The notes beneath the pieces are model-generated. The model did not search any database. It had not been told where the DNA came from and worked only from the letters and a program-made list of their open reading frames with translations. A DNA stretch of 63,861 nucleotides, counting the filler, from Octopus bimaculoides (taxonomy: Eukaryota), in assembly GCF_001194135.2 (NCBI RefSeq). It is 7 parts of 7 records of this genome, joined end to end, with 100 filler letters (N's around TTAATTAATTAA, not from the genome) between each part and the next. Parts side by side here need not be neighbours in the genome. Positions count along the whole stretch, not along the records: positions 49,238 to 63,861 come from NC_068981.1; 6 more parts are not named here. One strand, written 5' to 3'. Shown piece by piece: positions 1 to 63,861 of the stretch. The number at the start of each line of letters is the position of its first letter. Position 1 is the stretch's first letter. The position numbers and the translations under genes were made by a program.

Positions 1-39
1 TATATATACACACACACGCGTGTATGTAAGTAACTCGCA

Positions 40-320
40 CTCCCTCGGTTACGACCATTATTCTATTTGATCCGATGAACGGAACAGTCTGCAGATGAAA
101 TAAATGTACAAGAGGCTGGGCGCTCAACAAACACGCGTACCGTTAACGTAGTTCTAAGAGAGATTCAGCGTGACACAAACAGTGACTAGGCTGACTCTGT
201 GAATTTGACGTTCTGCTCATTTTTGCCTGATGAGTGGCCCGGTGGAACGTGAAAACCAAGTGTCTTGCTCAAAGACAGAAAACGCCCCCTGAAATCGAAC
301 TCATGATCCTGCGATTAAGT
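40..320 (-). mobile_element. Old SINE family C-like copy
   Basis: Degenerate match to the family C body at 48023-48410 (gatccgatgaacggaacag, ttaacgtagttct, cagcgtgacac), ending in a reversed tRNA-like head (gaaatcgaactc). Confidence 0.6.
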
Positions 321-424
321 GGTTAGCGGTATATGTATGGACACATGTGTGTGCGTATATACACACACACAAACACACAAACAAAACAAACATACATAAT
401 ATATTACCTAGAATATTACCTTAA

Positions 425-537
425 AAGAACAACTGTCTGTGGAGTGCTCAGCCACTTGCACGTTAATTTTACGAGCAGGCTGTTCCGTTGATCGTATCAA
501 CTGGAACCCTCGACGTCGTAAGCGACGGAGTGCCACC
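425..537 (+). mobile_element. SINE family C 3' tail
   Basis: Reverse complement of 48030-48135 (ctgtggagtgctcagccacttgcacgttaatt...gacgtcgtaagcgacggagtgcca). Confidence 0.8.
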
Positions 538-1636
538 ACACACACACACACACAAAAACACAATTATTGAATTCATCCAAGAAAATTCACAATCACATGT
601 AGAAAAATTGAAGTAAATACACTAANNNNNNNNNNTATATATATATATATATATATATATTTACATACATACATACATACATACACTTCATAGGCATACG
701 TTAATGTATATATGTGTATACATATATCTGTATACATATATATATGTGTGTGTGTATGTATGTATATATGTGTGTGTGCATGTATGTATGTATGTATGTA
801 TGTATGTATGTATGTATGTATGTATGCTAGCAAGCTATATATTACCTTTTGATCTGATGTCGACTCTCTTGTATATTCCGCTTCAGTTTTATAGTAATCA
901 CAATCCGTTATATTTATCTTCTTACGCTCTTCTTCGACCCAAATCAACAATTAAAATTTAAACTGTTAATTACAGCCAATCAAAAAAGAGTCTTGTTACA
1001 TAGGATGGCTGTCTGATAGACAAAGTACACTGAAGTACTGATTAGTATATAAATCCAGCAAGAGGAGACAAAAAAATAAGTCCCTTCTAAGTTTGACAGA
1101 TGAGGGCAAAAATTACACGGTCTGGCTGCGAAATGTCCTGGTACTCGTACGTCGTGTATCTGCTTATAATAACTATATCCACATTATCGATATGTTTGAT
1201 GAGAATTAAAATATTGCTGAATCAACAAGAGTTCAATATTTGCAACATATGTGCTGTGATGCCGCGTCTCTTGAAGTCTAATTCGGTTTCAAAAGGTATT
1301 TTAGTGTGGCATTGTTGCGTGTATAAATATATATTAGTATACATAAACGTATGTGTGCGTATATGTAAAAGAGGGAGAGAGGGATATAGTGGGGTATGTT
1401 CTTTGATATAGCTTTGTAAGTACCTTTAACGTATACTTTGTGTTATAGTAATAACAGGTGTCAATTTTTTCCCTCTTTTTTTTTTTTTTGTTTTTGAAGG
1501 TTCGGATCGCTGCTTCTCTGAACCTTCGCAAGATAAATTTCAGTTTTGAATCTTGCTCATTAGAAGTGCTTACATAAATATACACACTCACACTCCTTTG
1601 CACTCGTGCTAACACTTAAAAGCTAGTAAAAATATA

Positions 1637-1679
<43 letters not shown>

Positions 1680-1825
1680 CTATATATATAGATAGATAGA
1701 TATAGATAAAGATATTTATATATGTTTGTGTGTGGCTGTGTGTATATGCATGTATATGTTATATGTGCATGTGTGTGGTGGGAGATGTGTTTGTGCGTAT
1801 ATAAATTGGACGGTGCGTGTGTGTA

Positions 1826-1867
<42 letters not shown>

Positions 1868-2316
1868 AGTGTAGGTGAGTGCTGAGTATGGTGTGGGTGT
1901 GAACGTGTATGAATGCCTATGTACTTAAAAGACTTATAGCAAAGACACAAAAACACACACACATTAATACATACACACACACGCGCACTTACGCACACAC
2001 GCACACATATACATACGCGTGCGCATACACAAACGTTATGAAATGAAACGTTGCGTCCGGATATAGTCGATCCTATATAGAAAGACGTATTTACACGCAC
2101 ACACTCGCACACTCACACACATACGACACAGTTTCACACACACAAACGCATTCACACCCATATATACGCAACTAAGCAGTCATTAACTCACTTGAATGCA
2201 TGCATCTTAATACGTCCACTTTCAAACATTGTTAGACACAATGGCGAAAAGTGAGCAATCATATACACATTATGTTAATAAAGCAGATATTTGCCTCCGA
2301 AATCGCACATGTACAT

Positions 2317-2415
<99 letters not shown>

Positions 2416-2689
2416 CTCACACACACACACACACCATATAGTACTGGACACATGCGTACAAAAACACACCTATATACGTTTTCACACGCATGATTGAAAT
2501 GTACGAAAACACATCTTAATACATAACGTTTTGTGTGACTCAAAGTATAAGACCAATTTATGACTTATGTTAATGGAGAAATGCATGAATGTCATGTAAT
2601 CTCTGAAGGACTTCGTTGTCAATTCATGTGAAAGCACAGCAGTCGGTAACGCCAAATAACGAGACAAGTGATTAAAAGTTTAAAACTTT

Positions 2690-3146
2690 GTAAGACTGTG
2701 TGGTAAGAAGTTTGCTTACCAACCACATGGTTCTGGGTTCAGTTCCACTGTGTGGCACCTTGGGCAGAGTGTCTTCTACTATAGCTTCGGGCCGACCAAA
2801 GCCTTTTGAGAGGATTTGGTAGACGGAAACTGAAAGACGCCCATCGTATATATATATATATNNNNNNNNNNNNNNNNNNNNNNNNNNNNNNNNNNNNNNN
2901 NNNNNNNNNNNNNNNNNNNNNNNNNNNNNNNNNNNNNNNNNNNNNNNNNNNNNNNNNNNNNNNNNNNNNNNNNNNNNNNNNNNNNNNNNNTGTGTTTATG
3001 TCCCCATAACTTAGCGGTTCGGCAAAAGAAGACGATAGAATAAGTACTAGGCTTACAAAGAATAAGTTCTGGGGTCGATTTGCTCGACTAAAGGCGGTGC
3101 TCCAGCATGGCCGCAGTCAAATGACTGAAACAAGTAAAAGAGTAAA
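2690..3146 (+). mobile_element. SINE family B with internal microsatellite and gap
   Basis: Head tgtgtggtaagaagtttgcttaccaaccacatggttctgggttcagttcc, then (TA)n, an N gap, and tail ...ggcggtgctccagcatggccgcagtcaaatgactgaaacaagtaaaagag. Confidence 0.85.
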
Positions 3147-3633
3147 ACATTACTGAGGTTATGTGTACATCATAGCAAAGCATTTACTATCGACAAGCTC
3201 AGGCCACCAAGTAGCCCAACTTGCTGTCATTGAAATTTAATCTCATGTAAACCTAGTTCAAGAAGATATATGATCTGAGGACCATCCAACTGCGCCCATT
3301 ACGTTTCATTTTTAAAGAGTCTATATCTGGGACTGCATCCTCTAACAAAATTCAAGATGGTGTATCGGAAGTATTTCAAGGAAATTTTTGGCTGAAACTT
3401 CTAGGAAACCAAACAACCCCATAAACATTGCTCCTTTCAGGCTTTCTATTTCACCATGTCCAGGCGAATATAATTTTTAATGGTGAGAGCATTGATGCTG
3501 ACGCACACATACACGCGCGCGCGCGCGCGCGCGTGTGTGTGTATGTATATACTTCTCGATTGCTGATATTTGTCAGTGACTTCTCTCATTGAATTGATGC
3601 ACTATTTTCTATCATTAGCAGGATTGTCAGCAT

Positions 3634-3673
<40 letters not shown>

Positions 3674-3956
3674 NNNNNNNNNNNNNNNNNNNNNNNNNNN
3701 NNNNNNNNNNNNNNNNNNNNNNNNNNNNNNNNNNNNNNNNNNNNNNNNNNNNNNNNNNNNNNNNNNNNNNNNNNNNNNNNNNNNNNNNNNNNNNNNNNNN
3801 NNNNNNNNNNNNNNNNNNNNNNNNNNNNNNNNNNNNNNNNNNNNNNNNNNNNNNNNNNNNNNNNNNNNNNNNNNNNNNNNNNNNNNNNNNNNNNNNNNNN
3901 NNNNNNNNNNNNNNNNNNNNNNNNNNNNNNNNNNNNNNNNNNNNNNNNNNNNNNNN

Positions 3957-4033
<77 letters not shown>

Positions 4034-4915
4034 ATATATACGCACACTAACATGCGGATACGGGGAGAACGTAAGTAAAGAATGTTACACAAATGCACAA
4101 AGAAGCAGAAATGCAACAACAACAAAAGCAAAAACCGTAAATATAACTAAAAACCCCTCTCGGAAGTACAAGTTAGGTGCAGCTAGTGTTGATTTGTATG
4201 CATAAGAATTGCTTTTTTCTTTTTACAACTTTTTAATTCTTTGAATACTTCTTGTAAAAGGGCGCTTCTTTCAAAACAAGAAACAGAGCTCCACTATTAG
4301 AATCTAGATAACAACAATAAAAAGACTTTTGAGCTTTTCAAAGTAAATTATTTTTACTTTTCTACTTCGAGATGAACTTTGCAGAGGCCCTGTTAACCCT
4401 TTCACTGCGAAATTAATCTTCGTGGTTATTCCAGTAATGGTGTTAATTATATTCCACAAGTAGAATTGGTATTTTCTGTTTGTTACGTTGTCTCAATAGA
4501 CTTGACATATCTCAATAGAAAATAGTTTCTGCCATGATATTCTTCCACAAGATATAAATTTGTATATAACACTAGGTTCTGTAGTTAAAGATATTTTCAG
4601 TGGATATATATGATTTCCGTTGTAAACGTATTAACTAGTTACTCTTTGTTTGAAAGCCTAAGGTTTATCTAGATCACTGCCTAAAAGTTTAGCAACAATA
4701 AGCAAATGTAATGTGATTATGGCCAATAAAATGTGAATACATAATCTATAGAGAGAAGTTGTACATTTAAAAAGCAGTTGTCCATAACTGCTCTCTCTCT
4801 CTTTCACTGAAGTTGAAATAAATATTTATTTACGTTGTGTCAACTTGTTATGCTTATATATATATATATATGTGTGTGTATGTGTGTAAGTGTGTGTTTG
4901 TGGAGNNNNNNNNNN

Positions 4916-4987
<72 letters not shown>

Positions 4988-5059
4988 TGAAGCATGAGAC
5001 ATGGTGCATTTACATTTGTTTTGCTGAGAATGCTCCACCGATTCTCCTTACGTTGAGCG

Positions 5060-5282
5060 TATGCGAGGTGGTGCTGAAAAGTTCCTGGCTTTGGGTAAAA
5101 GGAAATTCAGGAGAATCGGTTAATTATGATTTTATTCAACATATTCCTCTCTCAGATTCACACAGTTACTCTAGGGGTCCTTCAGTTTTGCAAAGCCCAG
5201 TAAAAGAACTTGGAAGTTTGGGTCTCTAACCAGGCCTCTCGCGATACCCTTAAAGCCTGGAACTTTTCAGCTCCTTCCCGTA
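5060..5282 (-). mobile_element. Mariner-derived MITE
   Basis: About 30-bp TIRs (TAtgcgaggtggtgctgaaaagttcctggcttt / aaagcctggaacttttcagctccttcccgTA) with TA at both ends. The minus strand retains a transposase C-terminus, LLGFAKLKDP*SNCVNLREEYVE*. Confidence 0.85.
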
Positions 5283-7241
5283 AATATGCTCAAAATAATG
5301 TATGCAAGTATGTTTACGTACGTACATACATACGTACGTACATACATACGTACATACATACATACACAGGCAGACGGGCATATTTCTCTTTCATGTTTGA
5401 AGATGTCTTTGCTTATGAATAAAGCCCTTATCAAGTGCATATATGGATTGCATCTATGTAATGTGACATCATGTGTTTGCGAACGCTGAAGCATATGTAA
5501 CAGATGAAACGAAGGAGTGCCAAGTTCAAGCTCATATTCTCTTCTCTCGTTATTTACGTACACGCAACGGTGGGAAATTAATGCGGTTATCAATAAAATC
5601 TGAAACCTAAATGGAATAATTGTCGCACGCTAAGCACATCCATCTAACCATGTGCGCGCGCATGTGTTTGTTGTAGGTTTTAATGTTTAGTACAAGCAAG
5701 GTGTTGTGTATGAGGACTATATACATATTTGCTGATTGGTACAGTAAAGAAGAATTTCATTATTGATGAGAAATGTCTGTATAGAAACAATGTATCGGTA
5801 CCATCATATTCTATGAACAGCCAAAAGCCTTATAGTTAAAGGAATGGTATTATCTACCTGTGAAAGCGTCAGTTTTAACATTTTCATAAAAATATATTTG
5901 GATAGTGTAGACTTTTGGGGATATCTCTTTTATGTCATGATCTTCAAGCAGAATATTCGTCAAATCTATCCCACCCGTGCGGGATGGTATAGAAAGATCA
6001 GGCATACCGTTATTTGCTTATGAAAAGATAAGGAAAATTTAACGCCAGTCATATTATGGATTAACCGAACATATGAGAGGAATTAGGCTACCTTATCCAG
6101 TGATCTCGAAAGTGGTAAATCCTGATCATAAATAAAACACCAACTACTTGTAAACTAATTTTCGATACAATGAGTCAAATACACAAACGACATCTTAAAG
6201 AAAAGCGTGTCCAATGACGAAATGAAATTCTTTCTAAATCTATTGCTTAAAAATAATGGAAAAGCAATGTAATCATACAGTTGAGTGGTCGGAGGTAAGA
6301 ACTGAATAGAACCACTATTTAGGAAACATATTCTAGCTGACCCCAAATATGAAATATTTAATAGATATAACATCAAAATGAGTTTCAGTTGCATACTCAT
6401 TACTGGAGGAATGATAAACTACCAAACCAAGAGGCATAGTGATAGGTCGTAAAATAGTGATTCACTTCTAAACTATATGTGGCTGTAAATGTTTGAACTA
6501 TTGGGGAAGCAATACAAAGGTGATAATAGAAAACCCCTGTACGACTCTTGGAATCAACTACACATATATTACAATATTGTAGAAACAGTGAGGTAGCTTC
6601 TATACGGTCATTCATCTTGTTATAAATAGCAGTCAAGTCTCCTTCAAATCACAACTTGCTGAAATGCAAGAAATGCATTAGATAGTGTTTTAGCAATGCC
6701 TGAAACAGACGCATGATCACTGCTGAAAAGCATTTGTTTACATTTCTGCCAGATGACATTTGGCTGAGTACTAAAAAAAAACTACATTGACATATATAAG
6801 GAGAAAAAGACTCTCTTTCAAAATAAAAATAATAATAAAATATTGAAATAAAATATCACCACTGCATACAAACAAATAAATAAAATGAAAAGAAAAAGAA
6901 CTCATTCCCAAGTCTACGAAATTTTATACCAAAGACAAGACGCGAGATACTGACAGCTAAAAACTGTCATGTCAGCGTATCAAATTATAAAAGAATACAA
7001 AAAATCATGAGTTAATACTTGTTCAAAGATTGCGGAAATTTCTGCACCTCACCCCCGCAAAAAGAAAACATGCAGTTGTGGGCAAAAGTAGATATAAAGT
7101 TGCTTCATATGAGTGCAGTGTTCTTATCATTTTATTTCTTTTCAGGATAAGAATTCTATAATTCTATGTTGTTTTTAATTTATTCGTTTCATAATAAAAT
7201 AATTATTCCTTATTTCAGATATCCATTAACTGGTTGGAAAT

Positions 7242-7530
7242 TTGACCAACGTTGAACGAAAGTAGATCATCGAGTACTACTGGAAAACAGAGAATTCAAG
7301 GAAGGTCAGACAGAAATGGACTGAAAAATTTCAAGGACCTGCTCTGACAAGGTTAACAGCTTGTAGAACACGTGATAAATTTGAGCAGACTGGGTCCATC
7401 TGCAATGTTCAAAACAGTGGTCGACCGGTTAGTATTACCACTAACGAAAATTAAATGCTTGTGGCTCAAACCGTGGAGATAAAAAGAAAAAGGAGGACTT
7501 CTAATGAACTAGACTTCTCCCGCAGATAAC
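7242..7530 (+). pseudogene. Tc1/mariner transposase N-terminal HTH relic (DUF4817-type)
   Basis: Manual translation gives LTNVERK*IIEYYWKTENSRKVRQKWTEKFQGPALTRLTACRTRDKFEQTGSICNVQNSGRPVSITTNEN*, with the KF..TGS...SGRP signature and in-frame stops. Confidence 0.8.
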
Positions 7531-7778
7531 TTAGTCATCTTACGAATCTGTTTGGTAAAAAAAAAAGAAAGAAATTAAAAGAATATTCCACACATACTAA
7601 GAAACTGTATACCTACTTTTGCCCGTGAATGTATTTGCGATGTTTGGTAAAAACACACAATCGAAAAAGCAAGTCACTCCCAACGAAAGATTCGGATTGT
7701 TTATGTATATATACGTATGCATATAAGTTTATGTATATATACGTATGCATATAAGTTTATGTATATATACGTACGTAA

Positions 7779-7837
<59 letters not shown>

Positions 7838-8493
7838 TAAACAATTGCAGCGTGGAAGGTATTTATAAGCCATTTAAGAAACACAAAAAACCCGTAAGAC
7901 TCACCTCAACGTTTGAATTTAATTCTCCAAAATATTTTCGTCGTTTTGAGACCGCGACCTGTTCACTGACAAAATTCCGTGCTGCATCTGAGAAAGTAAC
8001 CGTTAGTTCATGATATATATATGTACGTATGCATGTGTGTATGTATGTATGTATGTATGTACGTATGTACTTATGGATGTGAGTATTTAGGTTAGTGCAT
8101 AGGCGTGTCTGTGTGTGTGTACATGTGTATGTACATTTGAACGTATGTTAATGTACTGATATGTGTGTCATATGATTTACTTTGTTGAAGGTTGTATACA
8201 CACACATGCATATGCATATACATATATATATATANNNNNNNNNNNNNNNNNNNNNNNNNNNNNNNNNNNNNNNNNNNNNNNNNNNNNNNNNNNNNNNNNN
8301 NNNNNNNNNNNNNNNNNNNNNNNNNNNNNNNNNNNNNNNNNNNNNNNNNNNNNNNNNNNNNNNNNNNNNNNNNNNNNNNNNNNNNNNNNNNNNNNNNNNN
8401 NNNNNNNNNNNNNNNNNNNNNNNNNNNNNNNNNNNNNNNNNNNNNNNNNNNNNNNNNNNNNNNNNNNNNNNNNNNNNNNNNNNNNNNNNNNNN

Positions 8494-8538
<45 letters not shown>

Positions 8539-8597
8539 CAGAGAGAAAGAGAGAGATATACATATATATATATATACATATATACACACATACATAT

Positions 8598-8628
<31 letters not shown>

Positions 8629-9039
8629 AACATACATACACATATACATATATACAGATATATATGACACTATATTCAAGGATAATGGTTAAAATTCAAA
8701 TTTGCATTTAAATTTTTTTATTATAATCTTTTTTTTTATTTTTTACAGACATACAAACACCACACATACATATATCTACACACATACTCATACGTGGATG
8801 CATGTAGATACTCATACACTCACATACTCACACAACACATACACACACGTACACACACACATACATCTACACATACGTACATACGTATTAAACTATATAC
8901 GCTCATACAGTTATATATAAGTACATATATGTATTTTAGAGTATGATGCATCTCAACATATATGTATGGATTTCCACATGTAAATGAGAGAGAAGGGTGG
9001 CTATAGAGGGGTACTCCCGAGTGGAATCTGGATGTTACC

Positions 9040-9306
9040 CTATTCGGATTTACGGTTGAGAGTGGGTTTGTATTCTTGTATACAGACAGCTTCAGTGACT
9101 TGTCTCAGCATTGCATCAGTGGAATGTGTGGATAAGATGTTTAACTTAATTCTCCCTAAGGAGCCCTTGTGGCAGTCTACAGCATGCTGATAGAAGATGG
9201 AGTTTGGTTCCTTTTCAATGTAGTTGTCCAGGTGTTCTTTGAACCTATCATTGATACTGCTAGAAGTCTCACCAACGTATGACTCTGGGTTAGTCACGCA
9301 AGTCAC
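9040..9306 (-). mobile_element. Penelope-like element relic, GIY-YIG endonuclease C-terminal part
   Basis: RVTC...SYVGETSSSINDRFKEH...HAVDCH...NILSTH...RQVTEAVCIQEYKPTLNR matches the YxGET / RFxEH / EAxxI...PxLN motifs. There is a stop just upstream and no RT domain. Confidence 0.85.
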
Positions 9307-9823
9307 TCGCTATTTAAGGGGTGGATGTAGGTGTCTTCAAAATAAAGCTGGACCTCTTCCTGTCAAGTGTCCCAGATGAACCAACTATCCGAGCACTGGG
9401 TTCGTCAGTTTCTATCCAGCGATGCGATCAATATTTGATTCTCACGATCAGTCGACCTAATTCTGCATTTCATTACTCACAGTTTTGAACTGCTAAACAT
9501 TATTATTGCACTTCCTTAATATGAATCTTAAACATTAAAGACTTCATTCATACATTTCTATACACACATGCTTTTTTGAATGCCCATTACCCCGATAATT
9601 CTGATTTTTACAGCTATACTTTTTCCATGACAGTAGGTAAATTTTTTATCCCACAACTTATTTGTAGCGGATTCATGCAGGCATAGTGTGGATTCGATGC
9701 TCGATTGCCAAATTTCACTTAACAGCAGCGCTTTTCTCACGGTAACAATAGTTTTTCTGTGAATGACAGCAGTTATATATTTCCCAGATGCCTTCGCTAA
9801 GCAGAATAATGTCTTTGCCTCTA

Positions 9824-9915
9824 GCCAACCCCCAACAACCTCTCTCACCAACCTCCGGCAATCTTTCTCGCCAACCTCCGAAAACCTCTGTAGCCAACCT
9901 CCAGCAATCTCTCCC
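9824..9915. repeat. Minisatellite, 4 x 23 bp
   Basis: gccaacccccaacaacctctctc / accaacctccggcaatctttctc / gccaacctccgaaaacctctgta / gccaacctccagcaatctctccc. Confidence 0.85.
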
Positions 9916-10674
9916 GACTCCAACTGACAGTTTTTTTGTACTTTTTCGTGACGGAAAATACACCTTTTGTGGCAGTTATAACGAAATTGCTTTCTTATAT
10001 CAGAGTAATAAGGCGTTTCAATAGAACATCTTTACCCCCGGGAAATACCGNNNNNNNNNNNNNNNNNNNNNNNNNNNNNNNNNNNNNNNNNNNNNNNNNN
10101 NNNNNNNNNNNNNNNNNNNNNNNNNNNNNNNNNNNNNNNNNNNNNNNNNNNNNNNNNNNNNNNNNNNNNNNNNNNNNNNNNNNNNNNNNNNNNNNNNNNN
10201 NNNNNNNNNNNNNNNNNNNNNNNNNNNNNNNNNNNNNNNNNNNNNNNNNNNNNNNNNNNNNNNNNNNNNNNNNNNNNNNNNNNNNNNNNNNNNNNNNNNN
10301 NNNNNNNNNNNNNNNNNNNNNNNNNNNNNNNNNNNNNNNNNNNNNNNNNNNNNNNNNNNNNNNNNNNNNNNNNNNNNNNNNNNNNNNNNNNNNNNNNNNN
10401 NNNNNNNNNNNNNNNNNNNNNNNNNNNNNNNNNNNNNNNNNNNNNNNNNNNNNNNNNNNNNNNNNNNNNNNNNNNNNNNNNNNNNNNNNNNNNNNNNNNN
10501 NNNNNNNNNNNNNNNNNNNNNNNNNNNNNNNNNNNNNNNNNNNNNNNNNNNNNNNNNNNNNNNNNNNNNNNNNNNNNNNNNNNNNNNNTTCAGTTTCCGT
10601 CTACCAAATCCATTCACAAGGCTTTTGTTGACCTTACCAAGTTGGTACGTAGTGGGACTGAACAGAAACTATAT

Positions 10675-10715
<41 letters not shown>

Positions 10716-11244
10716 CGCGCGTTTGTATTTGTGTGTGTGTATGTATGTATGTGTGTGTGTGTGTGTGTGTATGTGTGTGTGTGTGCGTGTGTGTGTGTGT
10801 GTGTTTTCATGTATTTTAAATTCCGCTGGAAGATGCATCAAAATGTTTTAAGACAAACAAGTGTGACTTAGACATTCACTATGGAAACGATGTGAATTCA
10901 TGAAAATCGTTTTTACATACAAGATTTCAGTTGCTGATGAAGTGAGACACACTTATTAAACAAACTTATCATATGACCATTATGAAAACACATGTTCAAT
11001 AATTATTTACATAAATGCTATTTACATAAATCCTTGAGCCCAAAAGCCTACAATAGAAATTAGTATTAAAGGCAGCAAACTAGTGGAATCTTTACACCCT
11101 CGGAAAAAAATGCTTTGCGGTATATCTTCCGGGTCTTTACGTTCTAAGTTCAAATTTCAGAAACCACTTGTACCTGCATATAAATAAATAAACAGAACCT
11201 CTGTTGGTGCTGATTAACTTTTCTTTATTATTATTAATAACTTG

Positions 11245-11460
11245 CTAAGAAGGTGAGCTGGTAGAATCTTTTTCACGCTCGACGAAATGCTTAGCCGTAT
11301 TTCGTCCGTCTTTACGTTCTGAGTTCAAATTCCGCCAAGGTCGACTTTGCCTCTCATCCATTCGGGATTGATAAATTAATTACCAGTTATGTACTGGGGT
11401 CGATCTTATCGACTGAACCCTAGCCCAAAATTTCGGGCCTTGTGCCTAGAGTAGAAAAAT
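11245..11460 (+). mobile_element. SINE family A (tail type 1)
   Basis: tRNA-like head with A-box-like gagctggtagaat and B-box-like gagttcaaattcc, body gtcgactttgcctctcatcc...gataaattaattaccag, tail aaaatttcgggccttgtgcctagagtagaaa. Confidence 0.85.
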
Positions 11461-11479
11461 AAAATTTAAAAAAAACCTT

Positions 11480-12040
11480 TCTAGGCGCAGGAGTTGTTGT
11501 GTGGTAAGTAGCTTGCTTACCAACCACTTGATTCTGNNNNNNNNNNNNNNNNNNNNNNNNNNNNNNNNNNNNNNNNNNNNNNNNNNNNNNNNNNNNNNNN
11601 NNNNNNNNNNNNNNNNNNNNNNNNNNNNNNNNNNNNNNNNNNNNNNNNNNNNNNNNNNNNNNNNNNNNNNNNNNNNNNNNNNNNNNNNNNNNNNNNNNNN
11701 NNNNNNNNNNNNNNNNNNNNNNNNNNNNNNNNNNNNNNNNNNNNNNNNNNNNNNNNNNNNNNNNNNNNNNNNNNNNNNNNNNNNNNNNNNNNNNNNNNNN
11801 NNNNNNNNNNNNNNNNNNNNNNNNNNNNNNGTTTGTGTTACTGTGTTTGTCCTCCCAACATCGCTTGACAACCGATGCTGGTGTGTTTACGTCCCCGTAA
11901 CTTAGCGGTTCGGCAAAAGTGACCGATAGAATAAGTACTAGACTTCCAAAGAATAAGTCCTGGGGTCGATTTGCTCGACTAAAGGCTGTGCTCCAGCATG
12001 TCCGCAGTCAAATGACTGAAACAATTAAAAGAGTAAAAAC
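11480..12040 (+). mobile_element. SINE family B, central part in N gap
   Basis: Head aggcgcaggagttgttgtgtggtaagtagcttgcttaccaacc, a gap, then the full B tail to aaagagtaaaaa. Confidence 0.85.
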
Positions 12041-12044
12041 TAGC

Positions 12045-12430
12045 TGGAGGAAGTGCTTAGCACTATTTCTTCAAGCTTTACATTTCGAGTTCACATTCCA
12101 ACAAGGTCGGCTTTGCTTTTCATCCTTCCGGGTTCGATAAAATAAGTACCAGTTGAGCACTCGGATCGAGGTAATCAGAAACTCTCCATCTACAAAATTT
12201 CCGCACCTTGTGCCTATATTGGAATGAAGAATTATTAATATGCTATTCTGTCTAAGACGGCGAGCTGGCAGAATTTTCAGCTTCTCCAGGCAAAATGCTT
12301 TGCAGCATTTCGGCTGTGTATACGCTCTGAATTGAAATTCCGCCGAGGCCGACTTTGCCTTTCATCCTTTCGAGATCGATAAAATAAGTATCAGCTGCGT
12401 ACTGGGGTCGATGCAATCGACTTAGCTTGT
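12045..12430 (+). mobile_element. Two tandem SINE family A copies (about 12045-12235 and 12253-12430)
   Basis: Each carries gactttgc(c/t)tttcatcctt...gataaaataagta. The second has the head aagacggcgagctggcagaat. Confidence 0.8.
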
Positions 12431-12604
12431 TGGCCATGTGGCAAAGTTGAAACCAATATACAATTCTGTACACTACACACAAGCATGCGTATATACCTAC
12501 ATGTAAAAATACACACTAACACGCACAGGCATGCATACATACATACGCATATATATACATACAAACGCATGTATATATATATATATATATACATATATAT
12601 ATAC

Positions 12605-12670
<66 letters not shown>

Positions 12671-13283
12671 NNNNNNNNNNNNNNNNNNNNNNNNNNNNNN
12701 NNNNNNNNNNNNNNNNNNNNNNNNNNNNNNNNNNNNNNNNNNNNNNNNNNNNNNNNNNNNNNNNNNNNNNNNNNNNNNNNNNNNNNNNNNNNNNNNNNNN
12801 NNNNNNNNNNNNNNNNNNNNNNNNNNNNNNNNNNNNNNNNNNNNNNNNNNNNNNNNNNNNNNNNNNNNNNNNNNNNNNNNNNNNNNNNNNNNNNNNNNNN
12901 NNNNNNNNNNNNNNNNNNNNNNNNNNNNNNNNNNNNNNNNNNNNNNNNNNNNNNNNNNNNNNNNNNNNNNNNNNNNNNNNNNNNNNNNNNNNNNNNNNNN
13001 NNNNNNNNNNNNNNNNNNNNNNNNNNNNNNNNNNNNNNNNNNNNNNNNNNNNNNNNNNNNNNNNNNNNNNNNNNNNNNNNNNNNNNNNNNNNNNNNNNNN
13101 NNNNNNNNNNNNNNNNNNNNNNNNNNNNNNNNNNNNNNNNNNNNNNNNNNNNNNNNNNNNNNNNNNNNNNNNNNNNNNNNNNNNNNNNNNNNNNNNNNNN
13201 NNNNNNNNNNNNNNNNNNNNNNNNNNNNNNNNNNNNNNNNNNNNNNNNNNNNNNNNNNNNNNNNNNNNNNNNNNNNNNNNNNN

Positions 13284-13331
<48 letters not shown>

Positions 13332-27573: not shown

Positions 27574-28205
27574 NNNNNNNNNNNNNNNNNNNNNNNNNNN
27601 NNNNNNNNNNNNNNNNNTATACACACATATATATATGTACATATATACATATGCATATAAATATATATTTACACACATATATATGCGTGGGTTTATGTGT
27701 GTGTGTGTATGATGTGTGTATAAACGCACATACATACAAACACATACATACATACATGAATACATATATATGTATATACATATGATGGATCTTCCGTCGG
27801 TTCGGGCGATGAGCATTTAGGTGCTTGATTAACTGAACTACCCAGTCGTTAATTAAATGAACGTGCAAAAGGCTGAACGTTGCAAAAATATGTGTATCTT
27901 CAACCTGATACTCAGGTAGCTTCTACAAACGCAATATAATGACGAAACTAGAACTTTGAATTGTAAGATTCCACCACATTTTGCGTCTACTCGGTTCATC
28001 ACAGAAGTTCTCGGTCACCTTGACACTGTAGCAAAAGACACTCGGCAAAATTGCCACGTCATCGGATCGAATCCAGGATGCCATGATAGCAAACGCCCTA
28101 ATCATTAGGCTATATACTAACGATCTATCACTATCGCTGTCTCTTTCTTTCTTCCTCCCTCTCTTTTCTTCACACACACTTGATATATACATATATATAC
28201 ATATA

Positions 28206-28238
<33 letters not shown>

Positions 28239-28672
28239 NNNNNNNNNNNNNNNNNNNNNNNNNNNNNNNNNNNNNNNNNNNNNNTATATATGCATATATA
28301 TACATTTATATGTAAATATGTATTTATGCATGTATGTGTGTGTATGTGTGTATGTGTACCTAATCAAATATAATAAAGGAAGCTTAAATTACTATTATTT
28401 AATATTTCATATGGCTAATAAGGTTTCTTCTTCGTTTGAATAATAGTATTTAAATGCGTATCTGTGTGTATGCGCGTGTACACATACAGATATGTTAATA
28501 AACAGGCATGAAATACATATATGTAAATGTGTATGTATGCGTACACACACACACATATCCATTTACATATATATATATATACACACATATACACTTGCGT
28601 GTATTAAAATGTATAGAAGTGTGTGTGTGTTTGTGTGCATGTGTGTATGAATATATAAAAACAAATACGTAC

Positions 28673-28704
<32 letters not shown>

Positions 28705-28825
28705 TTAGTATAATACCCGTCCAAAACTGCGTGATTTTGATTCTCCCGCCTTTTATTAATTGTTAAAATTTTACTGAAGGTTCCTTTTTTTTCTTCAAAT
28801 TTCATTTTCTCTCTCCCTCTACACA

Positions 28826-28891
<66 letters not shown>

Positions 28892-28941
28892 NNNNNNNNN
28901 NNNNNNNNNNNNNNNNNNNNNNNNNNNNNNNNNNNNNNNNN

Positions 28942-28992
<51 letters not shown>

Positions 28993-29399
28993 TCTCTTAC
29001 GCACACACACACACGCACTCATATACATTCATACGCATACATTCACACACATACATTCACATGCATACACAACCTCTATTACGTAATATAGAAGCAATTT
29101 ATGAAGCTGCAAAATTCCCAAGCTGTTTTCTAGTCTCATTCGGAATTCTTTAAAATTGTATGTTTGCTGTAATCACACGTCAAAAGATAACAAGCTCAGC
29201 ATTAATTTCTTAAGTCAAGCCCCTAAAAACACTGCACTAGTTTTGATTATACACCACCAGGGATGAGTCCGGGGGAAATGCAGCTGTTGAACCCTAAATG
29301 GATTCAAAATGTCGACTTCTGGTTGATCAAACATAATGACAATTATTTATTACAACTACGATAATAACAACAATAGTAACTGCCATAGCAAGTACGATG

Positions 29400-29752
29400 A
29401 CCCCTACAATAAATACCCTCTTCACTCATGATTGACCACGGGATTGCACCTAGAAAGTTCCCTTCCGAGGCACAAGTGCGGGCAAGGTTGTTTTATGGAA
29501 GACCAGTAGTCGCCATGCATACCAGTCTCTCCTCTCTACGACAGCGATGTTATCCAAGGGAAAGAAGGCAAAGGGGCCGATACAGCTTGGCACCAGTGAC
29601 GTCGCAACCCATTTCAACAGCTGAGTGAACTGGAGCAATGATGAAATAAAGTGTCTTGCTCAAGAACACAACACACAATCCGGTCCGGGAATCGAACTCA
29701 CTACCTCATGATTGTGAGTTCGATGCTCTAACCACTGAGCCATGCGCCTTCA
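29400..29752 (-). mobile_element. SINE family D (tRNA head, CORE-like central segment)
   Basis: Reversed head ccgggaatcgaactcactacctcatgattgtgagttcgatgctctaaccactgagccatgcgcc, and reversed gtgttcttgagcaagacactttatt...attgctccagttcactcagctg. Fragments recur at about 40250-40295 and 50815-50905. Confidence 0.75.
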
Positions 29753-30008
29753 CCCAATAACAACTACAACAGCAGCTGCTATAACATGTACAATAATCTT
29801 TTCTACTCTAGGCATAAGGCCCGAAATTTTGAGGGAGAAGGCCAGTCGATTAGATCGACCCCCAGTACGCAACTGGTACTTAATTTATCGACTCTGTAGA
29901 AGCAGCAGCAGCAGAAACGGCAGCAGCGGCAACAGCAGCAGCAACAGCAAGAGCAGTCAGAACCACATAAACAAAAGCAACATCGACAATAACAATAATG
30001 ACAACAAA

Positions 30009-30039
<31 letters not shown>

Positions 30040-31349
30040 ACAGCAAAAACAATAACAACAACAATAATTGCGCCTCACCACCACTACAACGTATGAAGTC
30101 ATCAGAAACGTTAGGGGTCATACAATAGTGAAATCCGGGTTCAAATGCGTAGGTTCCCAGGGCGTGCGTGCGCACACCATTAACACATACAGGCACATAC
30201 ACAAATATCTTCACACACACACACATTTATACACATGCCGACGCAGATAAACGTCCATACATATACACATACCCAGTTTCTCACACAAACCCTCACATAC
30301 CTTATATATATATATATGATCATACATACATATCCACACACACTCATACACACACATACATACGTCCATATACACACGCATATGCACCTACATATATGCA
30401 TTCGTATCCACATGCATATATACATATACGTATACACTCACACGTACCTAGTCACACGCATACACACATATAAACACTTGCAAACACATATGTACACACA
30501 TACACATAGCTGTCCCCTCCTCCGCACGTGTACAATACAAACATCATTATATGCAGATATATAATGTACACATTGGGACGCAAGCACACGCACGCACACA
30601 CATTCCCACACAGACACACACACACACATACATACTCACATAACCCACTCTACACTGATACACGTTTGCACACATACGCACACATATACATACACACGTA
30701 TGCACACATACACTCATGCACGCATATGGTGGTTGCTCTATCTTCACAGATAATTACTGTCTCCCTTAGCTTCGCCGTTGTCAATGACATTTGTGACTCT
30801 TCTTCCATGACCTTTCAGACGAATATTCTGTCCCATGGTTTGAAGCATAGGTGACAGCTGAAAGTTGTAACTAATTATGCGCTTCCAACTGGTTAGGTCT
30901 ACACACGTTACTATTTTCCCTATCGTCACAGAACCTTCAATAGACAGAATGACGAATAATACGTTCACCATAAAGAGACATCTGTACGTCATTGGACTAT
31001 AGTGACAAACGATTGTAGAACACGAGAACCACTCTCTGAGTCTCTGCGATTAGCACCTAGGGACAAGCCAAAGCGAGATGACCAGTAATCACGTGAAATC
31101 TCAAGCTTTACATTAGTGTTCCGCTCCTAAATCGATGCACACATACATACATACATCTCATTACAGCTGCATCCTCGTTACACGAGAAAAGCCATTGCCA
31201 AGAAGACTTACTGAGATGATTCATGGTTGTTGTCATGTGATGCCCTTATATGACTTTTAAGCCTGGCCAAGCTTTTACATATTTAGAACTGTGAAATCTT
31301 GCATGCAATATTTTCAACCCTTCTTATTAATAACTGCATTGTTTCTTTC

Positions 31350-31630
31350 CAGGTAAACTGATATTTGGCTCTTCAAAGAAGACTTCAAAAGTAACTAGTA
31401 GCGACTTCTCTTGAAAAATGGACAAAATTTGGCATCGTGGAGTTATCTACTGTTGATAAATTTTTTGACGAACGGAATCAAATTTTCTTCACCAATGGGA
31501 CCCCATCACGGCAACACCGATGGCAGAAGTGTGTGAACCGCAAGGAGGACTAAGTTGAAAAATAAACCTTATTTGGTCACATTCCATGAGAGTATCTTAG
31601 TTAGCCTATGAACTTTTCAGCCGACTCTGT
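31350..31630 (+). pseudogene. Internally deleted mariner element
   Basis: The start MDKIWHRGVI is joined almost directly to a C-terminus VDKFFDERNQIFFTNG...HRWQKCVNRKED*VEK*. A right TIR-like end aacttttcagccgactctgTA follows. Confidence 0.75.
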
Positions 31631-32169
31631 AGAGTCAGCGTCACTCAGTGTGTGGCAAAGCTGATCTTCTGAATTCCATTTAAAATTATCCAACGTATTT
31701 CCGCATTGTTACATTTCATTCATATGGCTTAGGTTGGCGCACTTATCACCACCCACCTCATTAATAGTCTCACAAGACTACACACACCAGCTACAATATT
31801 TTCATACGCTTAAATACCATCAAAAGGGTGGATATGCCTATGCACTCAACATCCGGTTTTGAAATAGCATAGCTAACGAAGGAGGTAACAAAATAGCATT
31901 ACAGCTAAACTCCCTTTATACCCAAAACAGTTAACTGAAACCTACGACAACTACAGAATTCTTACATAGGTATCATGATAGAAGTTACATGTTCAAGACG
32001 AGCACGTGACCCTGTTTAACAGCACAATAACCACCTGGCCCTTGGGTATCATGTGGAGTTCATACAATTGCAAGCATTCAGGCCTGATTCCTCTTTCAAG
32101 GATAACTACCTTCCTTTCACCCACTAATTTCAGAGGACTTGAACATATACACACACATATATACGTATA

Positions 32170-32345
32170 CGACAAACTTCTTTCAGTTTCTGTCTACCAA
32201 ATCCACTCACAAGGCTTTGGTCAGCTCGAGGCTATAGTAGAAGACTATAGCAGATGGCTACAGTCCAAGGTGCCACTCAGGGGCACTGAACTCGGAACCA
32301 TGTGGTTGGTAAGCAAGCTACTTACCACACAGCCACCATGCGCCT
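32170..32345 (-). mobile_element. SINE family B head, reversed
   Basis: ttctttcagtttctgtctaccaaatccactcacaaggctttgg...gcaagctacttaccacacagccaccatgcgcct. Confidence 0.85.
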
Positions 32346-32610
32346 ATATATATATATATNNNNNNNNNNNNNNNNNNNNNNNNNNNNNNNNNNNNNNNNN
32401 NNNNNNNNNNNNNNNNNNNNNNNNNNNNNNNNNNNNNNNNNNNNNNNNNNNNNNNNNNNNNNNNNNNNNNNNNNNNNNNNNNNNNNNNNNNNNNNNNNNN
32501 NNNNNNNNNNNNNNNNNNNNNNNNNNNNNNNNNNNNNNNNNNNNNNNNNNNNNNNNNNNNNNNNNNNNNNNNNNNNNNNNNNNNNNNNNNNNNNNNNNNN
32601 NNNNNNNNNN

Positions 32611-32840
32611 TGTGTGTGTGTGTGTGTTTGCGTTTGTGTTTGTCCCCCACCACCGCTTGACAACCGGTGTTGGTGTGTTTACGTCACCCATAAATTAGCG
32701 GTTCGGCGAAAGAGAACCGATAGAATAAGTACCAGGCTTAACAAAATTGAGTACTGAGGTCGATTCATTCGACTAAAAATTCTTCAAGGCGGTGCCCCAG
32801 CATGGCCGCAGTCTAATGACTGAAAGAAGTAAAAGATAGA
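32611..32840 (+). mobile_element. SINE family B tail
   Basis: tttgtcccccaccaccgcttgacaaccggtgttgg...ggcggtgccccagcatggccgcagtctaatgactgaa. Confidence 0.85.
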
Positions 32841-32859
32841 AGGCATTGACTTCTGTTGT

Positions 32860-32864
32860 TGCCT

Positions 32865-32904
<40 letters not shown>

Positions 32905-33730
32905 ACCCCAGGTCAGCCTTCACTGTACAGATTATTCATATTCAAAGTTCTTCCAGCTGATGCAGTGATGATCAGTTGGTGAGTGTATGGTGTTTGTTCT
33001 TCTGTAGTGTTGTTGTTGTTGTTGTTCTTGATGGTGGTGTTGGCCTTGTTGCTGTTGTTGTTGTTATTGGAGGTGGTGATAATAAATTAGCGGTGGCATT
33101 TATAGTGACGATGGTGATAATAAATTAGCGGTGGCATTTATAGTGACGGTGGTGACGGTGGTAGTGGTCGTGATAGTGGTACTAACGGTGTTAGTAGTTG
33201 TTGCTATGGTTCTAATGATTGTGATAGTTGTGGCATTAGGGTGGTGCTGTTGTTGTTGTTGTTGTTTTTGGTAGTAGTGGTGGTAGGGTGGTGATGGTGG
33301 TAGTGGTAGTGCTGAAGGTATTGAAAAATGGGGAAAGCATTACAGATGGTGATGGTAGAGGTGTTGATGGTGGAGATGGTGAAAGTGGTGGTGGTTGCGG
33401 TTATAAGCAATGTACTGAAGGCGCTGAAGAGGATGAACAAAGAAGAGAACTGCATTATGAGAACTGTGAGTGTTTGTTGCATTAGAGGCAAAACTGTAAA
33501 GACACAGAGGAAGGAAGTGAGCTGATTGCGTGCGCGTGTGTACGTGTAGTGGTGATTATGGTGACAGATAGATAGAAAAAGAGTGTGTGTGTGAGAGAGA
33601 GAGGGGAGAGAGAGAAAGGGAGAGAGGGACAGAGAGAAAGAGGCACATAGATAGATAGAGAGAGAGATAAATAGATAGTTAGAAGGTTAGAGAAAGAGAG
33701 AAAGAAAGGGGGAGAGACAGATAGATATAC

Positions 33731-33778
<48 letters not shown>

Positions 33779-33950
33779 TGACAGTCAGATAAACATACAT
33801 GCATTCATACAGACAGACAGACAGCTAGCTAGATAGATAGATAGGCAGGCAGGTAAGCATGCAGGCGGACAGACAGACAGATAGATAGTTAGTTAGTTAG
33901 TTAGTTAGTTAGATAGGTAGATAGATAGATAGATAGATAGACAGATAGAN
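32860..33950. repeat. Compound low-complexity block: (GTT)n, degenerate (GGT/GAT)n, (AG)n, (GATA)n, (GTTA)n
   Basis: Directly visible simple-repeat runs. Confidence 0.9.
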
Positions 33951-34895
33951 NNNNNNNNNNNNNNNNNNNNNNNNNNNNNNNNNNNNNNNNNNNNNNNNNN
34001 NNNNNNNNNNNNNNNNNNNNNNNNNNNNNNNNNNNNNNNNNNNNNNNNNNNNNNNNNNNNNNNNNNNNNNNNNNNNNNNNNNNNNNNNNNNNNNNNNNNN
34101 NNNNNNNNNNNNNNNNNNNNNNNNNNNNNNNNNNNNNNNNNNNNNNNNNNNNNNNNNNNNNNNNNNNNNNNNNNNNNNNNNNNNNNNNNNNNNNNNNNNN
34201 NNNNNNNNNNNNNNNNNNNNNNNNNNNNNNNNNNNNNNNNNNNNNNNNNNNNNNNNNNNNNNNNNNNNNNNNNNNNNNNNNNNNNNNNNNNNNNNNNNNN
34301 NNNNNNNNNNNNNNNNNNNNNNNNNNNNNNNNNNNNNNNNNNNNNNNNNNNNNNNNNNNNNNNNNNNNNNNNNNNNNNNNNNNNNNNNNNNNNNNNNNNN
34401 NNNNNNNNNNNNNNNNNNNNNNNNNNNNNNNNNNNNNNNNNNNNNNNNNNNNNNNNNNNNNNNNNNNNNNNNNNNNNNNNNNNNNNNNNNNNNNNNNNNN
34501 NNNNNNNNNNNNNNNNNNNNNNNNNNNNNNNNNNNNNNNNNNNNNNNNNNNNNNNNNNNNNNNNNNNNNNNNNNNNNNNNNNNNNNNNNNNNNNNNNNNN
34601 NNNNNNNNNNNNNNNNNNNNNNNNNNNNNNNNNNNNNNNNNNNNNNNNNNNNNNNNNNNNNNNNNNNNNNNNNNNNNNNNNNNNNNNNNNNNNNNNNNNN
34701 NNNNNNNNNNNNNNNNNNNNNNNNNNNNNNNNNNNNNNNNNNNNNNNNNNNNNNNNNNNNNNNNNNNNNNNNNNNNNNNNNNNNNNNNNNNNNNNNNNNN
34801 NNNNNNNNNNNNNNNNNNNNNNNNNNNNNNNNNNNNNNNNNNNNNNNNNNNNNNNNNNNNNNNNNNNNNNNNNNNNNNNNNNNGAATCCCTGTAT

Positions 34896-35370
34896 ACCCA
34901 TCATAACTACCCGTCTGATAAGGGTACATCAGACACATGCATCACAACCATATGTGCGCGACATGGTGACTGTATATCAAGATAAACAGCGCATGACCCT
35001 GCAGACGGGGCCCAGTTAAAATTTTCTTCAGGTCGAGTAGCTCAAACCCCTCAAAAGATTCCTGAATGAGGGTTGTTTAAGGATGTTGAACGAAACACCA
35101 TTATTTCCAGAGGTGAATTATCCAAACCCCAAAGCATTCCTCTCAACACATGGTTATGATGCTCCCCCACTATTTCTGCTCATGATCAGAGATGCCCATA
35201 GCGTCAGCTACCAAGGGACATGCTCAACTGGTTAAGATCAAACAACTGACGAGCAAATCTGTGGTATTGAGCAGAATATTTGCTGTAGCCCATCTTTTAT
35301 ACCAAGACAAAACTATGTACATGATAACACTTCCAATTAATTAAGATCAGAAGCCATGAGAGACACTGCC
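34896..35370. repeat. About 470-bp dispersed repeat, copy 2
   Basis: Colinear with 24838-25310; followed by (TAT)n(CAT)n. Confidence 0.9.
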
Positions 35371-35424
<54 letters not shown>

Positions 35425-35817
35425 CATCATCATCATCATCGTCGTCATCATCATCAAGGTGGTGAGCTGGCAGAATTGTTAGCGCGCTGGACGAAATGCT
35501 TAGCGGTATTTCGCCCGTCACTACGTTCTGAGTTCAAATTCCGCCGAGGTCGACTTTGCCTTTCATCCTTTCGGGGTCGATAAATTAAGTACCAGTTNNN
35601 NNNNNNNNNNNNNNNNNNNNNNNNNNNNNNNNNNNNNNNNNNNNNNNNNNNNNNNNNNNNNNNNNNNNNNNNNNNNNNNNNNNNNNNNNNNNNNNNNNNN
35701 NNNNNNNNCTTCGAGGTCGATAAAATAAGTACCAGTTAAAGCACTAGGATCGATGTAATCAACTGTCACTCTCTTCCTAAAACATGCTGGCCTTGTGCCA
35801 ATCTGAAGCCATTATTT

Positions 35818-36049
35818 ATTTCTTTATTGCCCACAAGGGGCTAAACATAGAGGGGACAAACAAGGACAGACAAAGGGATAAAGTCGATTACATCGAACCA
35901 GTGCGTAACTGGTACTTAATTTATCGACTTCGAAATGATGAAAGGCAAAGTCAACCTCGGCGGAATTTGAACTCAGAACGTAACGACAGACGAAATACCG
36001 CTAAGCATTTCGTCCGGTGCGCTAACGATTCTGCCAGCTCGCCGCCTTG
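35818..36049 (-). mobile_element. Full SINE family A (tail type 2) with 16-bp TSD
   Basis: The direct repeat tctgaagccattattt occurs at 35802-35817 and 36050-36065. The element is inserted at the tail end of another A copy. Confidence 0.9.
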
Positions 36050-36699
36050 TCTGAAGCCATTATTTGTGCCTTTGAGTGGCAGAATTAGTAGAATGTCCCA
36101 CTTCTACCTACAAGTATCTTTTACGTTCTGAGTTCAAATCCTACAAGGGTGGTTATCAACCTTCGTTGTCTTCCATTATCATTTCCGGGAGTTTGAGTCA
36201 ACAGTCAACTATAACAACCAATCGACCACCTGCCTACCCCTTCCACCCCCGTTTTTCCAATATAAATTCGTTGTTTTTGTGCAACAATTTTTTTGCAAAC
36301 CTATATCTATAATTCATATCGTTGCGGAATAAGTTTCATAATCATGTTTTTGTTATAGTTCTTTTTTGTTGTTAACACTTTATTATTGGAAATTTTTCCT
36401 GATTTTCTACCATTCTTTTTAAATTTTAGAGTGAAAAAGAAAAAAAGATTTCTAGCTGTTCCGGATGTAAAAACAATATTACAAATTATTACCGGTTCAG
36501 TTATTTATTATTGAAACATAACGAGGGTGGCGCGGGTTGTAGTCTGGTTGTGGAATGGAAAGTTATTCTATAGCGTCATAGAATTACTAGAGTGTCGTGT
36601 TAAAGCCTTTAGTAGAATTTAGTAACGAACTCTTTACATTTCTGAGTTCAAATTGCGCCCGAGGTAGACATAGCTCTTTATTTCGTTTGAAATTTTGGC

Positions 36700-37205
36700 A
36701 AAGGGCCAGTGATTTTGGGAGACGGGGTAAATCAATTACATCGACACCCCCGCCCCCAATATTCAACTGGCACTTATTTTATCGACCTCGAAAGCAAAGT
36801 CGACCCCTCCGGAATTTGAACTCAGTCGATTAGATAAACTTCAGTACGCAACTGGTACTTAATTTACCGACCCCGAAAGGATAAAAGGCAAAATCGACCT
36901 CGGCGGAATTTGAACTCAAAACGTAAAGACAGACTCAATACCGCTAAGCATTTCGCCCGACGTGCTAACGTTTCTTATTTCTTTATGCCCACAAGGGGCT
37001 AAACATAGAGGGGATAAACAAAGACAGACAAAGGGATTAAGTCGATTACATCGACCCCAGTGCGTAACTGGTACTTAATTTATCGAGTCCGAAAGGATGA
37101 AAGGCAAAGTCGACCTCGGCGGAATTTGAACTCAGAACGTAAAGACAGGCGAAATACTGATAGGCATTTCGCCCGGCGTGCTAACGTTTCTGCCAGCGCG
37201 CCGCC
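36700..37205 (-). mobile_element. Cluster of three reversed SINE family A copies (last one full length, tail type 2)
   Basis: The module ctggtacttaattt...gaaaggcaaagtcgacctcggcggaatttgaactcag repeats at about 36765-36830, 36850-36970 and 37065-37205. Confidence 0.85.
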
Positions 37206-37270
37206 TTCTTTTCTGGGTTTATATATTAAAAAATAAAGTGCTAGTCAAGTACTTGGGCTGATTTAATTTG

Positions 37271-37326
<56 letters not shown>

Positions 37327-38000
37327 ATGTATTCTTTCTGCTATAAAACGGTAAGTCGTGATTTGAGGAATATTTTGCTGCTATTTCTTGCACATGAAGA
37401 GACTTCGTTGTAGATGCTCTCTCAGTTACATATAATGACCAATTCAAGTACTAAAGGTGTCAATCGAACCCCTTTTTTCCCACCGCCCACTTCCAAAAAC
37501 GTGTGACCTTGTGCTCGGGGCAATGTATGACAGTGAGTACGAAGGACGAAATGCATTCTAGAATTTAATTACGGCCATTTATGTTCTGAGTTCAAATCCC
37601 GCCGGAACTGTCGTTTTTCCCTTTCATCCTTATGGGATCGATAATTATGTTAATGGCAACAGTATTAATGAATGTTCATGCGTGTTTGAAACGCTTAATA
37701 TAATCACTTGTGATTAACACTGCTGCTGTTGTTGTTGTTGTTGTTGCTGTTGTTGTTATTGTTTAACTCCTGGTCAGCCTTGATCCAGCAGATCTCTGAT
37801 TACTAAACCTGTTTCAGTTTTTGCCATACAGTTTTTTTTAGTGTATCTAGGACTACATTATCTCTGTTTTCCCTTTCTTTTTCGATATTTGAGGAACACA
37901 AATGGAAGACTCACTCGCGCATGCAGCGCATACAAATACACAAGCAAACACACGCATTCAAATAAACACATTGAAACGGACATGCGCATTGAAACGCATA

Positions 38001-38220
38001 TACGAGGGGACGCTGAAAAGTTCCTGGTTTTGGGTGAAAAAAAAAAGGTGTAGGAGGATCAGTTATGATTTTATTCACCGTATTCCCCTCTCAAGTCCAC
38101 ACACTTATTACAGCGGTCCTTCAGTTTTTCTAAGTCCTGTAAAAGAACTCGGGAGGGTTGTGCCTCTAACCTAGCCTTTTGCGGCTCCCTTAAAGCCAGG
38201 AATTATTAGCACACCCTGTA
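38001..38220 (-). mobile_element. Mariner-derived MITE, same family as 5060-5282
   Basis: TIRs TAcgaggggacgctgaaaagttcctggtttt / aaagccaggaattattagcacaccctgTA. The minus strand retains LEKLKDRCNKCVDLRGEYGE*. Confidence 0.85.
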
Positions 38221-38479
38221 CACATACACTCATTCAAGCATATATACGATAATGATGTGGCATCGATGTATATAGACATAATTACAAATAGATTAACACA
38301 CACTTATAGACATACAGAGACGTGCGGGAGTGGGTCAATGCATATAGATACACATCTATCTAAGCATCTAGATCAGGGATCTCGAAAGTTGGACTATTCA
38401 AGGGGTCGATAAATGCACATGTATTTAGTTATTATTATTACTACTATTTATTTGTTTTCTTGTACATGCCTGGGAGTCG

Positions 38480-38670
38480 ATGAAGTAAGAGTGAGAGAAA
38501 GTTGTGGTAATAGAGTACAGCACGGTTCGCCATCATCCCCTGCCGGAGCCTCGTGGAGCTTTAGGTGTTTTCGCTCAAAAAATACTCACAACGCCCGGTC
38601 TGGGAATCGAAACCGCGATCCTATGACCGCGAGTCCGCTGCCCTAACCACTGGGCTATTGTGCTTTCACA
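38480..38670 (-). mobile_element. SINE family C 5' half
   Basis: Near-identical to 48220-48410 (cccctgccggagcc...gggaatcgaaaccgcgatcctatgaccgcgag...ccctaaccactggg). Confidence 0.85.
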
Positions 38671-39848
38671 TATGAAATGGCACATAATATGAAATTAACG
38701 AAACTCAACTGAATTGGAAATCTCAACATAAAATATTCTCTTTACCTTCTTTCACAATCTGCTGGAGTGTCTCTCTTCCCGATATATTCACGCACCATGC
38801 AGTTGAAAAGATGAAATTTTTGAAATTACTCATTATTCATTTCACCCCGTTTTAGGCATTATTTNNNNNNNNNNNNNNNNNNNNNNNNNNNNNNNNNNNN
38901 NNNNNNNNNNNNNNNNNNNNNNNNNNNNNNNNNNNNNNNNNNNNNNNNNNNNNNNNNNNNNNNNNNNNNNNNNNNNNNNNNNNNNNNNNNNNNNNNNNNN
39001 NNNNNNNNNNNNNNNNNNNNNNNNNNNNNNNNNNNNNNNNNNNNNNNNNNNNNNNNNNNNNNNNNNNNNNNNNNNNNNNNNNNNNNNNNNNNNNNNNNNN
39101 NNNNNNNNNNNNNNNNNNNNNNNNNNNNNNNNNNNNNNNNNNNNNNNNNNNNNNNNNNNNNNNNNNNNNNNNNNNNNNNNNNNNNNNNNNNNNNNNNNNN
39201 NNNNNNNNNNNNNNNNNNNNNNNNNNNNNNNNNNNNNNNNNNNNNNNNNNNNNNNNNNNNNNNNNNNNNNNNNNNNNNNNNNNNNNNNNNNNNNNNNNNN
39301 NNNNNNNNNNNNNNNNNNNNNNNNNNNNNNNNNNNNNNNNNNNNNNNNNNNNNNNNNNNNNNNNNNNNNNNNNNNNNNNNNNNNNNNNNNNNNNNNNNNN
39401 NNNNNNNNNNNNNNNNNNNNNNNNNNNNNNNNNNNNNNNNNNNNNNNNNNNNNNNNNNNNNNNNNNNNNNNNNNNNNNNNNNNNNNNNNNNNNNNNNNNN
39501 NNNNNNNNNNNNNNNNNNNNNNNNNNNNNNNNNNNNNNNNNNNNNNNNNNNNNNNNNNNNNNNNNNNNNNNNNNNNNNNNNNNNNNNNNNNNNNNNNNNN
39601 NNNNNNNNNNNNNNNNNNNNNNNNNNNNNNNNNNNNNNNNNNNNNNNNNNNNNNNNNNNNNNNNNNNNNNNNNNNNNNNNNNNNNNNNNNNNNNNNNNNN
39701 NNNNNNNNNNNNNNNNNNNNNNNNNNNNNNNNNNNNNNNNNNNNNNNNNNNNNNNNNNNNNNNNNNAAAATAACACTGACATCTCATTTTTGCAGATATA
39801 TTTACCAAAATTACATAGAGATATCTTGAAATACTAAAGAGTAAATTC

Positions 39849-40100
39849 ATTCAATAAAATCGCCATTGGCTTCAACCATGGCCTCCAGACGACTTTGGAA
39901 TCTCCTGCAACTCTTCTGGATGGTCTCCTTGTTTAAGTTGATGAATGCTGCCATAATCCTTGCCTTCAGCTCATCTTTGGTGTTGCAAGGAGTTTTGTGG
40001 TCTCTCGCTCAACTACGTCTCAATCAAAGGGGTTGCAGTCTGGGGAGTTAGGTGGCCAGATATTAGGAATGATGTGATCGCAGAAATCATCTGACAACCA
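39849..40100 (-). pseudogene. Tc1/mariner-superfamily transposase C-terminal relic
   Basis: WLSDDFCDHIIPNIWPPNSPDCNPFD* [frameshift] KTPCNTKDELKARIMAAFINLNKETIQKSCRRFQSRLEAMVEANGDFIE*, containing the WPPxSPDxNPxD motif. Confidence 0.85.
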
Positions 40101-40597
40101 TGCGCATGCGGGAAATAAAAAATATAAAGTGGCGACAATTTACCTATCGCACGCTGCACACACACACACACACACACACACCCGCACGCACGCACGCACA
40201 CACACACACACGCGTGAAGATATACACATACTAACATAAATACACAACTGTATCCTTGAGCAAGGTACTTCATTTCACATTGCTCCATTTCACTCAGTTA
40301 AATATGAATACTAACGACAGACTAGCGCCTTCTCCAGGGGTGGATCTTGCACTCTGTGTCGCCTAAACGCCCCGGAAGATGGGATAACCCGTTTTCTCGT
40401 CTGTAGGCTCGACACAGACTTGATATCCGCAATTGTTCCGCACTTCTTTAGTTAATTCTAATCGTTGTGGATCTTAATAGGGTGTGTGTCTGTAAATGCA
40501 TGTTTATATGTATACGGACGTATCGATTGCATGTATTTGTGTATATATGTGCGTGTGTGTGTCTCTCTGTGTGTATAGATTTATATATACACAGAGT

Positions 40598-40653
<56 letters not shown>

Positions 40654-40661
40654 TAGGTAGG

Positions 40662-40703
<42 letters not shown>

Positions 40704-40875
40704 CGTAGACAGGTATTGTGTGTGTGTGTGTGTCTGTGTGTATTTATGTATGTATATATGCAAATGTATGTAGATTTCATTAATCATCTTCAGATTATTA
40801 TAATTGCATACAAATACTATGCAAATATATACATGCACAGGCCTACACTTGTACATTCTTGTGTGTCTATATGAA

Positions 40876-40931
<56 letters not shown>

Positions 40932-40975
40932 NNNNNNNNNNNNNNNNNNNNNNNNNNNNNNNNNNNNNNNNNNNN

Positions 40976-40987
40976 TTAATTAATTAA
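40976..40987. other. Artificial scaffold linker TTAATTAATTAA
   Basis: 44N-12-44N structure. Confidence 0.95.
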
Positions 40988-42039
40988 NNNNNNNNNNNNN
41001 NNNNNNNNNNNNNNNNNNNNNNNNNNNNNNNCAATTTATAAAAAAATCACGCTTATTTAGTAAATATTTCTTTCGGTAATTTATCGTAGTTGTTCGGAAA
41101 TAGCGAATGAAAACAATTAAAATAGAGAGTATGAGATTTCGGAAATGAAAACGTAAAATCTTGCCTGCAACGAATTAATATTGCTTGGATAGTTGCTACG
41201 ACAATACCGGAAGTTGACAAAACCTTTTTAAAGAAGTGAATCATATATATAAAGCACTATTATTTACCTTCAATAAAAAATAAAATGAAGACCCTATTAT
41301 GCATCCGAGGTTCAAATACTTCATGCATTCCGAGTATGGAGCCAATTCGCGCAGCTGTTTTCGCGTGTAAAGCGATTACACACGCACACAGGTCTATTTT
41401 ACATAATATATATATATATATAGATATATGAGTGCGTATTCAAGCGCGCGCACACACACACACATACTACTCAAACAAAAACGATAAGAAAAGATAGTGT
41501 ATATTTTTCATGTGATCCTGAAGAGAAAATTTGGTCGAAAGAGTAGTTGCTAAAACTTTTATCAGTAATATTTCCAACATTGTTGCAGTGTTAGTTAACT
41601 TGTCCATAAAATCTAAGTCGCATTTCTTGTTTATGAATGCTATGCTTATATTCAGATCAATCATTTGCTGGTACGTCAAAAGTTACATCGTCGAACAACA
41701 ATTTATTGCATATGGTTTAACTTTCACTTTATATATGCTCCTATAAAGAGAACTATTTAACCACAGTGACGGGGCAGCTGGCATATGACTTAGATTCCAT
41801 TGAAATAAATTCTGTATAACTGATCAGATGAAAAGCAAAAATGTTAAAAATATCCTTGCCAAATTCCTAACATAGCCTACATTATCACAGTTAAGTTGCT
41901 TCACATATTGGCATCTTACAATGCTAATGCACAAGAGTCACTTTGTTTCTGTTGGCATCTCTAGCAGTATATTTCAAAGATTTCTTGCAACATATTACCT
42001 TGTATTCTTATTTCGTGATATAGGCACAGGCTTGACAGT

Positions 42040-42400
42040 ATCACTAAAATGCCCACTTTGCAGCCACGTGGTTTCAGGTTCAGTCCTACTGCGTTGCACC
42101 TTGGGTAGAACGACGCTTTGAGAGTGAATATGGTAGACGGAAGCCGCGCAGAAGCTTGTCGTATATATAGATATATAGGTATAGATATATGTAGGTGCGC
42201 TTGTGTTTGCGTTTGTCACCCCCAGTGCATGGCAAATGTTTGTTTGTTTACGTCTTTGTAACTTAGCTGCTCGGCAAAAGAATCCGATAGATTTAGTACC
42301 ACTGAAATAAATAATAGGGCAAATTTGTTCGAGGATATCCTTTGAAAGCCCTGCCCCAGCATGACTGCACTCCAGTGTCTGAAGTAGGGAAAAGGTAAAA
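42040..42400 (+). mobile_element. Old, diverged SINE family B copy
   Basis: ggttcagtcctactgcgttgcaccttggg...ggtagacggaag...gtaacttagctgctcggcaaaag...ccagcatgactgca. Confidence 0.7.
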
Positions 42401-43368
42401 GATACTTACATAGAAAAAAATGCCTATGAATCTTGTTATCAAGAAACAATGGGCTTTGAGTTTGCTGAGAGTCATCTATTTTAGTCATCAATATAATGTA
42501 AGAAACAGCGAAGTCGATGTGTCCCATATCAGATGGACTGCGTGTTTTCTTGTTTAATTTTAAGCTTCTCTACCTGTAAAGTTTGATCATCAGCATTGTT
42601 CTTCTTTTAAATTCTTAGATATAAACAATGTCTAAAAGTGCTTCTTGGGGGAAAAACTGGTACTTATACCAGTGCGTAAATAGAAGGTTCTCCTAAATTA
42701 CTCAACTGGAAAACAGAGTAAAATCTAGATTTTAAGTGAAATGCTCTAAATATCCAACAGTGAGTGGTGGTAATTTGTAATGAAGTATGCTACTATTAAT
42801 ACTAGATAATAGAACGCGTAAAGCTTGTTGGTTCTGTTATAAGATAGCTAATTAATATTTTAGCAATTCATGTCACCTGATCGTACTCCTTATTTATAGC
42901 AAATAACATCAGGTAACAATTATTTCATCCTAACAATGATCAGAATTTACATACAGACACTTGGTATAAATAACGTCTTATCGATGTTAGAACTGATATT
43001 AATATTTGCAGTGTTAAATTAATCACCTTTAATAGATGGTGATGAGATTAAAAAAAATATTTGAACGATAGTAATCATATCAACTAATAACTATGACTAA
43101 ATCATTTTATCGATGTTTTTTTTTTTTTTAAATTTTTATAGTGAATTGTTAAATAATACATTCAAAGTTCGGAAATGATGTTTTACACCGCGAAGTAATG
43201 GAGTCGCTAAAGCACAGAGGAAAATATATATTGTTTCAACTTTCTGTCTCACGTCTTTTCTCTGTTTCTCTCTCTTGCNNNNNNNNNNAAAAGCCAATAC
43301 TAGTTGTGAAGTAGTTGGGTGGCAAGCACATGCACAAGGATACTTACACACACTCACACACGCAAACA

Positions 43369-43418
<50 letters not shown>

Positions 43419-45289
43419 AACACATACACACTTTTGTGGTCGCATTTCATATTCATTCGGGTTCATAGATTCATGTTAAGAGTCAATGGCGATGCATTGG
43501 TGGATTATAAACAGCATTAAATGAGTCATTGCTGAGTTATATTCTAATCTTTCTGTGAGCTTCTCAACATAACCACTTTGTAGTTTTCCCTATGGTGATA
43601 TTGTCCCGTATCACTGGTAAGCGTATGACTACTTTTCTTCCTTCCACCGTTCCTAATCGCCCATTATTGGGTCTTGAAATATCCACCCATTTTATATACT
43701 AAAACAATTTCCATATTGGGTTTGCAGAATGTTTCTTGCTGTAGTTGATGTTTGTTTCCCTATTCCTTAACACAATACAGACTTTGTTCCAGCTAACATA
43801 TTGTATAAGCCAATCCATCTGCATTGCACCTTCTTGCGTTTTATATTCGTGAATAAATATTAATTTAGATGTAGATACGCTTGATGTAGTGTTTATCAAG
43901 AAGAAATATTATCAAAGCCACGCCGTTTCTGATATCCCACGCGCATATATAACCGACACTATCTCATGTTTCATTTACTTTTTAACAATATACTTTATTT
44001 CAGAAGATTTAAAGAAAACATACTGCATACTCGTTTATTAATAGATGTGTAAATTATTTAAAAGCTTTCCCCGCACCATCTCTGAAATAAGAACGACGTT
44101 AGCTAGAAAAAGAAATGATGCGTATAGTAAAGTGACATTGAAGCCCATATTTGATTAATTCTCATGTTGTGAATATAAACAGATGTGTTACTGTTGTATT
44201 TCGTAGCTTTTGTCATCGCTACTTTGGTAGTTGTAGTTATTTTAGCCTACGATTGTTATAGTAAAGACATATTTCATTGGAATTATATCCCATTATTTAC
44301 GAAGCAAACCTGTCCACAGTCAGCTCATCTGGGACAGCTGGGATAAATAATAGCAAATTACTGCGGCCAATCACAATAAAATACATTTTCTAATGGTGAA
44401 GATGTTTGCTTAATGTCGTTTCGGACGATATTTATAGTCTGAAACAGAACAATATAATTGGTATCAATACATTGTGAGCTGTGGCAGTATAATTTCGTAA
44501 TACATATGTAACACTGATCCCATACTTTATTATACACACTCAATACACACACACATACAAGTGCATACACAAATACGCAAGCACACACACTTAATACAGA
44601 CACACTCATACGGAGACAAGCTCACGTGATTGCATATGTGTGTGTGGAGGGACCGAAAGGGTGCGTATTTTATGTTTGTTGGTATAAAAGTACAAGCATT
44701 AATCTAACTACGGTCACCAATTCTTCCAAAGACATCACATTCTCTTCCAAATATTTAGCTCCTAAATCACAGTAAAGACATAGTTTGCCTCACTTTCTAG
44801 CACACCTATGACATATACACAACCACACAAATCTGCAATTCGAAATTTCTTCATAAATACCAAAATCACACAACTCAACCCGTTCATACAATACAAGTAA
44901 TCAAGTCTTTTATTTTATTTATTTATTTATTTTAGATTTCGGCACTACAACCATTCCAACTAAATAATATATATACATGCACACAAAATATATCACATGG
45001 ACAATGTCAATAATTCAATAACAGATGGTTTTAAATTAGGGTCTCTCATTCAGGGTCCACATGTGCTCTGGAGATCCAAATAAGGTTTTGATGTTAAACT
45101 TTTTGTGCAATAAATTGCTCATACTTTTGCAGTATACAAAATATCTTAATTTCTTTTATACAGTTTCTAATAACATATAATGGCCACGGGTATATAGCGT
45201 AGTGGTTAAGCGCGTGGGCTACTAATCCTAAGTATTCCGAATTCGATTCCAGGCAGTGTCCTGAATCATAAAAATATACTTCTATTCTG

Positions 45290-45630
45290 TTACGTTTTTC
45301 AGTCATTTGACTGCGGCCATGCTGGAGCATCAACTTTAATTGAACAAATCGACTCCAGTAATTATTCTTTGAAAGCAAGCCTAAGCAAAGTTACGGAGAT
45401 CTAAACACACTAACAGCGGTTGTCAAGAGATGGGGGGGGGAGGCAAACACAAACACAGAAATATATACGACGGGCTTCTATCAGTTTTCGTCTACCAAAT
45501 CCACTCAAAAGTCTTTGGTCGTATCGAGGCTATAGTAGAAGACAGTTGCCCAAGATGCCACGCAATGGGACTGAGCCTGGAACAATGCGGTTGATAAGCA
45601 AGCTTCTTACCACACAGCCAATCCTGCGCC
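45290..45630 (-). mobile_element. Gap-free full-length SINE family B
   Basis: Reversed tail (cagtcatttgactgcggccatgctggagca), a short aaatatatacgacggg linker, and reversed head (accacacagccaatcctgcgcc). Confidence 0.85.
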
Positions 45631-46263
45631 CAGAAGATATATGTGTATTTTATATGCATTCAATGGTTATGAAGTTACAGCGGATTAAAAAAGGAATCAA
45701 AGGGGCCGACACGGTAAAAAAAAAAAAAAAACGGATCATAACCACTGTTTGAAATTAAAGTTTCCTTACTTTCTTAATTTTATAGTCTTTGTGATGAAGT
45801 GAGATACAATTTCGCAATCATCAAAGGTACCTCTAAAGCATTAGCTATTAAATAAACATTTAAATGTTAGTGGTCACAGCATCGTGATCATAGGTTTGTT
45901 GAAACGTTATAAAATGTAATTTAATATTGAATGCAAAAAATATTTCATTTCTGCTTTATGAAATTACATATAGTATTTTAATTTTATATTGTTCGTTTGT
46001 ATTAAATGAATGCAATTCAGTGAAACATTTTTAAACGCTTTTGATCTTACAGTAAAAGTTATAATTGGGTTGAACTTGCTTTGGTTTCGTTACCTAAAAT
46101 CATCTACCAATATAGTGTATAGCTGGAGTAATATATTTCGCAGTGATCTTTATATGAATTGAAACTTCGGCAGCATTTGTTTGAAATGCTCTTTCATTTT
46201 TCAGCATAAATCAAATAACAAACGTTTTAGATTTCGAGAAATCCTGTCCCCAAGGAATTATGA

Positions 46264-46298
<35 letters not shown>

Positions 46299-46342
46299 NN
46301 NNNNNNNNNNNNNNNNNNNNNNNNNNNNNNNNNNNNNNNNNN

Positions 46343-46354
46343 TTAATTAATTAA
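46343..46354. other. Artificial scaffold linker TTAATTAATTAA
   Basis: 44N-12-44N structure. Confidence 0.95.
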
Positions 46355-46399
46355 NNNNNNNNNNNNNNNNNNNNNNNNNNNNNNNNNNNNNNNNNNNNT

Positions 46400-46800
46400 C
46401 GGGTTTTGTGGTTAGGTGGTTTTAATGGTTGTGGTGGTGGTGGTGTTAATTGTGGTGGTAATTGTGATTGTGGTGATAATGGTGGTGGTGGTGGTGGTGA
46501 TAGTAGAAGTGATAGTTGTGGTGTTAGCATTGATGACAGTGGCGATGCTGATGTTGTTGTTGTGGTGGTGGTGGTGGTGGTGCTTGTTGAAGTGGTGGTG
46601 GCAGTTATGGTGGTAGTAATTGTATTGGTGATGGTGGTGGTGGTGGTTGTGGTGGTACTATTAAAGATGATGATAGCAATGATATTATGATGGTAGTTGT
46701 GTTGGTGGTACATGTTGTGATGGTGGTGTTGGTGGAGGTGGTGTGGTGGTAATGTTGGTGGTGGTGGTGGGGATAATGGTAAGGATGGTGGTGCAGACAA
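46400..46800. repeat. Degenerate (GGT/GAT/GTT)n tract
   Basis: Directly visible; produces the poly-V/G/T/P ORFs in the track. Confidence 0.9.
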
Positions 46801-46982
46801 AGTCATATGATGGTAAGATATTATGCATTGAAGCCAATGGCAGATGTAATGGGTGAAACACACAGACAGACAGAGAGGTAGATAGATACATAGATAAAGA
46901 GAGAGAGAGTAGAACAGATAGATAGACAGATAGAGATTGGAAGAGAAGTATATATAAAGAGAGAGAAATTGGCATGTGTGTG

Positions 46983-47026
<44 letters not shown>

Positions 47027-47372
47027 TAAATAGATAAAAAGATGACAGAGATAGATAAACAGATAGATAGATAGATAGACAGACATATAGACAGATAAAT
47101 ATAGACAGATAGAATAGATAGATAGACATAAAATATGACAGCCAGTCTGACAGGTACACAGACAAGTAGACAGGCAAGCAAACAGTCTGGTGAGCAGACA
47201 GATGGATATATGCAGACATGGAATTAAGCAAACAATGAAGTTGGGCAGTTGATAATAGAGGAGCCAAATTTTTTTTAGCATGTAGTGTATGTGTGTATGT
47301 ATATATATATATTTATATATGTTTGTATATATACATATATACATACACCATATATACACCTGTCTACATATA

Positions 47373-47445
<73 letters not shown>

Positions 47446-47624
47446 TTATTTTTATTTATGTGCCCGTTTTAAAGCCTAGCCAGGCTCATGGGCCCGGTTT
47501 CCTGGTTTCTATGGCGTATGTGTTCCCCCCAGCTGGACGGGACACCAGTGCATCGCAGTATTACTCAATGCTTCAAAATGTTGCAGTAGAACTCTTGATA
47601 GATGGTCTAGCCCTAGGGAAAGAA

Positions 47625-47815
47625 TTCTCAATGCACAATACCACATTTCCAGGGGTTACACTCGTGGCAGGTCTTCCAAATCACTCATCATCTTCCAGGG
47701 TCATTCTTCCACTTTCAAAGCACTTGTGTCAATCGAAACATTGTGTGTGACCCATTGTCTCATCTCCATAAGCTTGCTGAAGCAGGCTCAAAATCTTTGT
47801 AGCAAACTTCTCATG
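47625..47815 (-). pseudogene. Mariner transposase N-terminal HTH relic
   Basis: [55 protein letters not shown] matches the mariner pattern L..AYG.....T..F.W.K.F..GR..LED..R.GRP. Confidence 0.85.
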
Positions 47816-48022
47816 CTTTGGTTGGCCTGAGGCTATAGTAGAAGACATTTGCCCAAGGTATCACACAGTGGGACTTAACCTGGAGCCATGTGGTTGGGAA
47901 TCAAGCATCTTACCACATAGCCATGCCTGCACCTATTTATGTGTATACATTCAGTTATACATGCATACATGTATACATTCAGTTATACATGCATACATAC
48001 ATAGATATATCTATCCATATAT

Positions 48023-48410
48023 TGGTTTTTGGCACTCTGTCGCTTACGATGTCGAGGGTTCCAGTTGATCCGATCAACGGAACAGCCTGCTCGTGAAATT
48101 AACGTGCAAGTGGCTGAGCACTCCACAGACACGTGTACCCTTAACGTAGTTCTCGGGGATAATCAGCGTGACACAGCGTGACAAGGCTGACCCTTTGAAT
48201 TACAGGCACAACAGAAACAGGAAGTAAGAGTGAGAGAAAGTTGTGGTGAAAGAGTACAGCAGGGTTCGCCACAATCCCCTGCCGGAGCCCCGTCGAGCAT
48301 TAGGTGTTTTCGCTCAATAAACACTCACAACGCCCGGTCTGGGAATCGAAACCGCGATCCTATGACTGCGAGTCTGCTGCCCTAACCACTGGGCCATTGC
48401 GCCTCCACTT
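48023..48410 (-). mobile_element. Full SINE family C
   Basis: Reversed tRNA-like head (gggaatcgaaacc...ccctaaccactgggccattgcgcc), body and tail. A possible 9-bp TSD tccatatat lies at 48014-48022 and 48411-48419. Confidence 0.85.
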
Positions 48411-48440
48411 TCCATATATATATACATATACATATTTATA

Positions 48441-48479
<39 letters not shown>

Positions 48480-48599
48480 GCTTGTTTGTGTATGTGCATG
48501 TATATGTATGCAAAGGATGTGTATGTTTGTGTGAGAGAGCTTTCAGTTATTTTGGGCGAGTTGCTTCATTTCGTTAACAAAGAAAACTTACATTGAGGA

Positions 48600-49110
48600 A
48601 ATAATGATTGTTATTGATTTAAAATAAGTAATGGTGGCAGTAGTGGTGGTGATGGTGGCAGTGTAGCTGTTGATGGTAGTGGAGGTGGTGGTAGTGTTGA
48701 TGTCGTTAATATTGATGATGTTGGTGGTTGTGGTGGTAGAGGTGGTAGCAGTGATGGTTATTGGTAGTGGTGGTGATAATGGTGGTGGTGTTAGTGGCAA
48801 TGATAGTTGTGTTGGTGATAGTGTTAGTGGTTGTAGTCGGTGGTACTGATGCTGGTGTTAATGTTGATGGTGGTGGTAGTGGTGATGTTGATAGTTGTGA
48901 TGTTAGGGGTTGTGGTGGTGGTGTTAGTGCTTGTTGTGGTGTTGGTGGTGGTGGTGGTGGTGGTAGTTGGGGTAGTGGAAGTGTTGTTGATGATGGTGGT
49001 GATGAAGACTGTATTGATAATGCTGATATTGGTGGTGATTGTCAAGGGGGTGTCGGTGACGTTGGTGGTGGTGGTGGTGTTGGTGTGACAGTGGTAGTGG
49101 TGGTGGTGAT
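48600..49110. repeat. Degenerate (GGT/GAT/AGT)n tract
   Basis: Directly visible simple-repeat tract. Confidence 0.9.
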
Positions 49111-49181
49111 ACTATTTATCTATTTATTTATATTTTTNNNNNNNNNNNNNNNNNNNNNNNNNNNNNNNNNNNNNNNNNNNN

Positions 49182-49193
49182 TTAATTAATTAA
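49182..49193. other. Artificial scaffold linker TTAATTAATTAA
   Basis: 44N-12-44N structure. Confidence 0.95.
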
Positions 49194-49237
49194 NNNNNNN
49201 NNNNNNNNNNNNNNNNNNNNNNNNNNNNNNNNNNNNN

Positions 49238-49270
<33 letters not shown>

Positions 49271-49668
49271 ACATATATATGTATGTGTATGTGTGTGTGA
49301 CTGTGTGTGTGTATGCATGTATGTATGTATTTATACGTTCTCATATATGCATATTATATATGTATGAAGACACGTTTTCTTGTGCGTATACTTCCCCGAT
49401 TGACAAATTTATAAGCTAAATAATTTTGTACATATCTGGGACATCGATTCATTCCTCTGAAATAGCAGCCAGGCTCCTTCCTGTCTCAAGTGATACATTA
49501 GAAAATGTAGTTCATGATATATAAATGATGGGAGATATGAGCTTATATCGTTATATGTCAATAATTGTAATATTGTGTTGTTTTAATGTGAACATGAATG
49601 CTATTGCTGGTGAACAAATATTTGTGTTTATTTGAGCATATGTGTATGTGTGCGTGTGTGTGTGTGTA

Positions 49669-49750
<82 letters not shown>

Positions 49751-49955
49751 ATCCCATGCAAAACTTTATCCCAGGAGTATGGGTCTTAGAGAATAATGAA
49801 AATTTAGCAAAGTGATTTACAACCGCCTATTCTTGTAGGTTATATTGAAATAGCTGCAATATAGTTCTGTAAAGTGGAATCAGTATGATGTAGGGAAGAG
49901 ATTGTTTTCCTTTGTTTTCATTATTCATCTTTGCAACAAAGTGAGCCAATCAATA

Positions 49956-50775
49956 TATAGGGGTCCAAAAAGTCGCAATGTTTGATAATTCGTTTATTTT
50001 TTTTTTACCTTTTTCTTTTATTTTCAGGGATTTTATGGACTAGGTCCTGGAAATTAATTATCGAAAAACTTGGCACTGAACCACGTACTCAAGTGGTGAA
50101 ATTGTTCTATCAAAATCAGGGGTCTGTTTCTCAAACCCAGAGAGCACCAAAGAGAAGTGTACAGTACGATTATGGCGGATGAGATAATCTACCCTTATTT
50201 CTTTGAAGGCAATGATGGGAATGCTGTCACTGTAACAGGCGAGCGATACAGGACTATGATCGAGAGCTTTTTGCGCCTTTCCATTCAAAATAGGCCCGAT
50301 ATGTGGTTCCAGCAAGATGGGGCAACTGCTCATACTGCTAGAGAGACAATACAGTTGCTGAGGCAATATTTCGGAGTAAGAATCATATTTTGCTACTGCG
50401 ATGTCTACTGGCTATCACGTTCTCCTGACTTCTTCTTGGGGGGTACCTCATGGAGAAGGTTTATGTCAACAAACCAGAAACCCTGGAGCAATTGAAGGAT
50501 AATATCACAAGAGAAATCAAAGAATCGGACACTGAACCCCTTACATCTATCATGGAACAAATTTTGGAAAGGGCACGGATTTGTGAAGCTGAAAATGGAC
50601 GCCATTTAAACGAGGTCATTTTCCATACGTAATGCAGAGGTATAATGAAAAAGGACTAAAGCAAATTAATTTCTTTTATCTCCTGTATATTAAATTAAAA
50701 TTTCATACACCTATTTGTAAAAATAAGGGACTTAATAATTAAGAACCCTCAGAGACTCTTGGGTCACCCTCTGTA
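49956..50775 (+). mobile_element. Internally deleted Tc1/mariner element
   Basis: EKLGTEPRTQVVKLFYQNQGSVSQTQRA is joined to IIYPYFFEGNDGNAVTVTGERYRTMI...WFQQDGATAHTARET...WLSRSPDFF [frameshift] KVYVNKPETLEQLKDNITREI...NGRHLNEVIF. TIR-like ends are weak, so the boundaries are approximate. Confidence 0.85.
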
Positions 50776-51011
50776 ATACAAGGAAAATATAAATGACGAA
50801 AAAACATAGTGAAAAGGAGCAATGTGAAATAAAGTGTCTCGCTCAAGAACACAACACGCAGCCCGATCTGGGAATCGAACTCACAACCTCACGATCATAA
50901 GCGTCTTCACATCTACACATGCACATATTATCCTCACATACATTGGCCAGGTCACTGATGCTTTTCTTGCCATCCAACTCAACTACTTATTTTCTTCCGG
51001 TCAATTCGACA

Positions 51012-51269
51012 GGTGAAACCGATAATCAAATCACTTTCTTTTCTCTCCATTTATTCCTTTCATCAGCTCCTCAGTCCTGTAGAAGAGGGCAGGGCCGAAG
51101 CGTCAAAGATTTCTTTCATTTCTCTTGGGCGTCAAAGTAATATTCCCTCACTTCCTCTGTCTTGTTTGTTCTTGTATCATTTTGAGCCACACACAGAGGC
51201 ACTCTCTCTTTTTATCTCTCTCCCTCTCCCTCTTAGACTCTCTCCACACACACATATATATATAAGTAT
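51012..51269. repeat. About 258-bp near-identical direct duplicate of 51970-52227
   Basis: Both run ggtgaaaccgataatcaaatcac...cacacatatatatataagtat. Confidence 0.9.
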
Positions 51270-51299
51270 GTATATATATTCTTTTATTCTTTTATTCTT

Positions 51300-51497
51300 T
51301 TATTTGTTTCAGTCATTTGACTGCGGCCATGCTGGAGCACCGCCTTTAGTCGAGCAAATCGACCCCGGGACTTATTCTTTGTAAGCCTAGTACTTATTCT
51401 ATCGGTATCTTTTGCCGAACCGCTAAGTTACGGGGACATAAACACACCAGCATCGGTTGTCAAGCAATGCTAGGGGGACAAACACAGACACACAAAC
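51300..51497 (-). mobile_element. Young SINE family B tail, head presumably in the gap
   Basis: Close reverse-complement match to the B tail at 2991-3146. Confidence 0.85.
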
Positions 51498-54400
51498 ACA
51501 CACACATACATATATANNNNNNNNNNNNNNNNNNNNNNNNNNNNNNNNNNNNNNNNNNNNNNNNNNNNNNNNNNNNNNNNNNNNNNNNNNNNNNNNNNNN
51601 NNNNNNNNNNNNNNNNNNNNNNNNNNNNNNNNNNNNNNNNNNNNNNNNNNNNNNNNNNNNNNNNNNNNNNNNNNNNNNNNNNNNNNNNNNNNNNNNNNNN
51701 NNNNNNNNNNNNNNNNNNNNNNNNNNNNNNNNNNNNNNNNNNNNNNNNNNNNNNNNNNNNNNNNNNNNNNNNNNNNNNNNNNNNNNNNNNNNNNNNNNNN
51801 NNNNNNNNNNNNNNNNNNNNNNNNNNNNNNNNNNNNNNNNNNNNNNNNNNNNNNNNNNNNNNNNNNNNNNNNNNNNNNNNNNNNNNNNNNNNNNNNNNNN
51901 NNNNNNNNNNNNNNNNNNNNNNNNNNNNNNNNNNNNNNNNNNNNNNNNNNNNNNNNNNNNNNNNNNNNNGGTGAAACCGATAATCAAATCACTTTCTTTT
52001 CTCTCCATTTATTCCTTTCATCAGCTCCTCAGTCCTGTAGAAGAGGGCAGGGCCGAAGCGTCAAAGATTTCTTTCATTTCTCTTGGGCGTCAAAGTAATA
52101 TTCCCTCACTTCCTCTGTCTTGTTTGTTCTTGTATCATTTTGAGCCACACACAGAGGCACTCTCTCTTTTTATCTCTCTCCCTCTCCCTCTTAGACTCTC
52201 TCCACACACACATATATATATAAGTATATATCTATGTATACATAGGTATATATCTATATATATAGGTACGTATCTATATCTATCTATATATATATATATA
52301 CATACAGAAAGAGAAATAGTGTACTGTTCTGTTATTTGCAGACTCAACAAAAATCGTGTTTCATCTAGCGAGAAATAAATATCTTTCAATAAACACAGAA
52401 TTTAAATCTAAGCTACATTAAGTATCATGCTCTGACACTGTCCTATCGTAGCTCGTGCGGTTAATGTACTATCGGAGCATGACATTTATAGTAACTTACA
52501 TTTAAATTCCATCACTGCAGTTGCTAGAAATAGTAGCCAAATCACTTGAAATACACACTATATCATATTAAAACGGTTATGGTCACACTGGATAGTGTAT
52601 TAGATAAACTGTGTTTGCAAAACCGATTGGCAACGGCTGGGATTCTTTATGCTCATTGGTCAGCTTTTTCAGGGCTTATCTTTAGTTAGACAATATAAAT
52701 AATTCGTATACTTTTGTATGATACGTATCCGATAGGGATGAACTGCAGACTATATATAATCTTAAATAAAAACAAAATATTTCAAAAGTATTATCCGTGA
52801 AGGACATTTCATTTTCCTTTCAGCTACCACGAGATAATTCCCAGGAAATAGGGTATAAAACACTTTCATGCATGAAGTTATTATTGGTATCGCTGGAGCC
52901 TATTTGCAAACGTGTAATAACATGTATTAGATAATCAATAATTTAGCTGTCTTTAATGTGAATGAACATGTAAGGGATATGGTAATGTGCATGATAATAG
53001 AAAGATCTTCCGCAAGCAGCCCTTTTGAATAAAATATAAAAGAAAAATTACTGCAGATTGCATCCTAGGATCGAGTATTTAGTTACCACTAGAAGGGGAA
53101 AGTAAATGATATATTCACGGACCACCAACTGCTTCTGAAGAAAATAAAGCGCTGCTTCGCATATTCGAAAATTCCTGACACCAAATATCTAAGCGTAAAT
53201 GAATGGCTTCAAAACACGAATTTGAGACATTTAGCAAAATAAGCATTACCTAGAAAGACCAACTTAATAGACATAAAGTAGATTTTTTTCAAAGTGAAAC
53301 TCGATACTGAATGATGAAAAGAACCATTCCATAAAAAAGAAGGCCGTTTCTCTGGATATTGTGATTTATGAACTGGAAAAGAAATTATTTAACTGTAATG
53401 CATCATGTTTCGATACACTTGAGAAATAATACTATACCATCACCAGCAGTTAAACTGAATATATCAACCCTGAATCTGTGGGTACGCTACATAATGGAAA
53501 GGAAACTGCAATATATTTAGTAGCTGTATATTGGTAAAGATTTTGATTTTCTACGTTTGGATGTTCACATGCGCTTCATGTCTATTTAAACAAATTATGG
53601 ATAAAAGAAATTTACATAACAAGAAGATTCAAAACGTGGGACTTGTAGCGCGACAACACGAAAAATGTCTGTAGCCCAGAATGAGAATACTATGTTGGTA
53701 GGAAAAATAGGTCTATTTGTTGCTTAAAAATTATTTCGAAATTTTACACCAACTGTCTCAATGAATTACTCCATTGTATCAAGGAACATCGAGGATGTGA
53801 CGAACAACTTTCAATAGAAAAAAGCTATACCGCCACGTGTATAATATCCAAAGAAACTTAAGTGGCAGTATGGTTTCATGACAAAAAGAAGTTTTGGTTC
53901 ATCTCCCTGGTCGTGTTTGTTTTCAATTTCTGCACTTGGTAAATGTACCCGCTAAACAAGTTCTATAATTTAAAGCTCGCAAAGACCTAGTCAACATTGC
54001 TTTGTTTCTAAAATTTGAACAAATGCTTATGATGTTAAGAGATTCTCGCAGGAAATTTTTTCGAAACAGATCACCTGTGCTTTTGTTTACCTTTTTTTTA
54101 TTTTTGCAACTAAATTTACTATCTTTTCTTTTACAAATGCTTGTGGCTATTTTCCATGGTCTACTATAGTAAGAGATAAAAAATATAAGCCTTATATTTC
54201 TTTGTTGAAAAATCTCAAGAAACACCCACAATGAGGAGAAATAATATGACCTAACACAATATAATAGGTGAATATATAGTTTTTGGCCTTTCAGTATTGA
54301 TGCAAATCAGCGAAACGAATTGTCTACATTCTGCTTCCATATCCCAAAACATTTTCTTCACTGATCTTTTTATCCTCCTTGCTGTAGGCAACGAATACTA

Positions 54401-54687
54401 CAAATAGGTTGCTGACAAACGCATGTTAAAATGATGCTGTGAAGAAAGATAGTTTGAATAAAGAATACTACATAAGAGTTTTAAAATATAGAGCGCTAGG
54501 AGGATACCCCTTACAACAAGGCAATGTTTCCAAGGATACATTTAGTATTGTTCACAACATTTTGGATAGTTGGCTGATAAAAGGTGTAAGTTGTTAACAT
54601 CGACTAGACGTTTTCAAGGAAATCGAGATATAAAGAGATTGTGGCCAAAACAAGAGGTATAGAATCAGTGATAACATTTCTGATGCT

Positions 54688-54907
54688 AAAAGGCGACGAG
54701 CTGGCAGAAACGTTAGCAAAACCGGGCGAAATGCTTAGCGGTATTTCGTTTGCCGCTACGTTCTGAGTTCAAATTCCGCCGAGATCGACTTTGCCTTTCA
54801 TCCTTTCGGGGTCGATAAATTAAGTACCAGTTGCGTACTGGTTTAGATCTAATCGACTGGCCCCCTCCCCCAAACATTTGAGCCCTATGCCTCGAGTAGA
54901 AAAGAAT
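54688..54907 (+). mobile_element. Full SINE family A (tail type 1) with 12-bp TSD
   Basis: The direct repeat atttctgatgct occurs at 54676-54687 and 54908-54919. Confidence 0.9.
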
Positions 54908-55556
54908 ATTTCTGATGCTGAGTACATGCATAGATTTTAACTCCAGAACATACATCAAACATCCCATTATATTTATCACGAAAATCAAACATAATGTGAC
55001 CGATATATTAGCTAAGACACAAGCAAAGGATGAGCACTGTTAAAGTCATTAGCTATCTTGTAGAGGCGAGCAATAACTTTTCAAATCCAGTACAAAGAGA
55101 AAGTTTATGGATAACTGCTACGAAACCTAAACTTTCTATATTCGGATTATGAATTTTTTTAGTCATCTATAATCATTAGCACACTTTCCTATAATACTGT
55201 ATTCTCAACAAGTTGGGATATACACATGGATATATTTATCTATATATACATATATATGTACATATATACATATATTTTGTGTATATATATACATATATAT
55301 ACATGTTTATATATGTATATCTATAGATATATAGATATATACATGTATCTATATATATATATATATATATATATNNNNNNNNNNNNNNNNNNNNNNNNNN
55401 NNNNNNNNNNNNNNNNNNNNNNNNNNNNNNNNNNNNNNNNNNNNNNNNNNNNNNNNNNNNNNNNNNNNNNNNNNNNNNNNNNNNNNNNNNNNNNNNNNNN
55501 NNNNNNNNNNNNNNNNNNNNNNNNNNNNNNNNNNNNNNNNNNNNNNNNNNNNNATA

Positions 55557-56330
55557 ACATTATCATCATCATCGTTTAACGTCCGTTGTCCATGTTGGCA
55601 TGGGTTGGACGGTTTGACTTGTGACTGGCTAGCCAGGATTCTGTACCAGGCCCCAATCTGATCTGGCAAGGCTTCTACAGCTGGATGTCCTTCCTAACGC
55701 CAACAACTCCAAGAGTCTAGTGGGCTCTTTTTACGTGCCTACGGCACGACAGACTCTAAGGCAGCATTGGCATCGGCCACGTTGAGATGGTGCTTTTAAC
55801 GTGCTACTGTTACAGGAGCCAGTCGGGGCGGGGGCGGTGTCTGGCATCGACCACGTTTGGATTGTGCTTTTTACGTGCCCCAGGTACAGGAGCCAGTCTG
55901 GCGGCACTGACATCGACCCACGCATGCATAGTGCTTATTGCGTTCCACTAGCCACCGGTGCCAGTCAGGCGGAACTGACATCGGCCTCAAATACAATTTC
56001 CATTTTGGTTTCGATTTGATTGAGAATATGATAGTGATTTTTATTTTGACTTTATTTGACTGAAGCACGGCCTGTCGCCCGACGATTAAAATCTACTTTT
56101 TAAATGGGCTGGTTATGCGACACTGGTATAGGCTACGAATGTGATCTCACTTTACTTGCCGGTTCTTCTCAATGACAGCATATCTCCAGAGGCCTCGGTC
56201 TCTTGTCATTGCCTCTGTGAGGCCCAACATTCGAGGGTCGTGCCTCACCATCTCATCCCATATCTTTCTGGGCCTTTCTCTTCCCATGGGTTCCTTGCAC
56301 TGTTGGAGAGTGACACATTTTCACACATTC
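55557..56330 (-). mobile_element. 5'-truncated RTE-clade LINE 3' end
   Basis: GRERPRKIWDEMVRHDPRMLGLTEAMTRDRGLWRYAVIEKNRQVK* (stop at 56147-56149) is an RTE-type GRPRK.W...DR..W C-terminus. A 3' UTR follows, ending ggacgttaaacgatgatgatga. Confidence 0.8.
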
Positions 56331-56593
56331 GTTAGCCATTCCGTGCGGCTTCTCGCCGTTAGCGCTACGAAAGCAGAAAAATATCATCGTTATATGCGCG
56401 AAATGGTTATGATCATTTGGACGGTCACTGATGAGGAACTAGCTACGATATTTATGTGAAGTTTCCATTTGTTGTGTTTCTCTTGAATTTTTGGAACATT
56501 GTGTGTGTGTGTGTGTGTGNNNNNNNNNNNNNNNNNNNNNNNNNNNNNNNNNNNNNNNNNNNNNNNNNNNNNNNNNNNNNNNNTGTGCGTTTG

Positions 56594-56629
<36 letters not shown>

Positions 56630-56836
56630 GTCGGTGATTCCTATAAATTACTAACTGCCACTATATCGTTGCAACCACGAGCAACATCAACGTCACTAGG
56701 TCGGTGATTGGCCCCGCTGCCTACTAGCACCATGTCAGTCGCCGTATTTCAATGTCTACAACACGAGCGCTTTCTTCAAGGGCATTTTTCACTGAGAACC
56801 TATCAATAATTCTACAATAAACGTAAAATAACTTAC

Positions 56837-57030
56837 GTAAGTGATCCAGACATTTATTGATAATATTTGGTTTCTTTCGTCTAAATCCAGGATCTGAATT
56901 AAGCTTACTCCGTATTCTACTGTAATTGTTTCATTTGGGTCGTTCACCGGTCTGCCCGTCTTACCTGAGGTTTGGTATTGCTCGATCAAAGTTTTTATAA
57001 GTCGTTTCTCTTGTGACAACACCAACGCGC
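56837..57030 (-). CDS. Internal exon of a nicotinic acetylcholine receptor-like (pentameric Cys-loop ligand-gated ion channel) subunit, N-terminal extracellular domain
   Basis: Reads (G)ALVLSQEKRLIKTLIEQYQTSGKTGRPVNDPNETITVEYGVSLIQILDLDERNQILSINVWITY. It has the nAChR hallmarks EKRL..L...Y, RPV, LIQILDLDE.NQIL..NVW and an N-E-T sequon. Acceptor is ttttgtttctgtatattttggcag|GC (phase 1) and donor is TAC|gtaagt (phase 0). Length 194 nt = 2 nt + 64 codons. Confidence 0.95.
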
Positions 57031-58244
57031 CTGCCAAAATATACAGAAACAAAATATAAATATATTGTTACTTTTATACACACGCTCTAATAGAAACTGA
57101 CAAACACATACACATCTCATAGATGAATTAATGAAAATCTCTATACAAATTCTAAATTTCCTAAAAATAGCTGATAAATCTTGTAAATAACACGAGCACC
57201 ATAAATCATCTTTAAAAAGTGAAATAAAAAATGTCCGTGTTATAGTACTCCTGAATAAAGAGAACAGTCAGGACAGCGGCACCTTTGATCAAAAATCTTG
57301 TTAATTAAGTTGTCACAATGTTAAGCAACAACAAAAACTTAGACGATAGTAATAACAATAACAAAATAATGGTAGGAAAAGCAATTACCAAAATCGTAGC
57401 AACAATAACAAAAACAATGAAGTATTAGAAAAATAAGTAACAAACTGAGGAAATAAGTACCAAGTTCGGTATAATACACTCTAACCCTTGCAGATGATGC
57501 CTTGGTGTACTCGAATTTCAAAGAATGGAACCATTGAAGGAATAAAATTATAATCAGCCTATCATTTGATTGAACAGTGCACTTATCGTAAACAAGAAAC
57601 AAAATTCCCGTTTGAGATTGTTTGTAAACAATTCTATTTTCCTCCGTCAACAAACCAAACAATTCATGACTACGCCCGTTATTTTGATTCACGATTAATT
57701 CAACTACCCATTATTAATATCTCTTCTATATGCCGTAAAAAGAAAATGTTAGATACTTTTTTTAAATTGTGTTTTTACTTGTACTCATTGGACTACGGCT
57801 ATGCTAGGGTACTGTCTTAGATCGTTTTCTCAAAGAAATCAACCCAAGCCCAGTACTTATCGTGCTGCTACTGTATAAGTCTCTCTGAGAGATTTAGAGA
57901 TGCAATATTTCTAATTTTGTAGATCAGTGAATTTATTTCACTTGAAATTCTATAAGTTTTCAAAGGCGAATAAGCATCGACATCTAGCAAGCTAAGCTAC
58001 TCAAGACTGATGAAGAGCAATAAGCCTGAAGCTAGTCTCTTGATGCTGGCTTTCCTGGGTGGAAGTGCTTATCTCCCCTGCTAGAAAACTTAAGGACAAA
58101 GAACGTTTGTGTCAAGTAGCCAACTGGAAACGATGTTTCCTGGTGCTAAATAGCAGTAGCATTCTTCCCTTTCCTGGAAATGCCACATTAAGTTGGCAAC
58201 AAACCATCACTTTATATACATATATATATGTACATATATGTATA

Positions 58245-58280
<36 letters not shown>

Positions 58281-58402
58281 NNNNNNNNNNNNNNNNNNNN
58301 NNNNNNNNNNNNNNNNNNNNNNNNNNNNNNNNNNNNNNNNNNNNNNNNNNNNNNNNNNNNNNNNNNNNNNNNNNNNNNNNNNNNNNNNNNNNNNNNNNNN
58401 NN

Positions 58403-58530
58403 TATATATGTATACGACGGGCTTCCACATAGTTTCCGTCTACAAAATTCGCTCAAAACGAATTGATGGACTCGGTGCTATAGAAGGTATTTGACCAAGA
58501 TGCCGCGTGAGATTGAACCCGAAACCATGT
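58403..58530 (-). mobile_element. SINE family B head, reversed
   Basis: tatacgacgggcttccacatagtttccgtctac...gccgcgtgagattgaacccgaaaccatgtg. Confidence 0.75.
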
Positions 58531-59250
58531 GATTATCCTCATTTATTTTCAGTATTTTTTAAAATCCATGTCGCATTGTAAATTTGAACACTAACTAAAC
58601 TTTTTCTATTTTATGTTTTTGTCTTATACAAATTTATAAATCAATGCAGTAGTAAATTGACCTCGTGGCTTTTACGACTTTCCCCAGTGTTTCAGGAGGA
58701 GCAAACTTAAACGAAACGAATCAAGTAAATCGAGAGTAAGTTGCGGCTGTTGCAGCTTACTGGTTGCTTATTTCCTACTTTCCCAGTATATTTTATACAG
58801 ATATATATTCATGAGGGTAATTGTGGATATTCTGCTTATACGTGTCAAAGTTGTAGTTAAAATTAGGTGGATGTAAATAGAATACAGGATCGATAACTAT
58901 ATAGATAAGTAGGTTGACGTATCGATCGTTTTATAGGTGATGATACAGCGTGCATGTATTAGTGAATAGGTTAATGCGAAGATGGTTGTATGTTTGTGAC
59001 CTGGTGGATGAAGAGTTAAAACAAAACTGGGTGAATGAATCTCACGATGCATGGATATTTTGTGTAGATAATTGCTGGAGAGTATAAATATATTTAAATA
59101 TCGTTGGAAGAATAGATGAATGATCGATAGGCTGTATGACTGTGTCCCTTAGATGAATTGAATGAATAATGCCGTCCTGGTAAATAGGTATTCAGGATTA
59201 AACTATAGTATTTGTTGAAAATCTGGAACGGCCGGTTGTAAATATATAAT

Positions 59251-59462
59251 CCTTTCTACTATAGGCACATGGTCTGAAATTTGTGGGAGGGTGATAGACG
59301 ATTACATTGACCCCAATACTCAACTGCTACTACTCAATATCCAAGAAAGGATGAAAGGCAAAGTTGACGTCGGCAGAATTTGAACTCAGAATGTAAAAAC
59401 GGACGAAATACCGTTATAAATTTCGTCTGGTGTGCTAGCGATTCTGCCAGCTCGCCGCCTTA
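59251..59462 (-). mobile_element. Full SINE family A, reversed
   Basis: Ends gattctgccagctcgccgcctt. A probable 13-bp TSD with one mismatch flanks it (gtaaatatataat 59238-59250 / gtaaataaataat 59466-59478). Confidence 0.85.
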
Positions 59463-60314
59463 GCCGTAAATAAATAATGGAAAGACAACGCGTTTGATGG
59501 GGCGAATTGGCACACTCGCAGAGCGTCGGGCAGAATACTTCGTAGTACCTGTTACAGGCTCGCTACGCGCTGAGTCCAAATCCCGTCGGGTTCAAGTTGA
59601 CATTTTATCCTTAGGCTTTAGATAACAAATTTGCAATTCAAGGCGATGCATTAACAGAGATGTGAAAAAGTTAAAGCATATACTAGAGAATTTGTTCCGG
59701 CTCTGTGTACTGAGATCTGAGTTCGAATCCCGTTATGACTTACTTGCGTGCTAGACTAAAAGCATCGTTCTTAATGCTGGCACTTTGAGTACTTTTAGAG
59801 GAGTTGATTCTGTAACAAGCATTCTGGATTGAGGATACCCTCCTACCATCTTCTTTCTCGCCAGTCTAGAAAGCCCTACAACCGTTCATGAACACTCACT
59901 TCCCTCCTTATTCATATATTAAACACTGCAATTTTATAGAGAACATTTAGGTGTTTTATATTACTAACAGTATATATATATATCAAGGACCTTACAGTTT
60001 TAGTATGCTAAACTAAAATTTCACTTCCATATTAGACCGTTCACTGCACAAATATTGCCAACTCCCGAGAGAATACCACGAAAATCTCATTATATCCGTT
60101 GTTGTTCTTCATAACTATGAACAATGATTGTCGAATAATAATCATGTGTAGACTTGTTTCAGAAACCTATTTGTTACATATAAAATTATAGCCACTTTCA
60201 TTTATGTGAAAATGTGATATATATATATATATGTGATTTTTATTTTCCTTCGAATTAAACACAGAAAAACAAAAGAAGGGATAAATCAACTATGTTATTT
60301 TCTTTTCCTACGAA

Positions 60315-60347
<33 letters not shown>

Positions 60348-60731
60348 TGCGTATATGTGTGTATGGGGTGCGTGAGAGAACATGTGTGTGAGCGTTTATG
60401 TATATACGTATATATATATATATATATATATACGTTTGTTATCTGTCATATTCATGCTGAACTATGTTTTAAAAAATTAACTCAATAAATGAAATTTACA
60501 TTCATACCTTCATAATTATTATACTAATATATACTAAGAAACTATATCGTATAAAATAAAGATAGACATACATTATCTCTAATGGTAATATGAGATAGTG
60601 TGAAACTGAATAAAACAGAAAGGTAGACATTGATGCCCAAAGTTATGATAACATTAGAATTGTCAAAAGCACAGAAAAAAATAATCAGCAACGAACACAA
60701 CGGATCGGCTTCAGCCGCATCTATAGAAGCC

Positions 60732-60807
<76 letters not shown>

Positions 60808-63800
60808 CTTAAGTATATGTGGCTTGCGTGCGAACGTAATTATTCCGAGATGAAATCGCATCCTAGTTCATCGTTTACAATGCTACATTAAACAATAATT
60901 ACAGCTGTAAACTACGTATGTGTGTCGAGGTCACTAAGTTTACAGTATACAAAATATTTGTGTCTTAGATAGACAGAAACATTTCAACATATAAATGTGT
61001 ACAACTGAATTGTCTGTAACTTGGAAGCTTGAGTATTTCATAAAAATGTTCTCAGAGCAATTATATTTCTGTAACGGGAATCATACAGACACACAGACAC
61101 ACAGACACACTCATACATGTATGTAAGCGTGGGCATGTATATATACATATATATATATGCATATATCTTTAAATTTCGGAATTCGGGTTTTAACACCAAT
61201 CTTTGAAATATTACCCTGACATAGTATATCCTATCAGGGAAAGAATCATATTCTATACTGAATTCCATTTTGTAAATATGAGAAAGCTATTTATTTATTT
61301 ATTTATTTATTATTTATTTATGTGTTTCAGCCAAGTGGCTGCGGTCATGCTGGTGCACCACCGTGATTATTTATATATGAGAAAGCTATGTTGCCTATAG
61401 CATATTGCTTGGTTATGCTCTCTTCAACAACCACTGAGGCCTGAAAGAATCGTTTGCTTTCTTGTTACCAAGATAGATTGTAACTTAAATTTGCTTATCC
61501 CACCGCATTTTTTGCATTGCAATTTTGTAGTTTAAAGCTGTTTATTCCATTTTTTACTTTGTAGTTACTTGAACACATGTGGTGATATTGTTATAATCGT
61601 AAAAGTAAAAGTTCTAGATATAAGTATATGTTTTGTACGTTAAATTCTGGTATGCAATTTTCAGTTGTTTTTCGCAATGTGAATAACCTTTCTGTTTGCA
61701 TCAGGTATATTTCTGCCAATGCCAACTAAATTGCTTCATATATGTCTGTTGAGTACTTTCTGATATAGTTCTATAAGATACTCATGTATGTATTATGTTT
61801 GTATGTATGTACGTACATATGTATGTATGTATGTATATATGTATGTCTTGTATCTATGGTCTAGATAAAAGTGCTGTGATTTCTGTAGAATTTCAGTTTA
61901 GAGTTGTTTACTTTTCTATTGTTTTAGATGAAATTTTCACATTAGATAGGCAGCAATGCTTTACTTTTGTCACTGTCTCATATTGTGTAGCGTTTGCATG
62001 GAACTGTTAATTGTATTGGAATGTTCCGCTAATACTCCATATTTTTAAAGATGTGGACATATTTCTGGTGCTGTTTTGCCAGCCTCTGACCATCTTGATT
62101 GTTCTTCGTACAGATTCCACTGCAAATATTTCTGGCAAAATGCCATATTCTCTGAGAAAGTAATACTTAACGAATATTTTCAGACCATTGTCGATAATTT
62201 TGTTGATACCTTCCATATCGCTATGCCACGATTGCTATTTTTTTTATCACAGCGGGCTGTTATGAAGCATCACGATCTCTTTTATTAAAACATAATTCAG
62301 TAGCTCTTTCGTGTTTCTGATTAACAAAGGAGTAGGGAGTGACGTACGAGAGACGCTGCTCTTCCTATCAACATCGTAGATATCCTCAAGCTGGCAGGAT
62401 ATGGACCTATGAATAACATTTTGCTTCTAAATATGATGAGTGGTTCACCTAATTTCCACTTTTTTAAGTTGGACAAACCTCCCAACACTAAGCATATCAT
62501 GTCAAAATGTTAATGTTTTCACTGCTGAGTTATAATGTAAAATACTCGTGTCTTTCATGTCATTCAAGTGTTGCTCGAGTATTACACTATAGCACGCAAA
62601 GGCCATTTTGGCCGACCTTATGCGTTAGCCAACATCCCACCCACTTACGTATATTCTGTCAGTGTCTGCACGATTCTGTGTCTATTTTGCATATAGATGC
62701 ATTTAAATATGATTTTTGTAATGGTGTGCATATCAGAATGTATGGATGGCTATACACATGCGCGTATATTTGCATACATTTGTTATTTTCCTGAGTGGAA
62801 ATTAAAAATTTCTTTTGAATAGCCACCATCCAGATATCAAAGTTTTAACAAATACCTATTTTAAAAAGGTTCTTTTATTCATCCATTAGGTAACTAACCG
62901 CTTTTAAGTTTTCGGGATATCTGGCAGATGTGTAGTATACTAAATATGATATTCCTTTCTCGTGTAAAAATAATAAGTTCCTTTTACAAGCATTCAAAGT
63001 CAGCTACAGGGTTTACAGTTAAAGTTGCATTTTGGGATGCCGAGTTGCAAATTGTTGCCTACGGACATTCTATGTGTTCTCTATTTATTTTGCCACATTA
63101 GAGGCTAGTGGACTGCCGACTTCCACAACAGAAGAAATTTAATTTTTATATTCTAAATTAGAAGATCAGATTGGTTATTTCAATTAGGTTATTGTCTTTG
63201 TTCCGAGGTCCCACCTGATTTATGCATCTAAATGCGTTCATCCTTATTGTTCTCACTTTTCTGTTCTATTCTAATGCAATTTTCTCTGGCTACAGTATCA
63301 TCCCTGTTTTCAGAGGACATCCTCACACAGTTGGCAATAGTGTAGCAAGCTGCTCTGTTCATCTGTTTTAGTTTTGTAGAACCTAATTTTTTTTAACCTC
63401 ATCTTGTTTCGCATATTGTGTAGGCATGATTGATTGGGGAATTTCTTACTGGAAGAAACCTTTAATATGAGACGTTACAACCTATTCATTACTTCATGTC
63501 AGGCTTGGATTGAGATTTATTCACTCTATGGTTAGTGTTTTGTCTGTACGTTTGCGTCTACTTGTACGTATTCGCGTCTAGTGCCTCTTTTATTGTCCTA
63601 TAACAAATGTGTTTTGCAAATCGGAATGAATAGGATATAAAGAAGTGAACTGCTAATCGCTACAAACGATGCAGGAAGAGAAAAAAAAAAAACAAGCAGA
63701 AAGGTTAAACAGACTATTCAAATTTTTTCCAATGCCTCTTCCTCAAAAATTCATTCTAAGAGTACTTGTAGTCGTTAATATTGTACCAGATTTTGTTTTG

Positions 63801-63861
63801 ATTTCCGTTATCTTTTTTTTTTTTTCGTTTTCTTCCCCTTTTTATTTAAAAAATTTCTATT

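What the first reader, a model, noticed from the sequence alone, without database searches (positions are those of the whole stretch)
56837..57030. nAChR-like exon equal to alpha7 exons 2+3 fused, plus a 3-residue insertion
Seen: a 194-nt exon with a phase-1 acceptor and phase-0 donor. Known: human CHRNA7 coding exons 1-3 are 55, 140 and 45 nt, so its intron 1 is phase 1 ten residues before the L of 'QRKL', and intron 3 follows NIWLQM. Here the split G is also ten residues before the L of 'EKRL', and the donor follows NVWITY. 140+45+9 = 194, matching three extra residues (YQTSGKTGRPV vs YNPLERPV). So alpha7 intron 2 is absent and the loop-D Trp is kept. Inference: the EKRLIK..Y..G..GRPV / LIQILDLDE pattern resembles the molluscan nAChR-like group that includes anion-selective subunits. 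It is probably not a cephalopod chemotactile receptor, as those are reported to be largely intronless.
Basis: partly seen in the sequence, partly recalled or inferred. Interest (0 to 1): 0.7.

Follow-up and report, generated by a model that had tools for sequence, protein, structure and literature searches.

The report
Octopus chloride-type nicotinic receptor exon

Summary
The exon is real. It lies on the minus strand (57030 to 56837) and is 194 nt. It has a phase-1 acceptor (ttttggcag|GC) and a phase-0 donor (TAC|gtaagt). Its 64 codons are 100% identical to residues 15-78 of RefSeq XP_052825757.1, "neuronal acetylcholine receptor subunit alpha-10 isoform X3" of Octopus bimaculoides.

Spliced transcripts of related cephalopods read straight across the downstream junction. 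No other exon of the gene lies in the 14.6-kb piece.

The annotated full-length protein has:
- the Cys-loop;
- the loop-C vicinal cysteines;
- every aromatic ACh-binding residue;
- a Pro-Ala (PESPAK) M1-M2 linker in place of the cation-type GEK.

In a 124-sequence tree it falls with Lymnaea subunit B in a molluscan orthogroup (200/200 bootstraps). It is separate from Lymnaea K and from two octopus paralogues. Lymnaea B is reported to conduct anions.

The exon has exactly 194 nt and the same boundaries in two other genomic loci. In 103 of 113 genomic fragments from relatives, the residue after the exon end is Val, as expected when a GT donor is read through. The absent alpha7 intron 2 and the three extra residues are therefore features of the clade.

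Chloride selectivity in octopus is inferred, not measured. Novelty is low.

The parts
56837..57030 (-). Coding exon, 194 nt, phase 1 in and phase 0 out. It encodes the N-terminal helix, the beta1 strand and the start of beta2 (loop D) of the ligand-binding domain: (G)ALVLSQEKRL...NVWITY.
   Evidence: Searches give the sequence and frame. Pfam PF02931, E=4.2e-9; 100% identity to residues 15-78 of XP_052825757.1; cephalopod transcripts P0169 and P0170 read ...NVWITY|QWKDIYLKW without a break.
57031..57060 (-). 3' splice site of the upstream intron: a pyrimidine/AT-rich tract ending in ...ttttggcag.
   Evidence: The same phase-1 position, ten codons before the L of EK(R/Q)L, is found in L001 (ttttag|GC) and L002 (tttcag|GG). 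RefSeq isoforms X1, X2 and X3 join three different first exons at this point.
56831..56836 (-). 5' splice site of the downstream intron, gtaagt, directly after the TAC (Tyr) codon.
   Evidence: The position is conserved in L001 (TAC|gtaagt) and L002 (TAT|gtacgt). In 103 of 113 genomic fragments of relatives, Val follows the exon end.
56846..56848 (-). Codon of the loop-D tryptophan (alpha7 W55 equivalent), part of the complementary face of the ACh site.
   Evidence: alignment with human alpha7 and Lymnaea B.
56954..56974 (-). QTSGKTG segment that holds the three residues extra relative to alpha7 (YQTSGKTGRPV versus YNPLERPV).
   Evidence: One search shows the 3-residue gap in the HMMER alignment. 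The length is the same in all 12 aligned sequences (11 full-length clade members plus the fragment P0006).
56876..56887 (-). DLDE codons. The site equivalent to vertebrate intron 2 (alpha7 MDV|DEK) falls between 56882 and 56881 and is uninterrupted here.
   Evidence: It is uninterrupted in all relatives examined.
49238..56830 (-). Partial downstream intron, at least 7.6 kb. It contains three N gaps, microsatellites and repeat remnants, and no further exon of the gene.
57061..63861 (-). Partial upstream intron, at least 6.8 kb. None of the three annotated alternative first exons lies here.

Best explanation
The feature is coding exon 2 of the Octopus bimaculoides gene whose RefSeq products are XP_052825748/753/757 (automatically named 'alpha-10'). 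This gene is the cephalopod orthologue of Lymnaea stagnalis nAChR subunit type B.

What the exon encodes: the first 64 residues of the mature extracellular domain. These comprise the N-terminal helix, a three-residue-longer helix-to-beta1 linker typical of the clade, beta1, and the loop-D tryptophan.

How it is spliced: a signal-peptide exon is joined to its 5' end, and RefSeq predicts three alternatives. The WxD...LxW exon is joined to its 3' end. Both introns exceed the piece.

Predicted function: the complete protein is an alpha-type Cys-loop subunit with an intact ACh-binding aromatic box. At the cytoplasmic mouth of M2 it has Pro-Ala where cation channels have Gly-Glu. It therefore most likely assembles, possibly as a homopentamer like Lymnaea B, into an acetylcholine-gated chloride channel that mediates fast inhibitory cholinergic signalling.

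Shown here: the exon, its splice sites, its identity with the annotated protein, its orthology, the motif, and the conserved exon structure.

Inferred: anion selectivity, ACh gating, stoichiometry and physiological role in octopus.
For: - Exon and splice sites.
- Domain match.
- 100% identity to XP_052825757.1, with orthologues in O. sinensis, O. vulgaris and Argonauta.
- Contiguous cephalopod mRNAs (about 1.95-kb Logan contigs encoding 517-518 aa) that cross both junctions.
- PESPAK linker, YYPCCSEPY loop C, Cys-loop, and the aromatic residues of loops A, B, C and D.
- Of the full-length sequences scanned, which include the best hits, all in which the M1-M2 linker pattern was found (most of them) carry a Pro at the position of alpha7's Gly. 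Nearly all read PAK or PAR; three read PSK or AAK. They come from molluscs, annelids, a nemertean, a brachiopod, a bryozoan, flatworms and rotifers.
- Lymnaea B (ABA60381.1) is 56% identical over 97% of the length; Lymnaea K is 43% identical.
- Tree and bootstraps: molluscan B orthogroup 200/200, and this gene plus Lymnaea B excluding Lymnaea K and the octopus paralogues 200/200.
- Literature: LnAChR B is the anion-conducting type (PMC4193815). The Pro-Ala motif is a defining feature of anion nAChRs, and replacing the M2 Glu by Pro-Ala in a vertebrate nAChR switches selectivity (PMC4055736).
- Conserved 194-nt exon and donor position.
Against: - Only one exon of the gene is in the window. The pore, loop C and all other features come from a computational RefSeq model. 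That model is corroborated by transcript contigs of related cephalopods, not by reads from this species checked here.
- No electrophysiology exists for any cephalopod member that I could find.
- The tree is neighbour-joining with one vertebrate outgroup written from memory and no molluscan cation-type subunits. It tests orthology within the PA clade well, but not the position of the clade within all nAChRs.
- The sister relation of cephalopods to gastropod B is weak (110/200).
- The 9' pore position is Val rather than Leu (my reading of the alignment). The consequence is unknown.
Confidence: 0.85

Rival explanations
1. It is an exon of a conventional cation-selective, excitatory alpha subunit, as the RefSeq name 'alpha-10' (or alpha-9, beta-3 or alpha-5 in the orthologues) would suggest.
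For: The exon alone matches vertebrate alpha7 and alpha4 best in the PDB, and the full protein matches alpha4, alpha3 and alpha7. Source names are all cation-type vertebrate names.
Against: - These names are automatic best-vertebrate-hit labels and differ between orthologues (alpha-10, beta-3, alpha-5, acr-16).
- The intermediate-ring Glu is replaced by Ala with a preceding Pro.
- The protein is orthologous to the anion-conducting Lymnaea B.
- No vertebrate protein appears among the 120 best hits.
Confidence: 0.08
2. It belongs to the cephalopod chemotactile receptors (CRs), nAChR-derived contact chemoreceptors of the suckers.
For: The organism is an octopus and CRs are nAChR-like. I made no direct alignment to a CR.
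Against: - CRs are described as intronless retrogene-like genes (PMC13174522, citing van Giesen 2020). This exon has canonical introns on both sides.
- The gene has orthologues throughout molluscs.
- ACh-binding residues are intact, whereas CRs have a remodelled hydrophobic pocket.
- No chemotactile receptor chain is among the best 60 PDB matches, whereas 60 vertebrate and annelid nAChR chains are.
Confidence: 0.01
3. It is a pseudo-exon or an exon of a decaying duplicate that does not contribute to a functional protein.
For: - Only one exon is visible in the piece.
- RefSeq isoforms X4-X6 omit it.
- The exon contains an internal donor-like CAG|GTAAGA.
- In a related cephalopod, some transcripts carry a 184-nt insert with a stop right after the orthologous exon.
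Against: - The frame is open with perfect splice signals.
- The amino-acid sequence is 100% identical in the O. bimaculoides, O. sinensis/O. vulgaris and Argonauta hians models. It is 83-87% conserved in transcripts of more distant cephalopods, which join it correctly.
- The internal GTAAGA lies in codons kept in those mRNAs.
Confidence: 0.02

Closest known systems
Lymnaea stagnalis nAChR subunit type B (LnAChR B; ABA60381.1 / Q2XWL1; van Nierop et al. 2005)
   Same: - Same orthogroup (200/200 bootstraps).
- 56% identity over 97% of the length.
- Identical FWLPPESPAKMQLGMNI linker and start of M2.
- YYxCCxEPY loop C.
- The same three-residue-longer helix-beta1 linker (Y..xGKxGRPV).
   Different: - It is a cephalopod gene, with long introns around this exon (more than 6.8 and 7.6 kb).
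- Three predicted alternative signal-peptide exons.
- A divergent intracellular loop.
- No functional data. Anion conductance is reported for the snail subunit only.
Lymnaea subunit K and the third molluscan Pro-Ala subfamily (octopus paralogues XP_014772298 and XP_014776336)
   Same: PESPAK motif, alpha-type loop C and overall architecture. They belong to the same spiralian Pro-Ala clade.
   Different: They are separate subfamilies in the tree, with 43-49% identity. The window's gene is not their orthologue.
Schistosoma mansoni SmACC-1/-2 acetylcholine-gated chloride channels (MacDonald et al. 2014, PMC4055736)
   Same: They are nAChR-derived and carry the Pro-Ala motif. Flatworm homologues (Paragonimus, Dicrocoelium, Calicophoron, Mesocestoides, Macrostomum) appear among the hits and fall inside the same large clade.
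   Different: They are flatworm paralogues with long inserts, not orthologues. SmACC itself was not retrieved or aligned here.
Human CHRNA7 (alpha7)
   Same: - Best solved-structure relatives by sequence (with alpha4).
- Intron 1 (phase 1) and intron 3 (phase 0) occupy the same positions.
- Aromatic-box residues are conserved.
- In the relative L002, alpha7 introns 4, 7 and 8 are also shared, including an identical 87-nt M2 exon.
   Different: - Intron 2 is absent, so the 140- and 45-nt exons form one exon.
- Three extra residues.
- Gly-Glu is replaced by Pro-Ala at -2'/-1'.
- The predicted selectivity is opposite.
Octopus and squid chemotactile receptors (CRT1, CRB1)
   Same: Same species group and the same nAChR superfamily fold.
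   Different: CRs are reported to be intronless, cephalopod-enriched, altered in the ACh pocket, and cation-permeable sensors. This gene is intron-bearing, pan-molluscan and retains the ACh pocket.
C. elegans ACC-1..4 acetylcholine-gated chloride channels
   Same: Same predicted function (ACh-gated Cl- channel).
   Different: They belong to the GABA/glycine-like branch, not the nAChR branch (PMC4055736). They are convergent, not homologous in the narrow sense.

Membership tests
Cys-loop (pentameric) ligand-gated ion channels, nAChR branch | N-terminal Neur_chan_LBD domain followed by a four-helix Neur_chan_memb domain, with a 13-residue-spaced Cys-loop. | tested here: met
   The exon alone matches PF02931 positions 1-54, E=4.2e-9. 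The annotated full protein matches PF02931 at E=6e-67 and PF02932 at E=6e-34. Cys148 and Cys162 align with the alpha7 Cys-loop. The best PDB matches are all nAChR subunits.
alpha-type nAChR subunits | Vicinal cysteines in loop C (YxCC). | tested here: met
   KYYPCCSEPYPD in XP_052825757.1. This lies in an exon outside the window.
ACh-gated receptors (functional agonist site) | Aromatic box: loop A Tyr, loop B Trp, loop C Tyr and Tyr, loop D Trp. | tested here: met
   All five are conserved in the alignment with alpha7 and Lymnaea B. The loop-D Trp is in this exon (56848-56846). Actual gating by ACh is not testable with these tools.
Spiralian anion-selective nAChRs (Lymnaea B/K type, SmACC) | Pro-Ala in the M1-M2 linker in place of the intermediate-ring Glu. 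| tested here: met
   The linker is WLPPESPAKMQLG, versus alpha7 LLPADSGEKISLG. The motif is described as defining in PMC4055736.
Spiralian anion-selective nAChRs (Lymnaea B/K type, SmACC) | Phylogenetic placement inside the clade, with a characterised anion-conducting member as orthologue. | tested here: met
   NJ tree of 124 sequences with 200 bootstraps. The molluscan B orthogroup is recovered 200/200. This gene plus Lymnaea B, excluding Lymnaea K and the octopus paralogues, is recovered 200/200.
Spiralian anion-selective nAChRs (Lymnaea B/K type, SmACC) | Measured chloride selectivity of the ACh-evoked current. | not testable with these tools
   This needs heterologous expression and reversal-potential measurements. 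No cephalopod data were found in the library.
Cephalopod chemotactile receptors | Intronless (retrogene-like) coding sequence. | tested here: not met
   Canonical acceptor and donor flank this exon. Neighbouring exons are more than 6.8 and 7.6 kb away. The intronless character of CRs is taken from PMC13174522.
Cephalopod chemotactile receptors | Membership of the cephalopod-enriched CR clade, with a remodelled hydrophobic ligand pocket. | tested here: not met
   The orthogroup spans gastropods and bivalves and the ACh aromatic box is intact. No CR sequence was available for direct alignment, so this is an indirect test.
Vertebrate alpha9/alpha10 subunits (the RefSeq name) | Orthology to CHRNA9/CHRNA10. 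| tested here: not met
   No vertebrate protein is among the 120 best hits. Names differ among the orthologues: alpha-10, beta-3, alpha-5, acr-16. Among solved structures, alpha4, alpha3 and alpha7 score above alpha9, although the alpha9 chain is an ectodomain only, which limits that comparison.

The most novel reading that the evidence does not exclude
Octopus, and cephalopods generally, may keep a set of three nAChR-derived chloride-channel subunits (B-type, K-type and a third type). The B-type gene seen here would form ACh-gated Cl- channels, giving cephalopod brains a fast inhibitory cholinergic pathway that has not been characterised at the molecular level. Three alternative signal-peptide first exons spliced onto this exon would provide promoter- or tissue-specific control. 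In that case, transcriptomic studies that treat these 'chrna10-like' genes as excitatory cation channels would be misreading them.
Probability: 0.55. Interest if true: 0.35.

Novelty: already known. Interest (0 to 1): 0.22.

Why it matters
There are three small points of value.

1. Naming. The automatic names of this gene and its orthologues (alpha-10, beta-3, alpha-5, acr-16) hide that it is the orthologue of a chloride-conducting receptor. [quoted passage not shown] Whether that squid gene belongs to this clade was not checked.

2. A cheap genomic marker. In the members examined, the clade has a 194-nt exon that lacks the otherwise pan-vertebrate intron 2 and carries three extra residues. 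This can flag Pro-Ala-type subunits from the first LBD exon alone in fragmented assemblies.

3. Experimental access. It points to a clonable candidate for inhibitory cholinergic transmission in cephalopods.

None of this changes current understanding of the family.

Tried and rejected
- Other exons: tblastn of human alpha7 and of the full octopus isoforms against the piece found only this one. Six-mer searches for the three annotated first exons, the old-annotation first exon and the next exon found nothing.
- Word-indexed protein search with the 65-aa peptide returned only four genomic fragments. The exhaustive representative search was needed to find the annotated protein.
- The look-up of encoding contigs for the RefSeq protein: not on record. 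The octopus gene's full exon map could therefore not be read. The gene structure was read instead from a relative with short introns (L002).
- van Nierop et al. 2005 (PMC6725845) is not held. Its conclusions are cited through PMC4193815 and PMC4055736.
- No held paper stating the CHRNA7 exon sizes was found.
- I first suspected that fragment P0006 showed a mutated donor or a retained intron, because its tail (TSAFTFF) resembles the window's read-through (VSYFTFI). The DNA shows it is an unrelated 184-nt insert in a transcript, with no counterpart in the piece.
- Rfam: no RNA family in the piece.
- Pfam gave no hit for the transposase-like ORF at 50157-50495, even at E<=10.
- Structure prediction was not run. 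It would not discriminate between the explanations.

Full report
OBSERVATION. The coordinates 56837-57030 hold an exon, but on the minus strand. Read from 57030 down to 56837, the sequence is preceded by a 30-nt pyrimidine/AT-rich tract ending ttttggcag and followed by gtaagt. It is 194 nt long. Only one frame is open. That frame starts with two bases that complete a split codon (phase 1) and ends on a complete TAC codon (phase 0). The peptide is (G)ALVLSQEKRLIKTLIEQYQTSGKTGRPVNDPNETITVEYGVSLIQILDLDERNQILSINVWITY.

It matches the first 54 positions of Pfam Neur_chan_LBD with E=4.2e-9. In the PDB it matches human alpha7 and alpha4 best, at E~5e-8. The site where alpha7 has intron 2 (MDV|DEKNQ) is uninterrupted here (LDL|DERNQ). 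The loop-D tryptophan codon is present.

I could not find the human exon sizes (55/140/45) in a held paper. They agree with my recollection and with the arithmetic on the alpha7 sequence. Pedersen et al. 2019 state that introns 1-3 are common to all vertebrate nAChR genes.

WHOSE EXON IT IS. The word-indexed search found only four genomic ORF fragments. The exhaustive search of 1.84 billion representatives found a 512-aa protein that is 100% identical over residues 15-78. The cluster look-up names it XP_052825757.1, [quoted passage not shown].
- The cluster holds five further isoforms and orthologues in O. sinensis, O. vulgaris and Argonauta hians.
- It also holds fragments from the 2015 annotation in which the gene was split after ...PAKMQLG.
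- The window is therefore O. bimaculoides DNA, and the N gaps suggest an older, gapped assembly of that genome.
- Isoforms X1, X2 and X3 differ only in the signal-peptide exon spliced onto this exon at G|ALVLSQ. X4-X6 lack the exon.
- Two Logan contigs of about 1.95 kb encode 517-518-aa proteins that are 82-83% identical. At that size they must be mRNAs of other cephalopods. They read ...NVWITY|QWKDIYLKW... without a break, so the downstream junction is used.
- None of the neighbouring exons is in the piece. The flanking introns are therefore longer than 6.8 kb upstream and 7.6 kb downstream.

WHAT KIND OF SUBUNIT. The full protein has both Pfam domains. Aligned with alpha7 and Lymnaea B, it shows:
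- the Cys-loop cysteines;
- loop C YYPCCSEPY, with the vicinal cysteines;
- the loop A Tyr, loop B Trp, both loop C Tyr residues and the loop D Trp.

Where alpha7 reads LLPADSGEKISLG, this protein reads WLPPESPAKMQLG. That is Pro-Ala in place of Gly-Glu at the cytoplasmic mouth of M2.

A search with the full protein returned 420 hits below 1e-40. Among the full-length sequences held from this and the earlier searches, every one in which the linker pattern could be located has Pro at the first of these two positions. Nearly all read PAK or PAR; two rotifer-group sequences read PSK and one unnamed sequence reads AAK. A minority had no recognisable linker. They come from molluscs, annelids, a nemertean, a brachiopod, a bryozoan, flatworms, rotifers and an orthonectid.

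Cluster look-up identifies hit P0185/P0286 as Lymnaea stagnalis nAChR subunit type B (56% identity over 97%). It identifies P0266 as subunit type K (43%).

A neighbour-joining tree was built from 124 sequences and 449 columns, with human alpha7 as outgroup. It shows three molluscan Pro-Ala subfamilies, each with one octopus gene. With 200 bootstraps:
- the cephalopod group is recovered 200/200;
- the molluscan B orthogroup (cephalopods, gastropod B and bivalves) is recovered 200/200;
- this gene plus Lymnaea B, to the exclusion of Lymnaea K and both octopus paralogues, is recovered 200/200;
- the sister relation to gastropod B alone is weak, at 110/200.

In the literature, Lymnaea subunits are divided into cation-conducting (A) and anion-conducting (B) types (PMC4193815, citing van Nierop 2005). 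The Pro-Ala motif is called a defining feature of nicotinic chloride channels. [quoted passage not shown]

EXON STRUCTURE IN THE CLADE. Two unrelated genomic loci of relatives carry an exon of exactly 194 nt. L001 comes from a 4.7-Mb ENA contig and L002 from a 5.2-kb Logan contig. In both, a phase-1 acceptor sits ten codons before the L of EK(R/Q)L and a phase-0 GT donor follows W..Y.

Among 113 short ORF fragments of relatives that contain the D-x-D-E...W..Y end, 103 continue with Val. This is expected when a phase-0 GT donor is read through. Five others continue directly into the next exon, which marks them as transcripts. All of them cross the alpha7 intron-2 site without interruption.

L002 has short introns and gives a wider view. 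Its exons are 194/116/455/87 nt. In alpha7 terms these are (140+45+9)/(110+6)/(80+168+195+12)/87. In that relative, alpha7 introns 1, 3, 4, 7 and 8 are kept and introns 2, 5 and 6 are absent. The octopus 2015 fragments break after KMQLG, which is consistent with the same intron-7 position.

HOW IT MOST LIKELY WORKS. The exon supplies the N-terminal helix, beta1 and the loop-D face of the agonist site. With the remaining exons it makes an alpha-type subunit able to bind ACh. Its pore entrance lacks the intermediate ring of negative charge and carries the Pro-Ala signature. The most likely product is an ACh-gated chloride channel, by analogy with its snail orthologue, that hyperpolarises or shunts the postsynaptic cell.
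- Shown: exon, splice signals, identity, orthology, motifs.
- Inferred: selectivity, agonist, stoichiometry, tissue.

RIVALS.
- A conventional cation-selective subunit is suggested only by automatic names. These differ between orthologues, and the motif and orthology contradict them.
- A chemotactile receptor is contradicted by the introns, the pan-molluscan orthogroup, the intact ACh pocket and the PDB ranking. I could not align a CR directly.
- A pseudo-exon is contradicted by perfect conservation across octopod species models and by correct splicing in related transcripts.

NOVELTY AND VERDICT. The sequence is already in RefSeq and the clade has been known since 2005. New here are only the explicit orthology call (octopus gene = LnAChR B type), the note that the RefSeq name is misleading, and the clade-wide 194-nt exon signature. 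Interest is low.

Noticed in passing
window 56959-56967 (minus strand, inside the exon): There is a near-consensus donor-like site, CAG|GTAAGA, inside the exon, in the codons TCA GGT AAG of the three-residue-longer segment. Related cephalopod mRNAs keep these codons, so it is apparently not used.
   Followed up: partly
L003 361-544 and L004 (Logan SRR8281665 and SRR8281695): Transcripts of a related cephalopod carry a 184-nt insert with an in-frame stop. It lies exactly between the orthologue of this exon and the next exon, relative to the canonical mRNA L005. It may be a poison cassette exon. No counterpart was found in the window's intron sequence by blastn or tblastx.
   Followed up: partly
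RefSeq isoforms of the gene (P0155, P0157, P0005); not in the window: Three different predicted signal-peptide first exons are spliced to the same acceptor of this exon: MKRDYMDQMLLLALLVLFWQYGAQ, METSIKLPNFYVILFILLSTL and MVRTLIWLPFLLQ. Isoforms X4-X6 start downstream and lack the exon.
   Followed up: no
window 50157-50495 (+): A 112-codon ORF contains ...MWFQQDGATAHTA..., which from memory resembles the catalytic region of mariner/Tc1-type transposases. Pfam gave no hit even at E<=10, so this remains an unconfirmed impression of a decayed transposon remnant.
   Followed up: partly
window 51012-51277 and 51970-52235: A 266-nt direct duplicate (99% identical) lies on the two sides of the 453-N gap at 51517-51969. 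It is either a tandem duplication or an assembly artefact at a scaffold join.
   Followed up: partly
window 55738-56237, including 55841-55983: This is a local G+C-rich island (50% against about 33% elsewhere). It contains 2.1 copies of a 68-nt tandem unit and lies between two N gaps. Its nature is unknown, possibly a repeat element.
   Followed up: no
window 49238-49284, 49641-49750, 55230-55374, 56584-56629, 58213-58280, 60738-60807: There are many (TA)n and (TG)n microsatellites. Several directly abut the N gaps, which suggests the assembly broke at simple repeats.
   Followed up: no
L002 2040-4976: A relative with short introns (unknown organism, Logan SRR26493809) shows the exon pattern 194/116/455/87 nt. 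Alpha7 introns 2, 5 and 6 are absent, introns 1, 3, 4, 7 and 8 are kept, and the M2 exon is the same 87 nt as in human alpha7.
   Followed up: yes
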